From Massalongia carnosa (taxonomy: Eukaryota): DNA of 64,000 nt. Made by a program: the position numbers and the translations under genes. The stretch spans positions 1,612,001 through 1,676,000 of the forward strand of contig OZ287072.1 in the NCBI GenBank assembly GCA_965645245.1, read 5' to 3'. The notes beneath the pieces were generated by a model, which did no database searches, was not told the origin of the DNA, and worked only from the letters and a program-made list of their open reading frames with translations. This document shows, one piece after another, positions 1 through 64,000 of this stretch. Position 1 is the stretch's first letter. Each line of letters begins with the position of its first letter.

Positions 1-52
1 GCTCTCCCTGACCAGTTTCATAGAAGATGTTTCCAAGATCTGTATGTACCAT

Positions 53-1529
<1,477 letters not shown>

Positions 1530-2251
1530 GATCAAAGTGGCACTCGTAGGAGAAGATGATACTCGGAATGGAGTGCACTTCGTATGCTGTTGCGTTGCAG
1601 AAGAATATACGAGTCTGAAGGAGACGGGGTGGCTGGAAGCCTGGGATGATGATTTGGTTTACGTCCCTTTAGCTGCCTGATTACGTACACATTTTAGGTT
1701 CATAACCGTATCACCATGGCAATTTCAACCTCGGCACGAGGTACTCCGTGTAGAGTAAAATACACACCTAGGTTACCCATGTTGTAAATACACACCCATT
1801 TGCAGCATGCTAATTAGTAATTACCCAAGAAGAGGTAAAAGAGTCATATTCACAGTATTACGATATTATTTGAGTCGTTTTGCCGTAGTAAATTTTAGCG
1901 TATTGCAGATGGGGGTAAATACGAGTATCGGTCATCAAAACCTGAAACTCATCGATACATGATGGTTATGTACGGCGTAACTTCGAAACACTTCTTCGAT
2001 CATGGAATTTAGTCTCACGGTATTATGATCAAGGGAAGTGACAGATGGGGATTTAATTAGAGGTTATTTATGATGCTGGATGATGCATATCAACTGTGTA
2101 ACTAACCATTAGAGGTTATCTTGAATTCCGACGGCTGTGAAACTTTCTGGATTGCTACTGTTGACGAAAAGTGCTACCCTCCGATCCTCCCTCCACAGAG
2201 CCCCCTGGTGCGGCTCTTGCAAGTCTAGGTAGATACACAATCGCTCGTTAT

Positions 2252-3897
2252 TTATTTGTAAAAATCAAACCTAGCTGCTGCATTAGTAGATTCGTTGAAA
2301 ACGTTTCTGGAAGGAATGAATCTCACTTTTCTGCTTCCTGTGCGCCTTTGACTTGGCTTGAATACGCGTCCTCCAGGTCCGATTGAATGATATTGTACCT
2401 GTTCTTTCTTACAGCCCTTAGTCCAGCTTCTTGCATGATAGCGGCGATGATAGCTCCAGAAAGAGGATCATTGCGGATAATAAGAGAGTCAAGGTCGACT
2501 TCGGGTGACAACGACATCTTTGCTGAAATTGTAGTGAAGATTAATCTTCGCTCCCGACGATCTCGTAATGACGGAAACTCAATCTTTCGGTCAAGGCGTC
2601 CAGGCCTTAAAAGTGCTGGATCTAAGGTATCTGCTCGGTTTGTGGCCATGATGACCTTGACGTTGCTAGTCTGGTCGAATCCGTCCATTTGATTGAGTAA
2701 CTCGAGTAGAATGCGTTGAACCTCTCTGTCTGCGCCAGTCTGTGCATCGAAACGTTTTGTAGCTATTGCATCAATCTCATCGATGAAAATTATCGCTGGC
2801 GAGTTCTCTCGTGCCATCCGAAAGACGTCACGTACCATACGAGGGCCTATTAACCAAAATATTAGGATAATGTCTCTTAACTCTTCTTGAGCGGAAGTAC
2901 TTTCCCTCCCCTAAAAAAAATTAACATGAATTCTAGGCATGTTGAGCGGTTAATTAAATTACCTAAATATTTCTGAACGAACTCAGAACCAACGACACGT
3001 ATAAAATTTGCTGTGGTACTATTGGCAACCGCCTTCACAAGCATAGTTTTCCCAGTCCCTGGGGGACCGTAAAGCAAAACTCCACGAGGAGGATCAATCC
3101 CTATATATCATCAGCGGAGCTTAGATTCTGGAAACCGCTTGGGGCCAACCAATTTGCTTGTAAAGGTCGAAATGAGTGAGCGGCAACTCAACCGCCTCCC
3201 GGATTTCCTGTTTCTGCATGTCCAACCCTCCCACGTCGGCATAAGTAACATCAGGCTTTTCGTGAGCGCCTAGCATGGCTATTGAAGAGTCAGCTTCAGG
3301 AGGGAGGATATCAACCAGGGAATTCGAATGGCGATGAAGGGCGACTGAAGAGGATGGCTTAAGCTTCTCGCGGTCAAGTGTGGATAGTATGCGAACGACG
3401 TAGTTGGAACCAGTCGAGGACTGCACAATTCCAGTGCTGACATGGCTTCAGCCTCGATCAATCTAGAGAGGGCATGGAAAAGTGCCTTACTTTTGATCAA
3501 TAGCCTCCATGAACTGACCTATCACCAGAGGTACACTTTGTATGCGCTTGATCTCTTCCTGAGCACGAACCAGCTCCCGTTTGAGACTCCTAACCAAGAC
3601 CTCAGCATGCTATGCATATTATGCCCTCGATCAAAGCACAAGAGCTTACCTCTGTTCATCTTTGATATACTCCTCTTGCAGATTGATGTACCTATCAAAG
3701 TTCAGCAACCGCATCGGGAGGCCTTGGAATTGAGCGCACTCAAGATGTCTCTGGAGCTTTTTCAGCATCGAGTACTCATCACTGTCATCATTGCCGATGC
3801 CCTCCAGCGAGTCTATATTGGGTATCGAGTTTGACGGCGTAGGCTTTTTATGTGGCGGTAGCACGTTCATTGGGTTCTCCACTACCACGTCTCCCAT
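2252..3897 (-). CDS. RPT3: 26S proteasome AAA-ATPase regulatory subunit 6B (Rpt3)
   Basis: Walker A GPPGTGKT, Walker [27 protein letters not shown]-terminal FDFYK*; multi-exon including a 6-nt microexon at 2905-2910. Confidence 0.95.
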
Positions 3898-5272
3898 GAT
3901 GTGGGTAGCTGTACGCCGAAGTTTGCTTTAGATTCGTGTTCGGTGAGGTGTATCGTTAGTGTGTTGTTGAGTGTGTAACAATAAAAGCGACGTTCCTCGT
4001 TGAACAGGTCTCGATGCTACAGTCAATGCAAAGGTACTCTATAAGCCGTACCTGTCCGCTTAGGTATACCATATCGTGCATATGTAACAGAGGCAAATCC
4101 CTAGAAGGATGAAAGATTTGCCGTCCCGGAATCAATAATCCTAGCGCTTGGTTTTGATTGGGTCGTTTCGAATCCGAGGTTCCGGAACTGGTCGTGACCT
4201 GACCGCTGTACATTCAATATCTGTCTCTTCAAGTAACGCTAATATCGATGAAAATACTCCTTCATGGACTCGTAGTTGACGTGAAGTGACATCTATGTAG
4301 CATATCCTGGAGTTTTCGGGTGGAAACGAGCATGAAAGTCCTCGGGTGACAATCGTCGTTAATACTCACCACTGCCCAACCCCAACCTTTAGCGCAGACA
4401 CTAGCGAACATGTAACCTCACGGGACTTCTCTGGCTCAGCGACTTGGCGAAAGGCATTCACGATACGATGATCTGATCCGCTAACCAAACCCGCCTCTAC
4501 TGATCAAGGAACGAGTTCTAATTTGTGGACGAGACAGGAAAAATAACTCTGCCTTTGCCATTAGGTACGTTGCGTTATTTGATCCTTCTGACCTTCTTCC
4601 ATACGCTTTTGCATCGCGCGCTGCTGCAGTTGCGATCGGATTCCCCATCTTCGCGCAACTTGTTTTCCTCCCAAGGGGGGGGGCTGGTACGGATAGACCG
4701 ACCGATCAGCCCTCTTGCTTGGATTCGAACATTCGAACGCTGTGTGTGTTTGGTGTCTCCGACGCGACCTGCTGCCTTACCTTCCCACCCCCCGTCATAT
4801 TTATGTGTTGGATGAGAGACACTAATACTCATCATCATCATTGTTCGGGATGGCTGATGATAATCTTTAACATGGCAGGTTTTAGCCATGTAAGCCTCTC
4901 ACCGTGTTCCGATCGCGATTCCGCATTAATGGGTTATTATTCACTCCAGCAAGCCGGTATACTGCAATCTCAGGTACGCTCTCCTGTATGCGGCTGATGC
5001 CAGTATTATTTTGCGTGCTTTGCGTGTGGATTTCCTTTCCTTTGCCTTGCCTAAATACTTCGAACCCCCCTCCAGCGCCTCGCGCCGTCGCCTGCTCACG
5101 CATGTCATCGTCCATCCCTGTGGTTCCTTCTAATGCAAGACTATTCCCCTATGCTTTGGATTTCTGTGAATCACTTGCGCCGTCTCCCACTCTACGTGGA
5201 CATAGGCGCTCCACGTGGTCAAAATGCTGATAAGCAAGCCTTGTCACAGATGGGTCGCTGCAAAGTCTCGAT

Positions 5273-8200
5273 ATGAGTATGCCCACTTGGCTCAACGACG
5301 TCCAAGCTCTTCCCAGCACTGAAAATGGAGCTTTCGCCTCCACCGCCGACTCCTCGACTGCATTTATGCAAGCTCCTATCACCGGCTCCTTCGACTTCAA
5401 TCAGGTGCAGAGCCATCAGCTACAAGAGCGTCTGCAGAATGGCAACGCGCGAAACGGCTCCCCTGCCTTCAATAGCCCCATTTATCAAACCCAGCCTGTG
5501 GTACCTTCGAAACGGCCGCGGCCAAGGGAAGATAGCTTGGGGGCCTCCCCTCGCCAAAATCCTACAAATCTACCAGGTTCGCGATCGCAAACACCGCAAT
5601 TGCCGCCATACCCCGGGTTTCAAGGCACCGTCAACGGCCGTCATCAGTTCCAAACACCTACACCGTTTCAGCACTTGCAGCATGCGGGTACCTCGGCGAG
5701 CATCTCGCCGGTCATACAGAATCAAACGTTTACCCCTCAGAGCGGAGCTCAACGAATGCCAACGACATCACCATCACCGTTTTCGTCTACAATCCAAACA
5801 TTTGCTTCTCAAGCATCTCCCTCCCACTCTGAGCATGGTAGCCGAGTCACCACTCCTCAGAATGGAGGCCAACCATACACGCAGAACCTGCCATATACTG
5901 GCGGTTCGAATCAACCCTTCACCCCCCCTGTTGGACCTAATAGCACCGGTGCAACTTCTTTACAATATAATCACAACCCCCAGACTCTCGAGAGGCAAAG
6001 GATGTATGAGATGCGTATGAGGCAGATTCAAGCAAACAATGCTGCCGTACCAAATCGAAATCAAGTTGGCGCGCCAATTCCAGCACCGAGTTCTTCAACC
6101 CCAATGTCCGCTGCTTATCAGATGGGTTTAGCTCGCCAACAACAAACTCAACATTCTGCACGGAATATTAATCCAGACCAGTTCGCACGTGGTATTGCAC
6201 AATGGATGCAGCAGCGAAACATGACGTTAGATATCCACCCGACCGTGACGGGGCGACCTTTTCATGTGTTGCATCTATTTACTACCGTTATAAGGCTAGG
6301 TGGTTCAAAAACTGTCACAGAAGCGTCGCAATGGACCGATATCGCCAAGCTATTGCATGTTCCACAAGCTCAGCTATCGACTGCAGCTCATGAACTACAA
6401 AACTACTGGCATGTCAACCTATCTGCCTATGAGACCTTCTGGCAGCAAAATCAACGACAACGTATTATGAGCGAACGAGTGCGAAGCTCGCAAAACGTCC
6501 AAAGTGGGGACATGTCCAACATACAAGGCCAATTTTCTCCCGTGAGACAGGCTGAATCTCAAATTTCTGAACAGCAAAGGCAGCCGATGCTACATGCACC
6601 ATCGCAGCTACCAAGCGAATTCCACACTCCTCCAAAACCTGTTAATCCCCACGCACAGGACGCATTCCAATTTAAGCAGAACGGGTATCCTCCCCCCCAA
6701 GGAGGCCAATTCCCCAGTGGACAATCCAATAAATTCTCACTCTCTCAGCCTGGAGCAAATGTACCAATATATAGGAGAACTCAATCATCTGGAGTGAGAA
6801 CAGGTTTAAATTCAATCAAAAAGGAATTCCCTAGACATTCGGATAACGCGGTCGAAATGCCCCGAATCGCTCCGTTACCTGAAATGTATAAGCCCCTTGC
6901 GGAGCCTCTGGAGAAAAGAAAAGGTCTGTCTCAGGCTCACGGTGGCATTCAAGCGCTTGATTGGGCCCCAGTTGTTGATGAGCTCCTAGAAGCCAAGCCC
7001 AATGTGCCCGCAATCCACGAGCTCGGAGTGATCGATGTTCGAGCTTTGACCATGTCACTTCGCTCAGGTATCCATGCAGAAGTCCGTCTTGCTCTTGACA
7101 CCTTGGCTGCTCTTTCAAATCGGATGGATTCACCAACGTTAGATTTGGAAGACTGCGAAGACCTTATCGAAGTTCTTATTGAGTGCGCAGAAGATCAAGT
7201 AGAGGTGCTTGCGGAGAACGCTGCCGAGGTCTCCGATGCCATGTTAATCAGCTCGTACGAGGAGATTGTCCGAGGTTGCAGGGTTGAGGTAAATTCCTTA
7301 CAAGAGGTGCATGAGTTTGGGACGCTCGAATGCGAGCTTGATCGTTCGGTGGAGAGGCTCATCTGTATTACGACGATAATAAGGAATCTTTCATTCACAC
7401 CGGTCAATCAAAGGCTTTTGGCTGAACCTATTGTGGTCAAGTTCATGACAGGCGTGATCCGATATCTTGGTACTCGAAATATGCTCCTTCGAAGTCAGAG
7501 GAACACACTTGATTTTACCAAAGATGCGGTTATCTATTTCAGCAACGTAGCTCAAGCTATCGATTTACCTGGGAAGGAGGAAGCGCTTTGTATCCTTCAC
7601 TTCCTATTATCCTTCGCGCCCTCCCCTCCGCCAACCACCAACGGTGACGAAGACGTCAGTTTTGCACCATACAACCCTACAGTTCATCGCTACTTTCCAC
7701 CAGCCGTTGACAGTCTTGCGAAGCTGCTCGCTAGGGATGATCCAAACCGGACTTTCTACAGAGGAATTTTTGCCGCAGAGTGTGCGTCAATGCCGCCCCA
7801 CGATCTGCTTACCCGCACTTTTGGGCTTGCTATTGCTCCAATGCCTGAGTACCGCCAGATAAACCTTCTCGCTATTATTGAAGCTCGGAAGGCATATCTT
7901 GCCCAGGGGCTGCTGGCTGCAGAAATCCTTGCAGGCTTGATTCCAAGCTCGGAACATGGGCTTGCACGGTCATGGCTTTCTTCTCAGGATGGCTTTGCAC
8001 CAAACTTAGTGAAGATTGTCTCCGCGTTAGCACAACGCGTCTCTCATGAACGTCAGCGAAACCCTATCACAGGGGGATTCTATGATGCTGATTTTCTCGG
8101 CTACAATACAATCACTTTCCGTGGGATAGCTGTGCTTCGAAAGCTGGCAGAGAAGGCTAAAGACGTTGAAGGTCATGTGAATGCGCTACCACCCGGAATT

Positions 8201-8299
8201 CTACCACGGAAGGAGAGCTTGCTTGGGTCGCTTCTGAGCCCAAAGTTGGATGTCGATGTCATACGGCAACTTTGTAATTATTCAGTGTTGGAGGATTGA
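5273..8299 (+). CDS. SWI1: SWI/SNF ARID-domain subunit (Swi1/Sol1, ARID1-like)
   Basis: 1008-aa ORF; Q/S/P-rich N-terminus, ARID-like segment (LHLFTTVIRLGG...W..IAKLL), C-terminal ARM-like region (ALTMSLRSGIHAEVRLALDTL, IIRNLSF). Confidence 0.85.
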   Translation: MSMPTWLNDVQALPSTENGAFASTADSSTAFMQAPITGSFDFNQVQSHQLQERLQNGNARNGSPAFNSPIYQTQPVVPSKRPRPREDSLGASPRQNPTNLPGSRSQTPQLPPYPGFQGTVNGRHQFQTPTPFQHLQHAGTSASISPVIQNQTFTPQSGAQRMPTTSPSPFSSTIQTFASQASPSHSEHGSRVTTPQNGGQPYTQNLPYTGGSNQPFTPPVGPNSTGATSLQYNHNPQTLERQRMYEMRMRQIQANNAAVPNRNQVGAPIPAPSSSTPMSAAYQMGLARQQQTQHSARNINPDQFARGIAQWMQQRNMTLDIHPTVTGRPFHVLHLFTTVIRLGGSKTVTEASQWTDIAKLLHVPQAQLSTAAHELQNYWHVNLSAYETFWQQNQRQRIMSERVRSSQNVQSGDMSNIQGQFSPVRQAESQISEQQRQPMLHAPSQLPSEFHTPPKPVNPHAQDAFQFKQNGYPPPQGGQFPSGQSNKFSLSQPGANVPIYRRTQSSGVRTGLNSIKKEFPRHSDNAVEMPRIAPLPEMYKPLAEPLEKRKGLSQAHGGIQALDWAPVVDELLEAKPNVPAIHELGVIDVRALTMSLRSGIHAEVRLALDTLAALSNRMDSPTLDLEDCEDLIEVLIECAEDQVEVLAENAAEVSDAMLISSYEEIVRGCRVEVNSLQEVHEFGTLECELDRSVERLICITTIIRNLSFTPVNQRLLAEPIVVKFMTGVIRYLGTRNMLLRSQRNTLDFTKDAVIYFSNVAQAIDLPGKEEALCILHFLLSFAPSPPPTTNGDEDVSFAPYNPTVHRYFPPAVDSLAKLLARDDPNRTFYRGIFAAECASMPPHDLLTRTFGLAIAPMPEYRQINLLAIIEARKAYLAQGLLAAEILAGLIPSSEHGLARSWLSSQDGFAPNLVKIVSALAQRVSHERQRNPITGGFYDADFLGYNTITFRGIAVLRKLAEKAKDVEGHVNALPPGILPRKESLLGSLLSPKLDVDVIRQLCNYSVLED

Positions 8300-8545
8300 A
8301 CTTGTGTGCGGCATCGGGTAGGGGGACGTAGAAGGGGTACATGGCGGCTCGGCGCTGTTACGAGCCCCAGAGCGCGTCTGTGGATAGGAAGGCCTGTTTT
8401 TGGGCTATACGGGACGAGGCATGGTATCGGCCATGCAGCAAGTGGCTTGGATAGCATTTCAAGTTTTGCTGTACGTTGTATAGAAAGCTATCGCTGTACA
8501 TTTTGGCTACGACATTTACACAGCTTCAAAGCATGAAGGCTCTTA

Positions 8546-9067
8546 TCAAAACCGCAGTTGCTCCAGAAACCCCCAGACCTCCTTTTTTTTCCATCCCTGA
8601 TTGCGCCGAATATCAATTAGTCTTGAGCAAACAGCGGTTGCTTCTTATTCATGATCGGGGTGCTACCAACCTTGATGATGATATGCCTTGTCAACTGATT
8701 GACCGCAATCTCCTTCTCGTTCAATCCCAGCGCTCGCTGCACGTCATCCTTCAGCGTCATTATGTTCCCGTCGATTTTCCCGATTTTGGTTTGATGTAAA
8801 TTCCCGCCGCGTTTGGCCAGGTGGTAGACAGGTAGCTGTTGCGAGGCGGTGCGATGAACATGGTACGATAAAGTAGGAAGGGATTCTTCGGCCAACGGCG
8901 TTACGACTGTTGCTTGGATTATCAGCTAGTTTTTCCCTCTTGGATCGCAGAAGGAGACGCCTGCCATCATTTCTCAGGCATGATGCGGTTGATACTCGTC
9001 GAAGATGATGGAGATATCTAGGGAGAGGGAGCGAACGAAGGAATGGCAAGTATATTGATGAAGCCAT
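8546..9067 (-). CDS. IMG2: Mitochondrial ribosomal protein mL49 (Img2)
   Basis: YHVHRTASQQLPVY...TKIGKIDGNIMTLKDDV...HIIIK joined to last exon GWKKKEVWGFLEQLRF*; Arg/Leu-rich presequence from ATG 9067. First intron boundaries are uncertain. Confidence 0.8.
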
Positions 9068-9373
9068 GGGGTCTACTTCATAAAGGCATCATTTGGAGTT
9101 TTATCCTTATGAGTTGCAGGCTCGCCCATGCAAGGTTCGTTACGTTGGTTGTATACAGCGTACGGAGTTTCGGTTTGACGACGATCATAGGGCTGAAACT
9201 AAGTCTGAACGCACACTAACTCCAAATCGTTTTCATCATATTGAGTAAGTTAGATACGGCTGTGCGGCAGCATTTCATGTCCACGGAACCGCTCGTGACT
9301 GACTGACTGACCGTTCTTCTTCGAACACCCGCAATTTTACTCTTCTGCATAAGGATTTTTCGTTCTGTTGATC

Positions 9374-11027
9374 ATGGCGGACAAAACACCCATCTCAGCA
9401 GAGACAATACTCAATGGCAAAGCCCCCCCAGCTCAAAGGACCCCGGCAGAGATCACCGCAGAATATGACCTCCTACCTAAGCTGATCCCCAACCTCGATC
9501 GGCATTTGATTTTTCCTTTACTTGAATTTTTCTCGGGCCAAGAGGGTGATGACAGCCCCGAAATCACGAGAACGAAATATGAACTTCTCAAGCAGACGAA
9601 CATGACCGACTACGTCGCAAGTCTGTGGCAGGAGATAAACGACAGCGATGAGGTACCTGAAGAATTTGTCAAGAAGCGGGAGGAGGTTCTTCAACGATTG
9701 TCCTTGTTCACCGAGGAGACTAGCAAAATTGACGAGCTCCTCGGGGACGATAGTGTGGTGTCGAATCTCCGCAGCGACAAGGTCGCAAACTTAAAGTTCC
9801 TGGAGCAGCAGCATGGCGTTACAATCGAGATGGTGGACATGCTCTACGACTATGGCCGGTTTCAGTATAGCTGCGGCAGCTATGCTAACGCCGCTCACCT
9901 CCTCGACCAGTTCCGCATCCTTTCCACTGACAATGATAAAGCCGCCTCTGCCACATGGGGGAAACTAGCCTCGGACATCCTAACCACGAGCTGGGAAGTA
10001 GTGATGGAGGAGGTGAACAAGGTCAAGGACTCCATCGAGACGAAACTCTTCAACAACCCGTTGGCGCAGCTTGAGCACCGCACCTGGCTCATCCACTGGG
10101 CCCTCTTCCCCTTCTTCAACTATGACCCGGCCCGCGATACCATCACCGACATGTTCTTCTCCGCCCCGTTCATCAATACCATCCAGACCAACTGCCCCTG
10201 GATTCTCCGCTACCTCGCCGCGGCCGTCATTACAAACCGCAGCCGCACGCGCAATACGGGCCAGTACCAGAAGCAACTGAAAGACCTGGTGCGCGTGGTT
10301 AGGCAGGAAGGTTACGAGTACCGGGACCCTGTCACCGACTTTATCCAAGCACTGTACATTGACTTCGACTTCGAGGAGGCGCAGAAGAAACTCAGCGAGG
10401 CGGAGGAGGTGCTAAAGGGAGATTTCTTCCTCTCGTCCGCGGCGGAGGCCTTCGTGGAGGCCGCGAGGCATCTGATTTCTGAATCGTACTGCAAGATACA
10501 TCAGCGGATAGACATCAAGTGCGTCCCCCTCCCAACTCTCGATCTCGATTCTCTTCATTTTCCCCACCGCGGGGTGCAATACGCATGGTTTTCCTAAATG
10601 CGCACAGGGACTTGTCCGCCCGCCTGGGCCTAAACCAGGACGAAGGCGAGAAGTGGATCGTCAATCTGATCCGCGACACGCGAATGGACGGCAAACTCGA
10701 CTACCAGGAGGGCACGGTGCTGATGAACCATCCGGCCAATTCGGTCTATCAACAGGTATTATTCCAAATGCATCCCCGGTGAGGCGATAGCATACGCTCT
10801 CGAGATCTCCTTTTCTGTTCGGTCGATTCGGTCGGCTAATCTCTACCCTCCCCCTCCCCCTTTAGGTCATCGAGCGCACCAAGGGAAGCTTCTTCCGCAC
10901 CTCGGTGCTCAGGTACGTAACGCTTCCCTCAGTTCTTTTCACGGGCGCCTTTCGGTCGTTCTCCCTCTTTCTCCGCCGCTGATAGATACTTCTTGTCTGT
11001 GACCGTAGCGCCGCCGTGGCGAAATGA
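9374..11027 (+). CDS. INT6: Translation initiation factor eIF3 subunit e (Int6)
   Basis: [35 protein letters not shown] domain ([19 protein letters not shown]); three 3' GT-AG introns, ends SAAVAK*. Confidence 0.93.
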
Positions 11028-11411
11028 TTTAGTATACCTTCTGACCCACCCTTACGAAACCTGGCGGGGCTGGCGTTCAGGGGAGTTTTCTTGCAGCCGG
11101 TTAGGGAAGGCTTGCTTGCTTGCTTGGACTGTTCGGTGCCTGTTGTGGGTGAAAAGCATAGTGTAGCGAGGCGCGGAGGACTTTAGAAGCGCGTGCACGG
11201 GGATTTTGACGGTGCTTCCGACGACCACATACATATATATCTCACCCAAGCCACGCGCTCAACAACCGTGGCCTAGGGTATGGGTCTCCAAGCACGGGCA
11301 GGGAAGAAACCCATCCCCCCCCCCGGGGAGAAAACGGGGTTATTTTTCTTTTATTTCTAGAAAATTGCCCCCTATTGTTCCGGAAAAGTCCCCAAATCAG
11401 CTAGCAGGAAG

Positions 11412-11642
11412 AGTGGAGTGGAGTGCAGTGGAGTAGAGCGAGCGAGCGAAGTGTTCTCGAGCGCTCAGCTCCGTAAGGTTCAGAAAGCTACCAATTTTCG
11501 CCACATGTCCGCTCCCGGATAAGTAACTAGCTAGCTAGCTAGATTACTTACCTACTTACCTACATCCTCCATCATCATCATCATCATCATCAACCTCCCC
11601 CTTATGAAGCACACCCCTTCCCCCCCCCCCCCAAAAAAAAAG
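11412..11642. repeat. Low-complexity/microsatellite cluster between convergent genes: (GTGGA)n, (GAGC)n, (CTAG)n, (CAT)~7, poly-C/poly-A
   Basis: Directly visible short tandem repeats. Confidence 0.8.
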
Positions 11643-12021
11643 TCAACGGGAAAACGCGCGAAAGATACAGATGAGTATTCTAGGACAGTCCCCCGTGCAC
11701 CCGAAACCCCCCTTAATCCGCTTAGGTATATCATGCATGCATGCAAGCCTATCCATCCCCTCCGTTGCGGTCGTCCAAAGAAATTAGATGTGCACCTTAT
11801 CCTAACGAAAATGCTATGCGGTTCCGAAGCCAATGTTTCCGTTTCCCGGATTCGTGACCTTGTGCCCAGGGGTGGTCGTCATGGTGTGGAGTATCAGATC
11901 GAATCGAATCCGTAGAAATCAACCTTCTTTGAACTAACCTAGTGATCGTGCAAGAAAGATACAAGAATTGAGAATCGTAATTCCCGTCCCCCTCCCCCCC
12001 CCTTCAACAAAAATCTCAATC

Positions 12022-13746
12022 TTATACTTTTCGTGCCAGCCCAAACCCAGCAAGACTCACCCTCGCCGCCACAAACACCGTGCTACCCGCTAACATCATC
12101 ATGCCGCAAAAAATCTGCAAATACAGATACCTACCCCCCTCCTTAGCGTTCAGCGCGCCCCCGATCGGGCTCCCCGCCAGCGCCGCCAAGCTGATGACGG
12201 CGAACATGGTGCCCGTGCGCATGCCAATCTGGCGGATGTCGGAGATCTGCGCGATCAGCGCGGGGGCCAAGGAGACGAAGGCGCCGCTGCTAAAGCCGTA
12301 AAAGGCGGAGAAGAGGATCAAGGGGACGTTACCGCGCGCGGGGATCCACAGGGCGAGCACGAGGATGGCGGAGAAATATGAGGTCACGACCATGGTGTTG
12401 AAGCGGCCAAGGCGGTCGGCGATAAAGCCAGGGATCGTGCGGCCGAATATGGAGACTAGTGTGCGGGACGAGGCTTTAGTTTTGCTACCGGCAGTAGGGC
12501 GGGATTTGAGGTGAAAAGGAAGGTGAGCGCTTTTGAACTTACCGGCGTTCAGGATAGAGACGAGGTAGCCTGCGAGAGCAGGGGCCATGCCGTAGTATTC
12601 CGCTTCCAGAATCACGTAGGTGAAAGGAAGGAACATGCCGAAAAAGAAAAAGAACGCGGCGATGACGACTAACGCGTAGGGAAGCTCACGCAGGGGATCG
12701 ACAAACTCGCGGAAACTCCAGGGCTTCGGGGTCGGAGGCAGGCGCGATTTGACAGTCAGGTTGGCGAAGATAAGCAGCCCGAGGATCAAAAAGGCGGACA
12801 TGCGCATCGACCACGCAAAGCCGACTTCCGCCACGAGTTTCTTGATCATGATTGGAAATATCACCCCACCGAGGGAGCTCCCAGACGCCATCACGCCGAA
12901 AGCGAGGGCTCGGTTTTTGTGAAACCATGTTCCTACGCTGTTCATGGCAGGATAGAACACCATTGAAGAGCCGAGGGGAGAGCAGATGCCTGCGATGGGG
13001 TAAGCAGGAGGCATTGTCAAGGTTTTAGGGATTCACTACCTTGCGATAGAATAAATTGGTAGTAGGTCGAGCTATGGAGAGATCAGCTTTGTGCGTTTCG
13101 AAGTGAACGCATAGGGGAGGATCGGCATCACCTCAATGAAGCCATCATCAGACCAAAAACGTGGAGAAAGGTTCCCACCAGAAGGAGATAACGAGGGCCA
13201 TAGCGATCGTACAGTTTGCCCCAGACCGGCCCCTGTACATTAGTTCAGCGTGTGTTTCACATATTCTCGAGTGCAGTTGCAAACACCTACTCCTACAAAC
13301 ATCATGAAGACCTCCAACGATGGAATCCATGATATCGTGCTCGGGGCCAGATTCTTCAGTTGATGCGTCTGGTAATAGGCTTGGAAGACGCCAATACCTA
13401 AAGGAGACATCCAATCAGCCCGTGAATCTTAGAACCGAGGAGGCATGCTTGGCTCACAGTTGATCCATCCGAAACTACAGAAAAGACAGCAGAATGCACC
13501 TGCTACCACCAGCCATGCTTCAAAGCCACCGTCTGGGAAAGATTTGGGGTCATTCAAGCCTGGCTTTGTAGACATCTGCTCCACCTCTGCCTTCTCGAGG
13601 TCCACAGCCAGGGGCTCGTCAGCCGGGTTTAGCATGACGTTTGCGTCTGTTATGACAGCAGCATAGTCACGTATCAGGCCTGGCTTCTCTCCAGACGATT
13701 TCCTGCTCTCCGCGATAGTTGAAGACGAAGCGCTAGGTAAAACCAT
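12022..13746 (-). CDS. MFS transporter, monocarboxylate porter (Mch-like) family
   Basis: [16 protein letters not shown]...[32 protein letters not shown]; about 12 hydrophobic segments; five GT-AG introns. Confidence 0.9.
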
Positions 13747-14741
13747 GTTGCCAGGTGTAGTTGGAAGGTAACAAACTTGGTATTTGACGATTGTGGAGGA
13801 AGACAGCCAGAGGGGCTGAAAACCTCTGTCCTGGCTGTACACGGACGGTTGTACGGGCCTGGCTTACCACAACATACAGAGTCGATGTATTTGTTTTGGT
13901 ACCTAAGGAACAACTCATGAGAAACACTTTGGACGGTGTAGGAGGTCGAATTGGAAGAACGACAAGGAGAAATGGGCTGGAATGTAGTCATTGTCAGAAT
14001 TTCTGGTGTCTCGACAGGATCATACTCGTATTCCCTTCTGTCCGTGGTGATGGCCCCTCGGACGTTACATTTGCATTACCACGTGACCGAAGCCCTGCGC
14101 AAGGTCGGGACAGGGCTCTGAACGACCGACCGTTCGACTCGCCTGTCGCAAAACCCGAAAAGGCGAGAGGCGAGAAGCGAAAAGGCCGAGACAGATATCG
14201 CCTGGGACCGATATCGTACAGAATGCTCGGTATGCATGTACCAGTACCGTGATGCTACGTCTCGTTTTAGAGCGACAGGGAGCATATTGTATTGGATGAG
14301 TCTCGTTGAGCTTCTCGTTCGGTACAGAGTACTCCTTGATGTCAAATCATGCTCCCCTTACCCGTGGACCCTACAAAATGGATGCAAAGCTTCAAACATC
14401 CCACATTCCACATGAATTCCCAAGCAGATCGGAAGCCATAGCCCCCAAAAAGATACAGTAATATATCACCTAGATCGATCGGTGGGTACAATTCCCAAGG
14501 CTTGGTGAATGGCACTAAAACCGATGCCCTCAGGTGCCGGATCGATTCTCTCAATGATGATTGATATCCCGCAGCTTAACTAAGTAAGAAGGAGAGCTAT
14601 GGACAGTCTTCTACTCACGAGAGAACCCTCCCTGCCTCATCTCAGCCCCCCCCCCCGGAACTCCACGCTATGCTCCGATCTGAAAATAACACCCTCAAAT
14701 GGCCCCGCTAGCACAAGCAGCGCTACGACCGCCGCAACCAT

Positions 14742-17083
14742 TTAAACCCCCAATCCTAGCCTCATGTTTTCTACCGTTTTGGCCCCAACCCCCTTCATTC
14801 GCCCCAGTTGGCTCAGGCTATAAACGGTCCAGTTCAGTCCGTCGTCATCCTCACCCGCGCACAACGCCTCGACAATAGCTTCAGCCTTTTTGGCGCCCAC
14901 CCCCTTTAATCGCCGAATCTGCGAGGGATCTCGCGTGTTCACGATGGCCAGCAACTGTTTCGTCCGAGGCGTTTGCTCCAACCCTGACGGGCAGGCATCT
15001 TGGAAGACGGTGATTGCGGCTTTCGTGGGCGGCCGCCGGGAGTGTTTCTTCGGCCTTGGTTTGTGCTGGCAGCTGTCGGCTGTCTCATATTCAGCATCGC
15101 TGAGTGGCTCAGATGCTTCATAGTACTCTTCGGTATCATGTTGCATTGCGTCATCAAAATCATGTACTCCGCTTGATTGGAAGTTGCGTGATGTTAAAGT
15201 TAACGATTTTTGCGTGCGGGCATCCAGTTCTACACGTTTTATACGTTTTTCGTCCTCCACCTTTTTCCCTTGCATTCGTTCTTGAAGTTTTTCCCGTAAT
15301 CGATCAATTTTCATCTCAAGCCTGGCATTGTTCGGAAAGTACTCTTTTGCCATAGAATACATCTTAAGAGCACTTGAATATTCCCCGCGTACAGAATGTT
15401 GTTTTGCCATGAGCAAAAACATCAAACCTTGCTCTCGACCGTCATCTTGGCCTTCGATCCTTTGCTCGAGTAGCTCTAACCGTCTTTGAACCTCCTCGCT
15501 TATCTCTGGAACCGCAAATGCGGAGGGCTGGTCGAGGGCACGAGCAGCTAGAATATCGGTAACTTTTCTTTCAATGATATCTTCAATGGTCTCCTTGGGC
15601 ATGGTACTTTGCAGTCTGGATTGTCGCATTGGACTCCTCCTTTTGTGAGGATGAGCTAAATTAGAAGTGCAAATATCCGAAGAGCGTTTAAGTGGTGAAG
15701 AACGCCGTAATGACTCTGTCCGAAGCTGACGAGCCGACATGATTGGCGGCCTCGTTTTGTCTGAGTACACCGAAAATGCCTTTGACGGCTTCACTTTTGG
15801 CTTGCTAGAAGCGCTCAAAATGTGGATTCCTGTATTGTGGGTGGTGCTGGAGAGGGCCCTCAAAGGCTGCCGTTTCATCGAAACGCCTGTGATATCAGGC
15901 ATGGGGCGAGAACATCCTTTGAAAACCGGCTCATTCTCAATTTCTCGGACCTCGATTTTCTTGGTACGATTAGCAAAGTTGAGAGAGCTAAGAGTATCCA
16001 GGTGATACGATCTGACTGGAGCCAAATTGAGAATCATAAGCGTTAGGCCGTTGTTCTGACCAAGGGACAGAATTCGTGTCATTTTACTTTCTCGATAGGG
16101 TACGCGGGTTTGCTTCTCACTTATTGCCTCTACACATTTGGCCAGTACAAAGAGGCTTTTGTTTATGCTCGCCGACTCGACGAGCCTCTCTTTTCCATTC
16201 TCTGTTCTGCGATTGTCTTCGGATCCTGCAAGATCAATCGCGGATGCTGTGCTCACTCTCACTTCGTCGCCGGTGGTGACTGTCAATCGGATACATAAAA
16301 TGGCATGAGAGCGCGACGAATGTGCATTCAACTAGACCAAAGATTAGCAACAAAGTCGCAGTCAACCAGTTAAGAGCGAACGGACCTTGGTGGCAGCTGT
16401 TGATCTATTGACATTTGCTTCGCTGTACAGTCGTTCAAAATCCTTCAAACTCTCGCAGGGCCGTTCCGTCAGCCCAACAATCACAGTCTTCCCGTTGCTT
16501 TCCCTCAAATGCAGGCCCGCCATTGTCCGTTTGTCGGGGGCTTCAAACAAATCGAAAACCTTGTCGTTGTAGATCTCATAATAGGAGAGGGTAATCTCGA
16601 CCCCCGTCCGGCCCGTAGAATCTTTGTCGATCTTTCGGCCCCGTCGATAGATCCCAGAGAGCAGTCGTGGGATGACCCCACGCTCGGCCAGTGTTTTCCC
16701 ACCTCGCATCGTATGCGTTTTCCCCGTTCCCGTGGAGCCGTAGGCGAAAATGGTGACGTCGAATCCGTTGAAGAGATGCTTGATCGTGGGCGCCACTGCA
16801 AGCGCATTAGATTTCCGGTCAGCAGTTTTGGGGGAGGGGAACGGTTTCGTCGAACCGACTGACCTTCGTTGTCGAATATTGCCTGCTGGGTGGCGTGCTG
16901 GCCGTACACGCCGGAGAACTGAAACGTGTAAATCTCATGGTCGTTTTTGTGGGACGGGATTCTGACGAGCGTTGGGGTGGTGGAATTGTTGTCGTTGTCG
17001 CCATCATGACTGGCCGCCGTCAAGATCGGATCTAGCTCATGCGCTTGCTGCGGCCGGATTCTCGCAATGACTCGTATAGCCAT
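14742..17083 (-). CDS. Kinesin motor with C-terminal helix-hairpin-helix DNA-binding repeats (KIF22/Kid, kinesin-10-like)
   Basis: IRVIARIRP, P-loop GSTGTGKT, switch I SSRSH, switch II DLAGSE, VPYRESKMTRIL; HhH motifs LKGVGAKKA and MKGVGAKTV; two introns. Confidence 0.88.
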
Positions 17084-17410
17084 TTTTCTTTAGTTATCTT
17101 GAAACCAGCAATTGTCGACAAGCGTGACCTTGGAATTGGAGGTTAAAATATTTTGGGGGTCGATTGTTTGTAATTGCCGTTGTCCCTGACGACGCATTTC
17201 ACTAAGTTAGTCCTACGCAGCTACCGGGTGACAGCTTTTGCAGCTCGCAGACCTTTGACAGTACCTATTCAAGATTCGTAGAATTGATGGGGGGGAAGAG
17301 AAGAATGGTGTTTTGTTCCTATGTACAGAGAATCAAATACTAGCAATACAGCTAGATTAAAGGAAACAAACAGGGGTATCCGAACATATCCACGGCACAA
17401 TCTTCTCGTG

Positions 17411-18814
17411 TTACGCTTTCTGCGAGGCTTGGGGTGTTTCCACGGCCTCGAACTTCACCTTCCCATCCTGTCCCACACTCGCGACACTGATTCTTGGGGC
17501 TTGATCGGCTGCTGATAGTTTCTTCTTCTGCGAAAACCCTCGGTCCTTCTCCCCCTTTTCTTGTTGCTTCATTGCAGCATGGACTGCTCCGGGTGGTGTC
17601 TTCGCTATTTCGTTGACCTCTTGGCTGGTAAGGGCATCGCTTAGTCTCGTCGCTCGGCTCTGTAAGAGCACTCTTGTAGGCCCGTAAAGTTGCAAAAATA
17701 GCTGCTTCAGATCAGCCATAATCATTTTCGAAAATAAGCCTGCATACCCTATCTCCCCAAATAGTCTTTCTCGCCCATGTGCGGAGGCTAAGTAGTACTT
17801 TGATAATGGTCTGCCAAGTCCGAGTCTCCTGCATGGCCCTAAAGAACTTGATTTCAGAGAACAAGCTATTAATATTGATGGTTGGAGTTTGCAAACGAAA
17901 CGAGGAAGATTTAAGTCGATATGGCGAGGGTGGGGTAGAATTGACCGTGTATGCGATGACGTTGCTACATTTTTCTTGTAAGCAGCGTAATAAAAGTGGG
18001 GAATAGACCATACCTTGGGTGTACAACGTATTTTTCTCCAGCATTCAAATTGATCTCGTAAATCGAGCCTTGACCAGCCAATGCAATCAATCCCCTCCCA
18101 GTTACTTCCGAGTTACCCCAGTGCGCGAGGCTCTTCATCAGTCAGTTGAGGCCAGTTGTGTATGGAGGAAATAGTGCGTACCATGTTGAAGGCTCGTGTA
18201 GGCGTAATCGAAAGGGTCTGACCAGTCCAGGCTAGAAGAGCTTTCCCAAACACCTTCCAATCCGTCGAGCCATCGAGTTTAACAACAGCCAAGGAGCTAT
18301 TCGTAGAGATCAGAGCCGTCACGGGACTTGTTGAGGAGATCTTTTGGTAAAGAAAGGGGATTGCGAGGACTGCACGGCGGAAAGGCTCTAGAATTGACAG
18401 TGTTGAGATTGTCTGCACTATCAGCATTGACGTGAATGCGGATTTGAGTGCAGAAAATCTGCTTATTCACATTTTCAGCGTTCCCTCCAACGCCAATAAG
18501 GGTGCCACGCCTGGTGTAGAAGTTCTGCGATGCCGACAATGAGACCGATAGGAGGGAGTAAGGGCCCCCTATAACCTCGAATCTTGCATCTACAGGTACT
18601 ATAAGCAAGGTTTTTTCTCGACTTCGAGTGGCATACCTGGAGTTGTAGCACTTGAAGTGGGTATTGGCTCAGAGGTGAGGACATCAATCGTGGAGGAAGA
18701 TCTTGTGGAGATATGGAGGTCTCGGTGACCAAGGAATAGTGATGCTTGAGGAGCCCTCACAGCCCGAATACCTTCGAGCCTAGAGCGAGCAAGATATATG
18801 AAATGATTTCGCAT
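17411..18814 (-). CDS. AIM24: Mitochondrial Aim24 family protein
   Basis: [72 protein letters not shown]; presequence-like start. Confidence 0.8.
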
Positions 18815-18883
18815 TCTGAATGGAACCTCTTGCTTCTCATATTGAGGCACTTCAAAGTTTGTTCCTATTCGCATTGTCAAGCA

Positions 18884-18908
18884 TTATCTTATCTTATCTT
18901 ATCTTATC
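18884..18908. repeat. (TTATC)x5, i.e. tandem GATAA array in the AIM24/ATM1 divergent promoter
   Basis: ttatcttatcttatcttatcttatc seen directly. Confidence 0.85.
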
Positions 18909-19152
18909 TGAATGCAACTGCTCGGTAACATAAGTAAGCTAATGTTACAGAAGCGCCGGATCTTACACCACCGCTCTCCGATCTCCGATCTCAGGCCACA
19001 CCATCCAGGGCAAACTGGCAAGCTCCTCAGACCAACTATGGTTGTGGTTATGATCCTACATTCAATTGTTGCCCGAGGTTCTGGCGATTTCCTAATGGCC
19101 GTCTTTTGAAGGCTTCGTTTAATATTTTGTTCGCTCACTGAGCCCAAGCGAT

Positions 19153-21593
19153 ATGAAGCGACTCGCGCCCTTTCCTCATATCAGCCTCACTAGCGGCCAT
19201 GGTTCAATACCTGTGCATTGTGTAGAGGTGCTCGGCTTGATGAGACGTACTCGTTGGAGTTCTCAAGGATTTCGGCGCTTCATCATAGGCTCGACGCTAC
19301 GGTATAGACAAACATTGGCTGATTCCCAAGTTCCCATTCCGAATCCTTCACAGCCACGGTCGCTCGACAACATCAGATCGGAGACAGCACAGAAGCTCGA
19401 GAACTCTAGACGTAATGAAGGAATTAAGAAAGATTCCTTGCTCGCAAACGACAATATATCAAATAAGGAACAGAGAAAGGCAGACTGGGCTATCATGAAA
19501 GAAATGTCGAGATACTTATGGCCTAAGGTAGAACCAACATGCAGGCGGTCTCGCACCTAGTGTCTAACCTTTCAAACAGGATGATTTGGGGTCTAAGGTT
19601 AGAGTAGGGACTGCTCTTGCTCTACTAGTGGGGTCCAAGGTATTAGGAATCATTATGAGAGTTGATCGTCTAGAGGCTCAAATACCCACAGGTCTTGAAT
19701 GTCCAAGTGCCTTTTTACTTTAAAAGTATTGTGGATTCTATGAATGTAGACTTTCTGGCACTAGGTGGTACCGCTTGGACGGTCGGTGGTGCAATGATAG
19801 TGGCATGTACGAAGTCTCCAAAGGGCCCTCTGCATATGGTTGACTGTCTCTCCCAGATGGAGCAACCCGGATAGGGGCGGCTCTTTTTCAAGAATTCAGG
19901 AACGCCGTCTTTGCAAGTGTGGCACAAAAAGCCATCCGTCGTGTTGCATGCAACGTGTTTGAACATTTGCTCAAACTAGATCTCAGTTTTCACCTTTCGA
20001 GGCAGACAGGAGGTCTCACCAGAGCAATGGACCGTGGTACCAAAGGCATCAGTTTTTTGTTAACTTCCATGGTTTTCCACATATTACCTACTGCTCTTGA
20101 AATCTTCATGGTGTGCGGAATTCTAGTAAGCAAGCAGATCTACTTATTCTTTCATGGTTCTGATCCTATAGACATATCAATACGGCCCAAAATTTGCTGC
20201 TATCACTGCTGCGACAATGGTCGGGTATACTGCATTCACCATCACCACCACTTCCTGGCGAACTAAGTTTAGGAAGCAGGCTAATGCTGCGGATAACCAA
20301 GGCGCTACAGTAGCCGTTGATTCTCTTATCAATTTCGAAGCCGTCAAGTACTTCAATAATGAGAAGTATGAGGTTGGTAGATACGATGCAGCCCTAAGGT
20401 CCTACGAAACAGCCTCTATTAAAGTTACCACTTCCCTGGCCTTTCTCAATTCCGGCCAGAACCTTATCTTCTCAAGCGCCCTTGCTGCCATGATGTACCT
20501 AGCTGCCGATGGTGTTGTATCTGGAACACTTACAGTAGGCGATTTGGTCATGGTCAATCAACTTGTTTTCCAGCTCTCTGTTCCACTGAACTTTCTGGGA
20601 TCTGTATATCGAGAACTTAGGCAATCTTTGTTGGACATGGAGACACTGTTCAACCTCCAGAAAGTAAATGTTGCGGTGAAAGATGCAGAAATTGCCGCTC
20701 CACTGAAGCTTACCAAGGGTGGGGAGATCAAATTCGAGAATGTCACGTTTGGGTATCATCCTGATAAGCCGATCCTGCGGAATCTGAGTCTCACCATACC
20801 CGCCGGACAAAAGGTTGCCATTGTAGGCCCAAGTGGTTGTGGCAAATCGACGATCCTTCGATTGCTGTTTCGCTTCTATGACGTACAGGAGGGCCGAATA
20901 CTGATCGATGACCAAGATATTCGAGACGTCAGCTTGCGAAGCCTCCGCGAGTCCATCGGAGTTGTGCCTCAGGACACGCCACTGTTTAACAACACTATAG
21001 AACACAACATTCGCTACGGAAATATGGAAGCATCATCAGAAGAGGTGATAAATGCCGCAAAACGAGCAAGAATCCATGAAATTATTGAAAGCCTCCCAGC
21101 AGGATACAACACAATGGTGGGGGAAAGGGGAATGATGATATCCGGCGGGGAAAAGCAGCGGCTGGCCGTTTCGAGACTGATACTGAAAGATCCACCATTG
21201 CTTTTTTTTGATGAAGCTGTGCGTTAACTCCTGTGATGCCTTCCCCCTTGAGCTGACAGTATGGTAGACCTCAGCCTTGGATACGAATACCGAGCAGAGC
21301 TTGCTCCAGAATATCAACAGCATTCTCAAAGAAAAGTCTAGGACGAGCGTGTTTGTCGCGCATAGACTACGCACCATTTATGACAGTGATCAGATTATCG
21401 TCTTGAAGAACGGTAGAGTGGCCGAAAGCGGCACGCATGGCGAACTGCTAAATAAAGAGGGGGTATACTCTCAGTTATGGACTGGTAAGATCAACAGCCT
21501 CGACCCGATGAGGCGAACTTTTACTGATATCCTTCCTTTGAAGCCCAGGAAGTACTACTCGAAGATATGGCCGATGATGAGAAAGAAAGATAA
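19153..21593 (+). CDS. ATM1: Mitochondrial ABC half-transporter Atm1 (Fe-S export)
   Basis: [28 protein letters not shown], Walker A GPSGCGKS, signature ISGGEKQR, Walker B LLFFDEA; six GT-AG introns. Confidence 0.95.
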
Positions 21594-22193
21594 AGGTAAG
21601 TCAGCAGAAGGAACCCCCCTTTGAAAAATATTATATCATCTGTAGATTGTTTTTCGCAAAGTCAAGTCCTCTCTCCACCTTTTGTAGCCACATCTACTAC
21701 CTACTACATAACCACACTTACGAGCTCCCAACCCTTTACCAACAGTTAGTTTAAACATGATCCAAACCCCCGATCCAACAAAATACGTAATTACAGCATA
21801 CAACTCCGGGGAAACCCAGATTCATCATCCGTCCGTAATTTACAACCTCCCAAAAAGTTCAGAGAAAGTAAAAGGGGCAGCTAATAGCGCCACCACCAGC
21901 TTCGCGATTCTTTGGACCCTTAAACATCCATATGCCGTAAATACCTACACTTCACAATCAAACCCCAAAAAAAAACAATCCCATATCGAAACCCCCACTC
22001 CACCAAATCCTCTCCTCTCTCCATCGATCTAGTTATACAAGCGCCCAACCCAAAACAACACCCTTCTCAGTGCTTCCTCCCCAATCAAATCAATCGCCCA
22101 TCTACGTACCACACGCGACCCAACCAATTCCTTCCCCTTGACGCCCCCTTCCAACCAACCTAAACCATCTATCTACTCTGCGTATAATAAATA

Positions 22194-22537
22194 ATGGGAT
22201 TCCTAGACAAGTTGCAAACACGTACCTTATCCCTTCCCTCTTTCTCCCTCCCTCCCTCTTTCCACCTCCGGCCCCCCCTTCTCAAATAAAAGCAAAAGCA
22301 AACGCAAACCCCCCAAACAGACCTAACAATCTCCTCCTAGGAATCGAGCTCTTCCGCCTAGAACAGCGCTATACGCGCCGCAAGAACCGCGCCGCGTTCA
22401 TCAGTGAGGCGCAGTACGTCGATGGCGAGTACGTCTACAACCATCCGGACGGGCGTACCGCGGGGGGGAGATGGGGCGTCAAGGGTACAAGGGGAGGGCT
22501 TGTGGCGCGGGAGGAGAGGGAGGGAAGGAAACGATAA
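22194..22537 (+). CDS. Small 74-aa two-exon protein of unknown function (not in ORF track)
   Basis: Exon 1 22194-22221, intron 22222-22340 (GTACCT...CTAAC...CTAG), exon 2 22341-22537; product MGFLDKLQTRIELFRLEQRYTRRKNRAAFISEAQYVDGEYVYNHPDG...GRKR*; 225 nt in frame. Confidence 0.7.
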
Positions 22538-22921
22538 AAGGGTGTTGGACATAGGGGATGGAGGTGGAGGAGTTGTTCTTTCTGTAGGGTGTTGGGTTAT
22601 GTGTGGTTTACTTGGGCTATAATATGGGCATGGGTATAGTAAGGAAAGCGGGGGCGTTGGAGGAAATTTCGTTGCGGCTTGCGATCTACTAAGGTTGGCA
22701 TGCTACGGTGTCTAGTGTACTGTTGGCATAAGGAGGTGGAGTTACTGGGGGGGTGATCGAAGAGTAAAAAAAATTTCGTTGTAATAACTATTGGCATACT
22801 ATCTTATAACTTCTCCAAAGTATGTTGCTGTCATTTGAATATCACAATAACAAAAGTGCTTATATTACTCGTTGTGAAAGTTGTACATGCCAATGGTATC
22901 TAGCGAACTATCTTGAAAACT

Positions 22922-25900
22922 TCATGCTCCGGGGAACCGAAGGGTAGTTTGTCCACGTTCAGGATCGGACATCCTATTATCCAGGTTAACGAAGCTCTAT
23001 CTATAGGTTATGTCCTCCAATAGAAAGTACTCACTTGATGATCTTAACATCTCGGTCACTGTCCACCGGATTCATGGACTGGGGGGTGATGAGTACGAAT
23101 TGTTTGCCAATCGAACGGCGCGCCGCAACGATCTGGTGAAGCTGTCAGCCTTGCAATGGTAGCTTACACATACAGTCATCTTCATACCATCAGTTTCATG
23201 CTAACGTCCCTGTTTACGCTATCCATGAAGACATCGCTGCGTTCATTGAGCGTGTATCTTTCCCTGACGAAAGCTGACAACTTACAATTCGTCCAGGCAC
23301 CGAATCGGTGCGCCCATCGCATCCCAGAGAGATAGCAATAGACATATAGTTGAGAATGACTTCTCTCCGCCTGAGAGAGTTTTGGGCTTGCGCCCTTTGC
23401 CCATCTTTGTCTCATCAGGCTCTACCTAGGTATATATTCAGTATTCCCGAGTCTCTATATGTCATAGGGGTTGGTGACAAACGCTTAAGTCAAGCTTTTT
23501 CTCCTTGTGGTTCGCCAAGAGTCGTCCACGAAACGCCCGTTCACTGAGCAGATAGAAGAACTGCACTCTGGCCCGTGCTGTAATACACCTCTGGAATTGG
23601 CGCCAGCGGTCTTTGCGGTTGACCAGCGTATATTTCAAAAGCTGTTATTCGGTTAGTGCTTTATGTAACGCCCGAGAGAAGGCTGCCGTCATACCTGAGC
23701 AAGTTTTTCGGTATTTTCGACCTCTGTTTTCGCTTGCCTATAGACCTCCAGCTTTTGGGTCGCCATTTCTGCAATCTGCAGCCTATCACCGCCCATTCTT
23801 AGAGGTGTTAGCAATTGCCAGAAGGGAGTGCAGTGTCTTGTCCTTACTTCGCCTCGTATTTATGGAGGTCAGCCTCGAGCTTCTTCAGCTTCCTTTCTAT
23901 AGAGTCTCCGGTCTCCCCTGCATCTACAGGCACCCTAGCACATATGGCAGTCGCTTCCTCGATGAATTCCGCAACGATCTTGACCTGTTCAGCGCACTTG
24001 CTCTCCGTAGCGACTTTGTTATTCTCCGCTTTCTCTATGGAATCGATTGCAGAGTTTTTCAATCGCAATGCACCCTCTCGCTGAGCCGACAATTTGATGG
24101 CTTTACCATCGGCCTTGGCAACTCTAGCATCTATCTCAGCGATTTGGGCGTCCAAGCCGGCCATTTGGGCGCGAGAAACCTGCATTAATTCTCTGGCTTT
24201 GTCTAACGCAACAACAGAGTCCTCATAAGAACCCTCATGGATGGCCACCTCCTCTTTCGCCTCTACAAGATGCTCTTTCAAAGCGTCTAAGCGACCTTCC
24301 TCGACTGCATCACGATCAAGGGCATCTTGTAGCTCTTCTACAATACTTTCAGCACTTTGCACAGCAATCCGAAGCATAGTCGATTCTCTGCGAAATCTAA
24401 CAATAGCCTGTTCTTTTGCTTTCAGAGTGGCTTGCTTGTCCTGCCGTTGGCACTCAAGATCATTGAGTTCAGATTTGAGACGCTGAAGCGTTTCCCGTTG
24501 AGCACTGTTAAAGTTAGAACAAAGCATATAACAGCATTAGCACACGTACTTAATTTGATATTCTATATCGGTCTTCATCCGCGGGACTCCTTTGAAGGGC
24601 TCTATGTAGTTCTGTGATAGCCCGCCGCCATACCCACAAGTCAGCCGGATGCCTGATCCGGGGATTACATTTAATGTAAAGCATTGCTTCACATTGCGAG
24701 AATTTGGACCTTGCAAAGCCCTTACTCCATCGTCTCTGGCCTCTGTTAGTACGGTTTGTTCAATCGCTTGGTTGATGATCAGCTGTTTCCTGACGAGGTC
24801 ATTATCAATCTGTGGGCATATTAGAACCTCGAAACAAAGCCCCTTCGATACTGCCTGTAATTTACCTCGAGGACTCGAAGGGTGGTGTTAAAACTGGGGT
24901 CCGGCTCGTGATTAGAAGTATCGATAGGCATATTATTACCTATTAGGATTGGACAGGTGCTAATCTAGTTAGTACTTTAAGTATGAAGGAGAGAAAGACG
25001 GATGTACATGTACATATTCTGACTTACCATTGAACCTTTTGCATTAAAATAGAGAGTCTCGCTTGATCTTTTTTGTTGGTGACAATAAAGGTATCCAGAG
25101 CTCCACCTAAAGACTTCTCAAGAACGCTAGACCAAAGGGGCTTCAACAATCGTACATGATTTCCCATGGGCCCTACAGGCGCTTGTAGAAAACCCTCGTC
25201 TTGTCGTATCGCATTCAGTAACCGTGGCATACTCGGCTTATATGCTCCCTGTTGCTGGCCCCTGTCTCGTACCATAGTATTTAAGCGGTCTTCGCAATTT
25301 CGTATCTCACTTCTCATAATATTTATTGGTTCCTGAGAATCTAGATACTCCCTCTCGGCAGCTCTTTTAGCATCTTCGAGTTGACCGATGCTACTCTCAT
25401 GGTCATTGAATCGCTGTCTCTTCGCGCTTACATCGGCTTTCTTTTCTTCGATCTCTTCCAGCCGTATTGTATGACTTCCACCGTTTGCTTCGTCGAGCCG
25501 ACGATGTTCTTCCCGGATATCAGCAATAATCTTCAGGACCCCTGCCTCTGCAATCTTTAGATGGTCCTTAATCTGACGTTGGTCGGTCTTTAACGATTAG
25601 TATGTCAGCACAGGAAGAACTGAAGGAGATCTACCTGATAACTTAAAGCTTCAGCTTTGAATTTGTCATGCTCTTGCTTGACCCGGTCTTTTTCTATTTG
25701 AACAGGCACCAAAGCCTCTTTGAGCTCAACAACAGCAGCGTTGGCACGCTCAAGCGCTTGCCCCGCTACGTCAAACGTATCACTCGCTTCAACTGCTTCG
25801 CGTCGTAGAGTTTCGATGGTTTTGACTGATTTCAATAGATCGGCATCATAGGAAGCCATAATTTTCTCTTGCTCCTCAACCTGAGCCCATGCCATCTGAT

Positions 25901-26932
25901 CCCCAAGCTCCTTAATCTTTCTACGGAGAGCGTCGTGCTTTTCCGAGAGCAAGAGTAGCGACCTTGCCTTCTTTGCTTCTTCTTCGTAAAACTCTACATC
26001 TTTGAGGTTTTTGAATAGGTCTTGATCAATTTTGTCAATGCTTTGTTCGATCTGTAGATAGTCTCCGTCGAGGTGCTCCAGCTGGGTTCCTTTCATAAAA
26101 AATTTATATTTCTCTGAAGCAGAAGAACTGTTCAAGAACTGCCGTGCCATGTCTTGGGTCAGGACATTTATAGGGTTGTCAATTTGGAGCGCAAAATAGT
26201 CGCAAATCTCATCAAGATCAACCTTCCGATTAGAAATAAGTCTACCCGTGGAATTTTTCAGCCTAAAACTGCTAGATCCAGATCGAGAAAAATGACGCTC
26301 TATGATGATAGTATCACCATATATTTCATGCTGATATGCGCTATCCGATGTATTCTTTAGTTTAACGGTCAAGGTTGAGGATCTGCAAGCGTCAGCACAG
26401 GTTAAACATCTACAAAAGTCGTCACCAACTCTTGGCCTTCTTTAATAAAGCTTTTGAGGCTTTGGCCTCTGTTGGTAGCCGTTGCTTTCCCACCAAGACA
26501 GAGAGTAATCGCAGTCAGAATGGCACTCTTCCCACTTCCGTTGTGGCCTATAATGAAATTTATAAGGGGCCCAAGAGCAATCTCCAGATGAGTGTGACAC
26601 ATAAAATTTTGGCAAATGACCGACTCGATGATTCCGTTGTCCGCGGGCTCATTATCCATCGTCTTCTTGCCTTGTTGCTGGGTCATAAATTGTGTAGCTT
26701 GCTCCTGGAAATCATCTTCCTCTGTAAGCTCTTGCGAACTCTCACTTTGGGCTTCGTCGTAGGACACCCTAGCTTTCTTTCTCTATTGGGATATCAATAT
26801 AAGATAGCAAGAATAGGGATAAGATAGAAAACTTACAGACTCCTGTCGCAAACTTGACTGTGCACTCTCCACATTAACAACTTGAAAGTCTTCGTCTTCC
26901 AAGACGTTATGCTGCCTCTTCATAGGCGCCAT
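22922..26932 (-). CDS. SMC6: Structural maintenance of chromosomes protein 6
   Basis: [14 protein letters not shown], Walker [26 protein letters not shown], coiled coils and hinge, LSGGE signature, [18 protein letters not shown]; many GT-AG introns. Confidence 0.93.
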
Positions 26933-27015
26933 ATTAATTGTCGGACCTGCTCCGAACTTTGGGGAAGAAGCAACGGCACAGGAGGAAATAGACGAGTACC
27001 TAGTATAGTAGAGAG

Positions 27016-27052
27016 ACGCGCCGCGCCCATGTACTATTTGCCTCGCGACGCG
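27016..27052. promoter_or_regulatory. Cluster of MCB-like CGCG elements upstream of SMC6
   Basis: ACGCGCCGCG and TCGCGACGCG 85-120 bp upstream of the SMC6 ATG; MBF control of DNA replication/repair genes is established in ascomycetes, function here is inferred. Confidence 0.5.
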
Positions 27053-27218
27053 CTAAACTACATAACACAATTATGGCGGTCTATACTACCTACATAATCG
27101 TGCTAGACCACTTTGAGAGCACCCCTCAGTGCTTACCGGCTCAAAGACGCTACCGGCTCAAAGACGCATTTTCAACATTTTACACCTCAACTTCGATACG
27201 TCAACAAGCAACAACATA

Positions 27219-28873
27219 ATGGTCAATTCATATTCAGCTATCGAGGATCGAATTGACAGTGCAATTGACGCGTTACACGATGGTTTGTATACTAATTGTC
27301 GAGCTGCAGCTATAGCTTTTGACGTTGCCCCTCGTACGGTTCAAAAACGATGGAATGGAGGCAACTCCAAAAGCAGTCGACCTAGTACCAACAAAGCTCT
27401 GACGGATGAGCAAGAACAAGCTGTTCGTGACTACATCGAGCGATTGGACAAGGCCAACATGTGTGCGCGACCCAAATTGATCGTGGGGGCTGCAAATTAT
27501 TTGATTCGTTTTGAGAATCGTACTCTTGGTCATCAGTGGCTGAAGCGATTTCTTGATCGAAATCCCGAGCTTCATGTACGAAAACAGAAGCCTCTCGCAG
27601 TCGATCGAAAAAATAGTCACGACGTTAACGATATGGTTGAATATTTCAGCAACTTAGAAAGGGTGATGAGGGAAAAGAGAATAACGGAGCTGGATGTATG
27701 GAATATGGACGAAACAGGCTTTCGAACTGGATGCGGACGAGCTCAAATAGTAATCACCTTGGACCCACGAAAGCCTCTTCGTATGACTGATCCGGATAAT
27801 CGTGACTACATTACTTCTGTAGAGTGTATCAGCTCGGCCGGTGACGTTATTCCACCATTACTTATTCTTTCGGGTATTCATATTCTTCATAAATGGTGTC
27901 AACACAACGATCTCGACGGAGAGACGTTGATTGGGACCAGCGAGACCGGCTATTCAAATGACGATTTAAGCCATCGATTGGCTTCGTCATTTCATCGAGC
28001 ATACACGGACTAAAAGACGTGGAGCTTGGCTACTTCTAGTCATCGACGGGTTGGGTCTCATTCAACCATTCCGTTTTTGAAGCTGGCCACTGAAAATCAG
28101 ATCGTTCTATTTCGTCTTCCAGCACATTCTACTCATTTGACTCCGCCGTTAGATGTAGGTGTTTTTCAGCCGTACAAACACTATCATGCTGAGGCCATTG
28201 ATCATGCGATACGAATGGGAGACACGGAATTTGGAAAATTGGAATTTTTAGCCGCATTCCAGGAATTTCGCAACAAGACATTCAAATCATCTACTACTCG
28301 TCATGCATTCAGGACCACCGGCATTGTCCCATTCAATCCGAACATGGTACTCGACGTCATTCGTCAGAAGCAAGCTGCAGCCTTGGAAATTATGAATGAA
28401 CCCCGCACCCCGAGCCCCCCCACCTCTTCAATTTCATGAGCGCACCCCTCGAGGCCCCGAATCAATCAGAAAATTCGGTCACAGATTGCAAAGGGCATTG
28501 ACCGCGGCCGGGCCGATCGGTGGATGGATGAATAAAAAAACAGTGGACGGTTTTCAGAAATTTATTAGGGCCTCCATCACCTCCGCCAATACCCTAGATT
28601 TGACTACGCGGGACCTTCAGCAAGTGCAAAAAGCCACCACATCGCGTAAAAGTCGGGCCGCTCTCGGGGGTCAGGCAGCTGCAAAGGGTGGAGTCATAAA
28701 AGTCAGTCAATGTAGAGAATTATGTTCAACTCGTCAAAAAAAAAGAAGAAGAAAAGGCTAGACGAAAGGAACAAAGGGAGGCTAATAAGGGGGAAAAGGC
28801 CTCATCAACCCAGTTAGACAACGTCCTATTTTTACTAGGGCAGGGCCTGTTAGTAGAACAGACTGAGCCGTAG
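27219..28873 (+). pseudogene. E1 DDE_1 (pogo/Fot1) transposase with several small indels
   Basis: HTH N-terminus, WNMDETGF, HSTHLTPPLDVGVFQPYK; frame breaks near 27968, 28050, 28420 and 28740 relative to intact E2. Confidence 0.85.
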
Positions 28874-28992
28874 ATTTTAAACCTGAAATGAAGCTATTTG
28901 GACGTCTTTTCATGAAGGTCTGATTTTTTTAATGTTGAGGTGTTGAAAAATGCGTCTTTGAGCCGGTAGCGTCTTTGAGCCGGTAAGCACTA

Positions 28993-30975
28993 ATCGTGCT
29001 AGACCACTTTCGGAATGCAGAGAGCACCCCTTAGTGCTTACCGGCTCAAAGACGCTACCGGCTCAAAGACGCATTTTTCAACACCTCAACATTAAAAAAA
29101 TCAGACCTTCATGAAAAGACGTCCAAATAGCTTCATTTCGGGTTTAAAATCTACTGCTCAGTCTGTTCTACTAACAGGCCCTGCCCTAGTAAAAATCGGA
29201 CGTTGTCTAACTGGGTTGATGAGGCCTTTTTCCCCTTATTAGCCTCCCTTTGTTCCTTTCGTCTAGCCTTTTCTTCCTCTTTTTTTTGACGAATTGAACA
29301 TAATTCTCTACATTGACTGACTTTTATGACTCCACCCTTTGCAGCTACCTGACCCCCGAGAGCGGCCCGACTTTTACGCGATGTGGTGGCTTTTTGCACT
29401 TGCTGAAGGTCCCGCGTAGTCAAATCTAGGGTGTTGGCGGAGGTGATGGAGGCCCTAATAAATTTCTGAAAACCGTCCACTGTTTTTTTATCCATCCATC
29501 CACCGATCGGCCCGGCCGCGGTCAATGCCCTTTGCAATTTGTGACCGAATTTTCTGATTGATTCGGGGCCTCGAGGGGTGCGCTCATGAAATTGAAGAGG
29601 TAGGGGGCTCGGGGTGCGGGGTTCATTCCTAATTTCCAAGGCTGCAGCTTGCTTCTGACGAATGACGTCGAGTACCATGTTCGGATTGAATGGGACGATG
29701 CCGGTGGTCCTGAATGCATGACGAATAGTAGATGATTTGAATGTCTTGTTGCGAAATTCCTGGAATGCGGCTAAAAATTCCAATTTTCCAAATTCCGTGT
29801 CTCCCATTCGTATCGCATGATCAATGGCCTCAGCATGATAGTGTTTGTACGGCTGAAAAACACCTACATCTAACGGCTGAGTCAAATGAGTAGAATGTGC
29901 TGGAAGACGAAATAGAACGATCTGATTTTCAGTGGCCAGCTTCAAAAACGGAATGGTTGAATGAGACCCAAACCCGTCGATGACTAGAAGTAGCCAAGCT
30001 CCACGTCTTTTAGTCCGTGTATGCTCGATGAAATGACGAAGCCAATCCATGGCTAAATCGTCATTTGAATAGCCGGTCTCGCTGGTCCCAATCAACGTCT
30101 CTCCGTCGAGATCGTTGTGTTGACACCATTTATGAAGAATATGAATACCCGAAAGAATAAGTAATGGTGGAATAACGTCACCGGCCGAGCTGATACACTC
30201 TACAGAAGTAATGTAGTCACGATTATCCGGATCAGTCATACGAAGAGGCTTTCGTGGGTCCAAGGTGATTACTATTTGAGCTCGTCCGCATCCAATTCGA
30301 AAGCCTGTTTCGTCCATATTCCATACATCCAGCTCCGTTATTCCCTTTTCCCTCATCACCCTTTCTAATTTGCTGAAATATTCAACCATATCGTTAACGT
30401 CGTGACTATTTTTTCGATCGACTGCGAGAGGCTTCTGTTTTCGTACATGAAGCTCGGGATTTCGATCAAGAAATCGCTTCAGCCACTGATGACCAAGAGT
30501 ACGATTCTCAAAACGAATCAGATAATTTGCAGCCCCCACGATCAATTTGGGTCGCGCACACATGTTGGCCTTGTCCAATCGCTCGATGTAGTCACGAACA
30601 GCTTGTTCTTGCTCATCCGTCAGAGCTTTGTTGGTACTAGGTCGACTGCTTTTGGAGTTGCCTCCATTCCATCGTTTTTGAACCGTACGAGGGGCAACGT
30701 CAAAAGCTATAGCTGCAGCTCGACAATTAGTATACAAACCATCATGTAACGCGTCAATTGCACTGTCAATTCGATCCTCGATAGCTGAATATGAATTGAC
30801 CATTATGTTGTTGATTGTTGACGTGTCGAAGTTGAGGTGTAAAATGTTGAAAATGCGTCTTTGAGCCGGTAGCGTCTTTGAGCCGGTAAGCACTAAGGGG
30901 TGCTCTCTGCATTCCGAAAGTGGTCTAGCACGATTAAGGGGTGCTCTCTGCATTCCGAAAGTGGTCTAGCACGAT
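28993..30975 (-). mobile_element. Fot1/pogo-like DNA transposon copy E2, intact, inverted relative to E1, with one extra 41-bp terminal module
   Basis: TA 28991-92; ~90-bp TIRs at 28993-~29082 and ~30846-30934, each with 2x TACCGGCTCAAAGACGC; extra module 30937-30975; TA 30976-77. Assigning the extra module to E2 rather than E1 is inferred. Confidence 0.88.
29151..30803 (-). CDS. Intact 550-aa pogo/Fot1 transposase (HTH/CENP-B + DDE_1)
   Basis: Uninterrupted ORF from ATG 30803; catalytic motifs NMDETG, LVIDGFGSH, QPLDVGVF; basic NLS-like C-terminus. Confidence 0.93.
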   Translation of the reverse strand: MVNSYSAIEDRIDSAIDALHDGLYTNCRAAAIAFDVAPRTVQKRWNGGNSKSSRPSTNKALTDEQEQAVRDYIERLDKANMCARPKLIVGAANYLIRFENRTLGHQWLKRFLDRNPELHVRKQKPLAVDRKNSHDVNDMVEYFSKLERVMREKGITELDVWNMDETGFRIGCGRAQIVITLDPRKPLRMTDPDNRDYITSVECISSAGDVIPPLLILSGIHILHKWCQHNDLDGETLIGTSETGYSNDDLAMDWLRHFIEHTRTKRRGAWLLLVIDGFGSHSTIPFLKLATENQIVLFRLPAHSTHLTQPLDVGVFQPYKHYHAEAIDHAIRMGDTEFGKLEFLAAFQEFRNKTFKSSTIRHAFRTTGIVPFNPNMVLDVIRQKQAAALEIRNEPRTPSPLPLQFHERTPRGPESIRKFGHKLQRALTAAGPIGGWMDKKTVDGFQKFIRASITSANTLDLTTRDLQQVQKATTSRKSRAALGGQVAAKGGVIKVSQCRELCSIRQKKEEEKARRKEQREANKGKKASSTQLDNVRFLLGQGLLVEQTEQ

Positions 30976-31018
30976 TAAGGGGTGCTCTCTGCATTCCGAA
31001 AGTGGTCTAGCACGATTA
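30894..31018. repeat. Three perfect tandem copies of a 41-bp unit TA+AGGGGTGCTCTCTGCATTCCGAAAGTGGTCTAGCACGAT
   Basis: Units at 30896-30934, 30937-30975 and 30978-31016, each flanked by TA; reverse complement at 28993-29031 and, with a deletion, at 27097-27126. Confidence 0.95.
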
Positions 31019-33742
31019 TCCCCCACACTTTCGCTTGGTCGGCCTCGCTTAGTGCTAGCCAGCCATACAACCAGGACCAGCCATACGGAGTACAACCAAA
31101 ACCTTCAAATTTTTACCCACCACCTTTGAAATTCATAATCCACCACCATCATGCCTGAACCTTATACTATAATTGAGAATCGTATTTCAAAGGCAATTGA
31201 CGCCTTGAACTCGCGCAAGAACGCCAAATTAAGTGCAATTGCGCGAGAATTTAACGTGCCTAGAGAAATACTTCGTTCTCGAGTCAAAGGAGTTCCATTC
31301 AAAACGAAAGTACTAGGACTGCATAATCAACGTCTGAAATTCGATCAGGACCTGGCCCTACGTCTATATCTTCTGAAACTGGATTCTTTTGGCATATCGG
31401 CCCGCTTGCACATGATGAAAAGTGCTGCAAACTCAATCCTTCGACAAACTACTCCCGATTCAGTGTCTCCTCTCGGCTTGCATTGAACCAAAAGATGGTT
31501 GAAACGTCATCCGGATCTTCACAAGATTAAACGCAAACCTCTAACTGCTAATCGCAAAAATGCGCATGATTTGGAGTTGTTTAAGGCACATTTAAAATAT
31601 CAAGAAGTGATGAACAAATATGGCATAATCTCGAACGATTAGTGGAATTTTGATGAAATGGGTTATCGTATCGGCATGGCATGAAATGATTGAATAATTA
31701 CTGCTGATAATTCTCGAAGATCATACAGTGCTGATCCATCGAATCGAGAATCGCTGACTGCGGTGAAGTATATCAATGGGGCCGGGCAGGATATTCCCCC
31801 TTTTCTATGTGTGACTGGCGTTAACATACTCGCTTCCTGGGTAAAAAATGACCTGAATGATGATGTTGTCATCTCTACGTCTGACTTGGGTTGTATCAAT
31901 GATTGGTTGAGCTTGCAATGAATAAAAAACTTTGATAAAAACACTGAAAAAATCCGGAAAGAGGCTTGAAGACTTTTGATCATGAACGATTTTGGATCGC
32001 ATCATACTCGTGAATTTATAGAATATTGTGAAATCAAAAACATTGTTCCATTCGGATTACCTTCTCATGCCACACATCTCTTGCAGCCATTGAATGTGTG
32101 TGTGTTTCAGTTTCTGAAACACTAACACTCCGAGGCCGTCAATGAGGCAATTCAGAACGGAGACGAAACGTTCTCCAAAGTCGAATTTTTTGCTGCATTT
32201 AACTCGTTTCGATCACGAGCATTTAAATCATCAACAATAAAGTCCGCTTGAAAACAAACGGGCTTGATTCCATATAATCCGGAAATTGTTCTCGATAAAG
32301 TTCGAGAACTTCTTCCTTGTCCTCGTGAATCAACTCCAACTCCAACTCCGTCTCATATAGCACCTCAATCAGTACAAAAAAATCCTCGAATAGTGCGACA
32401 GTTGGCCGAGGTAGCCACAGAAATCATGATGCATCCGGCTTGTTCTGGTGATCTTGTACAAATGGTCAGCAAATTTGTGAAAGGAGCTGTGGCCGAAGTA
32501 CGAAAAGGCGATCTTCTCGAACAACGCTGGGAACAGCAAACCGCGGCCCAGACTGCTCGAAAAGCTCGTAAACGAGAGTCCAATAAGATTCTCCATCGCG
32601 GAGGTGTACTTACTGTTGGAGAGGCCCGTTCAATGGTTCGAGACAGGGAGGAGGTAGAGGAGGAGAGAGAGAAAGAACGAGGGGTCGCATGGGAAAAGCG
32701 CTATTGTACAGTCCCGTGTCAAAAGTTTCCGACTCTACCCGCGATTTTCGTGATTTCGCGTTTCAACCCCTTCAACCCATCATCTTTGACCTCATCATTT
32801 CACCATGCCACGCACTCCGTTGGCTTCAATTTCTGGTAATAAGCCTCGTAATACCGAATTGAATCACTTTTAAAGAGGTATGATTATTGGAGCCCAGGCG
32901 TTGGGGCATGCACCGGCCGAAATTGCAAAGACATTAAATGTGCCTCGAACCACCGTACTCCGCGAATTCATATTTGGAATTATTGAACGATAATCTGCTT
33001 GAAATTTGGGAACCGGGCTTCATTTTCATACAGGATAATGCACCGATTCATACTGCCAAAAAGGTGAAGAAATGGTTCGATGAAAACGGTATAACAATCA
33101 TCGATTGGCCTCCTTATTCTCCTGATTTGAACCCCATCGAGCACGTTTGGTATGTGCTCAAACAGCTCTTTTATCAAGTCAATCCGGACATCGATTCGGT
33201 GACTGGTAGTGATGATAAGGTCCGCGAGGTACTTTGGAAAGCGTTGGAAGAAGCATAGGCCTTGATAGATGACTAAATGTTGAGAAGTTTAATAGAGAGC
33301 ATGGAAAGGAGGATTGAAGCTTGCATCCAATCGAAAGGATGGTGGTATACGAAATATTAAAAATATATTTCTCAGCCCAAATTCCTTGCTAGAATGTATG
33401 TAATCATCGTACCAAGTTTCAAGGCATAAAATAAAAACTTGGTGGTTGATAATTCAAAGCAGTGGGGGGGGTAAAAAGTTAATGGGGAGCTGTCGGAAAC
33501 TTTTGACCTAGTACTGTACGGCTCTCACCAAGGTGGCTAGACAGTCAAAAGCACATAGAAAGATACTCATGACTAGGCGAATGAATAGTCACAAAAGATG
33601 GATGGTGATCATGAAGGAATTGTTGAAAAAAAACCCCGATGTATGTAGAATAGTTGATTTTTGGTTGTATGGCTGGTCCTGGTTGTATGGCTGGCTAGCA
33701 CTAGTTAAGCGAGGCCGACCGAGCGAAAGTGTGGGGCACGGA
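31019..33742 (+). mobile_element. Degenerate Fot1/pogo element E3 (different subfamily) carrying a nested Tc1-like element
   Basis: ~80-bp TIRs (CCCCACACTTTCGCT.GGTCGGCCTCGCTTA..GTGCTAGCCAGCCATACAACCAGGACCAGCCATAC) at 31019-~31101 and ~33659-33742; TA on both sides; transposase remnant from ATG 31151 (WNFDEMGYRIG, HLLQPLNVCVFQ) with many in-frame stops. Confidence 0.88.
32709..33516 (+). mobile_element. Internally deleted Tc1/impala-like (DDE_3) element, 808 bp, nested in E3
   Basis: TA|CAGTCCCGTGTCAAAAGTTTCCGAC ... GTCGGAAACTTTTGACCTAGTACTG|TA; N-terminal HTH from ATG 32805 fused to FIQDNAPIH...WPPYSPDLNPIEHVW; removing it restores the E3 frame (KRYCT-ALTKVARQ). Confidence 0.9.
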
Positions 33743-34031
33743 TACAGTTCCTCCATCAACTTGACGGCAGTAATCCTTTGCCGCCATCTCATAAATACGT
33801 ACGCTACATGCATGGTTAATCCTCCACTTGGGCTTCTCTATCAAACCGGCAATGTTCCCTGATATGTACAATCTAATCGACGCTCATGAATACTTTCAGT
33901 TGCTCTCTTCTCAAACCAGAGCTCAGACTCAGATGAAATCAGTATTTTATGCTTTTCCCCGTTCGATGTCTTCTTAAGCTGTATGATCTAGTCTGAATAT
34001 CACCGATGCCCTTCTACCCAAAATCTCTAAA

Positions 34032-36219
34032 TTACGAGGCAGATCCAATACTCCTACAAGCCGCCAATGCGCGCTCGCATCTTGAAACTAAATCCGATGC
34101 TTCTTCAAGACCAACACTAATTCGGACCAGGTCGGCCTCGATTCCGAATTGCTCAACCTGTTTGGTATGAAAAAATTTCCCATATATGGACAGCAGACTC
34201 GACTTACCCAGCCAAGTTCTCCATAGTGTGCTAACATGATATACGGGCAGCTAGCGGGAGTTATTGCAAGTTCATACTCTATTCAAATAACGAAACTACC
34301 TTATTGTGAAATTTGTGCCGAGGCTAGGTCCTTTAGCCATTTCAAGAGCGTCAAAAAATGTTACAGCTTCTATCGTAGTATTGAAAGTCACAGAGAGAAG
34401 ACCTCCATAGCCTCCATTCGGGGTGCGAAACTCGTCGTAGAATGGACGAGATGGATTGAACTTAGGGTAATAAACATTCTTCACTTTCTTCCTGGTTAAT
34501 TCCGGTATCTCTTATACGCTTTCACAAAACTTACCAGTCGAAGATGCTCGGAGGGTATGACAGATTGCCTCGGCATTTCTGTTGATCCTTTCGATTCGCG
34601 AGACAAAATCCCGACTATTTCTTTCCAAAAATATAGCATCTTCAGCCCAGAAATTATCCTCGTATTCTTCAACCATGCTTTTCCTTATCTCTTGATAATA
34701 GGGGCCTCTCGGATTGAGTACGGCGCTAAGAATTATTTAAGTATGACAATAATCAATGGGATAATAACTTACCTGCCGCCCATCACGTTACTATCTCCGC
34801 TGAATACTTTGGTGAGGCTACTAACCACTACATCGGCATAAGGGAGTACATGGACGTTCAGAAAATTTCCAATGGTTTCGTCTACCACAACGGCGAAATC
34901 GTAACGATCCGCAAGGGATCTTACCCGGCGCAGGTCCGGTGATTTCAGGAGAGGGTTCCCAGGAAATTCGCAAAAGAGAGCAAGAAACCTCTCACCCATA
35001 TTACAGCGCTGCTCCAAATCATCAAGGTCTGTCGATGATCCATGACCGTAAAACAAGCACCCAGGGCCCCATTTCTCTAAAATCTTGAGAGTGTCAATAT
35101 AGGGAAAGCTGTTACTAATCAGCCACCGTGGCGACCCATGAGCGAAATGTACGACTAACCCGAAGCAGATACTCTTTAGCTCCTCTCTTGAGCCCAGCAA
35201 TATTCTGTGGGTATTGAATATGGCGCTCATGCCGGTGGGATAAAGATAAACGTCGTCCTCCGAGAAGCCTTGAACCTGTCTCAGGGGTGGTCCTGTTTTT
35301 GCCATGTTCAAAGCTTCGTGCAGCTCTACATCTTCCTTTAAAGCACCGGCAATACGCCTTCGTATGGCCAGTTTGGCATTGGCAGCCAAAGATATGTCTA
35401 GATTCCTTCCAAACCTTTCTTCCACAAATTGCACGTATTCCTTACCTTCTGCACTTGGCGTCCCTTGAGGAGTCGAATGATCGTTCTGGCGTGATTGGGT
35501 GCTTGGACGGAAGCTATACGAGGATTGGCCTCTTTGATATCTCCGAGGACCCTTGCCTAGAACAAAAAGGCTCGCTGGACTATCTCCCATGCTTTCATCA
35601 ACTGTCGCGTATAAAAATCCCTCGTCAAACACTTTGTGACAGAAATCCGCACGTCGACTTGAAATGCCATCACCAGTGTGTTGCCAAAATGTTTTCGCCA
35701 CTTTATGGTAGATTTGAGGGAAAATAACAGCAGATACAACGGGCCTTATTTTTGCCTCCCTGTCTATTTCTTTCCCAGCTAGCGCGGTCAAACATGGAGA
35801 GAAGTCGACAACCCGCACAGTTTTCCCCACGATAAGAGAAGGAATTTGACTTATGAAAAACTTGACGCATCTGGTAGCAACAGAGTTAGAAGGAAAAAGA
35901 AACGCTTGTTCCGCAGCAGAGCCATGCTTCTCAACAATAGCGTCTGCAAAAGCCGTGATAGAGTTGTGTACGAAGAACCTATTATGAACATTGAGCGCCA
36001 AACATTTCATTTGGAGGCCGACCAAGGTACCTGGGGTAACCTGTTTTGAGCTTCCCCAAAACCCATTCCTCACCCTCTTCATAACCAATCACGGCTTTCC
36101 AGGTAGGCAGAGACACGCTCACGGCCTGTTCTTAAAGGTCAGTCTGAATTTTTGCAGGACATTTTCAGCCTTACGTGAGGAGTGTCAGGTATAGGTTGGC
36201 CTAGATCGTAAGAATGCAT
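34032..36219 (-). CDS. STR2: Cystathionine gamma-synthase (Str2/Met7-type, PLP-dependent)
   Basis: PDTPH-AVSVSLPTW, TGYPRFF, YLYPTGMSAIF, CEFPGNPLL, VVDETIGNF, SLTKVFSGDSNVMGG, KGPSLGTNFT, LVRISVGLE. Confidence 0.9.
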
Positions 36220-36511
36220 GATCTGCGTGACAGAAGTCCCATGTCTTCCCGCGTTGGGGGCTAGAAACCTATCCAACATCGCACAGCATTGGGTTACTTT
36301 TATTCTGTAAGAAACGTGTATCTAGAGAATGTCTAGGACGAGGTCTGAAGAACTTTCTCCATTTAGTGCCGGTGTCGGAGAAAACGGGCAATCCACTCGG
36401 TAAATCCAGGGGAACCTACTGAGCTTTCAGTGCGGTGCTTAGAATGGCTAAGGGTCAATACTCTGTAATCGTCGGCCTCGCTTAGCTGCCTCCATACGAG
36501 GTGTACGAGTA

Positions 36512-38285
36512 CCACCTCTAGTCGGGGAAAGCGGTCTGCGTAGGCAAGCGATCTGCGTAGTTTCAATCTCAGGATTCACCCATTTTACCACCTATTTTGC
36601 AGCTTTTTGCAACACTTCTCGACCGCAACCTACGACCGTTAGCTGTTATTATTCATACCATAGATATCAACTGCACATCCTAACTGCTCATTTATCAACC
36701 GGGAATGCATTATATTTTTTCCAGTTTCACCAGTTTTATCACCTATTTACAACTCATTTGCGACGCCGTCTCATCATGATTTACAACCTCCATTTGCTTT
36801 ATTTTCAACCTCATTTGCAAATATTATTAATAAGTAGATATATATCAACTGTGCGTTCTAATAGTTACTCCTAGTCTGACGATAGCCCCCTTGATAAAAG
36901 TTAAACTGCTCATCCTCATCACCCTCATAACCCTCATCATTCTCATTATTCTTAGTGTTGATCTCTGCAAGGACATCTTGGATAGCCTTATCATGCCAAT
37001 GCTTATAGGGTTGAAATACACCCACATCAAGGGGTTGCATACAATGAGTCAGATGTGGTATCAGGGGGAGAGGGCGAATGTGATTTTCATTGGCAAGCTT
37101 TATAAACTCAGGGGTGCAATAACTAAGTCCCATGGTTATCCATGAGCATCAATTTCTACTGCTTTGTAGGCCCTGAGTTTGTATTCGCAATGAAATGCTT
37201 CAAAAATTCAATGGCTATTTTATCGGTGATGAACCCACTTTTTGATACTTCAGTCAGAGTCCCCGTGGGCAGCCCCTCTTGGAACCAGTTCTGCATTATT
37301 CTACGACCTTGCATAATTAAAACGGGAGAAGGTGGTTGATGACCGGCGGCGTTAATGCTTTCGATTATGATGAGAGATTTGCGATTTTCTGGACTGATTG
37401 AATAGAACTCCTTAATATCTGATGGAACTAGAATTTCATGACCCTTCATACACTCAACCCGAAATCCTGCTTTATCAAAGTTCCAGGTATCTTGTGAATG
37501 AGTTATCCCCAACTCTGCAAGAACCCGCTGATATCGATCAAACCATAATCTTACATCTGACTCCTGAGCCGCAGTATATCGAACAACTGCCAGCGGCTTA
37601 GTCTTTATCTTGTGCAGGCCATTGTCTTTCCACCGTTGCCTAAACCACCGCGGACTTGGATCATTGAATTCGGCATCTTGAGCACGTTTCAGAGTCTTAA
37701 TGGCAGCAAAAGTCACTTTATGAGTAGGTTGAATGCTATACGCATTCAGAGATCGAATGAATTCGTGAATGGCTCTGACCTGATGCTCCTCCAGTATTTT
37801 GTTCTACCCTTCAATTTTCTTCGGCGGCGTCTTTTCACGTTCAATTGAACTGTATAGAGTGATGTCGACGAGGTTGAAGATTCGAGCAGCGCAAACGATG
37901 CTCTCCTTGGGGTTTTCTAATAAAACTGCTTAGCATTTTGCACGCGCGTTGCAATAGAATCACTGGTTTTAATAAGGTTCTTATTCATGATGCTGCTGCT
38001 ATTCATGATTGAGGTGGGGAGCGGTTGATGAAATAGGGAGAGAGTGATTGACGAAATAGGAGGCATGCAACTGATGCGGTCGCGATTGAATAAATGTGAA
38101 TATCCCGGTTAATCAATGAGTAGTTAGGATGTGCAGTTGATATCTATGGTATGAATAATAACAGCTAATGGTCGTAGGTTGCGGTCGAGAAGTGTTGCAA
38201 AAAGCTGCAAAATAGGTGGTAAAATGGGTGAATCCTGAGATTGAAACTACGCAGATCGCTTGCCTACGCCCCCGACTAGAGGTGG
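36512..38285 (-). mobile_element. Defective Fot1/pogo element E4 with long (~190 bp) TIRs
   Basis: TA|CCACCTCTAGTCGGGG...ATCAACCGGGA (36512-~36704) mirrored at ~38102-38285|TA; frameshifted, internally deleted transposase ~36858-38006 (WNFDKAGFR, THCMQPLDVGVFQPYKH). Confidence 0.9.
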
Positions 38286-38415
38286 TACATACTCTCGTAC
38301 GGAGTACTCTGTACGCCGTCCTGATCGCTGGTCTGTGCCTGATTAGATAAGATAACGAGGCGCATTAACCTTGCAACTCGTAAGTGAAAACCACCTCGTC
38401 CACTTACAGATTGCA

Positions 38416-41400
38416 ATGGCAGCCCATTCATCCAAGAAAATAAAATTGGATCATCCGCAAACAAAAGAAGGTCAAGGTTCTTTACTTGTTGCCTCCCATT
38501 TGGCGGCTTCGTTAAAACCCCATCGCTCTGGATCATTGGAGTATACGCTGCGCCCTTCCACAACTAATCACAAATCCCATCCACCGCAATCCTTCAATGC
38601 ACCGGAGCATATCAGTCAGTCTGATGGTTCAAGTATCTTCAGGCTGCAACTTCAGGAACTATTGGCGAAAGTACGGCCTTCGCATGGATCATGGATGAAC
38701 AAAGCAGAAGACGCCCTCCGCAAACTCAAACGTGTGATAGAACTGATACCAGAGCGGGCACCCACAAGCGTTTGTTTTTGAATGGCATAGCCGTCTCCCA
38801 ATAAGCTCACAAGGTTGTTTAGATTTCCTCAGCCGGAGAAAGTCTAGAGAAGCTCCATAAGATCGTAATTCCATTCCCAGACCCACAGCCAAGCGTCGGT
38901 GTCAAATATGCCGTTGCGTATTCTAAGCCAGAGAATATTAGCATCGTTGGGAGCTATGCTCGCAAGACGGCTATACGGACTCATGGAAATTTAGTGATTG
39001 ATTTAGCAATTACAATGCCCTCGGTAATGGCGCCTCAAATCCTCTTTTGTTGTCATTGCTTACCCTGTCAAGCTACTCTTCCAAGCAAAAGACTATCTCA
39101 ATTATAGGTACTTTCACAAGAGAGCATATTATCTAGCCTACATTGCTGCAGGTATTCAAGGGGACCAAGATCTCCGCTACACTATATCGTTTGACTATCA
39201 GAATGGTAATCAATTGCAACCTATAATTCTACTTAATCCAAGCCTAGGTAATGCTAAACAGTTTCCTCCATGAGTATTAAGCTAATTGATATAATTTAGA
39301 CGGCGGAGAAGATGGCTTCTCCAAGTCCAAATGGCAGATTAGAATCATCCTTGCTGCCTCTGAGCATATCTTTCCAATCACAAAAACGCTACCACGAAAA
39401 GACTGTATTCGAAACAAAGCTACTGATGGGTCATCTATTGGATTATGTGCAACCGCATTCTACAATGCGACCCTGAGATCCGAATGTTCTTCTTTACCGT
39501 ATCTGGAGCTATTTCATCGAACTTCAATGAACTCGGATGGTTTCGGGGATGCTTGCTCGCTTGGAAGTATTTGGCTCCAACAACGGGGTCTGGGAACTAA
39601 TTTGGCAGACGGAGGATTTGGCCAATTCGAATGGGCTTGCATAATGGCGATTCTATTTCAAGGGAGCGGTGTGAGCGAGAAGGCCCTCTTATCCAAAAGA
39701 TATGATAGCTATCAACTGTTCAAGGCGACATTGCAGTATCTAGCTACAACCGATTTCCTAACAAATCCTGTCGTTTTCTCTTGTGATGAGTCTGTATCTA
39801 GCGATCAGAACCACCCGATGTTTTTTGACGGAAAACGAGGATTGAACGTTCTTTTCAAGATGACGAAATGGTCCTACCATATGGTAAATTTTGAGCTAGA
39901 GAATATGTATCCTATAATTACTGATGATCCACCAGTTGCGGCACGAGGCGAACATAACCCTACGAAATTTAAATGAACCTTTTGGCGACAAATTGAGTTC
40001 ATCTTTTATAACCAAAGTGAACGAGCCCTTCCATAGATTTGATTATATTTTTAGGTATAAGTTTAGCGTAATGATCGCTGAATGATAAAAGCTAAAACAA
40101 TGCATAGTGTACTAATTACGCCTTCGTGGAAACCATCCGAATCGGCGGACTCCATCGACAGATGCACCCAATTTTGCGGAAAGTTGTATGAAGCGCTCAC
40201 AACAGGACTCGGCGATCGAGTCAATGCCGTCTATCTGCAATTCACCAAGGATCTGGCATGGCCCGTGGCCGACCCAAAGCCATCCGCAAAGAACCAGCGA
40301 CGTATTGTCGTAGGGTTATTGCTCCACCCGGAGAAAAGCCGACGGATGGTGGACCACGGGCCGCCCGCCGAAGACAAGCCCGCCGCCACGGCATTCCGGA
40401 CGTTTTGGGGCGAGAAGGCCGAGTTGCGCCGCTTCAAGGACGGTAGCATCCTCGAGAGCCTGATCTGGAGCGCGGACGGGTCCGGTCCCGGTCCTGGTCC
40501 TGGTCCCGATGGCATCCTGGAGCAGATCGTTACGTATGTGCTTCGGCGGCACATGGGAACCGAAACCGCCGAGAAGATCCGGTTTCATGGCGGAGACGCG
40601 TTCAATCGCTTGTTAGCCGGTTCGGTCGATATCGCCAATCCGTTAGCGGATTTTCGACTGGTTGACAGTTCCTTCGAAAATCTGGAGAGAGAGATTAGGA
40701 ACCTCGAAGGCCTGCCGTTGCATATTCGGCAAATCTCCGCCGCAAGCCCTCAGTTGCGGTTTGCTTCGCCACGCGCTCCGGGGATGGGCCCACTACATGC
40801 GAGTAGCATTCAGCCGGCAGATGTGTGTTTACAGTTTGAGGGTTCGACGCGATGGCCTGACAACCTTGCTGCCATCCAAAGGACCAAGGTTGCCTTTCTC
40901 CTCAAGATTGGCGAGCTAATGGAAGAGAGGACGGCGGGTTTGGTAGCACGAGTAGGCTTGGAGAACAAACAGCGAAAGCTACTTAACCAGGCTTTTCTTG
41001 ACGTTATTTATCCCACAGGGGCCAGCTTCCGCGTCCGGATTCATCATGAACGCGAACTAAACATTCTAGAGCGCTCCCTACGAGACAAATCGAGCGATTT
41101 AGGGAAAAGGGCAGAGGTTGCTTTTGCAAAGGCTACATACAAGCGTGACTTTATCCAATCGCCATTACATACGCAGGCTGTGAGGACCCTCAGCACCCGG
41201 TTTCCCCTTCTCTCGCCGTCGATACGCCTCATGAAGAAGTGGCGGGACTATCACATGCTTTCCCCACATATCAGCGACGAGCTCATCGAGCTGCTCACCG
41301 TCCGCACGTTCGTGCATCCATATCCTTGGCAAGCGCCAGCGAGCGTCATGACTGGATTTCTTCGAACAGTGGCCTTCATAGCGAGATGGGAGTGGCAATC

Positions 41401-42112
41401 TGAGCCGTTAATCGTGGACTTCAATCACGAAATGTCCGTCCGAGATGTCGAGGGCATCAATCTACGCTTCGAGGCTTGGAGAAAAATCGACCCTGGCATG
41501 AACCGGGTCGTCATGTTTGTGGTGTCCAACCTGGATCCCGAGGGGATAACATGGACCGAGCATAGCCCATCCAAGGTGATTGCAGCGCGTTTAACCAATC
41601 TAGCAAGAGCAGCTCGCAAGATAGCCAATGAACAAGCACTAGACATACATCCATACACTCTCTTCAAGACATCAACTGCCGATTATGACTTCATCATCCA
41701 TCTTAATCCCAAAGTTCTCCATGACCGTTCAAACCAGGTCCAGAAACCGACTTTGTTCAAAAATCTGCAGCTTCATTCGGACCAGAATATGGATCTTGTT
41801 GGCTTCGATCCTGTCAAACTCTACCTCGACGAAATCATAGACCTCTACGACAGCAACATTATTTTCTTCCATAACGCACTTGAAGGAACATATATTGCTG
41901 GAGTGTGGAAGCCACATACTGACCCAAGGGAGTGGAAGGTCAATTTGGGGTACTCCACACTACCCTGTCTGCAGCCCAATGAAGCAGCAGCGACAGCAAA
42001 AGTTAACAAGCTTGCGACTCTTCATGACATCGTAAGACAAGGAGGTGATTTGGTGTCCAGGATAGAGGTGAAGCAGGAATGTACTAGAAGAGGATCGGCC
42101 TCGCAGTCTTGA
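38416..42112 (+). CDS. UTP22: U3 snoRNP/UTP-C subunit Utp22 (Nrap family)
   Basis: SIFRLQLQELL, IVGSYA, KDYLNYRYFHKRAYYLA, FWGEKAELRRFKDGSILESLIW, FEGSTRWPD; five GT-AG introns. Confidence 0.93.
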
Positions 42113-42243
42113 ACAGTATCTGGACAGTATCTTGTGAATGTATATTTCTCTGCAAAGAAACCACCTGCACACCGTCGGGAATCCACTTGGCCAAGCATTC
42201 CAACAGGGCAAGAAGCTACGTGTTCTCCAACGAATGATCCGTT

Positions 42244-45200
42244 TCAATAATATGTCAATAACTTCTGTCCCGCTTTTCCTTTCATTTTCTGGGTTGAGAA
42301 AGCACAGAATCTATCTTTGATGGATACAACCTCATAGACGCCTTCGTCCGAAGCTCGTATAGTCTTCACATAATCGTTAGAGATATCACTTTTGGTCTCT
42401 AAAATCTCGGATTTCTTCCCTTTCGAGGGATTGGTGCTCCTGGTATATCTTTAATGCTGATTAGCAAAACATCAAGGGCCTTTTTTCTACTGTGAACTCA
42501 CGTAAACTCGAAAGGGGGTGTGCCTCCAAACTCGAAAAATATTTCGACCTCGCCACCCTCATGAATATCCGCTGTTGCCGTTCTCCCTTTGCTTATGCGT
42601 ACGCTAGGCATCTCATGTACTATCTTCGTAATTTCCGTACGGGCCTTGCAATTTTCCGTGCTCCTTTGATCGCTTACACCGGTGATCTTAAACTCCCCAG
42701 GCTTTTCGGCAATTCTCTTGAAAGTTGTCAAAGGAACGGTAGCCTTACGTTCGAGGTTCTGAAAGGTGTAAAACACCTTGAATGGAGGCGACCCTGAAAG
42801 CGTATATGAAATGCGGTCACCTACACAAAAATCTGTTCGTGCCTCGAGTGGAGTAATGCTTGGAATATCCGCAACACTAACTTGCACATGAGGAGCATCG
42901 AGATCCAGTTTCTCTTGACAGCCGCGGGAATCTCGGACTTTGCGAATAGTAACAGCATGAGTCCCCAAAGCAAGGACCCTATGAGGAATATGGAAATTGT
43001 ATCGATTAATGTCGATATGCGGTATATTAATAATCTCAGGCTTGGCGGTTGCATGATGTCTGATATGAACTTCAAGGGAAAATGGGGGTTGGCCGCTTAA
43101 GATAATTGGTATCACCTCGTCGCCTGTTTTCTCTTCTTTGCAATATTTGTAGGACTTGCCAATAGCAGCAAAACGAGCCGAAGGATTTGGATAAACCTCT
43201 TGCTGCACGGTCAACAGAATGGAGCCTGGAGCGGCTTGATTATATGCGCTATCACCCAGCTGAGAGAATTCATACTCGTACAAGCCAGATTCAGAAGCCT
43301 CCATCTTGAAAGAGGCAAGGCTAAGACCAGCGGTGAGCTTTTGATATCTTTTTGAGTTTGATCCACGGTTGGGTTTGAACTTTTGAGCGTATTCAACGGT
43401 GTATGGGGCTGTCCCAGAGAAGGAGATCTCGGTTGCATCTTCGTCACCTTTACAAATCCCTTTTCTGATGTACTTGCCACCATCAAACTTGACGAGGGAG
43501 CTTTCAGCTACGGTAATCGTCGGCCTTGAAATCCAGCGAATCTTGAATTGCTTAGCTGACTGATCCACAAGGCCCGAGCAGCGGGAAATATCCTGAACTG
43601 ATACAATCTCGTAGGTTCCTTTAACGTTGATATTCACCTGATCATTGTTTCCCTGACTGAACTTCAGTGTTGTATCAGCCTGTGGCGCATCGAGATTGCG
43701 AAAGCTTGTGACAAAAGGTGCTTCTCCTTGAAGCCTCAAGGGCAAGCTTATCCAACTGCCTTCAACAGCCGAAATGCTGCGCTTGCCATCAATTTGACCA
43801 AAGGCCACCTGGGGCTTTTGGAAGGGAACTTGAATTTTCGCTTGTTGGTCAAGGAGCACTTTGCAGCCGGATTTGTCAGTGATGCTAGTTAGAAGCAAGG
43901 AGTAATCTCCACCAGCCATGAGTTTACTTGTCACTATCGTATGTTTCTCGTCTTCAAAAGTCTCACTCTTTTGTTCTTGCCGTCGGCCATTGTGAAAAAT
44001 TTCATATTCAAGCTTCCAAGGACCTTCCCCTGAAGCGATAATACCTATCATGACAGGCTCATCCATACAAGCCGTTTCAGTGTACTGGTTTTCGAATTTA
44101 GCTGAGGCTGGCGGCTTTACGTCCTGTTTCAGAGATTGTAACTCGTGGGGCAGCGAACGAGGGTTCTTATATACAGCATCACTGATTTGTAAGAATTCGT
44201 AGGTGTACTTGCCGGCTTCGGAAGGCCTTAACTCTAATTGTGATTGAAGGCGATCTGTATGTAGAATTCTCGGAGTCACGCTTCGGCCTGCGTGGCGGAT
44301 GTTGTACGCTATCGTAAACGGTGGAGTTCCAATCAAGTGAAGGTCGACGAGAAGCCCAATGGATTTTCCAGCGCAATTATCGGGTATTTCCTGGGAGTAT
44401 ATTTTCAAATCTGGTTCAGGAGGATTCTGAAGCAAACAGGACGAAGGCTCCAGAATCTCTCCAGAACAGTAATCGGTGCTAATCTGCTCTAGACTATATA
44501 AGCCTGGCTCGCTTACTTGAAATCCGCTATCATTGCTGCCAATGTCAAGCTTCTTGAACATTGGATCAGCCGCGTGCTGTTGATTGGGAGTAAGATTGCT
44601 TTCAGGTGTAAAAGCATAGGTTATTGTGTGCCGAGCATCCTCGGGCGTATCTGATCCGGTTGAGCTAAGACGAACCGGCAGAAGGTATGATTTCCCTCGT
44701 TGCACCTTGAGAGACCGCTGGGAGCTATATCCGTCAAGCGTAATCTGCGGCCGTTCATGCACGGTAAATGTTTTTCCAAGTTGGTTTTTTCGCTTAGATT
44801 TGTTGGGAAATGATTCTTCACGGCGAGAGGCGGTGTAATCTACTACATTACCACATGCATCTTGAACTTCATCAATCCAATACTGCCAGTGGCCGCTAAT
44901 ACCCAAAGACTCATTTAGAGGAACCTTCACAGACCTAGGCCGAGCCCAGGAGACATCCACGCTTGCCGAGTCCAATGAAACCAAAAGTCCTGATTTATTC
45001 TGTTGGGCAAGGGGTGAGACTAAGTTTTCAGGGTGAATCGTAAGGACAACGTTGCCAGTGTCTTCTTTGTTCACAATCTTGCTATACTTAATTTTGAAAG
45101 GCGGCGTAGCTTGTACCTGAAGATAGAAGTCTGATAGCTCTCCCTTGCATTTGTTTTGCGGTGTGGCTGTCACAGATGCTGAAGGGCATGGGACAACTAA

Positions 45201-46229
45201 AGTATCTGACAGCCTTCTCTGCACCTCAAGTTTTGATTCATCTACAACTTTCAGCAGTCGGTATAATCCGGTCTCTTTGACCGGATACTCAAGAAAGCGC
45301 GGGCTCTGATAATCAATCTTTGGGAAAGCCCTGTTCGCTTGCTTTTTCAGCTTCTTTAGTTCTTTGCCAGTAATAGTAATCGTCTCATTCAGATTCGTGT
45401 CAAGATCGATCCGTAGCAATTGTATTAGGATTGGACTTGTTTGGTTAATGCGAATCGGTAAGTTTACCGACGTTCGTGTTTCACCGAGACAAAAGAATCT
45501 CTGCTCTGGATTCAGCATTGCAGAGCTGCCTTGTTTATCAGCCAAAGGAAACCCTTCCGAGGAAAATGCCTACCCTTCAGGAAGAATATGAATTATTTGT
45601 TTCCCCAGAATCAACGACGAGTTATGCAGGATGGACGCTGGTTTAACACTTATTTCCGCAATTGCCAACTCTCGATCGTAAATCAGCTTAGTCCCAGCTA
45701 AAACCCAGGTTGCGACCGGGATCTGCATAGTTCATCAGCGAATGTAGCCAAACGCCCGTCCTTGGGAACATACAGGTATGCGGAACATCAAGACTGCATT
45801 CAGCACGGCATGAAAGATGAACAGAACCGTTATCGTCGAAGGAGACCATTGAAGCCAAGGAACTTTGAGCCCAGGTAGTCCATACAGGAAAACGCTATCG
45901 ATCGCAACCCATTTCATGAACAGCCACAAAGAGTCTGTCTCGTCTGAGACCAGTCTGAAGTAGTCGGCAAGTCGCCATACTGTCAAGCCAAGGTAGAAGA
46001 ACAATATGTACAGCCTCTGGGAAGGGGCATCGATTATCTCAAAAGGAATTGTTGGCTCCGCAGTATCGCTGGTTGAGGGGACGGGGTTCAGCGAAGGTGG
46101 ACTGGAGCTACAAGAGCCCGGTTTTGATCCATTTTGCTCTTTCTGCTTCTGGCCAGTCCCAGGGCTGGAAGGAAAGGCGGAGCGGAGGCGTGGAGTGTTG
46201 TTCATGGCATTGCTCGACACTGGTGACAT
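42244..46229 (-). CDS. POM152: Nuclear pore membrane protein Pom152
   Basis: [10 protein letters not shown]-terminal TM segments, [18 protein letters not shown], repeated Ig-like GxPPF motifs, [14 protein letters not shown]. Confidence 0.92.
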
Positions 46230-46370
46230 TTAAGCTTTGAAGGAAACAACGTTGAGGGCAAGGCAAGCGAACGAGAAAACCAGGTAGTCATAAAGGCCTT
46301 AAGATTCAGTTTGTTGGTTGGGTACCGAAGCTTGTAAGGAGGTAGACAATGCCTCGGTACTGTACCTCTG

Positions 46371-46430
46371 GACCCGGTACGTTAAGACCCGGTACGTTAA
46401 GACCCGGTACGTTAAGACCCGGTACGTTAA
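46371..46430. repeat. Four perfect tandem copies of GACCCGGTACGTTAA (15 bp)
   Basis: Seen directly, ~140 bp upstream of the POM152 ATG. Confidence 0.95.
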
Positions 46431-46983
46431 TGAATCCCCATCAGGAGGCTCATGCTAGATTACGCTAGCGATACAATACCACTCCGTACAGAGTACCTAG
46501 TCTACTTCCCACAATACCTTCGAACTCCAACGATCCGATTGGTCAAAGATGATGAGTAAGAAGTGATACCACCCGCAAGATCTGAATGGCGAAATTTAAA
46601 TAAGTCTCCAGGCACCGTTTCCTCAAGAAGAAACGTGTTTCGAACGTGAGTGGTGTTGCGGCTGACAGAACGTAAACTCTGTAAAGAGTACAGCGTACAG
46701 AGTACAGAGTACCAAGTACTTGACGTAAAATAATCATGCGGCTTCTTCCTGTACGAAAAGACGAATAATACTCGGTACATCTTGGAGCTCAGAGCTGACG
46801 AGTTCTCCCTAGGTTACTCTACTTCGCGGGAATCAACATGCCCCCAGCCATTTGGAAAAGGATTTTTAGGTGTCAAAACCTTCATTTGGGTTTTTCCGTC
46901 GTAAGGCAATAAAAAATGGATAATCATCCCACATACTCGAGCCTTCAGTTCTCTATCGTCACATTCACCACTTCATCATACAA

Positions 46984-48608
46984 ATGGCCGAGCGTGCCAA
47001 AAGGAGACGCTTGGTCAAGTCATCCAATGCATCAGATTTTCATGTTCCTTCCGTTTCACGTTCTTCCAACCCCTTCACCACCGCAACCATCGACGAAAAA
47101 AGGAATTGGGGTGGATTCTGTGAAGTAGAATCCGAGCCAGTGAGTGCAACTCTCCAACCGTGCAAATGTACAGAATGTACAGAATGTCTCAAATATAATG
47201 CTGACCTGTTCCTTGGCTTTCTTCAATGTGATGCTCAAGAGCTTCGGTGTTTCCGGGGTCAAAGTGCAAGAGGTGGTTTCGCTGGATGCGGAAATCTTGA
47301 GTTTTCTTTCGTGCGTGTCTGCAAGCACTGTTGTAGAAGTCATATTGTTATTTCTAATAAGTTGATGCAGCCGACCTGTCTACGGACTCATTTTTCTATT
47401 CAAATGGAGAGAAGAGGACCCGGATAAGCAGGAGCAAAGCTGTCCGGAAGGGGTTTGGTTTGCTAATCAGGTGTGGCTGCTAGATTTATCGTTGGAGCTC
47501 GCATTTAATGACGATGATGCAGACTGTTCATAATGCCTGTGCAAGCGTCGCTTTATTGAATATAGTCAACAACATCCCAGACATTCAGCTTGGAGAGAAT
47601 CTGCAAGCATTCAAGGAGTTCACCAAAGACTTCACCCCGGCGTTGCGAGGTGATGCCATTGCGAATTTTCAATTTGTCAAGGAGATACATAATTCCTTCG
47701 CAAGGTTAGCGCTTGACTTCCTCTGATGGGGTTTTTCAACAGCGTATCCGCGCTAGAATGGTTATCATCCCCAAATACCGGTTCATGACTAACTAAGTGA
47801 AACCCTCTGAAATAGGAAGATGGACATTTTGAGCGGTGATCTACAGATGAAGAACGATACTGAGTCGAAAAGGCAAGGAAGAAAAGCGAAGGGCGCTGAG
47901 GATGAGTCTGTTGCTGGTTTTCATTTTATTGCTTTCGTCCCTGTCAATGGGAAAGTTTGGAAGCTTGATGGACTCGAAAGACAGCCGCAGAATCTCGGTA
48001 GGAGCTTTCCCCCCCGATCTATGTTGGTCAGTTCAATACCAATGCCATTTCTTGTAGGCGTCATCGAAAGCGAAGACTGGGTCTTCCAAACAAAGCCAGA
48101 GATCGAGGAACGTATGGCACAGTACGAGGAGGGACAGTTTGAGTTTGCTATCCTCGGCATCGTCAAGGAGCCACTTCCCACCCTTGTTTACACCTTGGCC
48201 GAGAACGTCAAGAGCCTCGTTGCTGCAACGAAACGATTAGATTTTCTGAAACCCGGTTGGAGGGACCTCATAGCCTCATCAGTTAATGGTGAAAGTGTAC
48301 TATCAGAAGGCGCTGTGACTGGGCCAGATACAACATACGAGCTGACACAGGACTTAATTGATCAGGCATCGCTTTCGCAGTCTGTCCAAGAAGCAATCCT
48401 TGCAAATGAGGCTGCAGAAGTTATTGCATGTCGACAGAAACTAGTCCTCAAGCAGGCTGGTCTCCGAATGTCGATTAAAGAGGAGCAGCAGTCCATGCGG
48501 TCCGATCAAGAACGAGCTGCTAGCCGACGACATGACTACGGCCCTGCAGTACAGACCCTTGTAGAGATATTAGGGCGTAAAGACGTTTTGAAGGAAATGG
48601 TGGACTGA
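46984..48608 (+). CDS. Ubiquitin C-terminal hydrolase, peptidase C12 (UCH37/UCH-L5-like)
   Basis: FCEVESEP-AFFN, VYGLIFLFKW, WFANQ-TVHNACAS (catalytic C), FHFIAFVP (H), KLDGL (D), C-terminal RRHDY; first intron acceptor is anomalous. Confidence 0.88.
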
Positions 48609-48927
48609 ACAGAACGTTCGGCATAGCCAGGGGGAAGATTGATTTATTGTTCCCAGAGTCGACGAAACTAGCTTTTTGCATTGATGAATGAACCTTAATG
48701 AAATATGTAGATACCCCTTACTAACTATCTACCTACACGTTACACGTGATTAAAGTACTCTAGCATTCTTCCGCTTGGAGCCTACAGATATGTACCTATT
48801 TGTCCTACTCTGTACATTGGCGATAATGTGTAAAAGGCGCGCAAACTTTCTGTGATTGTCATGTCATCCCCTTCTTGCTACACACCTTCCTAAGTTAATC
48901 CTACGCAAAACATCCTGAACACCAGCC

Positions 48928-50080
48928 ATGGAGAAACGTGCAGAACTGGAGTCGCAGCTCAAAGTCGACGAAGCTATTCTGGACTATCTCCTCTACGCCG
49001 CCATCAAGACTCTTCTAGAACAGATTCAATCGAGCATTTCAACCAACAATACAAACCCAACAAGTCCCACTAGCGTGGAGCTGGCATTAGAACTGGTCGA
49101 CTGTAAGTTCTCTCCCCGGCGCTCAGCAGTTCTACGTTTGCGCATCTCTCATCTAGAAGGCTAGCTTTCCTCATCATGTTCCGCTACATGCATCCACATC
49201 GCCCAAGAAGCGCCGATCTCCAGTTCCGCCTACGGCTTTTGAAATTCACCACCCTCTCCGCAAGTCGCTTTGCGCCATCCCCCGCTACCCCTTCGCCGCC
49301 CATGCTGCAGAGCATGCGGAAGCGACACTACAGGCAGGCCAAGGCCTCACCTTTGTACAATGATTTACCAGACGCTGTCTTTTCGTCCGTTTTAGCCAAC
49401 GAAACGCCCCTGTCACAGGCGACCGAGGAGGGTAACTTCAACGAAGAGCCCTTGCCCCTTGATGCGGTTTCGTCGCCTCCAGTCCACACTAGGTGCGGCG
49501 AGTTGCCAACCCTCCTAGACACCTTGCCGGACTTTATGGCCGTCTCCGCGGCCCAGATCATGCTCCAAGCGACACAGATTACCGATGTCTGGATGCGGCT
49601 TGCGGTGGGCTACATGTCTCATTCCTTTGCGGAGCAAGTGCTGGTCTATAGGCGATCGGGGCCGGAAATTCTTCGCCAAGCGTTTGCTTGGGGCTTCGAT
49701 GCCAATTCCGGCGCGGAGGAGGGGAGCGATGAGTTGCAGATCAACGCCATGTTCCTTGGCGAGGACGGCGTGGTGGGCGGGTGGGAGGATCTCAGGGAGG
49801 CTCACATACGTGCGGTAAGTACCAGAAGCCACTACACCAGCCTTGAAGCCAAAGCCTAAAACATTGATCTGTTCAGCTCATCCCCTCGGCCGAGACTTCG
49901 TTACATGCTCATTTAGATACGTTGCTCGCCAATGATCTACCCATCACCGTGTTTGAACAGCACCTGCTAGACTTTCTATGGGGTTTGCTAGATGGTCAGC
50001 CAAAGCCGGTGTTGGCGCAGGTCGAGTCTGAGAAAATCCATGACAGGACTCGAAAGGAGATGCAAAGCTTAAAGACATGA
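48928..50080 (+). CDS. Hypothetical protein, three exons
   Basis: Exons 48928-49102, 49165-49814 and 49877-50080 join in frame through GTAAGT...AG introns; no domain recognised. Confidence 0.7.
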
Positions 50081-50364
50081 GTTGATTCAAAATAGCATAT
50101 GCTCAAAGTATGAGACTCTTGCATCTCTCTTCACTGAGCCATCGTGCTCCGCCAGAGCTTTAGGGAAAGCGATCATTGGTAGCCAACAGGCCTTGATGCT
50201 GGTCTCCTGGTCCTATTAGTTTGACAGCATTAAACAAACGTTAGATTCATTACATGCGGCTACCATACAGCTAGCTTAACGGCTGTATAATGAGCTATCT
50301 CAATATACGGTCATAAACCCCCGGGGGTAGCGTTTCCTATCATCTAAATGAATGGTAACAAAAA

Positions 50365-52294
50365 CTAATCATCCGGATACTCATCTCTAATGTTGCTCTC
50401 GAAAGTGCTGCTCAGCCTGTCGAAACGCTTAAAGTACCTTCCTGCTATGTTCATCAGGCGGTGTCCAACATCAAACTCTTTAATCTCAATGTTCTCTTCG
50501 GCGACATAGCGTGGGCTGCTGTCTTCGACCCTGCAGGAAGTCAGGTCTACAGTATAGAAAGGGCAGGAATTAAGCTGAACGTACAGTACGTGGTAAAAGG
50601 CTTGATGCCTACCGCGCGCAAGATCAGCCACGTTCATCCTGGATATCCACTCCTCGGTAGCTTTGCAATTCCAATCCCATCCGACGATGATCGCGTGGTA
50701 ATTATAACGCTTGTGCTGAAATAATTGCCCCACCCGATATCTGACATCTTTGCCAGTCTCCCTAGTACGCTGTTTGACGGGCTTAGGTATCCGGTCTCCA
50801 ACACGCATCAATCTTATGGTTTCACGTAAAGGTTCGTAATGACGCTGATGCCGAAAGAGGGGAAGTATATGTTTTTCGATTAGGCCTATATCCATAAAGA
50901 ATTGCTTTTCTAAAAGTTCCACGATGTGTGGGAGGCATCGCGCTCGCTGATCGTTGACTGCCGCTCCATTCCCGTCAGGTAGCATGAGCAAAGCCCAAAG
51001 AGCGCCATAGAAAGCGCTGTCCATTTCCGGAATGGCCGCATCTACGGTTGAGGGACCTTCGGGTATAGTCTGGAGCGAAGCTATAATGTTTCGGGCAGTT
51101 CTTCGAACAATCTCTGTTGTCGACGAGGCATTGAGGAGCGAAGCATGGTTTGACGACACAACGCCCATTTCTGAAAGTTGCATGCGAAGGGTCGCAACAG
51201 GAACTTCATCGTATGATCTGAACGGGTCCGTATACATAGGCTCTGCTTGGGAGGCCTTGTCAATGGACCTGTTGTCCAGATCTACATGTATCGGTGGCTT
51301 AACAATTGCCATTACATGGAAAGGAAATCCACATGGATGTGCATCAATGCCAAGTCTTCTCGCGATACAGCAGTAGATGGCCACAGATATAAGGGGCAGC
51401 GACGGGTGATTGTCATCCTGGAGTGCAATCCCTATGAAACTGTTCTGCAAATCGTGATAGCGTTCTTCACTCGTCACACCTGTTAGTTTATGGTCTCGAA
51501 GGTATTTGACAAGCGTGAGAGCTTTCTGCCTGGTCGATTGGTCCATGATTTCTGGTATCTCGGCCAGGATCAACAGGGTGAATTTGTCAAGGCAAGCCGA
51601 GACCTAGATAGAAGCATGAAGATTAGATGATTTGAAGCGTCCTCGAGTACCTCACGTTCTCTAAGCTTACCTCGTCAAAATCTCCCACCCTATCGTGCAA
51701 GACAAACATATCAAACACTGCCAGCGCTCTTTCCAACGGCACCGAAAGACCATCCTTAAGCTTCACCCATTCCCGTATCCCAAGCGTGCGATGAAGGTGT
51801 CCAAGGACCGCACCGCTGTAGTACCTGTTGCCCCAAACTCAGCTGCCGAGCCCTCCTGACACTACCCGTTTCCCTAATACCTACCGTTGGGCCAAAACAT
51901 CCGCAGCGTCCTCTCCCACCCGCAAATTCCGGAGCAGTGCATCTTTCGCATCGTACCCCAGTCCCACAATCCTCTCCGATTTCTCACTCCGATCCAGCTG
52001 GCCGGCAACGATGCTGTCGACGGTCCGACTCGTGATCCCGTCGACCCTGTGCCGGTCCGCGAAGATCTTCTTCCAGTCCACGTTCACGGCATTGCAGGAG
52101 AACAGGTTCCGAATGCCATGCTCCTCGCCCCAATATTTGAACTGGGTCTGGCAGTGGTGCCGCCATAGCAACGGGGTCACGAGATCCCGGAATCTTCGGG
52201 ATACTTTCTGTATCGTTGGCGCCGAGGATGGTGGAGCGAAGAGAAGGATCTGGAAAATCACCTCGTTGGGGAGGTCGGCGAGCGAGGTGGGCAT
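50365..52294 (-). CDS. F-box + transglutaminase-like (SirB1) + YccV/HspQ domain protein (FBXO21-like)
   Basis: F-box LADLPNEVIFQIL, LPLISVAIYCCIARRLG...CGFPFH, YRVGQLFQHKRYNY.AIIVGWD, FYHVL-VED..RYVAEENI, GRYFKRFD, EYPDD*. Confidence 0.88.
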
Positions 52295-52717
52295 GATGGT
52301 TGAGGGCTGCTCGCCGTGTGTGTAAAAAATACTGATATGCGCTGGGGATATTCGTAGTGGCTTTTAAATAGATACCTAGTTATGATTTGTACGGAGTAAT
52401 ACTTTCGATAGATTATCGAGGTCGTAACCAGTAGAAACAATCATAAGAACCCTTTTTACGGTTTGGAGACTCTAGGGCTTCGGCGTTACATCGCATATAA
52501 GATCGTTTGTAACATATCGTTATCCTGTTCTAAAGGTCCGAGGATAATGTTCTTTTACGTGCTTTAGGGACTGGGAAAGCCGTGCTCCTCATATTTAAAG
52601 CTAAAACCGACGGAAAGCAGCTAACCTATCTACAGAAGCAAATGCTTTCCAGAAATAATTAGCATTGTGACTAATACCAACCAAGTCTCAAGTTCAATTG
52701 ACTTCGGCACCATCCTT

Positions 52718-54259
52718 CTACATCACAGCGCATTTCGCGTAGTCCTCTCCATACTGGTCGACGCCAGACTTTCGTTCATTATCTTTCTGCTTAAGTTTCA
52801 CTTCAACCGGAAAAAATGTCTTAAGAAAATTTGCTAGTGCTTGGTCAAAATTTTCTGGATTTCTGTTAGTAATTGCCGTTGAGCTTGAGGCGATCAGTTC
52901 TATTTACCGCTATCAGCCTGCATGACAACTGATCCTCGACACAATGGGCAATGGTCCTCCTTCGCCCGTTGCATTATTACCATACAACGAATGCAGAAGA
53001 CATGTCCGCATTGGAGCCTTATCGGCTTGAACGATATATTAAAACACACAGGACACAGGTAGTCGTCCAGCTGGGGGATCAACGTAAGAACTTCTTGCGA
53101 GATCTTGTAGCATAAGGACTTGGCCAGAGATTGAGACGAAAGAGTTTCCACGGAAATTTGGTCAGGAAATGCACGCCGAGCTCCCAAAGCGGTTCGCTTG
53201 TCAAATTCTATGATATAATTAGTTTCGTTTTCGTCTCAATCCTACATTACTTACTCTTGAGTATCTTTGTCATAGCTATGGAGTTAAGCTCTTGAAACTT
53301 TAAATTAAGAAGCAGGGTAATGTTAATCAGCAGAAACCGTTCCAGCGTCGCATAGCTCTCCTTTCTACGGAAGCTGTTTGCAGGCTTCAACTCGCGCAGT
53401 TTGTTAGAAAACCTTTGTAGTTGCTTTTGCGCTGTCGAGGAATTCCGGTGGAATTCTTCTTGCTCATTGGTAGAGAAAAAAATGTTGCAGTCAGTATAGA
53501 GCCTGAAAATTTCGCGCCATGCATATAAATCAGTTCTGGTTGGACCCTTCGCCGGTGCAGCTAACTTTGCTACTTCTTGGCCTAAGCTACATATCTCCTT
53601 GGTCAACTCGGACCTCTCGTATGTTTGTAAAGCATGCAGCCCAGAGAGTTCCAGCTTGAGTGTGTGGAAGAACTCGCTATCGTACTTCAAAGGTATTTCT
53701 ACCTTCTGATAATCATCCTGAACTATTCTTTCTGTGGAGCTATCTTGTTCCAGCATGCTCCTAGCTTTGAGTTGACCAAGGACGATATTCTTGTTTTCTG
53801 CAATAACGGCTTTTGGTATGGAGTCCTGGTCATTTTCTTCCTCCCGGAGTGGAACATGCCTATTCTTGTCGGCTAAGCCCTGCAGATAGGCCCTAGTTTC
53901 GGGGCTCAAGGATGCGTCAACAAGGAAACCGTTTCTTGAGTCGATAACAAAGATCAGCTTAGGCTCGAAAGTCGTGAGGTTACCTAGTTAGCTATTACTT
54001 GGTGGAACATTTATAAAACACCCATCTTTCACGACCCACCTTCAAACTGATATTGAAAAGGGACCCCATTGCTACCGGAGGTTTTGAGAAAGTGCCACAA
54101 ATTCTTTAGCGTATCCGCATCAAGGCCTATGCTGGAGAGCTCGATCTGGAATTTGTTGATACATTTCTTGAGCTGCCGATAGGATATAGCTGTTTGTATC
54201 CAGTGATCTGGATAGGCCTCATGCCTCAATGCAGCTTCATATTCATGTGCAAACTTCAT
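52718..54259 (-). CDS. SPX-RING ubiquitin ligase (RING-14/Pqr1/NLA-like)
   Basis: SPX start MKFAHEY...ISYRQLKKCI, KILKKFDKRT, C3HC4 RING CPVC...CGHVFCIRC...CPLC, ends CAVM*. Confidence 0.88.
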
Positions 54260-54841
54260 AATGACTTCTCCTTCAATGTGTTCATAAATCGCGAAGATGG
54301 CCACAAAGAAGAACAAAAACCGACTCCCTCGTAAGAAAATGATTCACTACCCAAGACTTGACCTTCAAACTAATTCCCTTTATGGAGGGCGATAACGGCT
54401 AACACCACGAACGATGGTATATGAAGATAAGAGTTTAAGTCGAGACATGCTACGCCTCAGACCATTATCATTCATCGAGGAAGAGTCAGTTAAATAATAC
54501 TGCTTGGTCTTATGATGAGCTAGAACACTTCTGTCGTAGGGAAATCTGACAATTCCTTGACTTTCTTTAGGTCACGACGCAACCTTGACGCTCCAATGGT
54601 GGCGCGGGTCGGATTAATTACGTAAGAGTACTTAGGGCATTCTAGAGCAGATACAACTACTTGCGAGTACCCTATCGAAGTCACCTTGGCAGGTGATTAA
54701 AATACCATGGAGCACCAATGACAAGCAACGCCATTTTATTGTGCCTGCAGTTTCTGAAACCTTGAATTCTCCAGCCCACCCATCAGTCGTACATAACTAG
54801 ACTAATAGCGATATCCTGTCTATCAGACCTCTACCAATAGA

Positions 54842-56645
54842 ATGGGTGCAAACCAGTCAGCTAATGCTGATGGCAGCAGCGGCGCAGAGGATGGGTCTGA
54901 GAAGCAAGCTGCGCAGGTAAAAACATGCTATTATCAGCTATTTGGGGTCGAGCGCCAGGCATCTGATGAAGAGTAAATCTGCTGTGGGATCGAGGAGATA
55001 ATAAACTAATCAACCCTGAAGGATCAAGAGAGCGTATCGCAAGAAAGCCTTGGAGCTTCATCCGGATCGTAATTATGGAAATGTCGAGAAGACCACCAAG
55101 TTGTTTGCAGAAGTACAGTCTGCGTACGCCGTGCTGTCAGATCCGCAGGAGAGAGCTTGGTATGATTCACACTGGGGTGCAATCTTGCAAGATGATGTCA
55201 AGTTCTCTGAGAATCATTATGAGCACAACGTGCGGATAACGACAACAGAAGACATCTTGAAGATGCTCAGCAAATTCGATGGGCGAATGGATTTCTCGGA
55301 CTCCGCCTCCGGTTTCTATACCAAAATTAGGGTTGTATTTGCAAATCTTGCAAAAGAGGAGGAGTTGGCTTGTAAGTGGCAGCCTATCGATTTTGTCGAA
55401 TACCCCTCCTTTGGTCATGCCGATGATGATTATGAGCATACCGTTCGTCCTTTTTACGCGGCGTGGAATAGCTTTGCCACCAGCAAGACATTTTCGTGGA
55501 AGGATGCTTATCGTTATTCTGAAGCACATGATCGGCGTGAGAGGCGTATGATGGAGAGAGAAAACAAACGCTTCAGAGAAGAAGCTGTTCATGAGTTTAA
55601 CGATTGTGTGAGATCGCTGGTAGCTTTCGTAAAAAAGCGTGACCCCAGGTTCAAATCAAATCTCAAAACCGAAGCAGAGCGACAGAAGGCCTTACGAGAT
55701 GCAGCTCTAGCCCAAGCGGCTCGATCACGAGCTGCCAACCAGGTTAAATCGAATCTGCCTCACGAGATACCCAGCTGGACGAACTCGCATGATCCCAGCG
55801 CAGATAACTCTACTGAAGAGGAAGAGGAAACAATCGAGGAGCAAGTGGAATGTATTGTGTGTAAGAAAATATTCAAGAGCGAGAAGCAATACGAGTCACA
55901 TGAAAGGAGTAACAAGCACATTAAAGCCACTCAGCAAATTCGTCGGGAGATGCAAAAAGAGGATCAGACTTTAAATCTCCTACCTCGCCAGTCTTCTTCT
56001 TTGTCCCCTCCCAATGAAGTCCAAGGGGAGGACCTATCTAAGCAACCAACCTTGGCCGAGCATGATATTTTAGCTAGCCATGAAAACGTGATTTTAGACA
56101 CCACCGCTACATTCCTAGTAGCAGACAGTGAGTCCTACAAGCCTACGATTGATAACCTCGATGAATACCAATTAACGACTGAGAAACTGGAAAGCCCTTC
56201 AAGTACTACCTCGCTATCATACTCGTCTGGTGACGATTATGCTACTAGAGAGGTGATTCAAGAGCGTATTCTTGAAGGCGATGGTCCCTCCGAGCGGACT
56301 CAAGAAGTATCGAATGTCGACAAATTAGCTCTACAAATATCTAGAGAGCCATTTATGCAAGAGAAAATTCAAACGATGCCGTCGAAGGTTGGAAAGGCAA
56401 AGGAAAAACGAGCCAAAAAAGCTGCACAACAGGGAACTGCAAATAAAAGGCCCGATTTAGATGTTAGTATACCAACTCTTCAGCATCAATGTCCCCTTCC
56501 CCACTGATAGAGGTTATAGTTCAAATGTGCTACCTGCCAAGCAGGCTTCCCTTCTAAGACGAAGCTCTTCACTCACATCAAAGACTCAAACCACGCCCAG
56601 TCTATGTCCAAACCAGCCAGGAGCGGGAAGGCCCGAAAAGTGTGA
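54842..56645 (+). CDS. JJJ1: J-domain + C2H2 zinc-finger 60S biogenesis cochaperone (Jjj1/DNAJC21)
   Basis: J domain with HPD (LELHPDRN), VLSDPQERAWYDSH, VAFVKKRDPR, two zinc fingers (CIVC...H..SNKH; CATC...SKTKLFTH). Confidence 0.9.
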
Positions 56646-57456
56646 AAGCGGGTTTTATACATACAGGCAGCACTGGAGGCATTTTGGTGATTAAGGCGTG
56701 CTGGCTTATTGTATGGAACGCTGCATAGCGGCGGCGTTGCATTTTCCTGTGGTAAGAATTCAAAAAATATATAATTCCATTAGAGAAGAAGTAGGTCGAT
56801 CAATGTCTTATGTAGAAAAAGGAACGTTCTATGAGTTTAAAAAGAGTACTCCTCGAGTGTTGATATTGGAAATTATTTGTTTCGGCTTTCCCCTTTTCAA
56901 CCCCCCCTTTTGGGAAGAAGTTCTTCACCGCAAGCTCCTCCTCCTCGCCCTTTCCACACCATAGTTAATAGCTGCCCACTTGATCGACCATCCAATTCTT
57001 GGAAATTATTAGTTGGTATCTAGTGTACACCAGGCCAAAAAAAAAAGGTTATATCGGTTGATTGTAAACCTTCTATGTAGTTTAAGTGCTTCTTTTATAA
57101 AATAAAAATTTTTAAATCCTTGGCAAAAGGTTAGGGTTAGCGATACTCCGTCAGAACAACGACTTCAGTGCTGAATGCTGATAACTTAAGTGGTACCCTG
57201 TATGACTCCTCTAAAAGAATAGTAAGCTAGCTAGCTAAGCTATTTGATAAGAGAGTCCTGATGGCGGCCATCTTTGCAACCAGAAAATGCTTAAACTCGT
57301 TGGTTTTTTTACTGCGACGTATGTATAGGGGACCGCATGATTGCGTTATTTTATTTAACAAAGATTATGGCATCATTCCACGTGGTTGATAGCTGGCTAT
57401 TAGCCAGTTGCAGCCATAACTCATTCGCCATATTTCATGTAGCCGCCCCAAGGCCC

Positions 57457-59998
57457 TCATCCTAATCCAGCCTTCGTAGTCTTTACAACATGCATCACGG
57501 GTTGCATAATGCCCTTGTTGTTCACTGCCCCTAATGCTGTCCCCGTGCTCCAACCCATCTTCTCCAACATGGCTCTGCCCTTGTTCTCCTGCCCAAGCTC
57601 GGGAGCCGCAGCGCCCACAATCTCCCCGTCTTTGTACGACACGGCAGCGTTGTTAAACCCTCCTCCTCGAGCCCTCCGTATAGAATTCGAGCTCCCGCTG
57701 GTTCTTTTATCGTGTCGCGGCACAAAGCGCTTGAAGTTCATCTGAACTTCAAGCGCACTCAACGCGGCTCCATCATAATGTGCCGTTCGGGAGGTTTTGT
57801 ATAGAATCGGAAACCGAGATTTCCCACTACCAATAGACTTCGATTTTAATTTGAGAACATTGGCTATCTCATGAACCATCTTACGGTTCTGGTGGTCCAT
57901 CGGTGGTAGCGATAGGCTAGCACGGTTAGTAGAAACAGACCGGTGGGGTTAATAGGCTCTACCTTTCTTCAGAGGACAATAGGAAGACTCGGATCTCGTC
58001 TTTTAACTCGGGCAACGACATTCCCTCCGAATATTTGTATTTCAAGTCTGGTTTTTTGCTTTTACCTAGTAGACCTTGAGCACGTAGTTCTTCACGCTCC
58101 TGCTTACGTATATTTTTCTTAGCTCGATCTTTCTCCCATTCTAAATGAAACGACTTCTCTACATCTGTATCCGTAGGCTCTGGATTTGGCATCCCACGGC
58201 GCCCCTTGAGCTTCAACCTCAAACTAGGACGCTCCCGGTCCATCACATCGAAGCCGTCGTATGGATCAGCAACCAACGGCCCGAGAGGAGAATTTGCCAA
58301 ACGTAGATTATTCCCCATTCGTTTATGTTCTGCCCTTTCCTCTCGTGCTGTGTTGGAGCGTATTCTTCTCCGTGTGGACGGAACCGGATATTCCTCTCCA
58401 TCCCCATATCCATCAAATAAAAGCAAGTCACTGGATCCAAGGCCAAGCTCCTCCTGTTTCGAGAGCAACCTGGCAATAGTTCCATCGGTCATTCTATCCC
58501 TTTTATGATTTAGAAGATCTTGTTCATCTAGAATGTCATCTAAATCTTCCTGTAGGTCCATGTCTATCTGTCCATCGCTTAGTACATCAGCTGACTCGTT
58601 GTCCGTCAAAAATTCGTCGACTCCCCGTAGGTTGGACTCAAAACATTTAATTTTTTGTGCAGCCCTGGGCATTGCATGAGAACCTAGCTTAATCCATCGT
58701 GCATCAGCGATAGTGCGGCCTTTCTCTACGATCAGGTACTGAACCCCTGAATGTCTCTTACGCTTGGATAGGATCTCGTCTAAGCTGCTTAAATCCTCGC
58801 TTGAGGTACTAAGATTGTCAAACTCTTCGAGACTTGAATGCGTCCAACGCGTAGCATGACGTGTAACTTTGCTTACAGCAGCTTTTTTTGACGAATTATT
58901 AATCACGTCTCTAATATCACGTTTAGAGTTCAAAATGCTGTGAGAAACCTTGGTAGGATCGTCGCTGTTATCGATCTCGCCAATGTTGGCAATATAATCA
59001 GCAAGAATCTCATCCTCTGAAAAAGGTTGCCGTGAAAAACGGTTCATAACCGATATGTTAGACACACCAGAGTCTATTACTTGACTGTATTTGCGGGAAG
59101 TATCAGGTCCTTTGGAATGGAGCGTGGACGAGAGGCAGTCTTTTAGACCCGAAGACGTAATGTGGGCATCGATGTGTACAGGATTATCTTTGATAATGGC
59201 TCTTCGGCTGTTTAACAAGCTCGACGGCCGCAAGCTGTTGGCTTTGGATCCGAAAGACGTATGACCGCTTTCTGATCTCGCTTCAGTTCGGCCTCTCCCG
59301 GGAAATACCAAGATCTCCTCGCTTGAATCTGAAATCCCAGGTGATGGCGAGCGTTGTACCACGGGTTCTGCAAGCCCAATTGCGATAGGTTGATGTGCAC
59401 CTTCAATATCTTCAGAGTATTTACTAGTATGGATTTCCATATTTGCTACACGGTTCACGAGTTCCTTCTGTTCCAAAGTTGTGGACAAATCAAGTGCATC
59501 AGCACCATCACAGTCTCTTTCAATGGAAGGTAACTTTGGTGGGCTTGGTAGCGCCACCTGGTCTGGGTGAAGAGTTGCGCTGGGAATGAATGAACATATT
59601 GGCAATTCATCGGCTGCACCATCCGTCTCAGGTATGCTGTTGTTTGATTCATCCATATGAGATTCACCCACACTGACAAAGGCCACGCGTGCATGGCGTA
59701 ATTTAAGATCCGACTTCCAAGGTTGATGACGTTCTGTTGTATTTTGAGCTTCTTGTCTCATGGAAAAAGGTGCTTGCTCATGGGCTATCATAGGTATTAA
59801 TACATGACCAGACGACTTAACCATGTGTTCTCAAGGAATTAGAGACAGATACTAACGATTTTCTTGCATCTCTTGGGGAGACCCATAGCTTCTTGGGGAA
59901 ACATATGTAGAAACGTTCAGCACACGGCGACCTCCCCTTGTCGTTGTTGCTGTTTCTTTGGCCAGCAAACGCCCTTTGGCCCTGGCCCCTCGGCCCAT
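57457..59998 (-). CDS. SQS1: R3H + G-patch protein (Sqs1/Pfa1-like)
   Basis: R3H LPPMDHQNRKMVHEIA...KSKSIGSGKSR, G-patch NKGRAMLEKMGWSTGTALG...KAGLG*. Confidence 0.85.
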
Positions 59999-60747
59999 CA
60001 GTTTGCAGTAGGGTTTGCCCTTCTATGAGATTTTACATTCATTTACAAGCAGTAAATATGATCATAAAGGGGTCAAGGTAGTTTTGCTGAAGGTAACAGG
60101 TGAGTAGTCAAGTCAGAAATGAGAGTAGTAATAACAGCTAATATTGTCAAATCTGTGAGAGGGAGACAAGTCGTATTATTCCGTCGTTATATATCTGTGC
60201 CTCATAAATCGTTCGCTTATCTAAGATGCTCCGTACCCAAATATCTGCATCATCCACCCATGACATTGTCGTCAAGCTAAGGTTTTGATGGTTAACCCAC
60301 ATAGTACAGAGGTACAGGGTACTCCCCGGGTGCCACTTAAATACAGACAAAACCTGGAAGCAGTATACTGAATTTATAATCTTGTAGCTGACGAGAAAGC
60401 GCTCTTTATACTCACAAGCAATATCATGTGCCGGCTTAGATGATATCTTGCTGCCTTGATCCAATTTGGGCGTTTTCGACAGTCTAAAAGGTTCTTCATG
60501 GGTTAAACATAATCCGAGCCCAGCTTCCTGGCTTCAACCTTGTTCTCGTCACGCTGGAAATCCATTTGGATCCTCTCATGTCTGATTAGGGTTTTAACAA
60601 GATATATAGGGCTCTCCCTCCTTCAAGCTGTTTTCAGTTACCTTAGGACGCAACAAAAACGTTTCCATCAGCACCAAGCAGTGAGCGCTGCGGTCTAAAC
60701 GAATGTGGAGGGCGAAAACCTCCCTACGATAGGACGATAAGCCTGTT

Positions 60748-62251
60748 ATGTCGCATGTTGACTTCGGGCGCTATAAGCGGATCGTTCAGTACTTTTGGGA
60801 TCCCGAACCGAAAAATGACGATGGCTTAAACTTGTCCATTTGGTGCTTGGGCAAGGAGTATCAGTCTAAGACCAAGGCCTCTAGTATTGCGACATCATCG
60901 TCATTTACGCTAGATGAGGACAAAGGCAAAATTTGCAAAGAAGATGGATCATACCAGCTTCCGAAGAGGACGACATTAACCTCGGCGAATGGCGGGCAAG
61001 AAGTTCTGCTTCAAACACCGGCATATACAGACAACGGGGATCGAGAGTGGCCGAAAGATTTCTTAGATGATTTTGAGTCACGCCTTTGGTTTACTTATCG
61101 CTCGAACTTTCCTAATATTCCGAGATCACCTGATCCTCAGGCATCAAACTTGATCAGTCTCTCGGTACGGTTACGTAGCCAGTTGGCTGATCATAGTGGG
61201 TTCACATCAGACACTGGTTGGGGATGTATGATTCGATCAGGGCAGAGCCTCCTTGCGAATGCTCTCTTGAGACTACGGTTAGGAAGAGGCATGACGTTGA
61301 GAAATCCCTTCGCGGATATTGGTCTAACACGTCCATAGAATGGCGGCGAGGAACTCACCTGGATGAGGAACGAAACCTTCTGAGCATGTTTGCAGATGAC
61401 CCTAGGGCACCATTCTCGATTCATAAATTCGTCAAGCATGGCGCTTCAGCTTGCGGAAAGCATCCTGGCGAATGGTTTGGACCGTCGGCTACAGCAAGGT
61501 GTATACGGTGAGTTTACCTGTTATTGCTAACGTGTTATCACAAAGTCTCATTTGACTTAGGGCGCTTTCGTTACAATACACTTCGAGGGAACTTAATGTT
61601 TATGTCACAGGCGACGGTGCCGATGTTTATGAGGACAGCTTCATGAAGATTGCAACAGCGGATGATGGTAGCTTTATCCCAACGCTCATCTTGGTTGGCA
61701 TTCGATTAGGGATAGATCGGGTCACACCGGCATATCGAGAAGCACTCAAAGCGGTGCTGCAGCTCCCCCAGTCAATTGGTATTGCTGGGTAAATCAGTCT
61801 TCCACCCATCACAATTTGTCTTCGATTACTGACCAACACGAGCAGAGGACGTCCATCTTCGTCGCATTACTTTATAGCCGTCCAAGGGGATAAGTTTTTC
61901 TATCTGGATCCCCATCAAACGCGTGTCGCCTTACCGCTACATGAAGATGCTGCAAGCTACACCGATGAAGAGATGGATTCATGCCATACTCGGCGACTGC
62001 GGCGTCTTTCCATTGAGGAAATGGATCCTAGCATGCTCATTGGTTTTCTTATCACGGATCGCGAGGATTGGGAGCGGTGGCGAGCGGCCGTTACTCATGT
62101 GGCGGGAAAGCCTGTGGTAAATGTTGCGGACGTGGAGCCGATAGAGTTCAACGATAGCGGAGAACGGCAAAGCGCGATAGACGAAGTTGAAACCTTTGAT
62201 GATGAGAATGAGAATGATAGCGAAGGTGAACTCGTTGAGCGTCCTGCATAA
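60748..62251 (+). CDS. ATG4: Autophagy cysteine protease Atg4 (peptidase C54)
   Basis: [52 protein letters not shown]; first intron is GC-AG. Confidence 0.95.
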
Positions 62252-62735
62252 CTGCTCGAGGGCCGTTCTTTGATAGTTCTCCTAGTGATGCGTCAAGCGC
62301 ATTCTCCAAATGGTATAATGCTCTTATCGTAGTACCTAGAACAACGCTCACCGGACTCGAGAAATCGCGAAATGTGACGATAATGAGTTCTTGAGTCAAT
62401 GCGGTAAAAAATTTCAGCCAATTTCAGCGAAATTGTAACCATGCATGATTCAGTGTTGTTGGGTAAGTTTATCAGACATTGTGCAAATATTATCAAGAAT
62501 AGACACAGGTTGGAAAATATTTCATCTTCTACTTCCTTGGATATTTTGTACAATACAGCTGAAGCTTGCCCTAAATGCAAGACAAACGAACATTCAATCC
62601 CCAAGGTAACCCTTCCCATAACGCATTAGGACCCGTTAACACCATGAAAACAGGAATGCCCCGCTCATCACCAACCCTTAAACTTCAGCTGAGACTGGCG
62701 CACAAAGCAGAAGACTCGCCGACATGAAAAACAGG

Positions 62736-63369
62736 CTACTTGGTAGATGAAGAGTACTTGGTTACAGCTTTTGTGCCTTCAGACACTGCGTGCTTAGCGA
62801 GTTCACCAGGTAGGATAAGTCGGACGCTGTTACAAAAATTAGCTATAGTCATATGGAATGTCACGATTAAGCTAACATACGAGGTTTGGATCTCCCGAGA
62901 CGAAATTGTAGACTTCTTGTTGTAGGCAGCAAGCTTGGATGCTTCGGTTGCTACGCGCTCGAAGATATCTAAATTTTGGTTAGAATGCAAAGTGCACTTA
63001 AATAGAACAAATCGGTGTCTTACCGTTGACAAAGGAATTTAGAATAGACATAGCACGATTGGAAATGCCAGTATCAGGATGCACTTGTTTGAGAACTAGA
63101 TGTAGTGCGTCAGTTTAACTCCAATCTAAGGCGTTACAAAACTGCAAAAACGAAAGTTTTGTATTCACCAACGTGAGAAAATGAATGGGAGTAAAACCTT
63201 TGTAGATATAGGAAGAATAAGTTTCCTTTCGCGTCTTATTTCTCTTTTTCTTCTCTCCACCAGAAGGCGCTGCAGTCTTCTTCCCGGCCTCCTTCTTCTC
63301 GACAGGTGCTTTGCCAGCTGGGGCCTTACCGCCCGTAGAGGGCTTCTTTTCGGCAGCTTTGGGAGGCAT
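62736..63369 (-). CDS. HTB1: Histone H2B, three introns
   Basis: [10 protein letters not shown]...[23 protein letters not shown]...[25 protein letters not shown]. Confidence 0.97.
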
Positions 63370-63875
63370 TTTGGATTGTTTGGAAGAATGGAGCTAGTTC
63401 AAATATCTGACGAGTTTGTTGGTAAGTACTGAACTTTAAAAGATAATTTCGTCGTGATATGGAGGAATGTACAAATTGAAGGAAGAGAATATGGGCGGCG
63501 AGTGAACTTATAGTCGCTGGGTTGGAGTCGTGATTTGCTTGGCGCGTTGGAGTCGGATGAGCTTAAGCGAGCAATAACAGCTGTATCGGGCTTGGCGCTG
63601 TCTTGGCTAGCGAAACACAGGCCGGCAAACACCTAATAAGTAACGACAAAATACAAATTTTATGACTAAGCGAGCCATTTACTGTGCGATCGAAATCATC
63701 AGGCTCGCGCTCCTGTTACATAAACCCCATCCTACCCTTTCCCTCTGATTGACATACAGCCGTTCCGAACCTACACCAACTATCCCCTAGCTTTCAACAA
63801 CCACCATTATCAATAAAGGTAGATCTTTCTCCTCGAGTTCCCTTACTCTCAACCAGATTACAGAAATCTATCAAA

Positions 63876-63928
63876 ATGACGGGAGGTAAATCAGGAGGCA
63901 AGGCTAGCGGGAACAAAACATCCCAATC
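63876..63928 (+). CDS. HTA1: Histone H2A, first exon (gene runs off the window), divergent from H2B
   Basis: MTGGKSGGKASGNKTSQS followed by a GTATGT donor; classic divergent H2A/H2B pair. Confidence 0.88.
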
Positions 63929-64000
63929 GTATGTTTTTCTTTTGTTTAATTGAATCACAATCTTCTGTTTTGCTTCAGCAACTTTTCGTGAACAATTTTT

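Follow-up and report, generated by a model that had tools for sequence, protein, structure and literature searches.

A composite of two transposons next to a degenerate relative

We analyzed a window of 64 kb (the whole stretch of DNA under study), and all coordinates are positions within this window. The composite at 27095-31018 contains two copies of one transposon, an older host copy (E1) and an intact guest (E2), and it abuts a degenerate relative (F). The cluster is intergenic, with an SMC-type gene on one side and a PLP-enzyme gene on the other. The features are:

27095..27096: TA, the left flank of the entire composite (target duplication of E1); 27094-27114 pairs with 30999-31019
27097..27126, + strand: left outer module (U) of E1, only 30 nt long because 9 bases are deleted, from the alignment of E1 and E2
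27127..27128: CA at the position where E2 has its internal TA, from the same alignment; the same CA is found in P0123, P0125, P0126, and P0128, which are short ORFs from other copies
27129..28990, + strand: inner part of E1, a pogo body of canonical size with 45-nt repeats and a broken ORF, from comparisons of repeats, ORFs, and alignments
28991..28992: TA within the right terminal repeat of E1, the first copy of the target that was duplicated by E2
28993..30934, - strand: E2, a full-length element of 1942 bp, from its 87-nt repeats at 100% and matches to U and to the inner terminus; its parts are U (28993-29031), TA (29032-29033), inner part (29034-30893), TA (30894-30895), and U' (30896-30934)
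29151..30803, - strand: intact transposase ORF of E2, 550 amino acids, with Pfam DDE_1 and HTH_Tnp_Tc5
29039..29072, + strand: pair of tandem 17-bp repeats (TACCGGCTCAAAGACGC), from the tandem repeat analysis; predicted transposase sites
30935..30977: TA (second copy of the target of E2), U' (the right outer module of E1 itself, under the nesting model), and TA
30978..31018: extra U' and TA, the third 41-bp unit; this TA borders F and doubles as the right flank of the composite
31019..33738, + strand: element F, degenerate and pogo-like, with a protein that is about 36% identical to that of E2
~32708-33517: nested Tc1-like deletion derivative inside F
33702..33707: TA-GT-TA in the right terminal repeat of F, at its internal TA; the left repeat is 4 bases shorter here

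The order of the parts is as given in the original prediction, except at the left end of E1, where the alignment with E2 shows a U of 30 bp instead of 39, followed by CA instead of TA.

E2 is a young, intact 1.94-kb transposon of the pogo/Fot1 type. Its terminal repeats are 87 nt long and 100% complementary (28991-29077 versus 30850-30936). The protein matches Pfam DDE_1 (E = 6.4e-21; 75 bits, with a cut-off of 22) and, at its N terminus, the Tc5/CENP-B-type domain HTH_Tnp_Tc5 (E = 6.2e-07; 29.7 bits, with a cut-off of 22.2). Together with the TA flanks, these matches bear out the predicted family. The motifs DETG, VIDG, and PLD point to D164, D276, and D312 as candidate catalytic residues, the last two separated by 35 residues; we take these to be the acidic triad on the basis of familiar motifs, not of a structure. 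The best named matches to the transposase are ascomycete proteins that are 35-38% identical to it.

We also compared the locus to contigs (from Logan) of the public runs X1, X2, X4, and X5, over 28930-31300 only, a span chosen to keep out the long inverted repeat. (Runs X6 and X7 contained almost none of the words that were sampled.) A 1554-bp contig in run X1 is identical to E2. Between E1 and E2, there are 23 substitutions in 1859 aligned positions and four single-base indels, which shift the frame of the E1 ORF; E1-type letters at 29155, 29277, 29492, and 29602 were found in contigs of runs X2 and X4. Because of the frameshifting indels, the nine bases (CGGAATGCA) that were lost from its left U, and the substitutions, and because E2 is intact, E1 seems to be the older copy.

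We considered whether one element might have given rise to the composite by fold-back inverted duplication. We rejected this because the spacer is a complete U, oriented as the end of E2, with no turn-around. Also, the two arms differ at 27 places, and the E1-type letters are present in other runs.

Nesting of E2 within the terminal repeat of E1

TA is found on both sides of E2 (28991-28992 and 30935-30936) and on both sides of the composite (27095-27096 and 31017-31018). As had been predicted, E2 is nested at the TA within the right terminal repeat of E1, and this accounts for two of the U' units: since nesting duplicates the TA, the U' of E2 and the U' of E1 would come to lie head to tail, as two 41-bp units. 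In support of nesting, E2, with its perfect 87-nt repeats, lies between TA and TA and is followed by one U' that E1 would otherwise lack. The full 39-nt U occurs four times in the 64-kb window with no mismatches (none were expected from shuffles), and the inner 22-mer also occurs four times. Within the window, blastn and tblastn found no additional E copy, solo U, or MITE.

In the mechanism that we propose, E2 would have integrated, in inverted orientation, into the right terminal repeat of E1, at the TA that divides the 39-nt U from the canonical inner part. This TA was probably not chosen at random: just 5 bp away are the paired 17-bp repeats, the expected binding sites of this kind of transposase, and transposase bound to the resident copy could tether the incoming complex at the internal TA. 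Just 2 of the 88 TAs per element are internal TAs, so even if an insertion hit a copy, it would have about a 2% chance of landing on one of them. We infer both the order of events and the tethering.

The pair of 17-bp repeats is also present at 27134-27167, 28952-28985, and 30855-30888; their distance is 5 bp to the inner TA and 46 bp to the outer end. They are putative transposase binding sites, by analogy to the terminal repeats of Trem, Aft1, and Tan1 (PMC2836289, in its accessible part). A pogo-type repeat has about 40-50 nt, includes two direct repeats, and stops directly at the TA. The inner part of the terminal repeat fits this description, with 45 nt and two repeats of 17 bp, and the unit that moved carries 41 more bases outside this canonical inner repeat.

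In another explanation, the true transposon in terms of catalysis would be the inner part (1860 bp, GTGCT...AGCAC, with TA on both sides), which enters and leaves a palindromic U-TA-U' site, or both kinds of ends would be usable; the extra U' would then be a remnant of excision via the inner end. The inner part alone does have the size of canonical fungal pogo elements and their ends with two 17-bp repeats: the TremA consensus is 1850 bp, with terminal repeats that consist of two 17-bp direct repeats (PMC2836289, same part). The 17-bp repeats are also far closer to the inner TA than to the outer end, and the TA-GT-TA of element F fits an element with GT...AC ends but not the outer ends of E (AT...AT) or of F. 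However, the unit that moved includes U, as E2 and its U modules are bracketed by the duplicated TA, and each element, E as well as F, retains an outer module and an inner part of its own. Among the 24 of 135 loose contig ends and the seven joints that were listed, we found neither a loose end at the inner TA nor a joint from U to U', which is weak evidence against this explanation. Overall, we consider it quite improbable.

The three-unit array

Tandem Repeats Finder reported a period of 41, 3.0 copies, and 100% matches for 30894-31018. TA and U' are present in three copies (30894-30934, 30935-30975, and 30976-31016), followed by a closing TA (31017-31018). The third unit goes beyond what nesting explains, and because all three units are identical, nothing in them distinguishes the potential mechanisms.

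We also considered whether the third unit, or the entire count, might be an assembly error, as this is a perfect short tandem beside a 1.9-kb inverted duplication. The units are 100% identical, and the support so far comes from contigs only. The count of three is the assembly's, and by our own reasoning, Logan contigs (with words of 31 letters) cannot count perfect 41-bp repeats. However, the 27 differences between the two long arms argue against a collapsed or mirrored artifact, and both types of sequence are present in independent runs. Furthermore, an array of 123 bp is spanned by single reads on any platform. An assembly error seems very unlikely.

On balance, we favor a single nested insertion, after which the number of repeats changed secondarily, as an occasional event and not as the normal mode of this family. 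The third unit would most likely be a later addition to the perfect tandem, made by slippage, unequal exchange, or repair synthesis, and it is probably no record of another round of transposition. Other tandem parts of these elements do vary in number: E1, E2, and P0123 have two copies of the 17-bp repeat, P0125 has one, and P0126 has none. P0125 and P0126 are from one locus, with the same flank, and yet differ in their count (one versus zero). In addition, contigs of runs X2 and X4 skip 35 bases (30855-30889). Thus, tandem parts of the terminal repeat change in number without transposition. We infer that slippage is a plausible source of the third unit, with the proviso that the changes observed in the 17-bp repeats are losses and not gains.

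Other copies of the family

In contigs of other copies, the element stops at the outer edge of U and is followed by TA and differing flanks, which supports the prediction that U is part of the mobile unit. Specifically, contigs with differing flanks stop at 28990/28991 (three plus two contigs in X4) and at 30937 (four contigs in X4 and two in X1), with an agreement of 0.54-0.68. The contigs of other copies start at the T of the TA at 28991. The best-supported contig ends among those listed have one U, then TA, and then differing flanks.

A survey of short ORFs allowed us to read a few more ends, all from degenerate copies. None of three other 5' ends has a second U: the P0125/P0126 locus and P0128 have one U each, and P0123 retains only a stub. 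The internal dinucleotide is CA in all four of the other readable 5' ends (P0123, P0125, P0126, and P0128), as it is in the left end of E1; E2 and F have TA at both of their ends, and E1 has it at its right end. So TA at the internal position is not a constant feature of the terminal repeat.

These ends bear on an alternative explanation for the entire array, in which the family repeatedly inserts at the TA of its own terminal repeat, a copy that moves via the outer U' of its host gains a unit, and E2 arrived with two U'. A single mechanism would then cover all three units, and a chance landing on the internal TA would be improbable even within an element, as computed above. Also, one contig each in X1 and X5 has U'-TA-AGGGGTGCTC and then other sequence (a loose end at 30946). 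By its sequence, this is a second, partial U'-TA-U' junction, as repeated insertion would predict. Further events at terminal-repeat TAs seem to have occurred nearby, in and beside F. However, the other ends that we could read lack a second U, the best-supported contig ends listed have just one, and the site itself is CA instead of TA in the four short-ORF ends and in the left end of E1. Repeated growth of the array would also depend on a hypothetical use of alternative ends. The evidence from other copies is limited, but it appears to lean against regular growth of this kind, and we consider it unlikely. Going by the few other copies that were readable, which have one U per end and lie at ordinary TA sites, nesting appears to be an occasional outcome.

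Several broader claims of the original prediction are not supported or are left open: recurrent and site-specific self-nesting, an array that is a countable record of transposition rounds, a third unit that came from an earlier, identical self-insertion and use of the outer end, and a safe-harbour strategy. Where we could read other ends, which were few, we saw a single U, and CA at the site. The variation in the neighboring 17-bp repeats shows that slippage or deletion is a simpler route to changes in copy number within this terminal repeat.

Element F and possible events at terminal-repeat TAs

The terminal repeat of F has the same layout as that of E: a 31-nt outer part, TA (31050-31051), and then GTGCTAGCC and two CCAGCCATAC repeats. 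This compound layout is thus common to two distant relatives (about 36% protein identity) in the same window.

The TA-GT-TA in the right terminal repeat of F looks like an excision footprint, of the Tc1/mariner type, from an element with GT...AC ends (for the footprint rule, see PMC2874221, in its accessible part). We rejected the nested Tc1-like element and element G as the source, as their ends are CAGT... and CCACC..., not GT...AC. We also rejected abortive cleavage at a single end, by reasoning only: complementary overhangs would religate without gain.

E1 sits on the TA that abuts the terminus of F. Along with the TA-GT-TA of F, this suggests that terminal-repeat TAs were involved in at least two events within a 7-kb stretch. 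Three hints keep the targeting of terminal repeats alive: the location of E1 at the TA of F, the footprint-like mark in F, and the partial U'-TA-U' junction. These elements might represent a clade with compound repeats and two potential TAs for cleavage or targeting, whose transposase directs insertions to TAs in or beside resident repeats; the 39-nt outer module, whose start (ATC-GTGCTAGACC) resembles the inner termini GTGCTTACC and GTGCTAGCC, would itself be a fossil of this process, and the array would show it in action. We view this joint interpretation as tentative and doubtful.

If terminal-repeat targeting is real, then it would be a rare case of a eukaryotic cut-and-paste transposase that chooses its target via its own binding sites, and it would explain the origin of long modular terminal repeats. 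Because E2 is intact and was recently active, it would also be a natural candidate for a tool for site-directed integration. If instead a single chance nesting was followed by slippage, then this locus is an ordinary nested transposon cluster.

Comparison to known systems

E shares with the fungal pogo/Fot1 elements (Fot1, Pot2, Tan1, Aft1, and Trem) the DDE_1 domain, the Tc5/CENP-B-type helix-turn-helix, and the TA flanks, as well as a body of about 1.85 kb and terminal repeats with two 17-bp direct repeats (the latter two from the accessible part of PMC2836289). Unlike them, E has an additional 39-nt outer module beyond the TA, which gives compound repeats of 86-87 nt. In the portions of the literature on fungal pogo/Fot1 elements that were available, we found no description of a compound repeat like that of E.

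In bacteria, targeting by IS30 of inverted repeats (IRs), and the targeted transposition of IS911, also involve integration beside the inverted repeat that a resident copy carries, which is a second class of target in addition to ordinary sites (PMC9333248, in part). As described there, IS30 moves by copy-out-paste-in via an IR-IR junction and makes new IR-IR joints, whereas E2 has the look of plain cut-and-paste, with a TA duplication within the repeat. The transposase of E2 is also from another family (DDE_1/pogo type instead of IS30), and its ends are separated by TA duplications, with no abutted end-to-end junction. The cases in this window that, by their sequence, resemble IR targeting are E2 in E1, E1 at the flanking TA of F, and the footprint-like mark in F; other copies are at unrelated sites. 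If E does target the TAs of resident terminal repeats, then this would be a eukaryotic counterpart of IR targeting by IS30, but this is part of the joint interpretation that we doubt.

Among eukaryotes, the plant MITEs Castaway and Gaijin (Jiang and Wessler 2001) and P-element constructs are found in or beside copies of their own family more often than expected (PMC5172404 and PMC4744444). In the available parts of these reports, there is no mention of multimers that favor one nucleotide position of the terminal repeat or that build up an array of terminal modules. We searched the literature for eukaryotic insertion into a family's own terminal repeat and found no direct precedent. The IR/DR Tc1-like elements (of the Sleeping Beauty type) also have long terminal repeats, each with two direct repeats that bind transposase (PMC5224488, in part). 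Their outer binding site is at the cleaved end, whereas in E, both repeats are by the internal TA and none is in the outer module.

We also searched more widely for relatives of E. A search for longer proteins whose N terminus reads into the terminal repeat gave only P0002, which belongs to a cluster of 30 proteins. Exact scans for the inner terminus gave no matches in the contigs of prokaryote genomes or of viruses, and a single match in metagenome contigs, within an unrelated coding region, is due to chance. Protein-guided searches for loci gave 61 (viral) and 184 (prokaryote) pattern matches among the contigs, with no confirmed relatives.

Finally, we do not rely on homology between U and the outer module of F: they share just one 8-mer (CACTTTCG), and 21 of 500 shuffles score equally.

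Structure of the composite

The composite is intergenic, with an SMC-type gene on one side and a PLP-enzyme gene on the other; the rest of the window is gene-rich. It contains E1, an older, broken pogo/Fot1-type copy, and E2, an intact copy in the opposite orientation. Their terminal repeats have a 39-nt outer module, U (U' in reverse orientation), and an inner part, separated in E2 by an internal TA. The layout is as follows:

27095-6: TA, left flank of the composite
27097-27126: left outer module U of E1, shortened
27127-8: CA behind the left U of E1
27129-28990, + strand: inner part of E1
28991-2: TA after the inner part of E1
28993-29031: full U
29032-3: TA after the full U
29034-30893, - strand: inner part of E2
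30894-30934, 30935-30975, 30976-31016: TA+U', three head-to-tail copies
31017-8: TA, right flank of the composite

This is the order of parts given in the original prediction, but the left U of E1 is missing 9 of the 39 bases, and an alignment of E1 to E2 places CA rather than TA behind it. Four perfect copies of the 39-nt U are present in the window, against none expected by chance. Tandem Repeats Finder reports the TA+U' array with a period of 41, 3.0 copies, and 100% matches. The ends of E2 are 100% complementary to each other over 87 nt, and every inner end contains two tandem 17-bp repeats. U starts with ATC-GTGCTAGACC (28993-29031), which is similar to the inner termini of E (GTGCTTACC) and of the adjacent pogo-like element F (GTGCTAGCC), and a small inverted pair (GTGCT...AGCAC) lies inside it.

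E2 encodes an unbroken transposase of 550 amino acids (29151-30803, minus strand) with the Pfam domains DDE_1 (E = 6.4e-21) and HTH_Tnp_Tc5 (E = 6.2e-07). From motif assignment, residues 164, 276, and 312 are candidates for the catalytic aspartates, with DD35D spacing. E1 is a copy of this element that differs by 23 substitutions across 1859 aligned inner positions, and its frame is broken by 4 single-base indels. The window's own transposase (P0002) falls in a cluster of 30 member sequences from 8 contigs in a protein collection. Relatives beyond this cluster are at most 77% identical, and the named matches are ascomycete proteins (35-38%).

Taken by itself, the inner part of E2 spans 1860 bp; it has TA on both sides and 45-nt repeats that comprise two 17-bp direct repeats. 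It agrees in size and in its paired repeats with the fungal pogo-like elements Trem, Aft1, and Tan1: in excerpts of PMC2836289, the TremA consensus is 1850 bp and the terminal repeats of all three are two 17-bp direct repeats. Thus, the inner part has the form of a canonical fungal pogo element, and U is an extra module outside it. Judging from its sequence, U may be derived from an old terminus. E2 has the catalytic domain, the HTH, and the TA of the pogo/Fot1 group, but it differs from that group in having a compound terminal repeat.

U in other copies

Five public sequencing runs (X1, X2, X4, and X5 among them) from three studies contained a fraction of 0.57-0.68 of the words sampled from 26900-31300. 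By its label, one run is a lichen metagenome; the rest are from two coded organisms. We aligned Logan contigs from four runs to 28930-31300, and checked the position convention at loose end 31086, where the loose letters are the window's own right end of F. Among the 24 of 135 loose ends listed, the best supported with mutually differing flanks were at 28990/28991 (3+2 contigs from X4) and 30937 (4 contigs from X4 and 2 from X1), with agreement of 0.54-0.68. Both sites lie at the outer edge of U with its TA, so other copies terminate there. None of these 24 was at the inner TA, which is weak evidence. X1 includes a 1554-bp contig that is identical to E2, and E1-type letters at 29155, 29277, 29492, and 29602 were seen in contigs from X2 and X4, so both sequence types are real. 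Depth over E2 was far higher than over the neighboring element, which hints that the E family is multi-copy (depth is not copy number). All four runs had high depth over the terminal 68 nt of F and shared loose end 31086, so other copies of F continue differently there.

Nesting of E2 within E1

E2, with both of its U modules, is bracketed by TA...TA, and lies between the inner right end of E1 and a U' that is missing elsewhere from E1. The simplest reading, which is well supported, is that E2 inserted at the TA inside the right terminal repeat of E1 and duplicated that TA. The TA...TA bracket, the complete E2, and the extra U' bear out the proposal that such an insertion gave rise to two U' units. 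As nesting predicts, the host is decayed and the guest is intact. We rejected a fold-back duplication: the 43-bp spacer is a complete U in the orientation of E2 with TA flanks, and there are 27 differences between the arms. Each element has 88 TAs, two of them internal; by a post hoc estimate, an internal TA would be the landing site by chance about 2% of the time, even given insertion within a copy.

The nearest described behavior in functional terms is that of IS30, which targets inverted repeats, and of IS911, with its targeted transposition (PMC9333248); self-insertions of plant MITE families (PMC5172404) and of P-element constructs (PMC4744444) are also near. Phrase searches, with most subscription journals outside their scope, found no relevant report of insertion by a eukaryotic element into its own terminal repeat, which is no proof that there is none.

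Origin of the third U' unit

Nesting of E2 in E1 yields two TA+U' units, not the third. The original prediction attributed the third to an earlier, identical nesting followed by mobilization via the outer end of the host, which is mechanically possible. None of the other ends that we read shows a second U upstream. We read these from short ORFs on degenerate copies, whose frame is open upstream through the terminal repeat. In P0125, which represents two contigs, the flank is followed by TA, a full U, CA, the inner terminus, and a single 17-bp repeat. P0126, from another assembly but at the same locus and with the same flank, has U, CA, and zero 17-bp repeats, in agreement with a 35-base skip (30855-30889) in contigs from X2 and X4. 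P0123 retains only about the last ten bases of U, ahead of CA and two repeats. In P0128, which is from another organism (2859-bp contig), the flank leads into a full U, CA, and 17-bp repeats, and then into an interior unrelated to transposase; this may represent a MITE-like, non-autonomous derivative that has the same compound terminal repeat in another species.

In all four, the site of E2's internal TA reads CA, so the internal TA is not fixed in the family. Also, since the 17-bp repeats vary from 2 to 1 to 0 among copies, tandem parts of the terminal repeat change copy number without transposition. Slippage, unequal exchange, or repair synthesis would therefore suffice for the change from two units to three; the variation observed in the 17-bp repeats is loss, not gain. 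The proposed ratchet, countable record of transposition, and safe harbor find no support in the small amount of outside evidence available.

Terminal repeats of neighboring elements

The right TA of the composite (31017-8) directly adjoins F (31019-33738), whose degenerate transposase is ~36% identical to that of E2 over ~500 residues. The 68-nt terminal repeats of F are compound and laid out as in E, with an outer part of 31 nt before the TA, and GTGCTAGCC and a pair of short direct repeats after it. Within the window, TAGTGCTWRSC is found only at the ends of E and F (5 matches versus 0.18 expected).

At the internal TA of its right repeat, F reads TA-GT-TA (33702-33707), which makes this site 4 bases longer than its counterpart in the left repeat. 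It resembles the footprint left when an element with GT...AC ends is excised; the inner ends of E and F have this form, and their outer ends do not. Also, X1 and X5 each have one contig in which U'-TA-AGGGGTGCTC gives way to other sequence. Each hint is one observation; they suggest that TAs in or beside the terminal repeats of the E/F clade have been hit more than once, and that the inner ends may be active too.

Nested in F is a Tc1-like element with an internal deletion (~32708-33517); it has TA flanks, 28-nt repeats starting CAGTCCCG, and a DDE_3 fragment (32938-33258). A third pogo-like element, G (~36510-38287), has TA flanks and ~190-nt repeats starting CCACCTCTAGTCGGGG, with a 10-base extra piece in the left repeat. 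On both sides of G (36465-36508 and 38289-38330), the sequence is similar to a terminal repeat of the F type (GTCGGCCTCGCT-TA-GCTGCC...). Thus, G also seems to lie inside a terminal-repeat remnant, ~23 nt inward of the remnant's internal TA.
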